Source: Eledone cirrhosa (Eukaryota). Taken from it: a DNA stretch of 64,000 nt. Shown here piece by piece: positions 1 to 64,000 of this stretch; the stretch's first letter is position 1; each line of letters begins with the position of its first letter. The position numbers and the translations under genes are program-made. The stretch covers positions 26,350,001 to 26,414,000 of the forward strand of contig OZ024746.1 of the NCBI GenBank assembly GCA_964016885.1, in the 5' to 3' direction. The notes beneath the pieces were generated by a model. That model was not told the origin of the DNA. It searched no databases and saw only the letters and a list, made by a program, of their open reading frames with translations.

Positions 1-780
1 AGGATTCTGGAGCCTTCCTCATTTCTAGTACCAAACCCATAGCCTCCATGGATTCCGTCATAGCCGTCACAATGTTGTCCAACGTGACCATTTAGGTCGC
101 CAGCAATAATTATGTAGTCACTGTCGGTTATTTGGGAGGTAGTGAGCATTAATGACTCATAGAATCTGTCTTTTATAACGCCAGGCAGTCCGGATTGAGG
201 TGCATACCCAGATATTATTGTCACAGTAGTTCTATTTAAGACAAGTCTTATTTTAATTATTCTGTCGTTCACTCTATTTACTTCTATTATCTTATCTGTC
301 CAATTTTCAGCTAGCATGATTCCTACTCCACCCAGCCCATTGTTATTTCCCACCCAGGAAAGCTTACAGCATCGTTTTTTTACCCACAATGAATCTAGCA
401 GACCCACCCCTCCACCTGGTCTCTTGGATACAGCAAACATCAACCTCCTTACGTTCAAGCATTTCTACAAACTCGTTAGAGCGACCTTTTAAGGTGCCTA
501 CATTCATGGTACCAACTCTGAAGTTTTGGATTGCGTTTGGTGGGTGGGAATGGTGGGGCGCAGGGAGGGGTGAGGGAGATGGGGTTATGTTGGCCATCCG
601 CGGCCGAAATAAAGAGGAGGAGTCCTTGCATTTTCATCCGGCAGCATGAGGTGGATATTGAAAGGCAACCAGGTCTAAACTTAAGAAGTGATAGCATAGG
701 CTGCTGACTTGTGATTGGTCCAAGTGATAATGGTGGCAAGTGGGGGCGGGTGGGAGGGGCGTGGGGTAGTTAGCGAGAAG
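1..780 (-). mobile_element. RTE-clade LINE, 5' portion (AP-endonuclease N-terminus), frameshifted, continues out of the window
   Basis: ORF 364-597 gives FRVGTMNVGTLKGRSNEFVEMLERKEVDVCCIQETRWRG, homologous to the RTE endonuclease start at 54450-54680. Confidence 0.85.
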
Positions 781-997
781 GTTTAAAGAAAATCCTCGAA
801 TTTTGGGCATAATTGAACAAGCATATAACAGTAATAAGAGAAGAATTATGGGGTTTTAAAATACAAGAAGATTATTTTGAACAATCAGACAGAATTATAG
901 AATAATATTGAAAAAAAGCAAAGATTGGATTCTACACGATGATACGGATAGGTGATAGTGTAGCAGTGAAAGGGAAGATAAAGAGAAGAGAAAAAAA

Positions 998-998
<1 letters not shown>

Positions 999-1083
<85 letters not shown>

Positions 1084-1092
1084 ATATATATG

Positions 1093-1127
<35 letters not shown>

Positions 1128-1335
1128 GTATATATATATACATATATATATATATTCAAACGAACAAAGCGGGTGCTATAATAAGCGTCCGCTAAACTGA
1201 TACGTACATATATGTATGTGTACCTGTATGTATATATGTATATATATATATATATATATATGCATGCTACTGTACGTCTGTATACATATATGTATGTACG
1301 TATACATACATACTTACATATATATATATATATAT
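999..1335. repeat. (TA)n/(TATG)n microsatellite field
   Basis: Direct reading; source of the YIYI ORFs. Confidence 0.95.
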
Positions 1336-1600
1336 AAATGAAAAGTATTGTGAGCAAGAAGCCAACATTATTCCATAATATATAAGTGTCTATAGCGTCA
1401 AAATGGAAAAAAAGTTAACGTAAGATGTGGGAAAATAATTCAAACCCAATTCAAAAAGAATCAGGATATAGATTCATCCACAGAATTTAGTGAAATCCAG
1501 GGAAAAATCAATAGAGCCTTAACTGAGAATAAAATAAAGTTTAAAATACTCATCCTTCAATTTGGAAAAACTACAAATGCTCTGTATAGTCTTAATATAT

Positions 1601-1956
1601 CATCATCATCATCATCATTTCATTTTACGTCCGCCTTTTCCCTGCTTGCAAGGGTGGGACGGGAACTGATTCTGGCTTGATTTCTACAGCTGGATGCCCT
1701 TCCAATCACCAACCTCATTTACAGTGAGTGCTGGGTGCTTTTTTACCGTGGCACCTCCACGTCCACTTTACAGTGTGGGCTGGGTGCTTTTTTGGTATGG
1801 CACCTCCACGACCACTTTGTAGTGGAATGATATGGACCCCAGTCCCTATCATCTCATTTCTACAGCTGAGTAAAATGGAGCAGTGTGAAATAAAGTATCT
1901 TGCTCAAGGAAACAACACATCACCCGGTCTGAGAATTGAACTCACAACCCTTCAAT

Positions 1957-1957
<1 letters not shown>
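1601..1957 (-). mobile_element. tRNA-derived CORE-like SINE with RTE-type 3' tail, 5'-truncated
   Basis: Reverse complement of the fuller copy at 20445-20840; (ATG)n tail. Confidence 0.85.
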
Positions 1958-2003
<46 letters not shown>

Positions 2004-2044
2004 CATAATATATAAGAACAAAAGATCGTTAAAGGAGTTCCATG

Positions 2045-2115
2045 TATTTTATTATGCGCATTTCAAAAACAAACATAATCACGCAATAATATTTGTGTTT
2101 TCATCAGATAAAACA
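2045..2115 (-). ncRNA. Type I hammerhead ribozyme (left arm of palindrome)
   Basis: Mirror copy of 2234-2304; the differences fall in the distal stem II/loop. Confidence 0.75.
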
Positions 2116-2233
2116 GGAGGACATGATATGAAGGCTAAAAAACACTTATGGATAGTGCAGTTTTAAATCAACATATGTTGATTTAAAACTGCACTATCCA
2201 CAAGTGTTTTTTAGCCTTCATATCATGTCCTCC

Positions 2234-2304
2234 TGTTTTATCTGATGAAAACACAAATATTATTGCATGATGATGTTTGTTTTTGAAATGCGCATAATAA
2301 AATA
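2234..2304 (+). ncRNA. Type I hammerhead ribozyme (right arm of palindrome)
   Basis: Stem I tgttttat/ataaaata, core CTGATGA (2242-2248), long AT-rich stem II, GAAA (2285-2288), palindromic stem III TGCGCA, cleavage triplet ATA. Confidence 0.75.
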
Positions 2305-2345
2305 CATGGAACTCCTTTAACGATCTTTTGTTCTTATATATTATG

Positions 2346-2428
<83 letters not shown>

Positions 2429-2433
<5 letters not shown>

Positions 2434-4287
2434 ATACTTTGGGAGGGTCATGTTGACACACGCACCAGTTGCTTTCGCTTTAATTTATTATATATTTATA
2501 AACTTATAAATTTCTGGTTGGTTCCACAACCAGATAGTTGTTTATATATAGTCATAGTTCTTTCGTCACTCTGTGACCTCTTCAGTGATTGGGAATTCCT
2601 TTCTTTGTTTCTGTGCCTCTCCTTTGTTCTGTCCTACGCCATTTTGTTTCTGTGTGTGTGTTGTGTGCTCAGTCTGCGCATGCGCCACATCCGGGTGTCT
2701 GTGTGTGTTTATGTTCATTTATTTATTTGTTTATTTACATGTTACTGGTTGGTTGTTTGTTCTATGTGTGTGTGTGTTTTCATTTTGTCCTTAATTGTAA
2801 GTTGTGATGTTGCTGTTCCACTCATATTTTCTATTTAATTTTGGTTGTAATTCTTTTATGTTTATTGCCTCTGTAATTTGTCTAAACATTGCGTCTTTTC
2901 TGTGTGTAGATTCTATTTTTATTTCTATGTTCTCTAATTTACCCTTGTGTTCTATTTTAGCATGTTGGTAGAGTACAGATGATTCTTTATTATCTTGAAG
3001 GTCTCACCAGTGTTCATTTATCCGTTCCCCTACACTACGAGCTGTCTCACCTATGTACACTATATTTTTGTCTCTACATTGTCCTTCAGTACATCTTATG
3101 CTATACACTACATTTCTAGTTTTACAGTTAATATGGGGGCTTATTTTACAGGTTATACATTTCTTATCTATACATGAGGGTCTTTGAAAAGGGTATGTCT
3201 TGCTAATAAGTGTTTTTACGGAGGTACCTGGTCTTTCTACTATCTTAATATTGAGTTTATGTTTATCTAGGGTCCTTCTAAATTTGTAAGCTAATTCACC
3301 TCTAGGGGTTGTATCGGTGAATATTACACTCTGGTATTTATTGCTATCATACCATGAGTTTATTCTATTAACCTTATTCCTAGTTCTTTCTATTCTATTC
3401 CAAAATTTGCTCCTATACAAAGGGCAGGTCCCATTTGTGTCATTATTTACCATTTTTTCCCATTTGGTTCTGGCTCCTCTATATACTCTGATTTTATCAC
3501 TCTGATTGTAACCAGAGAACTGCATACGGTAGATGAAGTGTTGTATGTGTCTCTCTAGTTCTTTGGGGTTGCATATGCGGGACACGTTTCTCATCACCCG
3601 TACCAAATCCGCAATCAGTATGTTGATTTTGGTATGGTCTGAAAGAGCTGAGTTTCGGTGGATCAGATATTTGGAAGTCATGGGTTTGGCATAATGGGAA
3701 TGGAGGATTTGTTTTTTGTTATTAATGGTATCTAACCAGAGCTCTGTGTCTAGTACAGGTAATCGATGGTTGGGGTGTTTGCTTGGGTAGTCTATAGTAA
3801 CTCTAATACTCTGGTAGATGGAGTTAGCTATTTGCTGGATGCTTTCCATTGTGTTTTTCTCTAATTCCTGACTGTTCTCTAGTGGGGGTGTTTTTACTAC
3901 GATGTTTATATCATCAATGTAGCGGGAGTACATTATCAGGGTTAAGGGGTCTTCTAATTGTTCTTTAAGTTTAAGTTTAAGTCTACTGTCCCACCATACC
4001 ATGAATAGGTTAGCTATGTCGCCTGCAATGCTAACACCAATGGCTGCTCCCTCCTCTTGGGTATATGTTTTTCCATTAAATTTGAACATATGTTCCTTAA
4101 GGGTTAATTTTTTGCTGGGCCCCCACTGCATGTGCAATCATTTTCTTTAGTTCATCGTGGTTTTCGGGGGTCCGTATGGCTTTGGTCCACCCGTTCCATC
4201 TATCTGTGTGGGTTTTCTTGGCCATTGAGGTAATGAGGTAATGCGTGTGTTTCTTATTGGCAACATGACCCTCCCAAAGTATAACAA
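2429..4287 (-). mobile_element. Penelope-like element (probably Naiad clade), 5'-truncated, with inverted copy of its terminus at the 5' end
   Basis: RT motifs QEEGAAIGVSIAGDIANLFM and YSRYIDD, Cys-rich linker, GIY-YIG motif VVYSIRC...YIGETAR. The 27-bp terminus 2429-2455 is the exact reverse complement of 4261-4287. Degenerate hammerhead core (CTGAAGA..GAAA) at about 2522-2595. Confidence 0.9.
2791..4240 (-). pseudogene. PLE RT/GIY-YIG ORF with one frameshift (~4120) and one in-frame TGA (3004-3006)
   Basis: Translation past the TGA continues DLQDNKESSVLYQHAKIEH...RQITEAINIKELQPKLNRKYEWNSNITTYN to TAA at 2791-2793. Confidence 0.85.
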
Positions 4288-4344
4288 TATTGGTTTCAAC
4301 ACACGTTTTCAGATAAAGAATCTTGCTAAACAAATTCAGAAACG

Positions 4345-4415
<71 letters not shown>

Positions 4416-4858
4416 AGGGTGTGGTAAAAACCAAGTAGACCATAACCCATTAGAGTATTCAATACTTGGAGTAGTAGTATGGTTAATATGTAAAGATATG
4501 TGGAGGTGTGGGTGAGCAAGAAAAGTATTATGATTTTAAGAGTTGATTATATAGGGGAAAAAATAGCTTGAGAAGATTTTATAGACGAGAATAATGAAAT
4601 AGCATGACGAAATGGAAAATATACAGAATAATATCATAATCATTTTCTTGCTCGCCCACACCTTCACATATTGTTACAGTTACTGTTGTTGTTGCCGCTT
4701 TTTTGTTGTTTCTGATGTTGCTGTTATTATTGTTGCTACTGCTGTTGTTATTGTTGTAAGTCTTTTTATATTTCTAAAGATCTTTAGTGGAAAATAATAA
4801 AAAACCTACACACCCATCAACATCAATACTTCAATAATAAAAGCATTGCAAGCCACCC

Positions 4859-4905
4859 TATGATGACCTAAATATTATTTCTTAAATAATATTTAGGTCA
4901 TCATA
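4859..4905. repeat. Perfect hairpin, 22-bp arms with 3-nt loop
   Basis: tatgatgacctaaatattattt-ctt-aaataatatttaggtcatcata. Confidence 0.9.
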
Positions 4906-4949
4906 ATCAGTATACTGGTTATGAGAAAACATGGGTTAATGGTACTAAA

Positions 4950-5195
4950 TGAAATTAACGTGTAAGTGACTGAGCATTCCACAGACACGTGTATCCCTAA
5001 CATAATTCTCAGGGATATTCAGTGTGATACAGTATGTGACAAGGCTGGCTCTTTGAATTACAGGTACAACTCATTTTTGCTATCATGAAATAAAGTGTCT
5101 TTCTCAAGGATACAATGTGTCACTTGGTCTGAGAATTGAACTCATAACCTTACAATTGTGAGCTGACCACCCTGTCCACTAAACCCACATGCTTT
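4950..5195 (-). mobile_element. tRNA-derived CORE-like SINE with a different tail
   Basis: Head gagttcaattctcagacc and core ccttgag..aagacactttatttca are shared with the 20445 SINE; the 3' part differs. Confidence 0.7.
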
Positions 5196-5799
5196 CATTA
5201 AGTTATCAGCTGTAGTGACTCAGATATGTGAAGAGGACTTTGGTGTGAGTCCCATGAAAGCATGTATGGTTTTGAAGAAAATGTTTAGTCTTTCAGATGC
5301 AGCTTTTACTCTCACAAGGCAGCAAATGGCAGAGGCATTAAAATATCAGATTTAAAATGCCTTGCTATTATTTGTTCTGGCTTGCTGTGCTCTGAGTTCA
5401 AATCTTGCTACACTCGACTTTGCCTTTCATCCTTTTCAGGTTGATTCTATTTCTCTGGAAAAAAAAACCCAGCTGTGTTTCAACCTGGAGAGGGATTGGT
5501 TCCTATAAGTTTTAAATGGGCTTTATGTCGAATAAAGGAAAGGAGATATCACCAAAGTGAAAACAGTACATAATGAAATATTGAAGAATTTGATGAGAAT
5601 AGGAGCTAAGCACTGGAGAAAATTGTACGAGAATAATGGGAAATGCTATACGAGTCGTATTGTACTATAGGATATATTGATAGATTTTAAACCAGTGTTG
5701 TGTGTATATAGAATATATGCTGTGCGTAACCAGTTTAGAATAGGTATCCCTGCATGTCATATGAGGAAACTTAAAGGGCTAGCATTAGGCAGCATACAC

Positions 5800-7436
<1,637 letters not shown>

Positions 7437-7571
7437 ATATATATGTGTATGTGTGTGTTGGCAACATGACACTCCCAATGTATAACAATATATATATATA
7501 CATATACATATAAAAATATAACAAAGAAAGTGTTGTAAGAACCAGGTGGACCATAATGCACCAGGGTATAT

Positions 7572-7870
7572 CATTTCATTTTTTCATTTCATTTTACGTC
7601 CGCTTTTTCCCTGCTTGCAAGGGAGGGACGGGAACTGATTCTGGCTTGATTTCTACAGCTGGATGCCCTTCCTAACACCAACCTCATTTACAGTGAGTGC
7701 TCGGTGCTTTTTTGCCGTGGCACCTCCACGACCACTTTACAGTGGAATGATAGGGACCCCAGTCCCTAACATCTCATTTCTACAGCTGAGTAAACTGGAG
7801 CAATGTGAAATAAAGTGTCTTGCCCAAGGAAACAACACATCGCCCGGTCTGAGAATTGAACTCACAACCT
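7572..7870 (-). mobile_element. CORE-like SINE copy
   Basis: Matches 1601-1957 and 20445-20840. Confidence 0.85.
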
Positions 7871-8259
7871 ATATATATATACAATTACACCTCTCAAAGG
7901 CAATACTCAGGTATGTGACCTCTGGCGCTATGCAGTTTTATGGAAGACCTGCCCTCTATTGTTGTTGGTATGAGACTTATACCTAGTAGGCAACACATTC
8001 CTCAACCTGCTATCCACTCTCATTCACCTCCCTTAGCAGTAACCATACCTCGCCTACTACCCTGTCCACGTCTTTTTTCCCCCAAGCCCCTCCACCCTCC
8101 ATAGTCCCCACTGTGTTGTGTCGGTGACACAACAAAGGTGCTCAGTCCACACTGTAAAGTGGACATGTAAAAGACACAACAAAAAGAACCCAGCACACAC
8201 TGTCAATGTGGTTGGCATTAGGAAGGGCATCCAGCTATAGAAAACCAGCCAGAAACTCG

Positions 8260-9590
8260 TCAGCATGGGGGAAAGTGACTCGGCTGAAGCCGACCTTATG
8301 AGCCTGTACATCTTATACCACCTGAAGAACCTCTTCACAGGCCTAACCAGAGGATTATACTGACATGATGGCCTCTTCGCCCTGCACAAAGTTAACCGCA
8401 GAACCACTGATGGGTTTTGGAGAATCTTAAGCTCATTCTTCCATAATCTAGGATTTAGAATAACCACAGAATCCAATATGACTAGGGCCAACCTTTTAGA
8501 TGTCACTCTCGACTTGGATACTTCCCTCTATTACCCGTACCACAAACCTAACGAGTCCCTCAGATATATAAATGTTAATTCGAACCACCCCAAAACATCA
8601 CAGATAACTTAGTTAAAAGTGTCTCACTCAGAATCTCCGGTCTCTCGGCCAATGAAGATATCCTTAGCGCCTCTGCCTCTTACTACAACAATGCCCTCGC
8701 TTGCAGCGGAATTAAAGAAAAGATTACTTATCTAGAAACCATCCCAAGACTACCTAGGAGAAATAAGCATAGGCACATTATTTGGTACAACACCCCTTCA
8801 ATAGAGAGGTGTCTACACCTATAGCTAGGACTTTCTTCAAATTGCTGAATATACACTTCCCCATACAACATAGGTATCTTTAATAAGACTACAATAAAAC
8901 TCTCCTACTCCACTACACCTAACGTAGCTAGGAATATAGCCAACCTCAACACTACAAAATTAAATAAGCCTACTACCTCCGAACCCAATCGCCGAACGGG
9001 AGCTTTGTGCAACTGCCAAAATAAGGAAGCCCTGCCCACTTGAAAACAAATGTCTGACAAATGACATCGTATATAAATGTGATGTCATCTCAGGCACTGA
9101 TGACAACAACAAAAAGACTTATATCGGAATGACTTCCAACAATTTTAAGACCATACCCACACTTTCAGAAGACCGGACAAATTCAATCAGACAACACTCG
9201 CCTCCTATGTCTGGGACCTCAAGAGGAACTCCACCCCTTTTACGCTCAATGGAAAATACTCCAGAAAGCGCGCTCATACAAGGGAGGACACAAGTGCTGT
9301 GACCTTTGTATTTCAGAGAGCTACGAAATGTTATTTGCCAAGGGCCCGCTACTGAACAAACTCTCTGAACACTGCCAGAATTGCATGCACAAAAGCTTTG
9401 CAACTTTCAAATATCTTAAGCCAGTGTTGATGCCCGATAGCTAAGAAAAATTTTTTTTTTAAAACCCCACTCGACAAAATATCCCCTGTACCTCCATCCC
9501 ACCCTACCCTTATCCCTATCTCGACCCGCCTCACGGCACTATGGTTATGCAAATACTTCTTACCTATCTGTTTTTTCCACATGTATAACG
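8260..9590 (+). mobile_element. Decayed Penelope-like element (RT C-terminal half, GIY-YIG, 3' region)
   Basis: Frameshifted remnants LLDVTLDL, YHKPNESLRYINVNSNHPK, IIWYNTPF, KCLTNDIVYKC, TYIGMTSNNFK. Confidence 0.8.
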
Positions 9591-9608
9591 TACTTCAATA
9601 TATATATA

Positions 9609-9653
<45 letters not shown>

Positions 9654-11039
9654 CACCAACCTGAGGCATATGGCCCTTAAAGCGATGAAATGCCTGGGAC
9701 GGTTGGAGGGTCACTGATGAAGGACCTACTTTTTCACATGCCCCACCATTTGCAACGGGCAGCCTATTATTTTCATATTTACACATAATTTTTATTCTGC
9801 TGCCACTCGTCTGTTCGTTTTTACCCTTTCTAGCAGTCTCTTTCTGTTAGCCTCCTCCTCAACTTTCACTCACTCATTCTCTGTCACTACCTCTCCTCCT
9901 CCTCTTTCCTCCTCCTCCTTCAAGTTTGACCTGTGTGTAATTCTTTTCTCGCGCGGTCTTGACCAAGCTGGTATGGAAATTTTTTTCTCTCTCTCTCTTT
10001 CGTCTGCGACTTCACAAAACTTACGTTTACCGAATTCGTAGACCAGACCCCTTTATCTTCTTCTTCTTCTTCTTCTTCTTCTTCTTCTTCTTCTTCTTCT
10101 TCTTCTTCTTCTTCTTCTTCTTCTTCTTCTTCTTCCTCTTCTCTCTTTTCTCTCTCTCTTTTTTCCCCCCCCGTCAAACTTGGGCGAAATTCTTTCCTCG
10201 CTCACATTTCAACCAGGTTTGATGGTCTTTTGTCTCTTGTTCACGATTTCACCGAGTTTATATTCATAGAGATCTGGGACTTGTCTATTTCTACTCACTT
10301 TCCGTTGCTAAAACTTTTTTGTTTGTTACCCTGGCGTCCCCTTTGTTTACGTGTCCCAACGACTTTTTTTAGCCGTTGTTCGCACCAACCTGAGGCATAT
10401 GGCCCTTAAAGCGATGAAATGCCTGGGACGGTTGGAGGGTCACTGATGAAGGACCTACTTTTTCACATGCCCCACCATTTGCAACGGGCAGCCTATTATT
10501 TTCATATTTACACATAATTTTTATTCTGCTGCCACTCGTCTGTTCGTTTTTACCCTTTCTAGCAGTCTCTTTCTCTGTTAGCCTCCTCCTCAACTTTCAC
10601 TCACTCATTCTCTGTCACTACCTCTCCTCCTCCTCTTTCCTCCTCCTCCTTCAAGTTTGACCTGTGTGTAATTCTTTTCTCGCGCGGTCTTGACCAAGCT
10701 GGTATGGAAATTTTTTTCTCTCTCTCTTTCGTCTGCGACTTCACAAAACTTACGTTTACCGAATTCGTAGACCAGACCCCTTTATCTTCTTCTTCTTCTT
10801 CTTCTTCTTCTTCTTCTTCTTCTTCTTCTTCTTCTTCTTCTTCCTCTTCTCTCTTTTCTCTCTCTCTTCCCCCCCCCCCCGTCAAACTTGGGCGAAATTC
10901 TTTCCTTGCTCACATTTCAACCAGGTTTGATGGTCTTTTGTCTCTTGTTCACGATTTCACCGAGTTTATATTCATAGAGATCTGGGACTTGTCTATTTCT
11001 TCTCACTTTCCGTTTCTTAAACTTTTTTGTTTGTTACCC

Positions 11040-11441
11040 TGTAGCAGTGAATGAAATGTATTTTCCTTCTGCGGCGGAATGGTGTTACGGAGGTAAGTTG
11101 GCTGAAGTGTGAGCCAATCGAAACCTTCGGTGCACTAATTGGACTGTCCAGAACTACGTCACCAGGTGAGCGGAGGTAACCAAGAGAGACATTAGTCTAC
11201 ACGCACCTCTCTTATCGACAAGACCAGGCTACACTCATCGCTGCTAACAACATCTCCATCTTGCAATGAAGCGGACCAAACTACATCCTACACATGTAGA
11301 TACTACCTGTACCTAATGTATCCGTTCAACATGTACAACTAATAAATAGAGTTACAACATCGATAATGGATTTAGTCAATGTTCTAAATGCCTTCTGATT
11401 TCTATTATGTATACCAAGAATTGACCCTAAAACCCGTTATA
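11040..11441 (+). repeat. 5' LTR (TG...TA)
   Basis: No differences from 16367-16768 seen by eye; contains AATAAA. Confidence 0.95.
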
Positions 11442-11443
11442 AA

Positions 11444-11461
11444 TGGTGACCCCGACGTGAT
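11444..11461 (+). promoter_or_regulatory. Primer-binding site complementary to the 3' end of tRNA-Trp
   Basis: TGGTGACCCCGACGTGAT is the reverse complement of the metazoan tRNA-Trp end ATCACGTCGGGGTCACCA. Confidence 0.9.
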
Positions 11462-12098
11462 ACGATACAACAAATCACATTATAAATGGTGACCCGAACG
11501 TTTAAGGACATCAACACAGAAGAAACCACATCTTTCCGTTGCAACGAACACATCAACATTTCGCATCCCCCCCCCCCCCCCCCCCCAAAAAAACAAAGCC
11601 ACTCGCCTTTTCTCGGGGTATGTACGCGATTAGCGTGAGTCCTAATATGTATTTGATATATTGTCTTATTGTTACTAAATCTGCACATCACACCTTCACT
11701 TTCTAACATCACCGAACACATGCGTTAATACAAAAATCTAAATACTCTAAATTTCTGATTGGGCGACGCTATAAAAAAACTAAAAAAAAAAAATGGCCGG
11801 TCAGAGCAAGATGGCCGACTTCCGTCTTCTTCAGCTGTTTTCCCGCCAAAATGACGGAGGCAACGCCATTTTGAAAAGTACACAAAAAAAAAAAAAAAAT
11901 AATAATCGGACAAAGATAAATCATAATTTTTTTTTTAAAGCTTGACGTTTTTCCCTCCAACATTGTTTTTGATATATTTTTCTTTTTCTGTCCTTCACTC
12001 GGATTATATTTTTTCTTGGCCTGAATTTTCACTTTTGTCTCGGTGACAAGTGCAGAGTTGTCCTTTCTTTGCCCTTTGCTTTTACATCAGTATACACA

Positions 12099-13007
12099 AT
12101 GGGTAGCACTTCATTGCCACCGTTTACCGGTGACGTCACTGTCTGGTTCGCCCAGATAGAAGCACATTTCACAGCGAATAACATCACCAGTGACCACAGA
12201 CAGTTAAATCTCCTGTTAAGCGCTTTTCCAGCGTCATTGACGTCGGTCGTCAAAGACTTAATTACAGATCCTCGCCCTGGGGCCACCTATGAGAGCGTGA
12301 AGCTCGAAGTGTTGCGGCGGACCACATTGTCCGCAGAAAAAAAATTTCAGACGCTCGTCAATGACGAACATTTGGGTGATCGGACGCCCACACAACTACT
12401 GCGTCGGATGAGAGAGCTGGCGGAAGATGCCCCAGCTGACAGTGCCCTCCTTAGACAGCTTTTTGTCTCAAGGCTACCCCCCGGTGTTCAGGCGATCTTA
12501 GCGCCCATGATGGAGGCTGCTCCTGTCGACCAGCTAGCGGCTTCGGCCGACAGGGTTATGAGTGTCATCGGACACCCAGCCTCATTTGCCCCCTTCCAGG
12601 CACCTCAGCCACCGGCTGCGGTCAATCCGTTCTCTCCTGCCTCCTTCCAGGCACCCCAGCCACCGGCTGCGGTCAATCCGTTCGCTCCTGTCTCCTTCAA
12701 TGCATCCCAGCCGCCGACTGCGGTCGCTTCCTTCACTCCAGCGGCTGCCAGTTATACCGACCAGTCACTTGCAAATGCAGCAATGCTGCAAGCAATAGAG
12801 CAGCTAACCAAGGAAGTGAGAAAACTAAGCACTCACAGGGCTCATTCGCCTAGACGCCGTTTCCAGAGCCGTTCACCCTCGCCACGACGCCGTCACACAA
12901 GCAGTTCAGGTTTGTGTTACTACCACAGCCGTTTTGGCGCAGCAGCACGCTCCTGTAAACAGCCTTGTACATTTTCGGACCAGGGAAACAGATTTCAGGA
13001 GACCTGA
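12099..13007 (+). CDS. gag: Gag protein of CsRn1-type retrotransposon
   Basis: First ATG at 12099; [26 protein letters not shown], zinc knuckle [18 protein letters not shown] (CHCC); three ~51-bp Pro/Ala-rich repeats at about 12593-12735. Confidence 0.92.
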
Positions 13008-13030
13008 GCACGGCACAGTCTCCTCTGACC
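12983..13030 (+). promoter_or_regulatory. -1 ribosomal frameshift signal
   Basis: Slippery heptamer G GGA AAC (12983-12989) in the gag frame, followed by a possible pseudoknot tcag/ctga plus gagac/gtctc. Confidence 0.75.
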
Positions 13031-16000
13031 CTCCCTAATAACCGTGTGTTTTTCATCACAGACACTGAGTCGCAGGCACGTTGTCTGATCGACACCGGCG
13101 CGGCTTGTAGCATTTGGCCGCTAAAACTTCTCAAAGAGAAGCCCCAACTCTCAACCGTCTCTCTGCAAGCAGTAAACCAGTCACCGATCCCCACGTACGG
13201 TCAGATTTCTCGTTCTTTGAACCTGGAATTGCGTAGAGATTTCACGTGGATCTTCACTGTTGCTGATCTGCCTTACCCCATCCTAGGCTCAGATTTCCTG
13301 CACCACTATAACTTGATAGTGGATATGCGCAGACGCCGGTTGTTGGATGCCAACACAGAACTGTCTGTGCCGGGTACCAGATCGACTGTCTCGTCGGTCA
13401 GCCCGGTCTTCTTTATCGCTGCTACAGAAGATCCTTACCAATCACTTTTGCATTCCTTCCCGGAATTAACAAATTTGAATTTTGTGATGAGTGAGCCTAC
13501 TCACTCCACCAAGCACCACATTGAAACATCCGGAGCTCCTGTGTTTTCGCGCCCTCGCCGTCTCTCTGCTGAGAAACTGAAGGCCGCAAGGGCTGAATTC
13601 AATCACATGCTGCAGCTCGGGATCATTCGCCCATCCTCAAGCCCGTGGGCCGCACCCTTGCATTTGGTACCAAAGCGTTCCGGTGATTGGCGTCCCACTG
13701 GGGACTTTCGCCGGTTAAATGCAATGACGGTACCCGACCGCTACCCGATACCACACATACAGGATTTTGCATCTTCGCTGCATGGATGCAACATATTCTC
13801 CAAATTGGATTTGGTCAAAGCATACCACCAAATCCCGGTGAACCCGGCAGACATACCTAAAACTGCAGTAACAACTCCATTTGGAGCGTTTGAATTTTTG
13901 ACCATGCCTTTCGGTTTGCGAAACGCAGCCAGCACGTTCCAACGATTTATGGATGAAGTTGTGCGCGATTTAGACTTCGTGTACAACTACATCGACGACA
14001 TTCTTGTGGCAAGTGCCTCACCTGAGGAACATGTCAATCACCTCCGTCTCCTGTTCGAGAGATTTCAAAAATACCAAGTGAGAATTAATCCGGCAAAATG
14101 TGTTTTCGGTGCTTCCTCACTTGTCTTCTTGGGCCATGTCATCAGCCCAGAAGGAATTTCACCACTACCTGATAAAGTGAAAGCGGTACAAGACCTCCAA
14201 CCACCCACTTCACTTCGTCAACTACGACATTTTCTTGGGCTACTGAACTATTACAGGCGCTTTATCCCACACTGTGCGGATCTCCTGTCTCCTCTGTCCG
14301 ACCTGTTACGTAACAGGAAAAAGAAGAACGATTCCATTTCATTGGACACGAATCAGCTAAAAGCCTTCGACGAAGTGAAGCGGAAGCTTGCGGAGACATC
14401 ACTGCTTGCACATCCTGTGTCTGGTGCCCAGTTTTCACTGGTTGTTGATGCATCAGGCACAGCTGTAGGTGCAGTACTGCAACAACATCACCAACAACAG
14501 TTACAACCTCTTGCCTACTTTTCTAAACAGCTGAAGCCTGCAGAAACACGGTATAGCACATTCGGCCGTGAACTCTTGGCTATGTACCTTGCAGTGAAAC
14601 ACTTTCGGCATTCACTGGAGGGTCGCCAATTTGTTATATACACTGACCACCGTCCGCTTACGTTCGCACTGCGTTCTAAGCCGGACAAATATTCACCTCG
14701 CGAAACTCGCCACTTGGACTTCGTTTCGCAATTTACCAGCGATATCCGACACATCTCTGGTGAACAGAATGCGGCGGCAGATGCACTGTCTCGCCTCCCA
14801 ATTAATTCCCTGTCATCGCCAGCGGAAATCGACCTCCAACGAATGGCCACAGAACAACCACCTCTGGATACTTTGGACCTCTCGTCTTCTGAATTTGCAA
14901 CTGGCAAATTTGCATATCTGCCTGTGCCCACTTCGGACACACAGATTATCTGCGACACCTCGACAGATGCACCTCGCCCTCTAGTGCCAGTGACTCATCG
15001 TCGAGCAGTTTTCGACACCTTGCACGGTCTGGCACACCCTGGAATATCGACCACAGTGAAGCTCATTTCGGCTAGATTCTTCTGGCCTAATATGAGGCGT
15101 GACATCACTGCCTGGACACGTTCCTGCCTATCCTGCCAAAAGTCAAAGGTGCACAAACACATCCGCGCACCCCTTGGAACTTTCAGCACTCCAGACGCTA
15201 GGTTCAGCCATGTCCATATAGATCTTGTCGGACCATGGCCGGTCAGCCGAGGATTTACATACCTCCTGACCTGCATAGATCGCTTCACACGTTGGCCTGA
15301 AGCCATTCCTTTAAGTGACATTTCGGCGGAATCTGTGGCGCGAGCTCTAGTATCGGGTTGGATATCGCGTTACGAAGTTCCAGCCACTATCACCACTGAC
15401 CGCGGTGGACAATTTGAGTCACACCTTTTCCGAGAGCTTTCAAGGATCCTGGGAATGCAACGCATTCGAACGACCAGCTACCATCCAGCTTCTAACGGAA
15501 TGATTGAACGCTTCCACCGCCAATTGAAAGCCGCACTGCGCGCTTATCCGGATCAGCAGCGGTGGAGCGAATATGTACCAATTGTCCTCCTGGGCTGTCG
15601 TGCAGCCATCAAGGAAGATCTAGGCTACTCCCCCGCCGAGTTGGTTTACGGAGTGCCTATATCTCTGCCTGGTCAGATGTTAGCTCCATTGGACCTACCA
15701 GCAACAGACCCAGCTCTGTATGTGAGCAGACTGCAATCATATTTCAGCAATCTTCCGCCTATGCACCCTCGCCAACAGACAATCAAATCTTCGGTCCCGA
15801 AAGACATTGCTTCATGGACCCACGTCTTTTTACGAAAGGACGCCGTGAGAGCTCCTCTCATGCCACCTTATACCGGTCCCTATCGCGTGCTTGAGCGCAC
15901 AGATAAGCTATTCACCCTAGACATTGGGGGTAAAAAAGAGACTGTGTCCATTGACAGGGTAAAACGGGCCTATACAGACACTCTCACACAAGAGCCCCAT

Positions 16001-16144
16001 TTTCCCCCCACATACACCTGGCATCAGCCAAGCCACAATACACATATAACATCGCACACACCTACACCTACATATGTCACCACCACACGTAGCGGTCGGC
16101 GAGTACATTGGCCCAAGAAGCTTTGCAAGACTCTTTATATATGA
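12983..16144 (+). CDS. pol: Pol polyprotein (protease, RT, RNase H, integrase) in the -1 frame relative to gag
   Basis: LIDTGA, YIDD, VDAS, HHCC zinc finger, DDE core, GPY motif; uninterrupted 1059-codon frame. Confidence 0.95.
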
Positions 16145-16366
16145 ACTATGTTATTTACAGCAATCTTCTTGGAGTTTGCTCCGCCCTTGTATTTGTATTA
16201 AATGTATGAACTAAGGTGAACATTACACTATTTCTGACTTTCCTGTAATATGAACATTTCTTTATCAGTGATATATTTTATTGTGTTTACTATTATATAG
16301 TACTTTTTCTTTCATTCAACTGCTACCCTTATTTCTCTGTCGGCTGTAAGCCTAAGCAGGGGGTGA

Positions 16367-16768
16367 TGTAGCAGTGAATGAAATGTATTTTCCTTCTGCG
16401 GCGGAATGGTGTTACGGAGGTAAGTTGGCTGAAGTGTGAGCCAATCGAAACCTTCGGTGCACTAATTGGACTGTCCAGAACTACGTCACCAGGTGAGCGG
16501 AGGTAACCAAGAGAGACATTAGTCTACACGCACCTCTCTTATCGACAAGACCAGGCTACACTCATCGCTGCTAACAACATCTCCATCTTGCAATGAAGCG
16601 GACCAAACTACATCCTACACATGTAGATACTACCTGTACCTAATGTATCCGTTCAACATGTACAACTAATAAATAGAGTTACAACATCGATAATGGATTT
16701 AGTCAATGTTCTAAATGCCTTCTGATTTCTATTATGTATACCAAGAATTGACCCTAAAACCCGTTATA
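16367..16768 (+). repeat. 3' LTR
   Basis: Copy of 11040-11441, preceded by aagcagggggtga. Confidence 0.95.
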
Positions 16769-17704
16769 ACCCTGGCGTCCCCTTTGTTTACGTGTCCCAA
16801 CGACTTTTTTTAGCCGTTGTTCGCACCAACCTGAGGCATATGGCCCTTAAAGCGATGAAATGCCTGGGACGGTTGGAGGGTCACTGATGAAGGACCTACT
16901 TTTTCACATGCCCCACCATTTGCAACGGGCAGCCTATTATTTTCATATTTACACATAATTTTTATTCTGCTGCCACTCGTCTGTTCGTTTTTACCCTTTC
17001 TAGCAGTCTCTTTCTCTGTTAGCCTCCTCCTCAACTTTCACTCACTCATTCTCTGTCACTACCTCTCCTCCTCCTCTTTCCTCCTCCTCCTTCAAGTTTG
17101 ACCTGTGTGTAATTCTTTTCTCGCGCGGTCTTGACCAAGCTGGTATGGAAATTTTTTTCTCTCTCTCTTTCGTCTGCGACTTCACAAAACTTACGTTTAC
17201 CGAATTCGTAGACCAGACCCCTTTATCTTCTTCTTCTTCTTCTTCTTCTTCTTCTTCTTCTTCTTCTTCTTCTTCTTCTTCTTCTTCTTCTTCTTCTTCT
17301 TCTTCTTCTTCTTCTTCTTCTTCTTCTTCTTCTTCTTCTTCCTCTTCTCTCTTTTCTCTCTCTCTTCCCCCCCCCCCCGTCAAACTTGGGCGAAATTCTT
17401 TCCTTGCTCACATTTCAACCAGGTTTGATGGTCTTTTGTCTCTTGTTCACGATTTCACCGAGTTTATATTCATAGAGATCTGGGACTTGTCTATTTCTTC
17501 TCACTTTCCGTTTCTTAAACTTTTTTGTTTGTTACCCTGGCGTCCCCTTTGTTTACGTGTCCCAACGACTTTTTTTAGCCGTTGTTCGCACCAACCTGAG
17601 GCATATGGCCCTTAAAGCGATGAAATGCCTGGGACGGTTGGAGGGTCACTGATGAAGGACCTACTTTTTCACATGCCCACCATTTGCAACGGGCAGCCTA
17701 TTAT

Positions 17705-17777
<73 letters not shown>

Positions 17778-17782
17778 GATAT

Positions 17783-19850
17783 ATCATCATCATCATCATC
17801 ATTTAACATCTATCTTCAACGCTAGCATGAGTTTAGATGGGAAATGTCCCACTTGAGGCAAGATTGGTCAGGTGACCGTGTCTCGCTCATATAGGACTGT
17901 GTGGCAGGTTTTCTATGGCTGGATGCCCTTCCTAACACCAACCATATTTACAGTGTAGACTGGGAGGTTTTTACCTACGCGGCCACATTACAGCATGGAC
18001 TGTGTGCTTTTTTTGTTGTGACACCTACATGACCTCATTTATTTTGGACTGGATGTTGTGGTACCAACATAACTTTACAGAGAAAGGGTGGTGTTTGTGA
18101 GAGTGGGAGGGTGGAGTAGCGGTAGTGGGATGGGATGTATATTTGGTTAAGAGTTGCTTACTGACTGTAGGTTTCGCTTTCTACATAGGCAAGGCGGGTC
18201 TTCTGTATTACTGCGTGGCACCAAAGATCTCGGTTCAGTGACATTGTCTTAGAGAGGTGCAAGTGTGTAAGGTTGGAATTTATCAAATCATCTCAGGTTT
18301 TCTGGGTCTACCTACTCCGTAACTTCCATCAGTTTTGATCGCCCTGCACTTTTTTATACAGCTGTCGTCTTTCATGCACATCACATGAGCATACCAACGT
18401 AGTCTTCCCTCGAGTAAACAGCATCTGATCCCTCTTATTCCTAATTTCTCACTTAGTTCATTTATGTTTACTGTTCGCATATATTACTATTACACATCCA
18501 ATGGAGCATGCATGCTTCATTCCTTTCCAGTCTGCACAGGTGCTCTGCACACAATGCCCATGTCTCACTACCATGTAACATTGTTGTTCATATACAGGCA
18601 TCATACAGTCTGCCTTTCATTTTTAGAGAGAAACCTTTAGTGGCCAATAGTGGTATAAGCTCTCTGAACTTTTTCCATCCCGTTCTGACTCTGGCTACTG
18701 TACTTTCAGAGCACCCTCCACCACTGCTGATTTTGTCACCCAGGTAACGGAAAGTGTCCACTATTTCTATAGAACCATCTGGGCAATAGAAGGAGCTAGT
18801 ATCCTGCGGGCACTTGCTACTTATTGCACCTGAGCACTGGCCACATATAAAAATCTACGTTCTTAGATAGCTTACCTGTGATCCCACTACATCTTTTATG
18901 CACCCATACTTTGCATTTGGGATATAAAATGGAATTTATGCCTACTCCTTTCCTACACACTGAGCATGGCCATTTCCCAGGGGGGACCTGTACCCTATTT
19001 TCCTTCCTACATTCTAGAACTTTAGTCTTAGACAAGTTAACTTTAAGGCCTTTTGATTTTAGACCATGCTTCCATGTTTGGAATTTCTTCTCTAGTTCAA
19101 CCATTGATTCAGCTATGAGAGTTAAATCATCTGCGTATAGAAGTTCCCATGGACAGCCAGTCTTGAACTTCTCTGTTATAGCCTGAAGGGCAATAATAAA
19201 TAGGAAGGGGCTAAGGACAGAGCCTTGATGGACACCAACTTTTACACTAAATTCTTCACTATATTCATTGTTAATTCTAACCTTGCTGACTGTTTCTTTA
19301 TACATGGCTTCTATAGCTCTCACAAGCCATTCATCTACACCTAGTTTTCTAAGAGCCCACCAGATAATAGCGCAGGGGACTCTTTTAAAGGCTTTCTCCA
19401 AGTCAACAAAAGCTAAGTATAGGGGTTTACTTTTAGCTAGGTAATTCTCCTATAGTTTTCGTACAAGGAAAAGAGTGTCCGTGGTACTTTTACCTGACAC
19501 AAACCCAAACTTCATTTCATCTAGATCAATTTGATCTCAGTTTAGTTGCGCTATAACTCTTTCTGTAAATTTCATGACCTGGTCAACTAACTTAATGCCT
19601 CTAGAGTTTCCCATATCTAGAGCATCTCCTTTACCCTTGTAGCAGTTAATGATGATGCTGCTACACCAGTCATTTGGCATGACCCCCATTCTGTATTACT
19701 TGGTTTACTATCCGGGTGACCATAGTATGTCCCACCATTGCAGATACTTTCAACATCTCAGCAACTATCTCCGAAGGCCCAGCTGCTTTGCCTGTCTTCA
19801 TATCTTTGATTGCCTTAAATATTATACTACTTTTAACTTGCACCACTTTA
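17783..19850 (-). mobile_element. RTE LINE family A, 5'-truncated and decayed
   Basis: GVHQGSVLSP, LLYADD, zinc finger; reverse-complement homolog of 34030-36130. Confidence 0.92.
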
Positions 19851-19972
19851 TATATATGTATGTGTGTGTATATGTACATGTGTGTGATTGTGTATATATA
19901 TATGTATATGTATGTGTATATATATGTGTGTGTATGTGTATGTATATATATGTATGTGTATATATATATATG

Positions 19973-20029
<57 letters not shown>

Positions 20030-20363
20030 ATATGTATATATATATATGTATATATGTATGTATATATGTATATATATATATGTATATATATTATATATAT
20101 ATATGTGTACACATCATGTGTGCGTATGCATGTATGTATATATATGTGTGTATGTGTGTGTGTGTGTATATATATATGTGTATATATATATATATGTGTA
20201 TGTGTATGTATGTGTGTGTATATATGTATGTATATGTGTGTATATGTATGTATAATTATGTGTATATATATATGTGCGTATGAGTGTACGTAGGGATATG
20301 TATATATGTGTGTATGAGTGTACGTAGGGATATGTATATATGTGTGTGTATGTGTACGTGTGG

Positions 20364-20406
<43 letters not shown>

Positions 20407-20432
20407 TATATATATGTATATATATATATATA
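19850..20432. repeat. (TA)/(TG)/(TATG) compound microsatellite
   Basis: Direct reading. Confidence 0.95.
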
Positions 20433-20444
20433 ACCACTAAGCCA

Positions 20445-20840
20445 TGTGCCTGTGGCTTAGTGGTTAGAGCATTGGCCTTGCAATCGAAAGGTTGTGAGTT
20501 CAATTCTCAGACCGGGTGATGTGTTGTTTCCTTGAGCAAGACACTTTATTTCACATTGCTCCAGTTTACTCAGCTGTAGAAATGAGATGATAGGGACTGG
20601 GGTCCATATCATTCCACTGCGAAGTGGTCGTGGAGGTGCCACGGCAAAAAAGCACCCAGCCCACACTGTAAAGTGGACGTGTAGGTGCCACGGCTAAAAG
20701 GCACCCAGCACTCACTGTAAATGAGGTTGGTGTTAGGAAGGGCATCCAGCTGTAGAAATCAAGCCAAAATCAGTTCCCGTCCCACCCTTGCAAGCAGGGA
20801 AAAGCGGACGTAAAATGAAATGATGATGAAATGATGATGA
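20445..20840 (+). mobile_element. Full-length tRNA-derived CORE-like SINE with RTE family B tail
   Basis: A box tggcttagtgg, B box gagttcaattc, MIR-CORE-like ccttgagcaagacactt...cagtttactcagctgtagaaatg; 3' end cttgcaagcagggaaaagcggacgtaaaatga shared with LINE ends at 41880 and 58450. Confidence 0.85.
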
Positions 20841-21085
20841 TTAATAAAAGGAATTCCAACTTTGTCTGATTTACTCGTTTTATTTACAATCCTTTAAAAT
20901 TATAATGATATTATAATGAAATAGTATGGTAGAATATTAAATGTTAAGTGTTAATTGAACAAGTACTTTCATACTTTTGCAATCTTCAGGTTCATATTCT
21001 GTGGTGACAGTCAAGTTTGCAATTTTCAACTGTTGAAAATTGTGTGTATATATATATATATGTATATATACATGTATATATATAT

Positions 21086-21640
21086 GTGTCTCTTGGTCAG
21101 TGTCCAAGTCTCAGACCCATACAGCAGCACAGACTCCACTACAGCAATGAAGAGGCGGATTTTCAGGTCTCTACGAAGGTCCGACATCCACACCGATCTC
21201 AAGCTGTGACACGCCGCCCAGGCCTTGCTCTTCCTCTCAACCACATCATCTTCCGTATTCCCAATCTTTGCTCCCAAATACAGATGGGTGCTACACGAGA
21301 ATGCTGAGGATGGCTCTGAACATTAATCAGTATACACTGAGGATGAAAAACTCAGAGCTGTATGGGAGCATCCCAAAAGTCAGCTCAAAAGGGACACAGA
21401 GGAGACTGAGGTTGGCTGGACATGCTCACCGACATCCAGAGTTGACATTGCACTCAGTGCTCCTTTGGGAGCCCCTACATGGACACACTAGAAGAGGAAG
21501 ACCAAGGTTAACATATGTTGATGCCCTAAGGACAGACACTGGTCTGTTGGAGATGCAGGATATGGCAGCTATAATGAGGGACAGAGACCGCTGGAGAGAA
21601 CTCGTCCATGGATCTCGGGAATTTTACCCGCCTTAGATAG
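21086..21640 (+). mobile_element. RTE-like LINE 3' fragment with inverted 5' segment
   Basis: 21086-21281 (-) encodes YLGAKIG...VLLYGSETWTLTKR; 21282-21636 (+) encodes DGCYTRMLRMALN...RRLRLAGH...RGRPR. Confidence 0.85.
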
Positions 21641-22030
21641 ATATATATGTGTGTAAGTATGTATATGTGTATATATTTGTATATGTGTATATATTTGTAT
21701 ATGTGTATATATTTGTATATGTGTATATATTTGTATATGTGTACATGTGTATATATATGTAGGGCTTTATATATATTTGTATGTGTGTGAATGTACTTGT
21801 AGACACTGAATTATAGGCATTGTTAGCTTAAGAGAACCTTAAAAATAAGGAGTGGCACCCCCAGTTTGAACTTGTTAATAGAATTCTTTCTGCCTTTGTT
21901 ACTCTATATATAGCTTTTAAAGAATTAGCTTTTTCTTCAAACCCATCAACCAATGACCTCCACCCATCCCAATCCCCACCCTCTCCTACTATCAGAAAAG
22001 ACATAAATACCACCATATTACTTGGACAGT

Positions 22031-22083
22031 CAGCTTCCTGATGATTTCTCACGAATGAAACAGTTCTAGTCCTGTAGAAGCTG
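22031..22083 (+). ncRNA. Type I hammerhead ribozyme in a solo PLE terminal repeat
   Basis: Stem I cagcttc/gaagctg, CTGATGA, short stem II, GAAA, stem III CAG/CTG, triplet GTA; the repeat ends in (TA)n at about 22170. Confidence 0.8.
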
Positions 22084-22164
22084 TTCTATATTAAATATTT
22101 ATACTCTGCTTTTGTATTGGGTACCTTACTTACTGTGGTTATCTCTAATTGAACCCGGGATAAA

Positions 22165-22200
<36 letters not shown>

Positions 22201-22760
22201 TAAGAAAATTAACAAGGCAAAATGAAAGTCAATTTTTTAAAGGGAAACCTTAAAAACTTATTTTTAGAAAATAAAAATACAAACAAGGAACATAGAACCA
22301 ATGTCATTAGCCATTGAGATGGACTTTGGCAGTTCCAACCCCCTACCAACGGTACTGCTGGTCCACCCAGGGTCACAGCATCTGACAAGCCAAACGATGT
22401 CCAGTGGAGTAAGAGCTGAGAGACAAAACATTAATTTATAGAAAAAGTGCGGTGCCTCTTATACCACGAGAGTCTCATGATTAAAACAAAGGAAAATAAG
22501 GAAGAAAAAAAGCAAGAAGTAGAAAGTAAGATATTGTGTTAAAAAATGTGAGCCATTGAAATAAATGGGGAAAGAAGAGATAACACGTTAGTCACATTAG
22601 TATTAATAAACTTAAGTAAATTAACAAAGACAGGACAAGACAATGAATGGAAACAAAGCAAAATGAAAAAAATTAAGGGGAAACCTTAAAAAATTATTTC
22701 TAAAAAATAAAATATAAACAAAGGACACAGAACTTGAGGCCATCGGCCATTAAGATGGAC

Positions 22761-22791
<31 letters not shown>

Positions 22792-22899
22792 ATACGTCTG
22801 TCTCTGTGTCAAAAACATAGAACACACTTTTTCCTCTCTGTTTTTTCTTTGCTTGTTTCCTTAAAGCTTACCATCATTCCATTGGTATACATCTATTAC

Positions 22900-23548
22900 G
22901 CAATTTACACCTGATGAGGTCACTGGATTCTTACGCAACCTGGCCACTGAAATGAGCAGATTGTTTACAGTAATAAAATATTAAGGAAATGCAACATATT
23001 TGGCCTCCTGTCATTTCACTTTATAATACATTTACTCCGTTCTTGTACCACCATGATTCAACATTGAAGATGGATGAGTTGCATAATGTCAAGTGCTTTC
23101 TCATATTACATCATGGTTAACATTGCAGAATGATCAATTCTATCCAGTGGCAAACCACCAAATTTAAACATATATATATATATATATAGGATAACAAGGT
23201 ATCATTTAAGGTAATCCAGCTGGAGGTTGTGAGTATTGTGTTGAGGATAGTTTTAACGTATGGCGTCGTTTGACTCAACAAGAAGTTTCCTTAATCGGGT
23301 GGCCGGTTTAAGAGGGTTCCTAGGCAGGTGGTTCTTGGAGTAATAATAGTATAAGAATGAAGAATAACATGGTAGGCTGTACACACCATTATTCTAATGA
23401 TTTGATCAGGCATAGACTGTAATTAAGGTCGAGTGCCATAACTTCTAACAATCAGCAGCTTTTAGACTCACCTGATTAAAGAAACAATTGTTAATATTGT
23501 AAATAAACTCTTTTGTACAGCCGACCATGTTATTCTTCCTTCTTTTAC

Positions 23549-23597
<49 letters not shown>

Positions 23598-23870
23598 TTT
23601 ACTTTTGGTGGTTTAACACTGGGTAGAACTGGTCATTCTGTATAGTTAACGATAATGTAGTAGTAGGAAAAGCACAACTCATCCATCTTTGATGTTGAAT
23701 CTTGTTGGTGGTGCAGGAACGGAGTTAAATATTAGTTTGATTAAAATGACAGGAGGTTGGACTGGACTGGTGATGTTCCCTTAGAGTTTTATTGTTGCAA
23801 AAACACTATATATATTTCAATGGCCAGGTTATGTAAGATCCTGGTGACATCATCATTGCATAATTAGTTA
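22900..23870. repeat. Two diverged copies of a ~265-bp pLTR-like repeat in inverted orientation (22900-23165 +, 23600-23870 -)
   Basis: For example gattcaacattgaagatggatgagttg versus caactcatccatctttgatgttgaatc; a further fragment lies at about 37180-37255. Confidence 0.7.
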
Positions 23871-25159
23871 CTCTATAAAGAAATTATAGCAAACACAAAC
23901 ACAGAAGATACAAGCAGAGAAAATATTTATTTCAGAGATGGCCTATGGGATAGATGTTATTGCTGCCACAAACCATCTCCGAATAACAGGCTTGTCACTG
24001 CAAAGTATTGTGGGTTTGCTCTGCGCGATTAGGATGGGTGTAAGGCTTGTGTATGTCCTCTTGTTATGGATACTACCATGCATTCAAGGCTGCCACTCAT
24101 ACAACAGCTACAGGGGTGATAGGCAAAGGATTAAGTGTAAATATCTACTGGCCAAAACCTGCTTAGTGTGACAATGGAGAAGATCGGAGGACAGAAGATA
24201 TGTTCTATGGAGGTCAGGCTATAAAAATCTATAAACTTATAAAACGTTTCAAAAAGAATATAATGAAAATTGGGTTGTTTAGTAAATGAACGAAAACGAA
24301 TTACGAAAAAATATATTTCGTACAAACTACATTAAGAAAGAAAGTATAAAATTAAAAAAATATAAAAGGTTTAAGTTAAAGAATTCAAAAATAAATAAAT
24401 AAATTAGGGGTAATTATTGATAAAATATGAATATATATTATTTATTGACTGTGTTTTGTTAAAATAATAGATCTAGTTCCCATTAATATGTGTGTGTTTA
24501 TATTGTGAAGGAAGGAGTGTGATTTGGCATTCAATAACAACTGAAATGGTGACTTCCCCTTCTTTCCACATATTCTGAAAGATTATTAATCATTCTGAGT
24601 ATATTCATATATTGAAGACGGGGAAATTTCTTTAATTTCCAAGCACTCTAGGATCAAGGACAAATATAATATAATCTTAATACTATAATATAAAATATGA
24701 AAATATAGAGATTTTATATTATGTAGCATGTATGACCCTGTGTAGTTATTATAATACAAGGGAACTATATCGAATATTAAGCAATTAGTGAATTTCAGGG
24801 GGTGGGGGGGGGTGGGGGGGGGGTAATTAAATATATATATATATATATAAATAATTAATCAATGGATGGTAAATAAGTGAAAGAGATAGTAAAATGTAAT
24901 TAATAAATGATAATGATTAATATCTCTTTGAAGCGGTGACCCTACTGAGACATGTGTTACCACATATGAGGTACAAGATAACTTGAAGGATAAGGTGTAC
25001 ACAAGTGATATCTGAAATATAGTATAATAAAACCCCAGTGCAATGAAATAAAATTAAATAAAAAATAAAGAATAAAAAAATAAACATAAAATAAAAATGA
25101 TATCGATTAATATGTCATGTGAAATCTGAGAAGTAGCTTTCAATATAAATACCTGAAAA

Positions 25160-26123
25160 AATACTAAACTATAAAGATAAAAGTTCATTCAGTACAAGAT
25201 ATAGAAGGTCATTTTAATCTCTCTTTCTATAAACTTCTTTGTCTCTCTATCTGTCTCTCTGTTCCTATGCATTCTCAAATGGATGGACAAAATCAAATCA
25301 AATTTTACAAAGTATTAGATCCCGGGAGCGCCAACGTGTAATTTTTATTGTCATTTGGATTAAAACAATATAATATTTTATCAAAAATAAACTTTCTATA
25401 GTGAACTATAGTAAACCACCACCACCACGACCACGATGACATCACATTTTATATGAGTGTGTATGTGTCTGTGAGTGTGTGTGTGTTTGTGAGTTTGTTA
25501 CATACATTAGGCCTCAGAGAATTAAACACACACACACATCTATACATACAGATACATATGTGATGACAGACAGGTGTGCGTGAATGTATGTCTGTGTGTG
25601 TCTGTCTCAGTATATGTATGTTAGTGTATGTGAGAGTGTATGTGTGATAATTTTTATTTTCATTTGGATTAAAACAATAGAAAATAACACAACCACGTCA
25701 CATTTTGTATATGAATATGTATGTGTCTGTGAGTGTGTGTGTGCATGTTCATTAGGTATGTTATTGAATGCACACACACATCTACATATACGTATACATA
25801 TGTACTAACTGTCAAAAGTGAAGTGAAAAGCAATGTGTGTGTCTGCGTGAATGTATATCTGTGTGTGTCTGTCTTAGTATATGTCTGTGAGAGTGTATAT
25901 GTGTGAATGTGTAGCAACAATTTATTCATTTGGACACCAACAAAAAATGACACAATGAAGATTTTCATTTCTAAATTCTATTATCATTACAATTTGATAT
26001 TTTTTTTATAAAATATAGATATTTTTAAATAATTATGAGAAAAAAAACATATCTTCATATTTATTGTATAGTAATCTGAATAAGAACAGCAGTAACCCAG
26101 GCAACGCTGGGTAACTCAGCTAG
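25160..26123 (+). mobile_element. Non-autonomous Helitron-like element
   Basis: 3' hairpin acccag-gcaacg-ctgggt (26095-26112), then CTAG (26120-26123) followed by T; internal microsatellite-rich tandem duplications; 5' end uncertain. Confidence 0.65.
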
Positions 26124-26499
26124 TCAAATTATATATATATGGCGTCCAGTGTGATGGTCGCCAGACCCCATCATCAAGGTGTCTAAAGCGGTTCGGAGCC
26201 TGAGGGTTGCCAAGAAAATGTATATGCAATTTGATGTGACACAGGAACCATTCAATGTCCGTGCGGGTCTCAAATTCGTCACCACAAGACAAGAGTGGTA
26301 TGAAACGCAGACCTCTACTGAGAAGTGAACGCTTGGAACCAGACAGCAGAAGGTTGAAGGAGTGGGGTAGAGTGACAACAAGTTGTGGGTGGGAGGGATT
26401 TGGAGGGTTGGGCGAGGAGTGGGTAGTGGGAAAAGGGTCATGTATGGTGGAGGCTATTCCTCACTGATGAGGTCAGAGTAATACTGAAAGCTGTCTACC

Positions 26500-26908
26500 T
26501 CAACATGAATGCTACCAAACTATTCAGTTATGTTTGCAACCGAAATGGGATTCCTCCGAAGGGTCATTGGAGTAACGTTACTCAATAAAGTGTGTTGCTT
26601 GGAGATCAGAGTGTTGCTCAAGGTAGAGCTGCTATTCCTCCGAACTGAGAGATCACAGCTCTGATACTATGAGCATGTGGTTAGAATGTCTCAGGAAAGA
26701 ATCACTGGACAGATTTTACAGGTAAAACCAACCGGAAAGAGACCCAACTGTAAACCCCAAGCAAGATGTTTGTATAACATCCATGAGCTTGGCTGGTCAT
26801 GCTTGGGGATCCCACTGAATCAGTTGGAGACAGTTGCTTCTGACAGGACACACTGTTTGAGGACTCTGCCCCCGTGACCTTCTCAAGAAGAAGAAGAAGA
26901 AGAAGAAG
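26500..26908 (+). mobile_element. RTE (Expander-like) LINE 3' fragment with (GAA)n tail
   Basis: ATEMGFLRRVIGVTL...HVVRMSQER; related minus-strand copies at 32497-32670 and 40303-40860. Confidence 0.8.
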
Positions 26909-27189
26909 TTAATGAAATTCTGAGCTAGTCTATGGAGTTAGAAAAATTAAATTATTAACTTTGCCATAGATAGGGAATCAATATAACCAGTTGTAGAAAA
27001 TGTAATTTTTGTTTGTCATACCAAATTTATATATACAAGTTGATATACAGATGTTGTTCTGTATCTATTATATTATTACAATCAGGCATGACATGACTCA
27101 TTTTGTTATTGAGAGAAAATAGGCCATTATATTCATGTTTATACTAAGCTTCAAATAAAGCCATTTAGATAGTTATTTTATTCCCCCCC

Positions 27190-29990
27190 ACCACCACTCC
27201 TACAACTGTTAGCCCACCCCCAGCACCACCCAACCTCTGTTCTAGTCCCACCATTAGAACCAATGCTGCTTACCCTGCCTCTTTTAGGAGTTCACTCCCT
27301 CACTCGAATTCCAACGCTGGCCCTCTACCTTCGGTTGCTGCCAGCTCACCAGCTGATTGTGCTCTCTGTGCCCACACTAGCTGGTACCTAAAGATAATTA
27401 AATATCACCTGTGCTACCAAAAGTACCACAGGAGTTGTGTCGGCATCACCAAGGCTCAAGCAGAAAGGCTTCAATACAGGACCTGTAATCAATGTCACTT
27501 CAGCTCCGATGTACTCCTTGGAGACATCCCACGCTTCGACGACCAGCTCTCTACCAAGGACTTTGCCGCATCCCTCCAGGGTTTATCCAAATCGAAGCTC
27601 ATCAACTGGATCCGTAAGGACGCTTGGAATAGCTTTGCTCGTGCCCTCTCCCACCTATTGAAAAACGTTTATTTATCCAACAATACGTCTGGCAGAAACT
27701 GTTTTTCTTCCCTCTCATCTCTCTTCACGTGCACAATGCGAAATCGGGTTCCCTCACATCCTTTCTCAAGTGGCAGTTCCAGCTGTTTGAGTCCACCCCA
27801 GCCACTTCTCGCCTCAGTTTGACATCAAGCTCAGTGCCTACCAACAGACAACTGATAAACCTCAAGGTTGATATTCCTTATCAGCTGGTGACGCCGGACT
27901 CGAGCTCTTAGAGAGTCTGACTCAGTTTGTGAATCTGCTCTCTTCAGTGAACGTTCTCCCCTATATTCACCCACTGTTCTTTGGTGAGAAATGATTGCGG
28001 CTGGTTGCCCCCTTCGCTGTCTCACTGAAAAGGTGTGTTTGCTATTGGTCTCTCACTCACTGGTGGAGGAATTTTCCCGCATCCAGCTATGAGTGGTACC
28101 AGCACCTTTACCAACTTGCCCTCCTTCTCCCCCAAGGTCATCCTCAAACTTGACCTCAAGAACGCTTTCAACTCCGTCAGTCGTGATGTCGTCCTCAGCT
28201 CAGTAAGAGAGAAGGTCCCTCAACTCTACCACTTTGCTTAGCAGGCTTATCGGGAACCCTCCTACTTCTATTTTGGTGACCAAATCATCACCTCTGCCTC
28301 AGGAGTCCAAAAGGGTGACCCACTCGGGCCCGCTCTGTTTGCACTGGGTATTGATGACATCACCAAGATAGGGAGTTGAGCGGGACTTCAACGTCTGGTA
28401 TCTCGCCGACGCTTGTTTGGAGGGACCTTCAGATAAGGTTCTCACCACTGCTAAGAAAATGGTTGAGGAGCTTGGCCGTCGGCATCTCCAAGTCAATAGC
28501 TCCAAATGTGAGCTCTGGATCCTCAACCACCTGGCTTCTCAACATCAACAGACAATTGATCAGTTTACAGAGTCCCTCTCTTCCATTGCAGTCCCTCCCC
28601 TGTCGGTTTAGTGCTCCTTAGGAGCCCCAATTACAGACCTTGCCTTCGAGTCAATCTTCCAATTGAAGATGGCTGGCCTTGAGCAGTTGCTGAAGAATAT
28701 TGAAGCAATCAAACCCTATCAAGTTTTTTCATACTCAGAAACTACCTTTCGATTCCTAAGCTTCTATATATGCTCAGGGTCAGCCCTTCTCACAGATTTC
28801 CATGCTGCCTCCAACGCATCGACAACCTAATCTTTGAGAGACTCGAGTGCCATGATCAGGCTGCGTTGCCCAAGAGATTTGAGGGTCTTGGTCTTCGTAA
28901 ATATTTGTCCCTCTCTCTCCCTTGTTTCCTTTCCTCCACCCATGATTATTCGACCCTGGTGAGCAACATCCTCTCCTTTCCAATATGGACAAGTTCCAAC
29001 AGGGAGTTGGATGAAGATTTCCAACAAAGGAGTGAATCAGGCTTGTCTGTTCCAGACAAAGTGGAGGACAGTCGAAGTCAGAGGGCTTGGGACATTGTAA
29101 GTTCGAAGGCCACCTTTGAATCCCTCTTCGTCCAGTTGGATCAGTTTTCAAGGTGCTGCTTACTGTCTGCCAGCACCAAATACTCAGGTGACTGGGATGA
29201 CGCCCTACTTGTGGCTAACATTGGTGGCCTACTCAACTTGGGTGAACTTCGCATCTCCATTGCCCTCAGAATGGGAGCTGACATCTGTATGGGTCTGAGG
29301 TGTCGATGCGGAAAACTCCTCAATGCCACAGGCCTCCATGGTCTTTCTTGCCACCTGAAAGCAGGTCGCTTCACACGTCACACGGGGCTAAACTTTATTC
29401 TCAAGAGAGCTTTGGCCCAGGCAAACATCCCCTCAATCTTGGAACCATCTGGGTTCTCCAGAACTGATGGGAAAAGACCTGATGGCCTTACCCTGTGCCC
29501 CTGGTCAAGAGGCAGATACCTTGTCTGAGACATCACAATGACATCAGTGACTCTTTGCTTCCCACATCCTGGATGTTGCAGTTAAGGCAAGAGCCACAGC
29601 TTCCGCAGCTGAATGGAACAAAATCCTAAAATACCTGATCTACATTTTCCAGCCTGTGGCATTCGAGACATTTGGAGGAGTCGGGCTACTGACTGTGAGA
29701 TTCCTATCTTCACTAGCAGCTCACCTAACAGAGGTAAGTGGTGAAGCTCGTGAGGGCGCTTGGTTGTTCCAGCATATCAGCCTTGCCATCATCCGAGGTA
29801 ACGCTTGCTCCTTGCAATACAGCTATCTTTTACTCTGGTAGCAGCTTGGTTGTCCACCCCTTTCACATGCCTTTTGTTGTATGTGGTCCCAGATGTGTGT
29901 GCTAACAGCTTCTGCATTTTTTCTTTCTTTTCCTTTCTTTTTCTTTTTCTGTTTTCCCTTTCCCTTTCCTTTATATTATATTTGTTTGTG
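27190..29990 (+). mobile_element. Decayed CRE-like non-LTR retrotransposon with restriction-like endonuclease
   Basis: LKLDLKNAFNSVSR, GVQKGDPLGP, QAALPKRFEGLGLR, CRCG..HGLSC, RH, KRPDGLTLCPWSRG, AFETFGG, SLAIIRGNA; multiple stops and frameshifts. Confidence 0.85.
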
Positions 29991-30032
29991 CTTTCGTTCT
30001 ATAAGCATTGAATTATTATATTTCTTTTTGAT

Positions 30033-30305
30033 AAGGCGGTGGATTGGCAGTGTTGATAGAAGGCCGGATGCCATGCTTTGCAGCATAGAGTTATGGCGCT
30101 TTATGATCTGAGTTCAAATCCTGCCGAGGTTAACTTTGCCTTTCATCCTTAAGGGGTCGATAAAATAAAGCACTAGTAATGCATTGGGTCAATATAATCG
30201 ACTTTCCCCTCTCCCCCAAAATTGCTGGCCTTATGCCTATATAAGAAACCATTATTATAGTAATGCACTGGGTAATTGCTGGCCTTGTGCCAAAAGTAGA
30301 AACAA
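30033..30305 (+). mobile_element. tRNA-derived SINE with gcctttcatcct..ggggtcgataaa central domain
   Basis: B box gagttcaaatc; further copies at about 41243-41428, 47176-47345, 49772-49960, 49975-50190, 51553-51740 (+) and 59392-59515 (-). Confidence 0.8.
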
Positions 30306-30634
30306 TTATTATATTTCTTTTTGTATATATTATATGTGTTTTTGTTCTGTAAACATTATAGAAACAATTATTATTATTAGTGAATAAAATAAAATCACAC
30401 AATTAGTTTCAACTTATAAAAATCTGACATACCGAAGATTATGACTAAATGACACTGATATGCAGTGGTATCTAACAGGTATCTAATAAATAATTGTGAA
30501 CGAAACTTCTTGATGATTTGTAAATTCTATATATCTATTGAATTGAATAATACATGTATCTAGAACATCCATTTCTTTCCCCTCTAATCTTGCTTCCCTT
30601 GTCATTCTCTCTCTCTCTCTCTCTCTCCCTCTCC

Positions 30635-30666
<32 letters not shown>

Positions 30667-30962
30667 ATATATATATGTATATATCCCGTTCTCTCTCTCT
30701 CTCTTTCTTCTGCTGTCTCTCTCTCCTCTTTCCTCCACTTTCTCTCTCTCTCCCCACTTCCCCCTCTATCTACTATGCCCAGAATCTTGCCCCCCACCTA
30801 AAGCAATATCAAATTAAAATAACCATCCAATAGATTCACCCAGTTGTAGCTAGATCACTTATCTACACTATCGCAATACCATCCAGACAGTTTCCAGGCA
30901 AAATCTGCATTAGAAGTTGCAATCTACCTTGAGGAAAACAAAAAAACAAAAAAAAACAAAAA

Positions 30963-31002
30963 ATGAATTCATTTCTTCTCACTGCTCTGTTTTTGTTAAG
31001 TG
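30963..31002 (+). CDS. Exon 1 (coding part) of a small secreted six-Cys, probably GPI-anchored protein
   Basis: aaaATG MNSFLLTALFLLS-G|gtaagt; phase 1 matches exon 2 and completes a signal peptide. Confidence 0.75.
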
Positions 31003-31810
31003 GTAAGTTCTTTAAAGTTAATTACTTTTAGAAACTCTCTTTGCCCACTCAATTTTGTTTTTAATATTCGTTGATGACAGAATTTTTTTTAATTTCAAAT
31101 CAAATTTTTTAACATTTTTTAAAGAAATATTTTTGGTGTCTATGAAATAGTTTTCCAGTTTCTTGCATTGCATTGAAGATACATTAATAGCATATAATAT
31201 ATATATATATATATATGAAATGCAGTTCGGGTTTGTGTCAGGTAAAAGTACCACAGACGCTCTTTTCATTGTACGACAACTACAGGAGAAGTACCTAGCT
31301 AAACTCTAATAAATATTCAAATGCAATATCAAAATTTAAATACAACTTAAATTTCTATGTGTTAATATCACCTAAAATGAGATAATTTCAGCCTTGAAAA
31401 TTTTATATCTCTCAATATTTTTCCATAATGGAATTACAATTCACCTGTTATTTCTATATGACTTACAAATTAACCCAAACAACCTATATAATTAGCAGAA
31501 ACTTCTTCCTCTATCCAAACTTTATTATCAATCCTAAATCAGCATTGGATTTGAAAAATAATTTTTTTCTTACTATATATGTATTTATGTATACACATAT
31601 AACCTCCATTAAGAAACAAGGCATGCCTTCAAAATTGGTTTTTTTTTAAATATTACTAATTTATTGAATATTATTTATTAAATATTACTTCCTCAAGTTA
31701 GCAATACAGTAACTTATAAATTAATCTAATAAACTTGTATAATAACCAAATAATTTCCCTATATCTAAATTAGAACACCTATGTGAAAACAGGTTTATTT
31801 ATTATCAACC

Positions 31811-32470
31811 TGTAGCGGTTGTCTCCCTTGTTTGGATTAACGTCTGGACGGGAAGTGGGGCCCTTTCTGTAACTTCCGGTCAGAGCCCTATAAAACTAAC
31901 AACTTTAAGCTCTCTTTCTCTCATTGCCTTTTCGGCACCAGGTCAAGAGCCTCTCATTTGGCTCTGCCATTCATTTGGCCAACAGGCGCCTGGCCTTAGC
32001 CAGGCGTCCTCTGCCAGCCGCGTTTGCCTGGCAATCAAAACGGTAACTACTAACTTTGCTTCATTCTATTATACTCATCTTTGACATGTCAACTATACTA
32101 TCTACCATTGTTAATTAAATATTATCTACAAACACAAACCATGTATTCCTTCTTACATTCATACTACCCAGTATCCTCGCTATATTGGTGACCCCGACGT
32201 GATACGAACACGCAGCCGTTCATCGCTATAAGTGGTCACCCAAAAAAAATAAAAAAATAGCACATCTGGTTTTGTGTGAGTAACATTACGAATACGCAGT
32301 AAATTTATCGACAAACTATGAAAATACTCAGTAAAAGAAACAAACGCACACACGCACATGTGGAATTCGCGTTCAGACAGACTTTTTCTCTCACGCACCA
32401 CAGTATCCTCGCTATATTGGTGACCCCGACATGAATTAAGACATCTTTTCTCAGATTTATTACCTCTAAC
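31811..32470 (+). mobile_element. Second CsRn1-like LTR (31811-32184) with tRNA-Trp PBS and truncated leader
   Basis: Termini tgtagcg...cgctata, TATA-like tataaaa, PBS at 32186-32203; no internal ORFs or 3' LTR seen. Confidence 0.8.
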
Positions 32471-32705
32471 ACAAGGCACTCACAACTTTTATGATCTTCT
32501 TCTTCTTCTTCTTCTTCGCCCACTTATTCCTGAGAGGTTGGTGGTAGCAGAGTCCTCAAACACTCCCTCCAGCGGGTCCTGCCAGCAGCCACCACCTTCA
32601 ACTGATTGGACTGGATCTCCAAGCTAGACCAGCCAAGTTTATGGATGCTATCCAACCATCTAGCTTGGGGTATACCCAGAAAAATTAAACAACTGTTTTA
32701 TAGAA

Positions 32706-32737
<32 letters not shown>

Positions 32738-33066
32738 CTTCTTCTTCTTCTTCTTCTTCTTCTTCTTCTTCTTCTTCTTCTTCTTCTTTCTGCTTCTTTG
32801 TCCACTTACTCCTCTAATGATAGTGTGGACAAGGTCCTACAACACTCCTTCCACTATCTTTATCAATCAAAGGAGGCAATCTGGAATATATATTTGTATG
32901 GTATATCTATTATTATATCTACCCCGTTTATGTACTACCAATAAAGATTCTAACTTCATTGTTTCCAAAGAAGACGGTATGATCGAACCTGTATATTATG
33001 ATAGTATACAGTTCTCTAACTGCTATAGATAAGTCAATTTTTCAATATATATAAATTTCAATATAT

Positions 33067-33433
33067 ATAAATTTAAATAATTTAAAAAACCATACAATGC
33101 ATTGGAAAATTAAAGGTGCCAAGATAGTTATAGAATATTACCTTAGCAAATTTAATAATCCCAAATATTTTCAGGTTTGAAAACTCATTATCAAGGGAGT
33201 ATCCCTGTGAAGGTCTTAAAGAATCAGTCAGAGATAAGTTGCTGTTAAGAAGGCAGATTAAATTTATTTCCGACCGATCCTTTAAGACCTTCACAGGCAC
33301 AATCCCTTGTTTCGGGTTTTTAAACCGGAAAATATTTGGGACAATTAAATTTATTAAAGTAAGATTCTATCATTATCTTGGCACCTTTAATTTTCTAATA
33401 CATTGTATGGCTTTTAAAATTATTTAAATTTAT
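33067..33433. repeat. Diverged foldback element, arms of about 170 bp
   Basis: aattaaaggtgccaagata versus tatcttggcacctttaatt; cctgtgaaggtctta versus taagaccttcacagg. Confidence 0.85.
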
Positions 33434-33559
33434 ACTTCCTATTCAACAATGCTTCAAGCAAACTACAACACTCTGTTATATATATATATATATATATCCC
33501 CACAGCTAGTAACACATTTAAAAGCATATTACTTGATGCTTTTGACAGTAAGGAAGATC

Positions 33560-36130
33560 AATTAGAGACATACAATATAGAGGGAATTCCTGAAAGTTAA
33601 CCTGCTGAAGGCAACAGATGAAATCTGTGGCTGGAGCAGACCTATAGGTAGGAGGAGAGTAACGTGGTGGTGGAACAGTAAGGTGGAAAGTATGGCGGGA
33701 TGGGGGAAGTAGAGAATACTATCAAGTGGCCAGGAGGGAAGCTAGGAGACAAGTGTACTTTGCAAGATGGGAAGCAGAGGAAAGAAAGTTCAAGCATGTT
33801 CTACAACGCGAGGACCAAAAATATGAGGTGTTCAGGATTGCTAGGCAATGTGTCAAAGAAAACCGTGATATTGTCAGGGAGAAGTGTGTCCGTAATGATG
33901 ATGGTGTACTTGCCATCACTGATGCTGATAAGAAGGTGGCTTGGAAGTGTCACTACGAGACGCTACTAAATGAGGGGAATAAATGGGAAAAAGATAGTCT
34001 GCCCCACATCGATCCAATAGAGGGACCAGCAGTGCAAGTTGAAGGTAGTATAATAAGTAAGGCAATCAAAGATATGAAGACAAGCAAGGCAGCTGAGCCT
34101 TCAGAGATAGTTGCTGAAATGCTAAAAGCATCTGGAACGGTGGGACACACCATGGTCATCCGGATAGTAAACCAAGTCATACAGAACAGGGTCATACCAA
34201 ATGACTGGCATAGCAGCATCATCATTAACTGCTACAAGGGTAAAGGAGATGCCCTAGATAAGGGAAACTATAGAGGCATTAAATTAATTGACCAGGTTAT
34301 GAAGGTCACAGAAAAATCTATAGCGCATCTAATCAGAGAGCAAACTGATCTAGACGAAATGCAGTTTGGGTTTGTGTCAGGTAAAAGTACCACAAACGCC
34401 TTTTTCCTTGTACGACAACTACAGGAGAAGTACCTAGCTAAAGGTAAACCCCTATACTTAGCTTTTGTTGACTTGGAGAAATATTTAACAGAGTTCCCCC
34501 ACGCCATTATCTGGTGGGCCCTTAGAAAACTAGGGGTTGATGAATGGCTTGTGAGAGCTATACAAGCCATGTATAAAGAAACAGTCAGCAAGGTTAGAAT
34601 TAACAACGAATATAGTGAAGAATTTAGCATAAAAGTTGGTGTTCATCAGGGCTCTGTCCTTAGCCCCCTCCTATTTATTATTGCCCTTCAGGCTATAACA
34701 GAGAAGTTCAAGACTGGCTGCCCATTGGAATTTCTATATGCAGATGATCTAATGCTTATAGCTGAATTGATGGCTGAGTAGTGGGATCACAGGTAAGCTA
34801 TCTAAGAACGTAGATTTTATATGTGGCCAGTGCTCAGGTGCAATATGTTTGAACTAGAGAAGAAATTCCAAACATGGAAGCATTGCCTAGAATCAAAGGC
34901 CTTAAAGTTAACTTGTCTAAGACTAAAGTTCTAGAATGTAGGAAGGAAAATAGGGTACAGGTCCCCCCTAGGAAATGGCCATGCTCAGTGTGTAGGAAAG
35001 GAGTAGGCATAAATTCCATTTTATATCCCAAATGCAAAGTATGGGTGCATAAAAGATGTAGTGGGATCATAGGTAAGCTATCTAAGAACGTAGATTTTAT
35101 ATGTGGCCAGTGCTCAGGTGCAATAAGTAGCAAGTGCCCACAGGATACTAGCTTCTTCTATTGCCCAGATGGCTCTATAGAAATAGTAGACACCTTCCAT
35201 TACCTGGGTGACAAAATCAGCAGTGGGGGAGGGTGCTCTGAAAGTACAGTAGCCAGAGTCAGAATGGGATGGAAAAAGTTCAGAGAGCTTATACCACTAT
35301 TGGCCACTAAAGGTTTCTCTCTAAAAATGAAAGGCAGACTGTATGATGCCTGCATACAAACAGCTATGTTACATGGCAGTGAGACATGGGCATTGTGTGC
35401 AGAGGATCTGCGCAGACTGGAGAGGAACGAAGCATGCATGCTCCGCTGGATGTGTAATAGTAATATACGTGAACAGTAAACATAAATGAACTAAGTGAGA
35501 AATTAGGAATAAGAGGGATCAGATGCTGTTTACTCGAGAGAAGACTACGTTGGTATGGCCACGTGATACGCATGAAAGACGACAGCTGTATAAAAATGTG
35601 CAGGGTGATCAAAATTGACGAAAGTTATGGAGTAGGCAGACTCAGAAAAACCTGGGACGATTTAATAAATTCCGACCTTACACACTTACACCTCTCTAAG
35701 ACAATGTCACTGGACCGAGATCTTTGGCGCTACGCAGTAATACAGAAAACCCGCCTTGCCTAAGTACAAAGTGAAACCTAGTCAGTAGGCACCTCCTAAC
35801 CAAATATACACCCGCATCCCATTACCCCAACTCCCCCCAACCCCACCCCTATCAACACCACCCCTTTCTCTGTAAAGTTATGTTGGTACCACAAATCCAG
35901 TCCTAAATTAATGAGGTCGTGTAGGTGTCACAACAAAAAAAACACAGTCCATGCTGTAATGTGGCCATGTAGGTAACACGGTAAAACCTCCCAGTCCACA
36001 CTGTAAACCTGGTTGGTGTTAGGAAGGGCATCCAGCCGTAGAAAACCTGCCAGACAGTCCTATACGAGCGAGACGACCAATCTTGCCTCAAGTGGGACAA
36101 TTCCCGTCTAAACCCATGCTAGCGTGATGA
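33560..36130 (+). mobile_element. RTE LINE family A, long 5'-truncated copy
   Basis: ORFs 33726-34781 (NYRGIKL, QFGF, GVHQGSVLSP, YADD) and 34874-35479 (zinc finger, HGSETW). Confidence 0.93.
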
Positions 36131-37290
36131 TATATATATATATATATATTAGGTTATGCAAGAAATGCTTAGGATTATCCTGAATTCAGTAATGGTTAAT
36201 TACTACACTAGATAGAGTCGACGTACGGTGAGGGGTTACTCAACAAGTTACAAAAGAACAGTTAAAGAAACTTGGTTTCCAATTCTTCTATATTCCGGTG
36301 TGTAGATAAAGAATGATTAATAAAACAAGTAGACATCATAAAAAGGTAATTTATTCCCAGTGTTTACAAATCTTTCTTTAGTAGTTACTCAGTAGATACT
36401 CAATTTTCCAATGCTTTTCGTACCACCAAATCTTCAGAACGAATGGCTGAATCATGGTTTCTTTCTATTTCTTAAAGGGAGTAATTGGGGAAGATAGAGT
36501 AGAAAAGGAAGAGAGAAAGAAAAGGAAAGAGAGAGAGAGATAGATATGTAGGGGCTAGGAGAAATTGGAGAGAGTGGTTAGAAGAATACAGATAGCTTAA
36601 TCTAAATGTTGTGATAGGGGTCAAACAAGTGGTTATATTATACTGCTTACTCTCAAAGTGACAATTTAGGCATTGTGTTGATATTATCAAGTTTATTGCT
36701 ACAGAGAGCAGGTTAATAGATGTAGAGAAGGAGGGAGATAGACAGAGAGCGAGAGAGAGAGAAAGAGAAAGAAAGAGAGAGGGAGGGGACAGAAAAAGTT
36801 AAGAGAAGGGGAAGGAAAGGCGATATACACTGAGTTGATAGTTGTAGTTTGCTGATCGTACTTAAGTATCCATTTATTACGATAAGCAAGGTACTAATTA
36901 GTAGTGTGGGGGGAGGGGGATATAGTTAGGAAGTAAGTATTGAGTGAAATTAGTTAGCGAGAAAGTGGTGTAATAGTCTCGGATTCAAATTATGTTAAGT
37001 TACTTTTATAGTGAGAAAATTTAGCCTTCAGTTTGTGGTTGCAGTATAACGATCGTTCGATTCTGTCATATATATATATATATACTGTCATTTGAGAAAG
37101 TTGAGTATCTGCAAATTAATAACTACCAATTTGCATATAGCATGACTAGGCTGTGTAATATATATATTATATTCATTTATGTTTAGTGGTTCACTACTGA
37201 ATAGAACTGGTCATTCTGTTTAGTTAACCATGATGTAATAGTAGGAAAATCACTCTGATTTATTTTTCTTTCTATTTGTATAATTTCTAG

Positions 37291-37363
37291 TTGCCACCAT
37301 TGCTTCCGCTGACTGCAGTGCCAGTGACAATCAGGCATGTTTGAAGAAAGAAGGGAATTGCAA
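37291..37363 (+). CDS. Exon 2 of the small six-Cys protein
   Basis: Polypyrimidine tract ...ttctag| (V)ATIASADCSASDNQACLKKEGNC-AA |gtaagt; phases 1/2. Confidence 0.85.
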
Positions 37364-37738
37364 GTAAGTTACCTGTGTACAAATTATATCTCCTAGAGCC
37401 TTTTGCAAATTAACTTTTAATGTAGTGTACCACGTGAAACCACATTAGCAAGATGTTCTTGAAAAGTTCAAAACAGCACTATGACAGCATCACATTCAAA
37501 ATTTATGTCATTACTCTAATATTTTCAACAAACAGGTTTTTAAATATTTTTTGCTAAATCATTACAGGATATTAACAGATAATACTGCAACTTTTTACAA
37601 CGATTTGTTCAGAAGTTAAGATACTATAAATATTTGAATTAACAAATCCATTTTTAAACATTTTCTACTAAATCATTACAGAATGTTCAAAATAGTGTTT
37701 TATCTTTAAACAACATTTTTTTCCTGTTTATTTTTCAG

Positions 37739-37809
37739 TAAGATTAATTGTTTGGCGAATATTAATTGTACCTTATCAGCGCCTTTTAAGCTTTTAAAAC
37801 CAGCATGTG
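37739..37809 (+). CDS. Exon 3 of the small six-Cys protein
   Basis: tttttcag| (N)KINCLANINCTLSAPFKLLKPAC-G |gtaaga; phases 2/1. Confidence 0.85.
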
Positions 37810-39686
37810 GTAAGAACAGTTATTTAATAATTATTTATATCATCATCATCATTATCGCCATTTAGTGTCTATTTTTCTGTGCTTGCATGGGTTAGATCAC
37901 GAGTCTCAAGCAAGCAACCTACGAGTTGCATGCAAACTACTTTTCTATGTCCCACATCAGAACAAGTTTTGTGACTAATATTTTCCTAAAACATGGTAAT
38001 TTGTCCCTGTTTTAATATATTTATGGTACAATTTATTGCAATTTACTCATGAAATAAATAAAATGGAATAAACAGAACTTATAAAAAATAACAATGGAAC
38101 GAAAGGTATTTAACCAAAAGTAAAAATGGAATTAAGGAAAATTTGTCTCCCTTCATTTTGTACTAATTCACATGTCCCTCTTACTATCATATGTGTATCC
38201 ATTTTGATGAAAAAAAAAAAATAGTACCGTATCAGTTGTATTGCAAATTAGCATTATAAATCATGTCCCATCCCTTCATCTCACTTTTGGCCCAGGATGT
38301 AATGGCTTTTTTGAGTCCTTGAGTTGGAGACTACTGGGTGAGATAGTTTATCATGTACTAAAATTAGACTAGACAGTTGACCACATCATGCTCTAATGCT
38401 CCATTCTGTCTTGGTTTCTGCACCTTGATGATCTTAACACTAATCACTTTACAGCATTCTATTGTAAATCTGCCACTTTCACATACAGGGGGGATTGGGT
38501 GCTTTTTGTAATGACACCAACACTACTCCCTTACAAGATGAACTGGAAAATTTTTATTGTGACATCAACACTACCACTCTACAAAGTGGGCTGGGTGCAT
38601 TTTACCATCTTTGAATAGAAACCTAGGTTGTAAAATGTTTCATATATGCTTACCATACTGAAAGAGAAACAAAGTAGTAGAAGTAGTAATAGTAGTAGTA
38701 GTAGTAATAGTAGTAGTAGCAGCAGTAGTAGCTATTGTTGTTGTTGATATAGCCCCTGGTCATCTTAGTCAAGCTGATCTATGTTAAAATCATTTTTATT
38801 ATTTTTCAGCCATAGTGTATGTAGGAATCCCTTATCCAGTATGTCCTTCCATTTTCTTTAAGATGGTAGTATATGATTTGAAGGAAATTGGTTGTTATTT
38901 CTAGTAGTCCCAGCAACCATGTATAGGCTATGTTTGATCCAGAGGACTGCAATGGTATAACCAAAATATTTTTAAAGGTTCAATAACTCTGAATTGATCT
39001 AAGGGCGTCTGAAACTGTATATGTCAAAATAATAAGGCACTGATGAATATATCTTTAAAATCACTTATTTTAAATAGTTCTAACAGTTTAACATCTGGTG
39101 GGATTAACCATAGTTTATTACTGGTATTTATGTTATCATTCATGAAAACCATAAAGCTGAAGTTGAGCATGGCAACATTTGAATTAAAATTATGAATGTT
39201 TAGTTAGTTTCTAATATTTCATTATTAATTATTTTGATACCAAACCACCTGAAACTGTCCATGATTCAAAACTACTTATTTTAAAGTGTTTATATTTATT
39301 TACAATCCTTCCATTATAAATATATGTAAGAAATTAATTGAGTTGTGAAACTGAATAAGGATATATAGTTATATAATGATAGATTTAAGATGAGAACAAA
39401 GTAAAATTTGTGATTTTAGAGAGCTCTGTAATTAACCTATTACATAGGTTATGAATTATAAAACAAAATAGTTTCACTGTTTTTGCATCAACATTCTAGA
39501 AACTCACTGTGGCATTTAGAAGCTAAACTTGTAGAAATGACCTGAATTAATATAATCCATAAAAAACATCTTTAAATGCATAGAATATAAAAGTTTAGAA
39601 ATTTATATACTTTTTGTTTGTTGTAAATATAAAATTTGCTTCAAGCAAACTACAACACTTCCTAAAAAAATTTGTTTTATTTTCAG

Positions 39687-39781
39687 ATGGTGGTGTAATG
39701 AACCAAGTCGGTTATTTAGTTTTGATTTTTTCAGTCATCATACAGCTGGTGATGAATTTTGGAAAAACAATCTTTTTTTAA
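39687..39781 (+). CDS. Exon 4 (terminal) of the small six-Cys protein; hydrophobic GPI-signal-like tail
   Basis: ttttcag| (D)GGVMNQVGYLVLIFSVIIQLVMNFGKTIFF-TAA; AATAAA at about 39808. Confidence 0.8.
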
Positions 39782-40302
39782 AGATTTTGCATAACTAAAA
39801 TGAAGTAAATAAAATACATCCTTAAAAAAAAATGTAAAAGTAAATGATAATGGATCATAAATAAATATTACAATTTGAAATCTTCATTTGTGTTTCTGCA
39901 CTGTATGCACAATTCAAATATTAATTGATTAAAATTTCAGAGTTTTGTCCCCCTTTGTCTTGACTAGAAAAGTATAATGGTATTTCAAAGCAGATCCATT
40001 TATAACTAGCTCTTATGGATCTAGTAGGAATAAGGTTTAGAACCTTGAAAAATCTGTTATAATCCTATTCTCAACCTTAATATAAAAACTAATTTAGGGA
40101 ATTTTTATAAAATTTGTTATTTTGACACCTTCTTAGCGGGGCATTGGATTTTCAATTGAAGCACTTTGAAAATGAGTTATACTTGCTTCACAAACGTTGT
40201 CTCTTCTGCTAACTAATTGAATATAAAAGTAATACTAATGAGCAGCCTCCATTTGTTACTATTAAGATCCCACTAATTGCCTACCTTAACAACAATTGTC
40301 AT

Positions 40303-40860
40303 TCTTCTTCTTCGCTCACTTATTTCTGAGAGGGTTGTGGGGGTAGAGTCTTCAAATGCTTCTTCCAGCAGGTCCTGTCAGAAGCAACCATCTCCAATTG
40401 ATCCAGCTGGATTCCTAAGTGAAAACAGTCGAGCTCATGAATGTTATCCAACCATCTTGCTCAGGAATTACCCATGAGTCTCCTGCTGGTTGGTTTTGCC
40501 TGCAAAAAATCTGTCCAGCGATTCTTTTCTTTGACATTCTAAACACATGTCCATAATATGGGAGCTGTGATCTCTCATTTTGGAGAAGTAGCAGCTCTAT
40601 CTGGAGCAACTCTCTGATCTATGAATTATGCACTCTATCAAGTAATGTTACTCCAAAGACCCTTCAGAGGAACCCTATTTCAGCCACTTGTATTCACAAT
40701 CGTATTCTTTCGGTCATGACCATAGGTAAGGGTTGGCACAAATACTGAATTGAAGATATTGAGTTTGACTTTTACACCTACCTCCCTTCTTCTGATGACC
40801 GAATGCTGAAGCTGGCGCATTACTGCACCAACTCCTGCATTTCTTCCACTTAATTCAGCC
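40303..40860 (-). mobile_element. RTE (Expander-like) LINE 3' fragment
   Basis: ERSQLPYYGHVFRM; (GAA)n tail; homologous to 26500-26908. Confidence 0.8.
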
Positions 40861-41529
40861 TCCTGTATAAATCATACAAGATGGCGACGAGGAAGGACGT
40901 TTGACCATGTCTTCCCAAACTAAATATAATATTATCACCGAAAATTGCCCTTTTAACACATGTCAGATGGATTACAATATTGATTATTACAAATGCTTTG
41001 ACTGTTCCCTGATTAATAATACCAGCTTCAACATAAAATTACTTTAACGAAGTATATCTGATCTTCGCCAACAAACCACGTGTGGACATGAGCGAAAAAA
41101 ATAAATCACTACATCCCTTAGGGATCACAGTAAGTACTTCACAAAATCTATAAACAAAAATATACACACAGATTTATATATAGATACATACTACACATGC
41201 ATATACACACAAGTGAAAAGAAACCACACTATTTCGTGTGAGATTGGCAGTATCGGTAGAGGGTCAGACACCATGCTTTGACGCATAGAGTTACAGCCCT
41301 TGCCATTCTGAGTTCAAATCCTGCCGAGGTTAACTTTGCCTTTCATCCTTACGGGGGTCGATAAAATAAAGTACCAGTAATGTACTACTGGGGTAATTGC
41401 TGGCCTTGTGCCAAAAGAAGAAATAACTATTTCATGTGAGAGACTATACCGGCCAATCTTACGTACATTATAAAACCATTCTGACTTCGCTTCTAACCCA
41501 CATACACCTTTTAATTATATATATATAAT

Positions 41530-41882
41530 GCCAATGTGGGTGAAAGACCAAGCATAGACAAGTCGAGAAAGAAACTGGGTATAAGAGTGGTAAGTTGTGG
41601 TGTGTAGGAGAGAAGGCTGAGACGGTATGGACATGTGTGTGCATGGAGGTTGACTGCTGGGTAAAGAAGTGCCAAGAAATCCCAGTAGAAGGAAAACGCA
41701 GTAGAGGAAGACCACGAAAAACATGGGCGGCGGTGGTGAGAGCAGACCTCAAATCACTGAAACTCACCGAGGAGATGACGAAGGACCATGACAAGTGGAG
41801 AGATACTGTGCTGAATAGGACCCGTCCAACCCTTGCAAGCAGGGAAAAGCGGACGTAAAATGATGATGATGATGATGATGAT
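41530..41882 (+). mobile_element. RTE LINE family B 3' end
   Basis: RGRPRKTW, (GAT)n tail; matches 58080-58450. Confidence 0.88.
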
Positions 41883-42039
41883 ATATAATTATATATTCGT
41901 GTGTCGATATTTTTGCATACACACACACAATACATAGGAAAACAGGAACAAAAATACAAAAACAAAACAAACAAACATTGTATTTATCTCATTAACAAAT
42001 GTGCTAAACTTACGCAGCATATTTATTTGTTTACATTTA

Positions 42040-45000
42040 CATTTTATTCTACTGTACGGATGGACAGACCGGACAAATAGCTATTGTGACATCCATGGAT
42101 GAAGTGTGTGATAAAACTGGTCGATGTTCCAAAATAGAACATTGCCTAGAAAATCACGTCTATCATCTATGTACAGAACCAGAGAACTCCTTCTGAAATC
42201 AATGGGTTGAATGTGGCAAATGTTGTGCTTCTTTTTGCCTTCAATGTGCCACATACTTTCGAAAGATCCTAGGTCAGAAAAAGAGACACCATACTTCTAT
42301 GATGGATGGGCTCTGGGAAATGGTCCAGCTACCAAATTGGTCCTTTCAGTGCCTGGCCTGTGTGTCTGCCTCTACCATTGCTGTTGAACAACAACAACAA
42401 AAACCTACGATCGTGTCTTCCTCTAGCATTGTTCCTGAACAACAGCAAAAACCAACGACCGTCGCTTCCACTACTACTCCTGTTGAAGGACTTCATCAAC
42501 AACACCAACCCATGTCTTCCTCCCCAGTTATTTCTTAACAACAACCAACGACTGCGTCTTCCCCCACCATGCCTGTTGAAGAAGAAGAACAACAACAACA
42601 AAATCGACAAATGATTTCCATTTTAAGCCGAGAATCAAATCAAGCGTTCGTGTAGAACCTCACAATGAGGGATCTTTCCGGAGTGCCTTGTTAAAAAATC
42701 TCCGCGTACTTCTTGCTGAATCTAGACATATTGAGAATGCCACTGAATCTGTAAACCATGAAATGATTGCCATCGGTATACCAGAAGACAGTTGATCTTC
42801 AGACATTTGCTGCCAGTTCATCTAAAGACTTGGGCTGTGCTCCCCCAAAGGGTGCTCTCCACCTTGGTCGACCAGGTCCGAAACCCAGGCTAATTAGACT
42901 GTCTTTTTTTAACTCAACTGAGGCACGTTCATATCTTTTAGTCTTTGATAAAGCTAGCCATGAAAGTCGGATTGCCTTCCGAATACGCCCTGGTCTTCCA
43001 CCTGATGTATGCCCAAAGCTGTGTGCTGCAGCTTCCTTAAACTGCAACTCAGCACAACATGAAAGCTTCAGCCTACGTGATGATGGGCAGATATGGAAGT
43101 TTATTAAAGCTGGTGAAACATGGAAAAGAGATACCAGCTGGTCTGAAAACACTGTATCCACAACAACTGGCAATAAAAAAACTGAAAAATCTCTGGGAAA
43201 CTAAATCAGTACAACCTGCCATCCCTTGCACATAATCATAGACTGAAATCAAGGTACAAATTGTTGTCCTTAAATGCAATAAGATATATCTTTTTGACTA
43301 CTATGTCAAAAGTATCGACCCTGATTTCATTCCAGTCACGGAAACATGGGCACATTCCTTACTCTGTGGTGGGGATTTTCAGCATAACTGGCTACAACTT
43401 GTTTCGTAAAGACCGAATTAAATCGTGGTGGTGGTGGTATATTGGTCTACGTTCGTTCAAACTTTTCAGCAATTCCCTGTGTTGATTTGAACCAATCGCA
43501 GCAAGAAGTATTTTTCTGCGGTATACGTATGACCATGTCAACACTGCTACTTGGAGTCATTTACTGTCCCCCAAATTACCATCAGGACACTCAACTTTGT
43601 GGTATCCTCAGAGCTGCTGCCAGGAAAACAGCCACTTATGTTTTTATCGCAGGTGACTTCAATCACCCTGAGATTGACTGGGAAACCTTTCGTTGGCCGC
43701 CAAGTGCAAATGACTTCCTTGAGCTAGTGCTGGACTCAAACTGGTCCCAAGTATTCACCTCCCCAACAAGAGGTGACAACACTTTGGATCTACTCTTCAC
43801 CACTATTCCTGAAACGGTTATTAGTATTACTACTGAGGAACCTTTAGGCGACTCTGATAATGCTATGATCATTGCCATCTATCCCTGATGGGCAGTAACA
43901 AAAACCACAACCATTTCCAAGCTGCTCACTTTGACTGGAATAAAGCAGACTGGAACTGTTACTGTACTGAGTTGCAACGTCCAAACTGGCTTGAGTTCTA
44001 CGACTCTGGAGATGTGAACATCCTGAGCTCAATATGGACAGCATGTGCAGCATCGGTGCCACCTAAGCAGAAAAAATATCCCAAAAGTGCAATTTGGGAG
44101 ACTGCAGCAGTCCGTCTTGTCAGAAAAGAACGTTGTAATGCTGAACGTGAGTACAAACTGCATAAATCAGATATCAAAAAGGCAAAATAAATCATTCAAC
44201 CATCTCAAGCAGGTGACAAAAAAAGGCAGTGCTTTAATTTGAACAGCGCATAGCAGCCAACCATGACAGTATGGTGTTCTGGAAGTATGTACACTCAAAG
44301 CAGAGGCCTCACTCTCCAGTTGGTCCTCTTCGCAATCCCCACACAAGCCAGATCACTGACGACCCCAAGGAATGCGCAGAACTCATTGCTGAATGTTATG
44401 CAAGCATTTTCATTGTTGAAGACCAGAGTGTACAATCTCCACCACTTCTGACATCGGATTCTATTACAATTATGGAATTTACACCTGCAATGCTGCGATG
44501 TCACCTTAAAAATAAATGCAACCATGCCTCTCTTGGTCTTGATGGTGTTACGTACCTGCTTCTCAAACATGGTGGGTACTTCCTTCTGCACCAACTATCA
44601 CGCTTCTTTCAATTCTGTCTGAATAATGGTGCTATTCCAGAGCAGTGGAAAACTGCCAGTGTCATTCCTCTGTTCAAAAAGGGTGACCGCACATCACCTG
44701 TCAACTATCGTCCAGTCAGTCTTACTAGCTGCATTGCCAAACTGATGGAATCCTGTCAGGGAAACACTTTGGAACTTCTGGAACTCTCACAGTCTTATCC
44801 AGCCCACGTAATTTGGATTTATCCCTAACTCCACCTGCTGTGATCAACTTATCGAGTTTCTTGAAGACATCACCCGAATCACTGATGGCGGCTCATGGGT
44901 GGATGTTGTTTACCTCGACTTTGATAAGGCTTCCAATTCTGTGCCACACAAAAGACTTATGGCAAAACTCCCTGAAATGGGTGTGAAGGATGATTTTTTT

Positions 45001-46115
45001 AACTGGTTGAAGTCCTTCATTCTCAGTCGAAGAGAGGTAATCACGGTTCTAGGACAGTATTCCTCACCGCATGAGATGTCATCTGGTGTACCACAGGGAT
45101 CTGTTCTTGGCTCCCTTTTGTTTGTGGCATATATTAATGGCATAGATGCCAACTTAAAGAATTCCACAGTACTGAAATATGCAGATGACATCAAGTTGTA
45201 CCTTGAGATAAAAAGGACAGATCCTGAACACTATATATCTTTCCTGCAATCAGACCTGGACACAATGCAACAATGGATTACGGACTGGCAACTCAAGTTG
45301 GCTGTTTTCAAGTGTACCACCATGCATTTTGGGAGTAAAAGCCCAGCATCCACATACTCCCTCCACAACACTAATTTCAAGAAGTCTTCTTGTAAACGTG
45401 ACCTGGGCATTACTGTCAGCAGCGATTTGCATTGGACGCACATCTCTAAAATTGTCAAGACGGCTGAGGGTGTCTTAGCATCACTCAGCAAAACCTTTGT
45501 CAGCTGCTCTCCAGCTATCTATTTAAAGCTGTATATAGCTATGGTGTGGCCACACTTAGAATTTGCATCACCAGTCTGGAACCCCTATCTTGCTCAGAAC
45601 ATTGACCGCCTGGAAACTGTTCAGAGACGTAAACCAAGCAAATACCCTCCATCAAGCATCTACCATACTCTGAACGCCTTGCTTCCCTGGGCATGGATAC
45701 ATTGAAGATCCAACGTCTGGCAACTGACTTGGTAAACACCCACAAAATTATTAACCATCTTGCCAACAACAACCCTGAGCACCTTTTTGATTTCCATGCC
45801 TACAAAGTCAGAAAACAGCACAGCTCCCATGACTTTCAGAAACATTTTTTCATGCTCAGAGTTGTTGAAGCATGGAACAAACTAACTGCGTCAGTTGTTA
45901 GTTGCCGAGACAATACATCCTTTAAAACTCCATGCTTCCTGAGATTCGCCAACACTACACTTGATGTCCTCCCTCCATACACACGCACACATGTATTTCA
46001 TGACTCATACACTGTTTATTTTCCTGACATTTGTACATTATTCTATGTACTATACATGAACCTTTGATGAGTTGTAGTGCACCTGAGCACTGTACACAAT
46101 AATTTCATTATTATT
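42040..46115 (+). mobile_element. Near full-length decayed CR1-clade LINE (PHD-finger ORF1, APE-RT ORF2)
   Basis: ORF1 remnants WVECGKC..FCLQC and WSFQCLAC; APE GDFNHPEIDW and PTRGDNTLDLLFT; RT NYRPVSLTS, YLDFDKA, SGVPQGSVLG, YADD; (ATT)n tail. Confidence 0.9.
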
Positions 46116-46884
46116 CACTATGTGTGTATATGTGCATATGTGTGAATATATGTATCTGTTAGACACGCAGTGACTAACAACAGAATGTTTTAAGTCTGTG
46201 TGTTCTGACATATATGCGTAGCTTGTGAATAAAATATTCAAGGGGTTTTGCTGGTCGTGTTGATCCCTCCCAAACATGTTTTGTAATGTATCGTCTTATT
46301 GGCTAATCAACCAATGAGAGTAATTGTTGCTCAAAAGCATCCGCCACTTTGTTTGCACGTTTATTTATCGTTTCGCTTTCGAATCTTCCTCCTGTATTTC
46401 GTCGTTTATCATCAAAATATTTTTCTCGTTTTGGTAAGTTATATTGTTAATTTATATATGATTTTTAAAATTTATATTAACTATTTTTTTTTCAGTTCGT
46501 TATAACATACTTATAATATTGGTTGTATCATATTTACTTGTATATTTGTCCATATTATTGTTCGTTTTATGTTAGATTATTTTATTATTATTATGTTAGA
46601 TTATTTTTTTATTATTATGTTAGACTATTGTATGTAATATTTAATTTTTATTAATTCAACTATAACAATTATTATGTAAAATATATTTATTTTATATTAA
46701 TTGTCTTTTGTAGTTGTTTATATTAAAAGTCTGAAAATATTTTTATACATCTTACAATAATATTTATAAGATCATTTATAAAATAACAATTATATAATCT
46801 AATTACATTACAACGATAATTTATTATTAATATATATCATGTTTAACTAGAGTTATTACAAGCGTTGCCTTAAAAACATATTAA

Positions 46885-47492
46885 ACTAGACCTGAAAAAT
46901 GCGCAAGCTCAAAAGAGCTACAGAATGTTATAATAAACCTTCAAAAGTGTGGGACTAGAGTTGTTGCTCAAAAATATTGTAATCATTATCTATCGTACAC
47001 TCTGTGGCATCCTTTTATAAAAAAGAGACTCATGACGAACTCAAGATGACACAATAATTATTTAAGTGAATTTATAATATAGAATTCGGTTTAAGTGCAT
47101 TTCGTATTAATCATTACTAAACATCTAATATGAGATATTGAACATTAGCTTAAATAATTATCGTGTCGTCTTGAGTGGCAGTATCGGTAGAGGGTCAGAC
47201 ACCATGCTTAGTTACGTCCCTTTACGATCTGAGTTCAAATCCCGCCGAGGTTGACTTTGCCTTTCATCCTTACGGGGTCGATAAAATAAAGTACCAGTAA
47301 TGCACTGGGTAATTGCTGGCCTTGTGCCTAAAGTAGAAACAATTATGAGTCTCTTTTTATAAAAGGATGCCACAGAGTGTACGATAGATAATGATTACAA
47401 TATTTTTGAGCAACAACTCTAGTCCCACACTTTTGAAGGTTTATTATAACATTCTATGGCTCTTTTGAGCTTGCGCATTTTTCAGGTCTAGT
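46885..47492. mobile_element. MITE/foldback element with ~185-bp inverted arms starting ACTAG; a SINE interrupts the right arm
   Basis: actagacctgaaaaatgcgcaagctc versus gagcttgcgcatttttcaggtctagt; symmetry resumes on both sides of SINE 47176-47345. Confidence 0.88.
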
Positions 47493-48391
47493 GCATACAT
47501 GTTTGTGTATGTGTTTATGTTTATGTGTCCTTGTCTGTGTTTTTACCCCACAATTTAACAGTTTGAGAAAATGGGGTTAATATGGTTGACTAATTCTCTT
47601 TCAGTGGGTGCAGTGCCCTAGCATGGCTACAGTCTAATGATTGTAACTAGTAAAAGATTCAAAAAGTCTATATTTTGTTAAATATATTAAAATAGATGAA
47701 TAAACAATTATAAATGTTAGACATCATCCTCACCATAATTCAACACCTGGTTTCCCTGCTAGCAAGGGTTGTACTCAAAGCAGAAGTACTGACCTCATGG
47801 TTGGCCAGGAGTCTGCATATCATGTGCTTGCACCCTCACTTACATCTGATCCCATGCACTTCTGTACATTTTATCAGAACATCAGCACTAGGGATGTTGT
47901 CATTTTTTTATGCAGCTGAAAAGCCCTCCCAATCCTTTGTTTGGTAGATTTTCTATGGCTAGATGCCCTTCCTATCACCAACAACTTTACAGAGTGTTCT
48001 GGGTGAGTTTATTGTTTAAATCACTGACACTAGGGAGATTAGCTGAAGAGTTCTTCTTACTCTTTATTTGGTAGGTTTTCTATGGCTGGATGCCTTTCCC
48101 ATCCTCTAACACTTTAAAGAGTGTACTGAGTGTGTTTATCATGTAGCTCACCAACAATAAAGGGGGTCTCATACACTTCTTGTGACCAAACAATTGCACT
48201 AAAACGATTGTCAATTTCTATTTATCATTTAATATAAAGAAATAATGATTTATATATATTAAGAAATTAAGGGTTTACAAATAAATACAATTTATATAAT
48301 AGATATGGTTTACAAAAGAAACAAATCAATAGAAATTAATAAGAGAGAAAAAAAAGACATACATACCTAATGACACACAAAGTATTGCCAA

Positions 48392-48606
48392 GGGTGATAG
48401 TGTGGCTAAGGTGCTAGGAGAGCCAAACACCATCACCAGCTTCACTTGATACTTCAGTAAGGCTGGGTGATAGTGTGTTTAAGATCCTAGAATAGTTGAG
48501 CACCCTAACCAGCTTCACTTGTTACTTCAGCAAAGGCTGGGTGATAGTGTGGCTAAGGTCTTAGAATAGCCAAGCACCCTCACCAGCTTTACTTGATACT
48601 TCAGTA
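48392..48606. repeat. Three copies of a 73-74-bp minisatellite
   Basis: gggtgatagtgtg at 48392, 48465 and 48539. Confidence 0.9.
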
Positions 48607-49337
48607 TGGTACTAACAATGACCAGAACCTTGTTGTAAGTAGCCTAGCCCCCTGACACTTCACAAATGTCATGAACAGAGTGTTGTATATGTACATTAAC
48701 TAATGTGAAATGAATTTAAATACCTGAAAATGCAATGAGTGAAACATTGCCAGTAAATATTTATTTCATATGTGGGTCCTCCTGATGGAGTCATAGGGGT
48801 GCTGTAGTGATATATGGCATGTCTTGGGTATTTTAAAGCTGGTGGAGCCTATCCCTCTTGAGGTCTAATTACAGTCAATTTCTTTCAAAGAATGATAGAG
48901 AGAAAGTGAGAAATGGATATAAAATAAAAATCAACCCCAGTACTGGACTGGTTATTTTTTTTTTATTGACCTTGAAAGGATGAAAAGCAAAGTTGATTTT
49001 GAACTCAGAGTGAGAGAGCTAGGACAAATACTGCATAGCAATCCAACTGACATTCTAATGACTCTACCAACTTGCTGCCTTTCAAGATTTGATTTCAATT
49101 AAAAGTATACATGCATGCATACATACATACATGGTGGCTGCCAACTCGTTTTCGAGTACCGCCACTACTTTATATCCATGTAAGAGAACCCCTACCAATA
49201 CGCTGAACGAGTGTGACTTTTTAGTCCAGCCAGCGACTTGAAAACTCTGGTACAAACACTACACTTGTGACAAATATTGACACATAGTGCTGGGCCCATG
49301 CATACATACATACATATTTTTTACACCAAATTATTTT

Positions 49338-49405
49338 ATTAATGTCTACACACGTTTCGATTTTAATATTAGCACATGATGCTAAAGCATCGTCAGGGCA
49401 TTAAT
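49338..49405 (-). ncRNA. Type I hammerhead ribozyme in a solo PLE terminal repeat
   Basis: Minus strand: attaatgcc-CTGACGA-(ttagca/tgctaa hairpin)-GAAAC-gtgt-GTA-gacattaat. Confidence 0.7.
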
Positions 49406-50204
49406 TCAGGATTTTGATGATGAGAGTCCCAATAAATACAAGAATCATAGTTAATACAGTAAAGAAATTGAAGAGGTTTTTTTAAAAACATTTCTAAAGA
49501 AATACATATATAGAACTGACATTATTAACAATAAATTACTCCAGAGACTTGTGTATGAATTTATCCTTTTCCAAAGAAATACAGTAAAGAAAACCATCAT
49601 GTAAATTATTTACAAGAGCAACAACCCTCAATACAAAATATATGATAGATGCATATATGAAAGCATATGCAATTTTTTTATGTATAATAAGCATATATAA
49701 GTCTCACAAGGTTACTGAGGAAATTGTAATACCCACAGCAAGACTTATGCATGTTTATTATACATAAATATAGGGCGGTGGATTGGCAGTATCGGTAGAG
49801 TCGGACACCATGCTTTGAAGCATAGAGTTACGTCCCTTTATGATCTGAGTTCAAATCCCGCCGAGGTTAACTTTGCCTTTCATCCTTACGGGGTCGATAA
49901 AATAAAGTACCAGTAATGTACTGGGTAATTGCTGGCCTTGTGCCTAAAATAGAAGCAATTATACATAAATATATAAGGATAGTGGATTGGTAGTTTCGGT
50001 AAAGCACTAGACAAAATGCTTTGCAGCATTTCTTCCAGTTGTTACATTCTGAGTTCAAATCCCGTCATGGTTAGCTTTGTCTTTCATCCTTACAGGGTTC
50101 ATAAAATAAAGTACCAGTAATGCACTGGGGTAAATTTAATACTTCCCCTCCCCCAAAAAATGTTGGCCTTGTGCTTAAATCAGAAACTATTATACATAAA
50201 CATA

Positions 50205-50772
50205 TTACACTTCTATTATGCACATGTGATGCGCATGAAGGACAACAGCTGTATAAAAAAAGTGCAGGGCAATGAAAATTGATGGAAGCTGCGGAGTGGG
50301 TAGACCAAGAAAAACTTGGGACGAGGTGATAAAAACTGACCTTGCCCACCTACACCCCTCTAAGACAATGACACTGGATCGAGACCTTTGGTGCCACGCA
50401 GTTGTACAGAAGACCCAACTACCATTGCATACAAACCTACAGTCAGTAGGCACCTCTTAACTCAATGTACACCCCCACTGTCACACACACCCCCTCTCCC
50501 GTTCCGTCCACTGTGTCAATGACACAACAGTCCACACTGTAAGGTGGCCGTGTAGGAGACATGGTGAAAAGGCTCCCAGTCCATACTGGAAATGTGGTTA
50601 GTGCTAGGAAGGGCATTCAGCTGTAAAAAAAACCTGCCAGAGATGCTTCCGTGCAAGCGAGACATGGTCACCCAACCATTCCCGCATCAAATGGAACAAA
50701 ACAAAACCGTCTAACACATGCTAGTGTGGAAGATGGACGTTAAACGATGATGATGATGATGATGATGATGAT
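50205..50772 (+). mobile_element. RTE family A-related 3' fragment
   Basis: GRPRKTWDEVIKTDL, 3' UTR, (GAT)n tail; UTR matches 61775-62100 (-). Confidence 0.85.
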
Positions 50773-50892
50773 TATGAATCACATTATGTGTTAGTGCTGC
50801 ACTACATAAATAAAAGTATGGTAAACCATAAATGCTGTATGTAAAATGGAAGTACAATGTATCAACAGTTGTGACTTATACATGAGTATATA

Positions 50893-51424
50893 TAGAGTGG
50901 GTGAAAAGAAACTCCCTATTGGAAGTTACTTAGAACTTTTGGCCTGCTATGACCACTTGGGACAACATCAATGACCTCATAATTATGCAAGTTGGGGCCT
51001 CTTCTCATTTTGTATGCACTGTCTGTGAGTGGCTTGATGTCCAATTTCCAGGACACCGGCTGAATTGTCGAGGTCCATAGGAATGGCCTGCTAGAAGCTC
51101 TGACTTAACGCCATGCAATTTTTTGTGGGAGTGAGCGAAGGAAGAAGTTTATAGCTCAAAACCCAAAACTCTGATTCAATTGGAGACATGTATTCGTCAT
51201 ATACTAACCAGCATACCTCCTGAGTTCTTGATGAAGGCAGTTGAGGATATACACAGACGATTACAAACGCTAGTGAACAACACAGGTGCCTATGTAGAAT
51301 TTCAACACTGTACTGTACTTCTACCATTATACTGTTCAAAATAAAACATGTTTTATGAAAATCGACCAATAATTGATAAAGTTATTGACAATTTTAAATA
51401 GGGAGCTTCCTTTTACCCACCCTG
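50893..51424 (+). mobile_element. Internally deleted Tc1/mariner-superfamily DNA transposon
   Basis: ~28-bp TIRs (gtgggtgaaaagaaactccctatt / aatagggagcttccttttacccac); transposase remnant QVGASSHF...WPARSSDLTP. Confidence 0.8.
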
Positions 51425-52786
51425 TTGTAGTCTCAACAGAATTATAGTTATCAATAAAAGTCATTTTTAAAGGGAGGCTACTCCATCCACACTATTTTTT
51501 TACGCTTCCATTTTTTTTTCTCCCTTATAAGAACATTTTATTAGGAATCTAGGAGGGCGGTGGATTGGCAGTATCAGTCAACATACTTTGCGGTATATAG
51601 TTACAGCCCTTTACATTCTAAGTTGAAACTAGCCTTTCATCCTTCCAGGAGCGATAAAATAACATACCAGTCATATACTGACGTCGATTTAATCGACTTT
51701 CCCCTCACCCAAATTACTGGCTTTGTATCTAAAGTAGATATCTTTCTTATGAATCTACCTCGGGTGGTAGATTGGTAGAATTCTTACTTTGGTATGTATA
51801 GCTCCAGTCAGGCGAAGGACCTAAGAGTATGTGGTGTTCATGCCATTCTCAAGAGTTACAACCTGTCTAACCTATGCAAGCATGGAAAGTAGATGTGATG
51901 ATGATGATTATGATGAAGAAGAACCATATATTTAGTTACTGTCTTGGTAAATAGATAATTAATAATTTAAGTACATTCTCCATTATACTCATCATGGAGT
52001 TCTTTTTGGGGCAATGTTTTAGGGTCGCATGTCCTTTCAGTTACCGCTATAGGAAGGATAAAAGTAACTGGTTGAGAAGAGTGATGGAAATGAATATGGA
52101 AGGAAGTAGAGGAAGGGGATGACTAAGAAGAATATGGCTGGGGATATTGGAGAAATTAATGAAAATCAAGAAGTTGGTGAGGTGGGGACAGTAGGGGAAG
52201 TTGAGAAGCTTGACATGAAGCCTGCAAGAGAAACCTCTACTTTAGCAAGTAAAATGGCCTTAAAACACTTGTTGTCATTAATAAATTGAAATAGAGTATA
52301 TTTTATTATAAATGCAGTTATGAAAGAGTTAAAGGCATGTAAACTGTGAGTAATGTACAGGACTGCTGTGAATGGGGGTTATTCTTATCGCAAATATAGG
52401 AAAAGCTCTGATGATCATCATCATAATTATCATCATCTTTAACATCTGTTTTTCCATGCTGGTATAAGTTGTATGGATCATCACAGACCAAGTCAGTATT
52501 TAATCAAAGCTACTGCTCAGATGGAAAAATGATGATGATGTGGTGGTGGTATAGAACTATCTATAGTTCATTTGTAGTTTAAACCATTCAAAAAGAATAT
52601 AAAATAAATGATTTTATTTAGGCTCAAAGTCAGAAAAATAATTTTATAATCAATATAAGATTCGAAAAATAAAATAATTTTCTTTTTCTTTTGTTCAGAT
52701 TTTTCCTTTTTTTCTTTTCAAACTTTAACAACAAAAAATATAATATAATGTAAAAAAACGTAGAGATTAGTTTGTATTTAAAAAGG

Positions 52787-52993
52787 TTAATTATCAGAAT
52801 TGGTGTTGTCAATCTTTCGTCGTTTCACACTTTCATTTCGATGCTCACTTATCATTCGCAACAGCTCTAACATATCATCATTATCCTCACGTGAAATCAA
52901 CTCCATTTCACATGCATCCTGGAACTTACTAGCAAACTGCTGACTGTCTTCTAAGATGGAAGCTAAGTCACACACAGGCATTTTAATAATTTC
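52787..52993 (-). CDS. Terminal coding exon of an unidentified host gene
   Basis: Acceptor ttttcttatttag|; EIIKMPVCDLASILEDSQQFASKFQDACEMELISREDNDDMLELLRMISEHRNESVKRRKIDNTNSDN-TAA; phase 0; non-repetitive. Confidence 0.75.
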   Translation of the reverse strand, partial: EIIKMPVCDLASILEDSQQFASKFQDACEMELISREDNDDMLELLRMISEHRNESVKRRKIDNTNSDN

Positions 52994-53744
52994 CTAAATA
53001 AGAAAAAAAGAAGGAAATAGAAAATACAAAATTAATTTTTTAAAAATTAAATAACCAAAGTCAAGAGCGATTGTAGAGAGAGGTGGATTAATTATTAATA
53101 TTCTGTAATGATTTAGCAGAAATTATCTAAAAACATTCTTTTATAATATGTTTACTAGTGAACAGATTATTGTGAGAATTTGCAATATTATTTCTTAACA
53201 TCGTGTAATGATTTAGCAGGAAATATCTAAAAACAGGTTTGTTAATTCAAATGTTTATAATATCTTTACTAGTGGACAGATTATTGTGAAAATTTGAAGT
53301 CTTACAGCAAAGAAGTCTTTTTTTTTATGAGCTGTAGTGATAGTGCTGTTTTGTACTTTTCAAGAATATCTTGCTTATGCAGTTTCAAGCAGTACAACAT
53401 ATTAAGAGTCAAAGCAAGTTAAGGTCACTTTGCTTATGTCAAACTTAACAACAATTACAGATTAGCAACATCATTTACTTATATATGATGAAGAAAAACC
53501 ATATATTTAGTTACTATCTTGATAAATAAATAATTAATAATTTAAGTACATTCCCTCAAAATCTTCATTATACTCATCATGGAGTTCTTTTTCAGACAAT
53601 GTTTTAGGGTTGCATACTCTTTCTAGTACCAACTCTTTCAGTTACCTCTATAGGAAGGATAAAAGTAACTAGTTGAGAAGAGTGATGGAAATGAATGTGG
53701 AAGGAAGTAGAGGAAGGGGATGACCAAGAAGAACATGGTTGTGA

Positions 53745-53819
<75 letters not shown>

Positions 53820-53868
53820 CATATGTATATATAATCTCTACTTTGTATACAGAACTCTAATTTTTGTT

Positions 53869-53905
<37 letters not shown>

Positions 53906-53985
53906 GAAAATTAGAGTTAATAACTCCAATTGAAACCCTGTAATTATTAAGCTCCAAGTATAAAATACTGAGCCATATAATAATA

Positions 53986-54285
53986 ATATATATGCAGTAA
54001 GAAACACAGTAAACCGTGTCTAATATTACAAGGGTTGAAAAACCACATTTGTTTGAAATATTTAACCATGAAGCAGACAGAATGATAAAATAAAATTATA
54101 TTATACAAACCGCCTCAATATATAAATATAATTGATATAAATATAATTGTTATTGAGGCGGTTTGTATAATATAATTTTATTTTATCATTCTGTCTGCTT
54201 CATGGTTAAATATTTCAAACAAATGTGGTTTTTCAACCCTTGTAATATTAGACACGGTTTACTGTGTTTCTTACTGCATATATAT
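53986..54285. repeat. Inverted repeat, 135-bp apparently identical arms, 30-bp AT spacer, TA-flanked
   Basis: Left arm ends ...ccgcctcaata at 54120; right arm starts tattgaggcgg at 54151. Confidence 0.95.
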
Positions 54286-54439
54286 GAAAAATTCGAGACC
54301 CTGACAGCTGAGTTCCTGTGTTTCGTTCATTTTTCCGTTGTCTTTTCCAACCTTTTTTTTAAATTAATTTTATAAGATCTTAGCCGCATGGGACACTCTT
54401 TCAAATTTATATATATATATATATATATATACAGGAACA

Positions 54440-59342
<4,903 letters not shown>

Positions 59343-60109
59343 TATGTATATATATATACACACACTTAAATAATATATATATAGTAATAATTTTTTCTAC
59401 TTTTGACACAAGGCCACCAATTATCCCAGTGCATTACTGGTGCTTTATTTTATCATCCCTGTAAGGATGAAAGGCAAAGTTAACCTTGGCAGGATTTGAA
59501 CTCAGTCCATAAAGGGCTGTATGCACGAGGCCTCAAATTATCATTAAGTTTATTCAGGTGTGATGTGCGTTTCACAATTGATCAGCTCAAGTTTCAATTT
59601 CTATTGATCGGGCCTGACTCGGGAATCAAAAGCTCATCAGACTTCTATTTGTTTAATGATGGAATGTTTTGCGTACAGCTCTAAAAAAAATATATCCGTT
59701 CTCATTCATTGGGGATGGTCAGAAAAAAAGTATGTGAAGAGATGGAAGAGGGGTAGGGAAGATGTAGAAAGAAGATAGGGATTGAGAAAATGAATGAATG
59801 GCGGTGGGGTACATCCAGTGGTAAAGGTGGGGGATGGGGTGAAGTGTTGACCATTTTAATAGTGGATTGATTTTCTGAGTGATATCTTATCTGTATATTT
59901 TATCCATTCATTGAGATGTCTAAATATTAGAGACAAATAAACTTTTAATTAGTATATGTGTGTGTGTACATATATATATTATATACATACACTACATGAA
60001 CACATATATGTCAACGTATGTTTACCACAATAAATAAATTGAAAATGTCATTGGAAATGGAGGTAGTCAAGATGTTCCAGATATTCCAAATGCTGAATAC
60101 TAAACTCAC

Positions 60110-60267
60110 CTTTAAATTATATTCAGATAAAGCCAAACATTTGAGTAAATCATCCTTTATTCTAGATAATAACACAAGAAGTTCCTGTGAGACATTTTCT
60201 GTTGGTCTGCCTTGAACATCACCGGACATCACTGATGGTCCATCAGGAACATCACCGGAGAGTTGAA
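60110..60267 (-). CDS. Internal coding exon of the minus-strand host gene
   Basis: ttttacag| xQLSGDVPDGPSVMSGDVQGRPTENVSQELLVLLSRIKDDLLKCLALSEYNLK |gtgagt; ends in phase 0, compatible with exon 52993-52787. Confidence 0.75.
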
Positions 60268-60350
60268 CTGTAAAAGTAAAATGCATGGAGGAAGTCAAAA
60301 CAACACATATGTACATGTGGATACTGTATATATATATATATATAGATATA

Positions 60351-61500
60351 ATTTAGCGAGAATCGCATTTCGGTGGGTAGAAATTAGCGAAACACAACTT
60401 CAATAATGTGCAGACAAGCGCTCTATGCATATAAAGAGGATAGCAGAGCTATAAATATAAGTTAAAATGGTCATACACGCTGAGTCATGGTTAAGAAGCC
60501 ATATCCACCATAGCCAAAGAGCGAACAAGCTAAACGGGTCAAACAAAATGAGATAGAAATGGTTACACAACAGTTAGTTCACCATACCGAGAACAATTGT
60601 TTCACCTTAGCGGATCTTCAGCTCGGAATGGGCATGGTTATAGGAACAGGAAGGACAACCGTACGAACGCGCATGCGCAGAAACCCGGTCACTTCACACA
60701 GGCAATACTAGACTGCGTGCGAGAGATGTAAGGGAGATAACTGCGAAAGTCCGAAAAGTTTTTAGGTTGAAAATAAAATTACAAAGAATCAGTCCGGAGC
60801 CTTGTAGTTATGCAATAGGTGTTTGGCAACGTGTGGACAACGTGTGAAAAATTCACTTCTCGTGTTTAAGCAATCACTATTGCATAATCTCTTTAGAATA
60901 GTTATTCGTTCGTCAATACATAAGCCACACATCGGATTTCCCCTTGCGTATGGCTTGGACTTAGTGATGGTTTTCCATTGAATGGAGTAGTCTATACTTG
61001 AGTCATTGAGGGACCATACGTGGCTCGCGAGTTTCATGGATAAACATCTGTCCGGGTATCTGAAGGTAGACTGGTGGTTCAGGAAACGTTCCTTGAATCA
61101 ACCCTCCACCATGCCCACATAGGATTTGACCTCCTGTGGTTCGTTTGGTCGGTTGGAAGTGACCACAGCTTCATAGATTACAGCTGATGTGTTGCATTGC
61201 TGTTGAAGGGGGCAAGCTTCAGGCTTACGGCAAGAGCACCCTGGTGGGGTGTTGCTCCTAGGGCTGTTGGTGATGTGGGCCTTCATGTTCTTAGCGCAGG
61301 AGTATCCTAGTTTAACTTTGTGTCGGTTAAAGATGGAGCGGTATTTATGACCTATGGGGAAGTGTCTATCTAAGAGGGCTATAAATTTTTTTCCTACATT
61401 GATTTTAACGTTGAGTGAGAATGTAGTAGAGAACCAGATAGTTTGTCTATTGTTGCGCTTACTTTTCTTAATGGTGTTGTTGCTAGTGAGAGAGTAAGTG
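60351..61500 (-). mobile_element. 5'-truncated Penelope-like element (thumb/linker, GIY-YIG, terminal repeat)
   Basis: IWFSTTFSLNVKINVGKKF...CSCRKPEACPL...VIYEA...YVGM, CLNTRSEFFTRCPH; ends at (TA)n; same subgroup as 8260-9590. Confidence 0.88.
60582..60631 (-). ncRNA. Minimal type I hammerhead ribozyme in the PLE terminal repeat
   Basis: Minus strand: ccattccgag-CTGAAGA-tccgctaaggt-GAAA-CAATTG-TT-ctcggtatgg; palindromic stem III. Confidence 0.8.
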
Positions 61501-61774
61501 ATAGATTGGGAGAATATCCGTCTAACCCATGCTAGCATGGAAAAACAGACGTAAAACGGTGATAATGATGAAGCCACTGTTAGCCAATGCCGTGTTATAG
61601 TAGGGTGCCGCCCTGTCAAAGATAGCCTTATTAGAGGAGAGGTTTGAGATTCTAGTACTGATATTCTTAACTAGGTTTCTAAAATATTTATATATATATA
61701 TTTATCCTTATCGAGCCCTCTTTGGATTTTAGTCTTCAAATTTATTATTATTATATATATATATATTTAATTAT

Positions 61775-62970
61775 CATCATCATCATCATCATCATTTAAT
61801 GTCCATCTTCCACGCTAACATGGGTTAGATGGTTTTGTTCCATTTGATGCGGGAATGGTCGGGAGACCATGTCTCGCTCACACGGAAGCGTCTCTGGACA
61901 GCTGGATGCCCTTCCTAACACCAACCACATTTACAGTGTGGACTGGGAGCCTTTTCACCGTCTCCTACATGGCCACCTTACAGTGTGGACTGTTGTCATC
62001 AACACAGTGGACGGAATGGGAGGAGGATGGGGTAGGGTGGGGGTGATGTGTACATTGGGTTAAGAGGTGGCTATTGACTGTCAGTTTGTATGCAATGGCA
62101 GTCGGCACAACAAAAAAGCACCCAGTCACACAGTAAAGTGGTTGTGTAGGTGCCACAGTAAAAAGCACCCAGTACTCACTGAAAATGAGGTTGGTGTTAG
62201 GAAGGGCATCCAGCTGTAGAAATCAAGCCAAAATCAGTTCTGTATGAGCAAGACATGGTCACATGACTTGGTATTGCCCACAATAGGACAACCCATTTAA
62301 CCCATGCTAGCGTAGAAGAATGGACGTAAAACGGTGATGATGATTATTATGATAATATTGTTGTGCTTTCGGCAGCTCATGCTGCCATTAAATGTTTAGT
62401 TGTTGATTGTCAAAGCACTTTCATCACACATTCTGTGACCTCCTCAGTGACTACTTTTGTTGTGTCCTACACCATCTTGTTTTTTTGTTTTTGTGAGTTG
62501 AGTACTTGGGCTGCACATGCATTATATCTGGGTTTGTGTCTGTTTTTATTTACTTATTTATCTATTTTAATATATTTAATTGTTTATTTATTTATAAGTT
62601 TATTTACTTGTCACTAGTTGGTTACTTGTTCTATCTGTGTGTGGCTGGTTTGTTTTATTAGTTTAGTTCTCTTGTATCTCTGTATGTGTTTATCTTGTCT
62701 TTATTTACTATGTGTGTATATGTAAGTATACAATATATGTATATATAAAATGTATTTTTGTATGTGTGTGTGTATATATATATCATCATCATCATCGTTT
62801 AACGTCTATCTTCCACGCTAGCATGGGTTTAGACGGGAATTGTCCCACTTGAGGCAAGATTGGTTGTCTTGCTCATATGGGACTGTCTGGCAGGTTTTCT
62901 ACGGCTGGATGCCCTTCCTAACACCAACCACGTTTACTGTGTGGACTGGGAGGTTTTTACCGTGTTACCT
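61775..62970. mobile_element. Cluster of RTE 3'-UTR/SINE fragments, plus a diverged copy of the Naiad terminal repeat (~62380-62650)
   Basis: ggaagggcatccagc motifs in both orientations; ctgtgacctcctcagtga matches 2571-2588. Confidence 0.7.
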
Positions 62971-63224
62971 ATATATATATATATATATATGTAAATAAGA
63001 CCATCATTGTTCCAATCAGTCCACAAATACTCATCAAACACCCTAAAATGAATGTCAACCTGTATTCATGACTCCTGCCAAACCAAACCCTACTCACCTT
63101 CCAAATTCAGCAAACTAACCGCAGACCACACACCTTCCCAGGCTCAGCATTCACAACCAGACTGCAACAACCACCAAATCAGGAAGACAGACATTATGAT
63201 GCTGTAGCTGTCATATTACATATA

Positions 63225-63668
63225 TAATAGGTAGGAACTCCATCCTCTGCCCCAAATGCAAACAATGGGTACACAAGAGATGTGGTGCGATCTCAGGAAG
63301 CTTAACTAAGAATGTAGGCTTCATATGTAACAGCTGCGCTGGGACAATAAGCAGCAAACGGCCACAGGAAACAAGCACCACCAAACTCTGGGAGGGCTCT
63401 GTAGAAACAGTAGACAGCTTGACCGAATTAGCAGCGGAGGTGGGTGTTCGGAAAGTACAATAACTAGGGTAAGAACAGGATGGAAGAAGTTCAGGGAGCT
63501 ACTGCCACTGCTAGCTGCAAAAGGCTTTTCCCTCAAAATGAAAGGCAGACTGTATGATGTGTGTATAGAAACAACAATGTTACATGGTAGTGAGACCTGG
63601 GCGCTGTCTGTAGAAGAATTGCGCAGATTAGAAAGAAACAAAGCTTGCATGCTCCGATGGTTGTGTAA
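63225..63668 (+). mobile_element. Decayed RTE fragment
   Basis: WVHKRC, GWKKFRELLPLL, HGSETW. Confidence 0.8.
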
Positions 63669-64000
63669 TCTATATTACTAAAACAGAGAATGTCTGTTTG
63701 TCTGTCTGTCTGTACAATCACTAAAACTCGAGAACTACCCAACCGATTGTTTTCAGACTTTACACATGTAATACTTATGGTCCTATTGAGTGTTCAGAGC
63801 AAAACAAATTTCAAATGGGACCGCATTAGGTGATTTAGCGATCTCTTTCTCTCTCTCTCTCTTAGTCTTTCTCTTCTTAGATAGATACATAGATATTACG
63901 TTGCGCCCTTATAATATCTGTCTGTATGCCTGGCTGTCTGCATTACGACATTATGACACTGTGTGTGTATATATAGTGTGTAACGTTTTTCGAAATATTT
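63669..64000 (+). mobile_element. 5' end of a non-autonomous Helitron-like element inserted into the RTE fragment
   Basis: A|TCTATATTACTAAAACAGAGAATGTCTGTTTGTCTGTCTG: TC start after A, followed by (TCTG)n. Confidence 0.6.

Follow-up and report, generated by a model that had tools for sequence, protein, structure and literature searches.

Introduction

Hammerhead ribozymes whose conserved blocks stand in a non-circular order are best known from the type-SGC ribozymes (HRIMA-1 and its variants), which cleave in vitro as single motifs (Eckert et al., 2023; PMC10085705). In the available part of that paper, the SGC ribozymes come from metatranscriptomes and none from the genome of a known organism, and non-circular permutations are otherwise reported from environmental sequence and from one weak bacterial candidate. 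Among animal elements, the non-LTR retrozymes (PMC7229834; Li et al., bioRxiv 10.64898/2026.07.22.740005) are non-coding tandem units with one type I hammerhead each, detected with type I descriptors, and they form circles that have been demonstrated and are predicted to be highly self-paired. Naiads, which are Penelope-like elements, insert with 5' truncation, partial tandems and inverted copies at (TA)n targets (Craig et al., 2021; PMC8557442). As far as the consulted part of that source goes, they are said to have no canonical hammerhead, eight of them including Naiad_Ovul being marked 'HHR_half_core', and in cephalopods they survive as remnants only. The Penelope-like Hydra-1_Obim also targets (TA)n.

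Here we describe a tandem array in a 64,000-nucleotide stretch of the Eledone cirrhosa genome (contig OZ024746.1, positions 26,350,001 to 26,414,000; hereafter the window). We give a probability of about 0.72 to the following reading: the array is a young multimer, truncated at its 5' end, of a non-coding repeat that is dispersed in the genome; each unit carries a hammerhead in S-G-C order that is predicted to cut itself; and the repeat was likely copied in trans by the reverse transcriptase of a Naiad-type Penelope-like element. The direct results behind this reading are the core bases, their order, the covarying helices, the dispersion, the fixed 3' end, the random 5' ends and the (TA)n flanks. 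The repeat shares with the non-LTR retrozymes described in the sources above its non-coding tandem units with one hammerhead each, its dispersal as monomers to multimers, a GC content below 50% and a proposed Penelope-like origin. It differs from them in that its ribozymes have the S-G-C order, which does not fit the type I definition, and in that its unit is 71% pyrimidine with 38% of its bases paired in a predicted circular fold.

The Array and Its Units

The array lies within positions 9651..17712 of the window and consists of three units of about 730 bp and a 125-bp piece, bounded by (TA)n runs. The unit heads at 9652, 10381, 16822 and 17587 bear out the first-pass annotation, which had described three units and a 125-bp partial one with (TA)n directly on both sides. 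A (TA)n/(TG)n microsatellite at 9598..9651, the likely target, forms the 5' flank. Unit 1 (9652..10380, plus strand, 729 bp) is 5'-truncated and its ribozyme motif is without the upstream X and Y strands. Unit 2 is interrupted: its left part (10381..11039, plus strand) ends in an ACCC target duplication, and the second ACCC copy with the remainder of the unit, including the X and Y strands of ribozyme copy 3, follows at 16769..16821 on the same strand; with the insertion removed and the two halves joined it measures 708 bp. Unit 3 (16822..17586, plus strand, 765 bp) has the longest (CTT)n tract of the array. The terminal piece (17587..17711, plus strand) stops at the fixed 3' end of the family, which is AU-rich and lies some 105 bases downstream of the predicted cut; a (TA)n run at 17709..17784, again the likely target, follows.

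Besides the variable length of (CTT)n, the units are nearly the same, as had been noted earlier: units 2 and 3 are identical across 609 aligned bases outside this tract, and unit 1 differs by six substitutions from each of them. Because the units are identical to this extent, the array is young. Each unit also contains a long hairpin (10167-10231, 10875-10939 and 17373-17437), which gives a weak, sub-threshold mir-2 match, has a related internal copy about 235 bases upstream and is retained in subfamily B; it is possibly a recognition signal.

The earlier statement that the array holds no credible ORF stands for the units, in which neither stop-free frame (148 and 203 codons) has a Pfam match, but not for the interval as a whole, which contains long ORFs because a Gypsy LTR retrotransposon sits in unit 2 (11040..16768, plus strand). 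This 5.7-kb passenger lies outside the element proper and accounts for 5,729 of the 8,062 bases of the interval. Its LTRs, 402 bp each (11040-11441 and 16367-16768) with the termini TG...TA, are identical, which makes it very young, and it is flanked by the 4-bp target duplication ACCC. Frames at 11973-13007 and 12959-16144 encode a gag-like product and the reverse transcriptase, RNase H and integrase domains recognised by Pfam, and downstream of the 5' LTR lies a primer-binding site that is presumably of the tRNA-Trp type. The 3' LTR ends 25 bases upstream of ribozyme copy 3 and has the same orientation; transcription started there could run through exactly one monomer with a ribozyme at either end (16841-17605).

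Broken Penelope-like elements with a C-terminal GIY-YIG domain are present at 8300-9590 and 3004-4137, and the first of them stops at the (TA)n run of the array. A tie between this element and the array was considered and rejected, as the other array copies have unrelated flanks; therefore the two likely share only the (TA)n target.

The Hammerhead Core

Every unit carries a full hammerhead core in the non-circular order S-G-C, with all bases of CUGAnGA, GAAA and UH. From 5' to 3', the unit head reads as a stem III strand, AUA, a stem I strand, a 10-nt linker, GAAA with the second stem III strand, the second stem I strand, and then CUGAUGA. In copy 1 (9652..9725, plus strand) the S block is at 9665-9676, GAAA at 9687-9690 and CUGAUGA at 9714-9720, and the predicted cut falls after A9670. 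The other three copies, all on the plus strand, are complete predicted ribozymes: copy 2 at 10353..10454 (predicted cut after A10399), copy 3 at 16794..16895 (after A16840) and copy 4 at 17559..17660 (after A17605). The reader of the first pass, who did not mention this motif, had guessed at a retrozyme-like layout, and its presence in each unit strengthens that guess.

A descriptor written for the S-G-C motif matches all four window copies and gave no match in 5.12 Mb of simulated sequence; among 3000 simulated units it matched two at loose stem lengths and none at strict ones. Rfam gave no hammerhead match in the array units, and a canonical hammerhead of type I, II or III was rejected, the block order not fitting. 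CUGAUGA, GAAA and the U-A pair at the cut remain intact even in subfamilies whose stems have turned over, and the cleavage triplet mostly alternates between AUA and AUC (20 of 23 clusters), both of which are permitted. The units probably self-cleave, the predicted cut being after unit position 19. Elsewhere in the window, near 60621 on the minus strand, a stretch has the appearance of a minimal canonical hammerhead of type I, with the core CUGAAGA, and therefore both hammerhead orders seem to occur in the Eledone cirrhosa genome.

Predicted Fold and Covariation

In the predicted fold stems I and III are ordinary, and a four-way junction takes the place of stem II, with one upstream strand that pairs both with the bases following CUGAUGA (helix X) and with those preceding GAAA (helix Z). 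In copy 2 (plus strand throughout) helix X is formed by 10353-10356/10451-10454, hairpin Y by 10357-10378, helix Z by 10380-10383/10411-10414, P0 by 10385-10390/10430-10435, stem III by 10394-10398/10419-10423 and stem I by 10400-10405/10437-10442, around the core blocks GAAA (10416-10419) and CUGAUGA (10443-10449). P0 is linked to stem III (predicted kink-turn, 10391-10393/10424-10429) by a 3-nt bulge and then GA opposite (U/G)GA, the standard kink-turn pattern, whose positions agree with the definition in the consulted part of PMC3985660. A bend at the kink-turn would fold P0 back and bring its 3' strand to stem I, with a single linking base.

Covariation was assessed on a gap-free MAFFT alignment of 27 hand-picked subfamily representatives with an intact cleavage block. 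In helices Z, P0, III and I, 88.5% of the cells are paired, against 71.0 ± 1.2% after shuffling, a control that related sequences can beat, and 31-44% in slid registers. Nineteen of the 21 predicted pairs of these helices have changed on both sides, including 5/6 in stem I, 4/5 in stem III and 6/6 in P0. Helix X with hairpin Y, available in 14 sequences, is 95.9% paired with double-sided change in 6 of 11 pairs; helix X taken alone varies in one of its four pairs, with three pair types. A direct stem II and a GGUU/GACC helix as in HRIMA-1 were both dropped, P0, X and Z covarying instead. The spacing and the kink-turn RA were prescribed by the search pattern from which many of the 27 representatives came, and the invariance of both is therefore partly built in. 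Subfamilies A-E were found without requiring a kink-turn and the later ones with it; the sequence pattern is present in A, B, D and E, the bend itself being a prediction. Of 23 clusters, 9 have G and 8 have U at position 2n.

Two observations weigh against the reading: sequence conservation is no higher in the stretch holding the ribozyme than in the rest of the unit (85% vs 81-84%, subfamily A vs B), and single-strand folds, by a method blind to pseudoknots, have no significant stability (z -0.5 to -1.9, plus strand). Overall, the predicted S-G-C fold is very probably correct.

The motif resembles type SGC, as described in the consulted part of PMC10085705, in the block order, in having all core bases and in stems I and III that cross as pseudoknots. 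In type SGC, however, stem II is contiguous with both core strands and opens with a G10.1-C11.1 pair, whereas in the array motif its place is taken by helices X, Y and Z with their upstream strand; positions 10.1/11.1 are A and U in the window motif and unpaired in many subfamilies. Lacking this canonical stem II, the window motif falls outside the published SGC descriptor, which requires CGAAA and a G following CUGAUGA. In HRIMA-1 the distal arms of stems I and II are connected by a helix, whereas the strand before stem I in the array motif pairs upstream as P0. Unlike type SGC, as far as that source goes, the motif is genomic, in about 21,000 copies, and has P0 and the predicted kink-turn connecting stem III to stem I. 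A literature search from which subscription journals were largely absent returned no report of this hammerhead form in animal genomes or Naiads.

Genomic Copies and Insertion Sites

A search with the unit head as query gave 784 candidates, the best 40 of which lie on 12 contigs at 95-100% identity. A subfamily 30-mer has 1,158 exact genomic copies (control, 0), a further genomic copy count stands at 7,146, and a generic motif pattern matches 21,198 times, against 38 for its reversed control. Diverged subfamilies were found adjoining the first loci, and the tandem units observed measure about 500 to 800 bp, one row (L127) that begins at a rearranged copy being disregarded. Other loci hold inverted pieces and larger arrays, in which as many as nine motifs occur; at one of them (L063:3157-9160) a nine-unit array of a close subfamily stops at an alternative 3' site near position 85.

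Insertion anatomy was read at 28 sites, 26 of them independent sites from 30 loci (window included) and the other two at L063 and L066; all were recovered with the unit head as query, which biases the sample toward copies containing the head. The copies have a fixed 3' end, with the TA run beginning at unit positions 120-140 in 25 sites and at 82-85 in the remaining three. The 5' ends are scattered over phases 1-697, five being near the unit head in this head-biased sample and none at the predicted cut (0/28). Since the 3' ends are fixed and the 5' ends scattered across these sites, the identical segment with which the window array starts and ends is incidental, a chance product of 5' truncation, and the earlier idea of a layout of "n units plus terminal repeat" is not borne out for the family.

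The proposal of a non-autonomous element, also made in the first-pass annotation, gains from the dispersal of the 30-mer copies together with the fixed 3' end, the (TA)n targets and the random 5' truncation. The contrary case named there, a single satellite block with random ends, is excluded by the spread over 12 contigs and the fixed 3' end. The 5' truncation, the (TA)n target, the fixed 3' end and the occurrence of partial tandems and of inverted copies found for the family together match Penelope-like insertions of the kind described for Naiads.

Two units of the same array are separated by 0-15 substitutions (40 pairs), two units of different arrays by a median of 31 (range 2-65, 663 pairs). 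The low divergence within arrays fits the copying of one template or of close relatives, but the six changes in unit 1 of the window are more easily explained by a mixed multimer or by template switching than by one circle.

Probable Naiad Ancestry and the Mobilising Enzyme

The 3' ends of Naiads were compared by eye with the array motif, over about 300 bases at each of 30 record junctions in the supplement of PMC8557442. Within these stretches, Naiad_Obim and Naiad_Ovul appear to carry X, Y, Z, P0, kink-turn, III and I in the order of the array. The octopus Naiads also have the same 23-nt spacing from GAAA to CUGAUGA, and an 8-nt loop in hairpin Y that is the same as in subfamilies D and H. 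They differ in helix Z, which has 6 bp and is directly adjacent to GAAA in the octopus Naiads, against 4 bp and one extra base before GAAA in the array. The published Naiad ends carry one motif copy, and the array element, unlike Naiads, has no ORF. By the same inspection, Naiad_Esco of a squid has an S-G-C form with a different internal loop, Naiad_Ptep of a spider is S-G-C, and the 3' ends of the nematode Naiad_Hcon, Naiad_Hpol and Naiad-3_Nbra read as C-S-G; most other Naiads among the 30 junctions have no such motif in the bases viewed. A Naiad ancestry of the array element is likely.

An intact Naiad was not found in the Eledone cirrhosa genome with three short motif probes, which could miss a diverged family. 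The first probe recovered one decayed remnant without a hammerhead motif and the third had no match. The second recovered an abundant Penelope-like family with a C-terminal endonuclease, to which all 100 listed of 1,789 motif matches belong (L179-L186); in eight of eight copies read, all broken by stops and frameshifts, there is no CUGANGA core in the 1.5 kb past the motif. No autonomous partner was found by tblastn of the window Penelope pieces against L001-L137, in the frames upstream of the motifs at 20 further loci, or by DNA search with a Naiad-like motif.

These searches bear on the strongest alternative, by which ribozyme and ancestry are the same but mobilisation has passed to a different Penelope-like clade, either a C-terminal-endonuclease family or Hydra, Naiads being dead in the lineage. 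That no intact Naiad was found, that cephalopod Naiads are described only as remnants (consulted part of PMC8557442), that Hydra-1_Obim also targets (TA)n, that the array is young and that the C-terminal-endonuclease family is abundant among the matches listed all agree with it; however, this family lacks the motif in every copy read, those copies are broken, and the short probes could have passed over a diverged Naiad. We consider such a change of enzyme unlikely, while giving it more weight than any other alternative, and a Naiad-type enzyme acting in trans is preferred.

Proposed Cycle and Further Alternatives

With a Naiad-type enzyme, the cycle could run as follows. Read-through transcripts would span two or more units, from which the ribozymes would excise monomers of about 730 nt by cutting after unit position 19, and these may be ligated to circles. 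The Penelope-like enzyme would nick (TA)n DNA, and priming would be internal, at the AU-rich site about 105 nt past the cut, which could pair with the nicked (TA)n. Copying would cross intact junctions over one to nine units and then stop at a random point; since it would run across intact junctions, the template would be a ligated circle or an uncut multimer. A circular RNA intermediate is plausible at somewhat less than even odds. The Gypsy element landed in unit 2 afterwards. Of 24 sequencing runs, 21 have shares of 0.04-0.07, and the only three with a strong share are runs of a single sample whose type is not recorded. Five of the 21, recorded as or presumed to be RNA, gave no contig on the unit, which speaks neither for nor against expression.

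Alternatively, the fold might descend from a hammerhead that has lost its cleavage activity and be retained because the reverse transcriptase uses it as a signal for binding or priming, with an uncleaved multimer as template. A non-canonical stem II, the lack of 5' ends at the predicted cut and the up to 15 substitutions between units of one array would suit such a signal, but CUGAUGA, GAAA and the U-A pair at the cut have stayed intact where the stems turned over, and the triplet keeps to the permitted AUA and AUC in 20 of 23 clusters; we regard a signal of this kind as improbable.

Minimal animal hammerheads are active as dimers. In the array, too, the CUGAUGA strand might pair with the hairpin of the neighbouring unit, so that the ribozyme would act as a dimer and need the tandem layout, and it is true that P0 and stem III give a stable hairpin in single-strand folds and that tandem copies are common. 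The conserved kink-turn and the fixed 1-nt link from P0 to stem I are, however, what a monomer requires, published Naiad ends are single-copy and the SGC ribozymes of PMC10085705 cleave singly, which leaves the dimer slightly less credible than a priming signal.

A satellite or a tandem array of small-RNA genes that resembles a hammerhead by chance, the latter part of which the first-pass annotation had entertained as a mobile small-RNA gene array, would account for the tandem layout with up to nine units at one site, but it is very improbable given the dispersal over many contigs with a fixed 3' end, the chance controls, the covariation, the 21,198 against 38 pattern matches, and Rfam, which on 7000-19000 of the window gave no family at threshold and only sub-threshold microsatellite and mir-2 matches.

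Implications

A permuted hammerhead backed by covariation and present in about 21,000 copies in an animal genome would give the non-circular permutations a host and a role. It also allows the point made in PMC8557442, as far as the consulted part goes, that Naiads proliferate without a canonical hammerhead to be tested directly, since what is marked there as a half core may prove to be an entire ribozyme with its blocks rearranged. The fold further suggests that a stem II is not required of the sequence following CUGAUGA, a point relevant to ribozyme searches, retrozyme counts and RNA design. In the boldest form, to which we give even odds, the hammerheads of Naiads and their non-coding dependants would be permuted non-circularly, as S-G-C in cephalopods and in a spider and as C-S-G in nematodes. 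The ribozyme of the array, with its split stem II, would then be active with the help of the kink-turn and release circles of about 730 nt, and the element would stand for a new class of animal retrozyme, its roughly 21,000 ribozyme copies being invisible to current descriptors.

What the first reader, a model, noticed from the sequence alone, without database searches (positions are those of the whole stretch)
9651..9775. Unrecognised structured-RNA candidate in the four-times-repeated terminal segment
Seen on the + strand: helix ccaacc/ggttgg joined to helix ggcat/atgcc through tGA / tgg-GAc, a canonical kink-turn geometry (3-nt bulge, tandem G.A pairs). The loop ggccctt is complementary to the downstream gagggtc (possible pseudoknot). 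Next come a hairpin ggtc/gacc whose loop holds CTGATGA, a T5 run, and a hairpin tgccc/gggca. It has partial echoes of hammerhead (CTGATGA), twister (CCC..AAGC and GAGGG) and box C/D or Sm-site RNAs, but matches none that I can recognise. Inference: a possible new ribozyme variant or RNP-binding RNA that defines the element's ends.
Basis: inference. Interest (0 to 1): 0.7.

Follow-up and report, generated by a model that had tools for sequence, protein, structure and literature searches.

The report
Rewired hammerhead ribozyme in jumping repeats
This stretch ends a small repeat with over a thousand copies in this animal genome and carries every part of the self-cutting hammerhead RNA in a scrambled, knotted order, with one helix likely supplied by an extra strand; the same wiring ends published Naiad jumping genes said to lack such an RNA, and it is predicted, not yet shown, to cut itself.

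Summary
The helices are real but misread. The segment is a hammerhead ribozyme core with its blocks in the non-circular order S-G-C: cut site GGCAUA^ (9670/9671), GAAA (9687), CUGAUGA (9714). Unlike published type-SGC hammerheads, stem II pairs mainly with a strand upstream of the cut site (92% of cells paired, against 35% for the usual strand, in 35 aligned copies). Sister families with different letters keep all helices by compensatory changes. The segment is not the end of the gypsy element. It recurs once per ~730-bp unit of a non-coding tandem repeat inserted in (TA)n, with Penelope-like ends (1158 exact core copies); a young gypsy element jumped into unit 2. Two published octopus Naiad retrotransposon consensus sequences, reported to lack canonical hammerheads, end in the same wiring (read by eye). 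Against: no RNA data, no cleavage test, an unremarkable nested fold, and no Naiad parent found in this genome. This scan found the same motif before at other places in this genome; the Naiad lead came from those notes and I checked it in the paper's supplement.

The parts
9651..9654 (+). P0 5' strand (UCGC): extra upstream strand that pairs with 9682-9685 and likely builds most of stem II
   Evidence: (92% paired)
9656..9661 (+). stem III extension, 5' strand (pairs with 9701-9706)
9662..9664 (+). kink-turn, non-bulged strand (N-G-A)
   Evidence: G in 30 of 31, A in 29 of 31
9665..9677 (+). block S: stem III strand GGCAU, A17, predicted cut between 9670 and 9671, stem I strand UGGCCCU
9682..9694 (+). 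block G: stem II 3' strand GCGAU, core GAAA (9687-9690), stem III strand AUGCC
9695..9706 (+). kink-turn bulged strand (3-nt bulge, G-A) and stem III extension 3' strand
9707..9722 (+). block C: stem I strand AGGGUCA, core CUGAUGA (9714-9720), then one variable base and a conserved G that may give the first pair of stem II
   Evidence: G in 35 of 35 rows, partly selected by the search patterns
9723..9775 (+). 3' terminal segment of the mobile unit; insertions end 15-16 or 50-70 nt after CUGANGA, like the Penelope 'tail'; small hairpin TGCCC/GGGCA not kept in sister families
9651..17709 (+). whole insertion between two (TA)n tracts: about 3.2 head-to-tail non-coding units (729, about 708 split by the gypsy element, 765, partial); further predicted cuts at 10399/10400, 16840/16841, 17605/17606
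11040..16768 (+). unrelated Ty3/gypsy-type LTR retrotransposon inserted in unit 2 (identical LTRs 11040-11441 and 16367-16768, 4-bp target duplication ACCC)

Best explanation
The segment holds a complete hammerhead ribozyme core with its blocks in non-circular S-G-C order, in which an extra upstream strand likely forms most of stem II and a kink-turn likely folds stem III back; it is predicted to cut itself after 9670 and sits once per unit in a non-coding tandem repeat that is likely mobilised by a Penelope-like, probably Naiad, reverse transcriptase. Shown: the letters, the block order, covariation of four helices across sister families, copy numbers, (TA)n targets, clustered 3' ends and variable 5' ends. 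Inferred: (1) stems I, III and P0 form together as three mutually crossing helices; the outer ends of stem I, P0 and the stem III extension meet in a second three-way junction (linkers 0, 1 and 3-4 nt), which would replace the usual loop I-loop II contact; the kink-turn supplies the bend that lets stem III reach it. (2) The G two bases after CUGAUGA gives at most the first pair of stem II and P0 stacks under it. (3) Transcripts through the array are cut once per unit into ~730-nt monomers that may circularise, as in non-LTR retrozymes. (4) A Penelope-like RT/endonuclease nicks (TA)n DNA, starts copying 15-70 nt downstream of the ribozyme and stops at random, which gives clustered 3' ends, variable 5' ends and multi-unit inserts; the template is uncut multimer or circle, since no 5' end maps to the cut site.
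For: All invariant core letters present and in register (stem I 8, stem III 6 possible pairs). On 35 aligned copies the 22 pairs are 91% paired, 15 pairs show double changes, 0 of 500 shuffles reach this, slid controls 31-49% (rows were pre-filtered on stems I and III, not on P0, the extension or the kink). P0: 92%; family C 177 of 201 cells, 88%, slid 23-40%; old family G, found by BLAST and unfiltered, 57 of 78 cells, 73%, slid 23-35%, like its stem I at 74%. P0 letters differ between families (UCGC/GCGA, GGCGC/GCGCC, GGCACC/GGUGUC). The strand after CUGAUGA pairs at 35%, 46% in G and 60% in C, there only the first two positions and a G-U. Young family J shares only about 90 nt with family A, the ribozyme part, and swaps a C-G for G-C in the extension. 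Counts: 1158 against 0 control, 487 against 1, 665 against 0. All 23 distinct family-A insertions end at unit position about 128-137 next to (TA)n-type repeats, with 5' ends from 1 to 718. Naiad_Obim and Naiad_Ovul end in the same wiring, closest to family F; Naiads prefer (TA)n and 'lack canonical HHR' (PMC8557442). Type-SGC RNAs cleave in vitro (PMC10085705).
Against: No cleavage test and no RNA evidence: no contig of the two RNA-labelled runs laid on the stretch, and the two holders laid are of unrecorded type. The nested minimum-energy fold uses the competing GGUC/GACC hairpin and is not better than shuffles. In the window family the first stem II pair is at best G-U or A-U, and 4 of 35 rows have A at 11.1, not the usual G-C. 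A stem II that is not covalently continuous with CUGAUGA breaks the block rule of PMC10085705. Within families many changes are neutral decay, and one P0 double change (L108) fits CpG decay on both sides. No Naiad coding sequence was found next to a motif in this genome. No 5' end of the 23 insertions lies at the cut site, and in one Penelope-like element cleavage was not needed for insertion in vitro (PMC11167929).
Confidence: 0.7

Rival explanations
1. It is an ordinary type-SGC hammerhead with a minimal 1-2 bp stem II made by the strand after CUGAUGA; P0 is an accessory or inhibitory helix that switches the ribozyme off in the long transcript.
For: The G two bases after CUGAUGA is kept in 35 of 35 rows and can pair with 11.1 in 31 of 35; in family C the first two tail pairs form in 42 and 39 of 42 rows (the first is selected by the pattern). 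Minimal stem II forms are known in Penelope-like elements (recalled; title seen).
Against: P0 covers positions 11.2-11.5 in every family with different letters, and no other partner for them is conserved. The stem I-stem II helix of published SGC RNAs has no conserved counterpart here.
Confidence: 0.13
2. [quoted passage not shown]
For: Weak first pair of stem II; 5' ends ignore the cut site; 3' ends keep a fixed distance from the motif; one Penelope-like hammerhead cut only with its protein and was dispensable for insertion in vitro.
Against: The cut-site letter is A or C in all 35 aligned rows and U in some family C copies, never G (the row filter excluded G, so this is weak), and the core is intact in young families with unrelated bodies. 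Family C has no kink-turn yet keeps the core.
Confidence: 0.11
3. The ribozyme assembles between neighbouring units of the array (block C of unit n, G of n+1, S of n+2), which restores the ordinary circular order, so no knot is needed.
For: The motif occurs in tandem arrays of up to at least 9 units; Penelope-like hammerheads that cleave as dimers are reported (title seen; passage on amphibian dimers).
Against: Stem III with its extension is a local nested hairpin that holds blocks S and G in cis (-11.9 kcal/mol); Naiad_Ovul is listed without pLTR and shows one motif.
Confidence: 0.04
4. It is a new ribozyme class or a snoRNA/snRNA-like RNA (twister, box C/D or Sm echoes), and the hammerhead letters are coincidence.
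For: No Rfam hammerhead model matches; a kink-turn is present.
Against: Rfam also misses the canonical type I hammerheads at 2242(+) and 2107(-) in this window. The twister-like and U-run letters change in sister families while hammerhead pairs covary.
Confidence: 0.02

Closest known systems
Type-SGC hammerhead ribozymes (HRIMA-1 and SGC variants; Eckert et al. 2023, PMC10085705)
   Same: Block order S-G-C, full core, three crossing stems, short linker from stem I to stem II.
   Different: There stem II is made by the strand right after CUGAUGA(U), with an extra stem I-II helix; here it is mostly made by a strand upstream of the cut site, stem III is extended through a kink-turn, and the RNA sits in an animal genome, not only in metatranscriptomes. 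The published descriptors (CGAAA, CUGAUGA(U)G) would miss the window family.
Naiad Penelope-like retrotransposons (Craig et al. 2021, PMC8557442)
   Same: (TA)n targets, tandem and inverted inserts, 30-40 nt tail; the Naiad_Obim and Naiad_Ovul consensus ends show the same wiring.
   Different: The window repeat codes for nothing; no Naiad ORF was found beside any motif here; the paper reports no canonical hammerhead and marks such cases 'HHR_half_core'.
Non-LTR retrozymes of animals (Cervera and de la Pena 2020, PMC7229834; Li et al. 2026, 10.64898/2026.07.22.740005)
   Same: Non-coding head-to-tail repeats with one hammerhead per unit, GC below 45%, proposed to derive from Penelope-like elements.
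   Different: They carry type I hammerheads and mostly 150-450 bp units with highly self-paired circles; here the ribozyme is non-circularly permuted, the unit is 530-765 bp and pyrimidine-rich (36% paired as a circle), and circles are not shown.
Type-CSG hammerheads (PMC10085705)
   Same: Same reversed circle of strands; the window form equals CSG with the stem I strand and CUGANGA moved to the 3' end.
   Different: CSG keeps CUGANGA joined to stem II; the window form is opened at that joint.

Membership tests
Hammerhead ribozyme (any type) | Core CUGANGA, GAAA and UH in register with stems I and III | tested here: met
Hammerhead ribozyme (any type) | Site-specific self-cleavage after UH | not testable with these tools
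   no usable RNA reads
Hammerhead types I, II, III | Circular block order CGS, GSC or SCG | tested here: not met
   order is SGC in all four copies
Type-SGC hammerhead | Block order S-G-C with covarying stems I and III | tested here: met
Type-SGC hammerhead | Stem II of 3 or more pairs formed by the strand directly after CUGAUGA (intact block C; descriptor CGAAA and CUGAUGA(U)G) | tested here: not met
   35% paired, one pair at most in the window family; two in family C; descriptor read
Type-SGC hammerhead | Extra helix joining the strand before stem I with the strand after stem II | tested here: inconclusive
   a 5 of 6 match can be drawn by eye in the window family only; those bases are used by the covarying stem III extension; not counted separately
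Kink-turn | Canonical stem, 3-nt bulge, tandem G.A pairs, second stem (consensus recalled) | tested here: met
   29-31 of 31 A/B-type rows; absent in family C
Kink-turn | Kinked geometry and L7Ae/Snu13 binding | not testable with these tools
   needs experiment
Non-LTR retrozyme | Non-coding tandem repeats with a ribozyme in each unit | tested here: met
   unit lengths vary out of frame, so no ORF is conserved
Non-LTR retrozyme | Type I hammerhead | tested here: not met
Non-LTR retrozyme | Expressed monomeric circular RNA | tested here: inconclusive
   no RNA contig laid
Non-autonomous Penelope-like (Naiad) derivative | (TA)n targets, clustered 3' ends with optional tail, 5' truncation, inverted copies | tested here: met
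Non-autonomous Penelope-like (Naiad) derivative | 3' end shared with an autonomous element in the same genome | tested here: inconclusive
   shared wiring with published Naiads but no parent found in G000
Twister ribozyme / box C/D snoRNA | Match to the Rfam models; conserved pseudoknot or box letters | tested here: not met
   letters vary

The most novel reading that the evidence does not exclude
An active hammerhead of a seventh wiring: block C, thought to be unbreakable, is split so that stem II comes from a strand upstream of the cut site, giving a closed cage of two three-way junctions bent by a kink-turn. It is the missing ribozyme of Naiad retrotransposons, which use several reverse-order hammerheads (this form in cephalopods, type CSG in nematodes), and it drives young circular-RNA retrozyme families in animal genomes.
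Probability: 0.5. Interest if true: 0.85.

Novelty: new variant of a known kind. Interest (0 to 1): 0.72.

Why it matters
Non-circularly permuted hammerheads were reported from metatranscriptomes and metagenomes, with one doubtful bacterial case; here one sits in thousands of genomic copies in an animal, in a wiring outside the six orders that the discovering paper allowed. It would overturn the statement that Naiad retrotransposons proliferate without a hammerhead, show that descriptor searches miss a whole class of genomic ribozymes, and give an 80-nt RNA on which the folding of a triple-crossing knot, a split stem II and a kink-turn inside a ribozyme can be tested in one transcription assay.

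Tried and rejected
Gypsy terminus: rejected; the element has its own LTRs and target duplication inside unit 2. The GIY-YIG Penelope remnant at about 8100-9600 as parent: rejected; 30 copies of its 3' end show no CUGANGA in the aligned 290 nt. GGTC/GACC hairpin: not conserved. Tail strand as stem II: 35%. An AAAG/CUUU helix was considered by eye and dropped (broken in several B copies; not counted). Pistol and twister layouts were tried by eye from memory and did not fit. Rfam at E<=10: only microsatellite noise. Search for an autonomous partner: tblastn of window Penelope proteins against 80 and 83 loci gave only neighbouring, separate remnants; five F-like loci had no RT frame recognisable by eye upstream; a 26-nt Naiad RT motif had no match at 3 mismatches. 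Expression: 21 runs with shares of 0.04-0.05; two were laid and gave nothing; 2 of the 3 holders were laid and are of unrecorded type. Pattern hits that are canonical type I hammerheads or chance (for example L070, L081, L085, L099, L100, L109, L110, L160) were set aside. Whether inserts come from circles could not be decided: units 2-4 show no substitution, unit 1 differs at four point sites and a run edge.

Full report
Setting. The segment starts right after a (TA)n tract and recurs at 9651, 10380, 16821 and 17586. These are head-to-tail units of about 730-765 bp; the last one stops at 17709 before another (TA)n tract. The two ORFs in between are gag-like and protease-RT-RNase H-integrase frames of a gypsy-type element with identical LTRs and an ACCC duplication, inserted into unit 2. 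So the four copies are not that element's ends. The Penelope remnant upstream is a separate family whose 3' end has no hammerhead core in 30 aligned copies.

What the RNA is. Read as a hammerhead (numbering recalled), GGCAU-A is stem III plus the UH site, UGGCCCU is stem I, GAAA-UGCC is the G block, and AGGGUCA-CUGAUGA is stem I plus the core. A scanner for all six block orders found S-G-C at CUGANGA 9714, 10443, 16884 and 17649 and two canonical type I hammerheads at 2242(+) and 2107(-), nothing else. Rfam finds neither kind. In 60 simulated windows no S-G-C match reached 7 and 5 pairs. Eckert et al. 2023 (PMC10085705; I read main-text parts 1, 3, 4 and 5 of 8 and supplement parts 1 and 8) define type SGC, show that it cleaves, assume that block C cannot be interrupted, and found no such RNA in genomes of known organisms apart from one doubtful GCS case. 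Their descriptors need CGAAA and CUGAUGA(U)G, which the window motif lacks.

Sister families. The window family has 1158 exact matches to a 30-nt core stretch (control 0). Patterns that excluded it gave 99 hits against 18, many of them sister families and some canonical hammerheads or chance; family C gave 487 against 1 and longer-spacer A/B-like families 665 against 0. BLAST gave an old family G (39 hits), H (6) and F (3). These counts are lower bounds. For one search I took 35 rows out of 72 that passed a filter on stems I and III, leaving out the family C rows, duplicates, two 5'-truncated rows and L193. The 22 pairs are 91% paired with 15 double changes; no shuffle of 500 reaches this and slid partners give 31-49%. 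The filter inflates stems I and III; the search pattern deliberately breaks one stem III pair (16 of 35). The shuffles ignore relatedness, so the stronger evidence is between families: stem I UGGCCCU/AGGGUCA, UGGUCUU/AAGAUCA, CUGUU/AACAG; stem III GGCA/UGCC, GGUA/UACC, GAUG/CAUC.

The split stem II. The five bases before GAAA should pair with the strand after CUGAUGA. They do not: 35%, with only the first position paired (31 of 35, mostly U-G). They pair instead with a strand 0-1 nt before the stem III extension: 92%; 177 of 201 cells in 42 family C rows (8 truncated rows dropped; the set includes one G row, one non-member and two rearranged copies); 57 of 78 cells in 13 of 14 unfiltered, decayed G copies; 4 of 4 in 19 of 20 motifs from 12 more loci, the exception having lost its 5' part. 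In C and G the upstream strand can also pair with position 11.1; in the window family it cannot, and the conserved G after CUGAUGA is the only partner. I therefore infer a composite stem II: one pair from the tail, the rest from P0. The form equals the reversed circle of SGC, GCS and CSG opened between CUGANGA and stem II.

Kink-turn and cage. Since stem III points away from stems I and II in the hammerhead fold (recalled; also discussed), a sharp bend is what this linkage needs. This is inference.

The mobile element. The 30 loci are 23 distinct insertions; all end near unit position 128-137 beside (TA)n-type repeats, and their 5' ends range from 1 to 718 (the query favours long ends). Among 56 pattern-found A/B-type motifs, 11 end 15-16 nt and 27 end 50-66 nt after CUGANGA, 3 in between, and 15 have no TA tract within 130 nt. 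The two end classes recall the optional 30-40 nt tail of Penelope-like elements (passages). Inverted pairs and arrays of at least 9 units occur. Families A and J share only about 90 nt, the ribozyme, which points to selection on it. Tandem non-coding repeats with one hammerhead each are retrozymes (passages of PMC7229834; parts 1-2 of 5 of the 2026 preprint, whose supplements I could not see), but those described carry type I hammerheads.

Naiad link. This lead came from earlier notes of this scan. Craig et al. 2021 (passages; supplement rows and part 24) report no canonical hammerhead in Naiads, (TA)n preference, and eight 'HHR_half_core' cases. By eye, Naiad_Obim and Naiad_Ovul end about 70 nt after a motif with P0 GACACC/GGUGUC, UGGUA^ and stem I CUGCCC/GGGCAG, close to family F here. 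The record before Naiad_Adux (probably Naiad_Esco) has S-G-C order in other letters with a weaker P0, and three nematode-region records show C-S-G order. I saw only part of that file and ran no program on it. In this genome I found no Naiad frame beside a motif, so the driver of the young families is inferred.

Novelty and verdict. Seven searches of the held library showed no paper on a non-circular hammerhead in an animal genome or in Naiads; subscription journals are not covered and most hits were seen as listings only. The scan itself has noted the motif at least eight times elsewhere in this genome; those are unchecked AI notes, not support. It works like a type-SGC hammerhead in a retrozyme, but fails the stem II feature of that type, so I file it as a new variant. 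Cleavage is untested (searches gave no RNA evidence). Hammerhead descent about 0.95, activity in this wiring about 0.7, interest 0.72.

Noticed in passing
window 11040-16768: Young gypsy-type LTR element with 100% identical LTRs, open gag and pol frames that overlap, and a 5' LTR followed by a short duplicated primer-binding-like stretch (11444-11500).
   Followed up: partly
window 1960-2389: Near-perfect 215-bp palindrome between (TA)n tracts with a canonical type I hammerhead on each strand (2242 +, 2107 -) that Rfam misses; looks like an inverted Penelope end.
   Followed up: partly
window 8100-9600 and 3004-4137: Two decayed Penelope-like remnants with RT and GIY-YIG pieces; the first belongs to a family with 1685 first-look candidates whose 3' end shows no hammerhead core.
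   Followed up: partly
PMC8557442 supplement, records before Naiad_Hpol, Naiad_Hcon and Naiad_Parc: By eye, three nematode-region Naiad consensus sequences carry clean type-CSG hammerheads (all three stems complementary), an order published from only two metagenomic sequences.
   Followed up: partly
L199 (G000:C1:91792000-91795600): Very young family J: 533-bp unit, five near-identical tandem copies, many dispersed inserts; same ribozyme, unrelated body.
   Followed up: partly
L115:1400-1640: Two family C motifs face to face, with an inversion junction inside the ribozyme.
   Followed up: no
L074-L077 (G000:C1:399.29-399.38 Mb): A family B insertion repeated four times about 28-31 kb apart, inside a larger segmental repeat.
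   Followed up: no
window 20449-20516: Weak tRNA match (31.8 bits) inside a repeat seen several times in the window; probably a SINE head.
   Followed up: no
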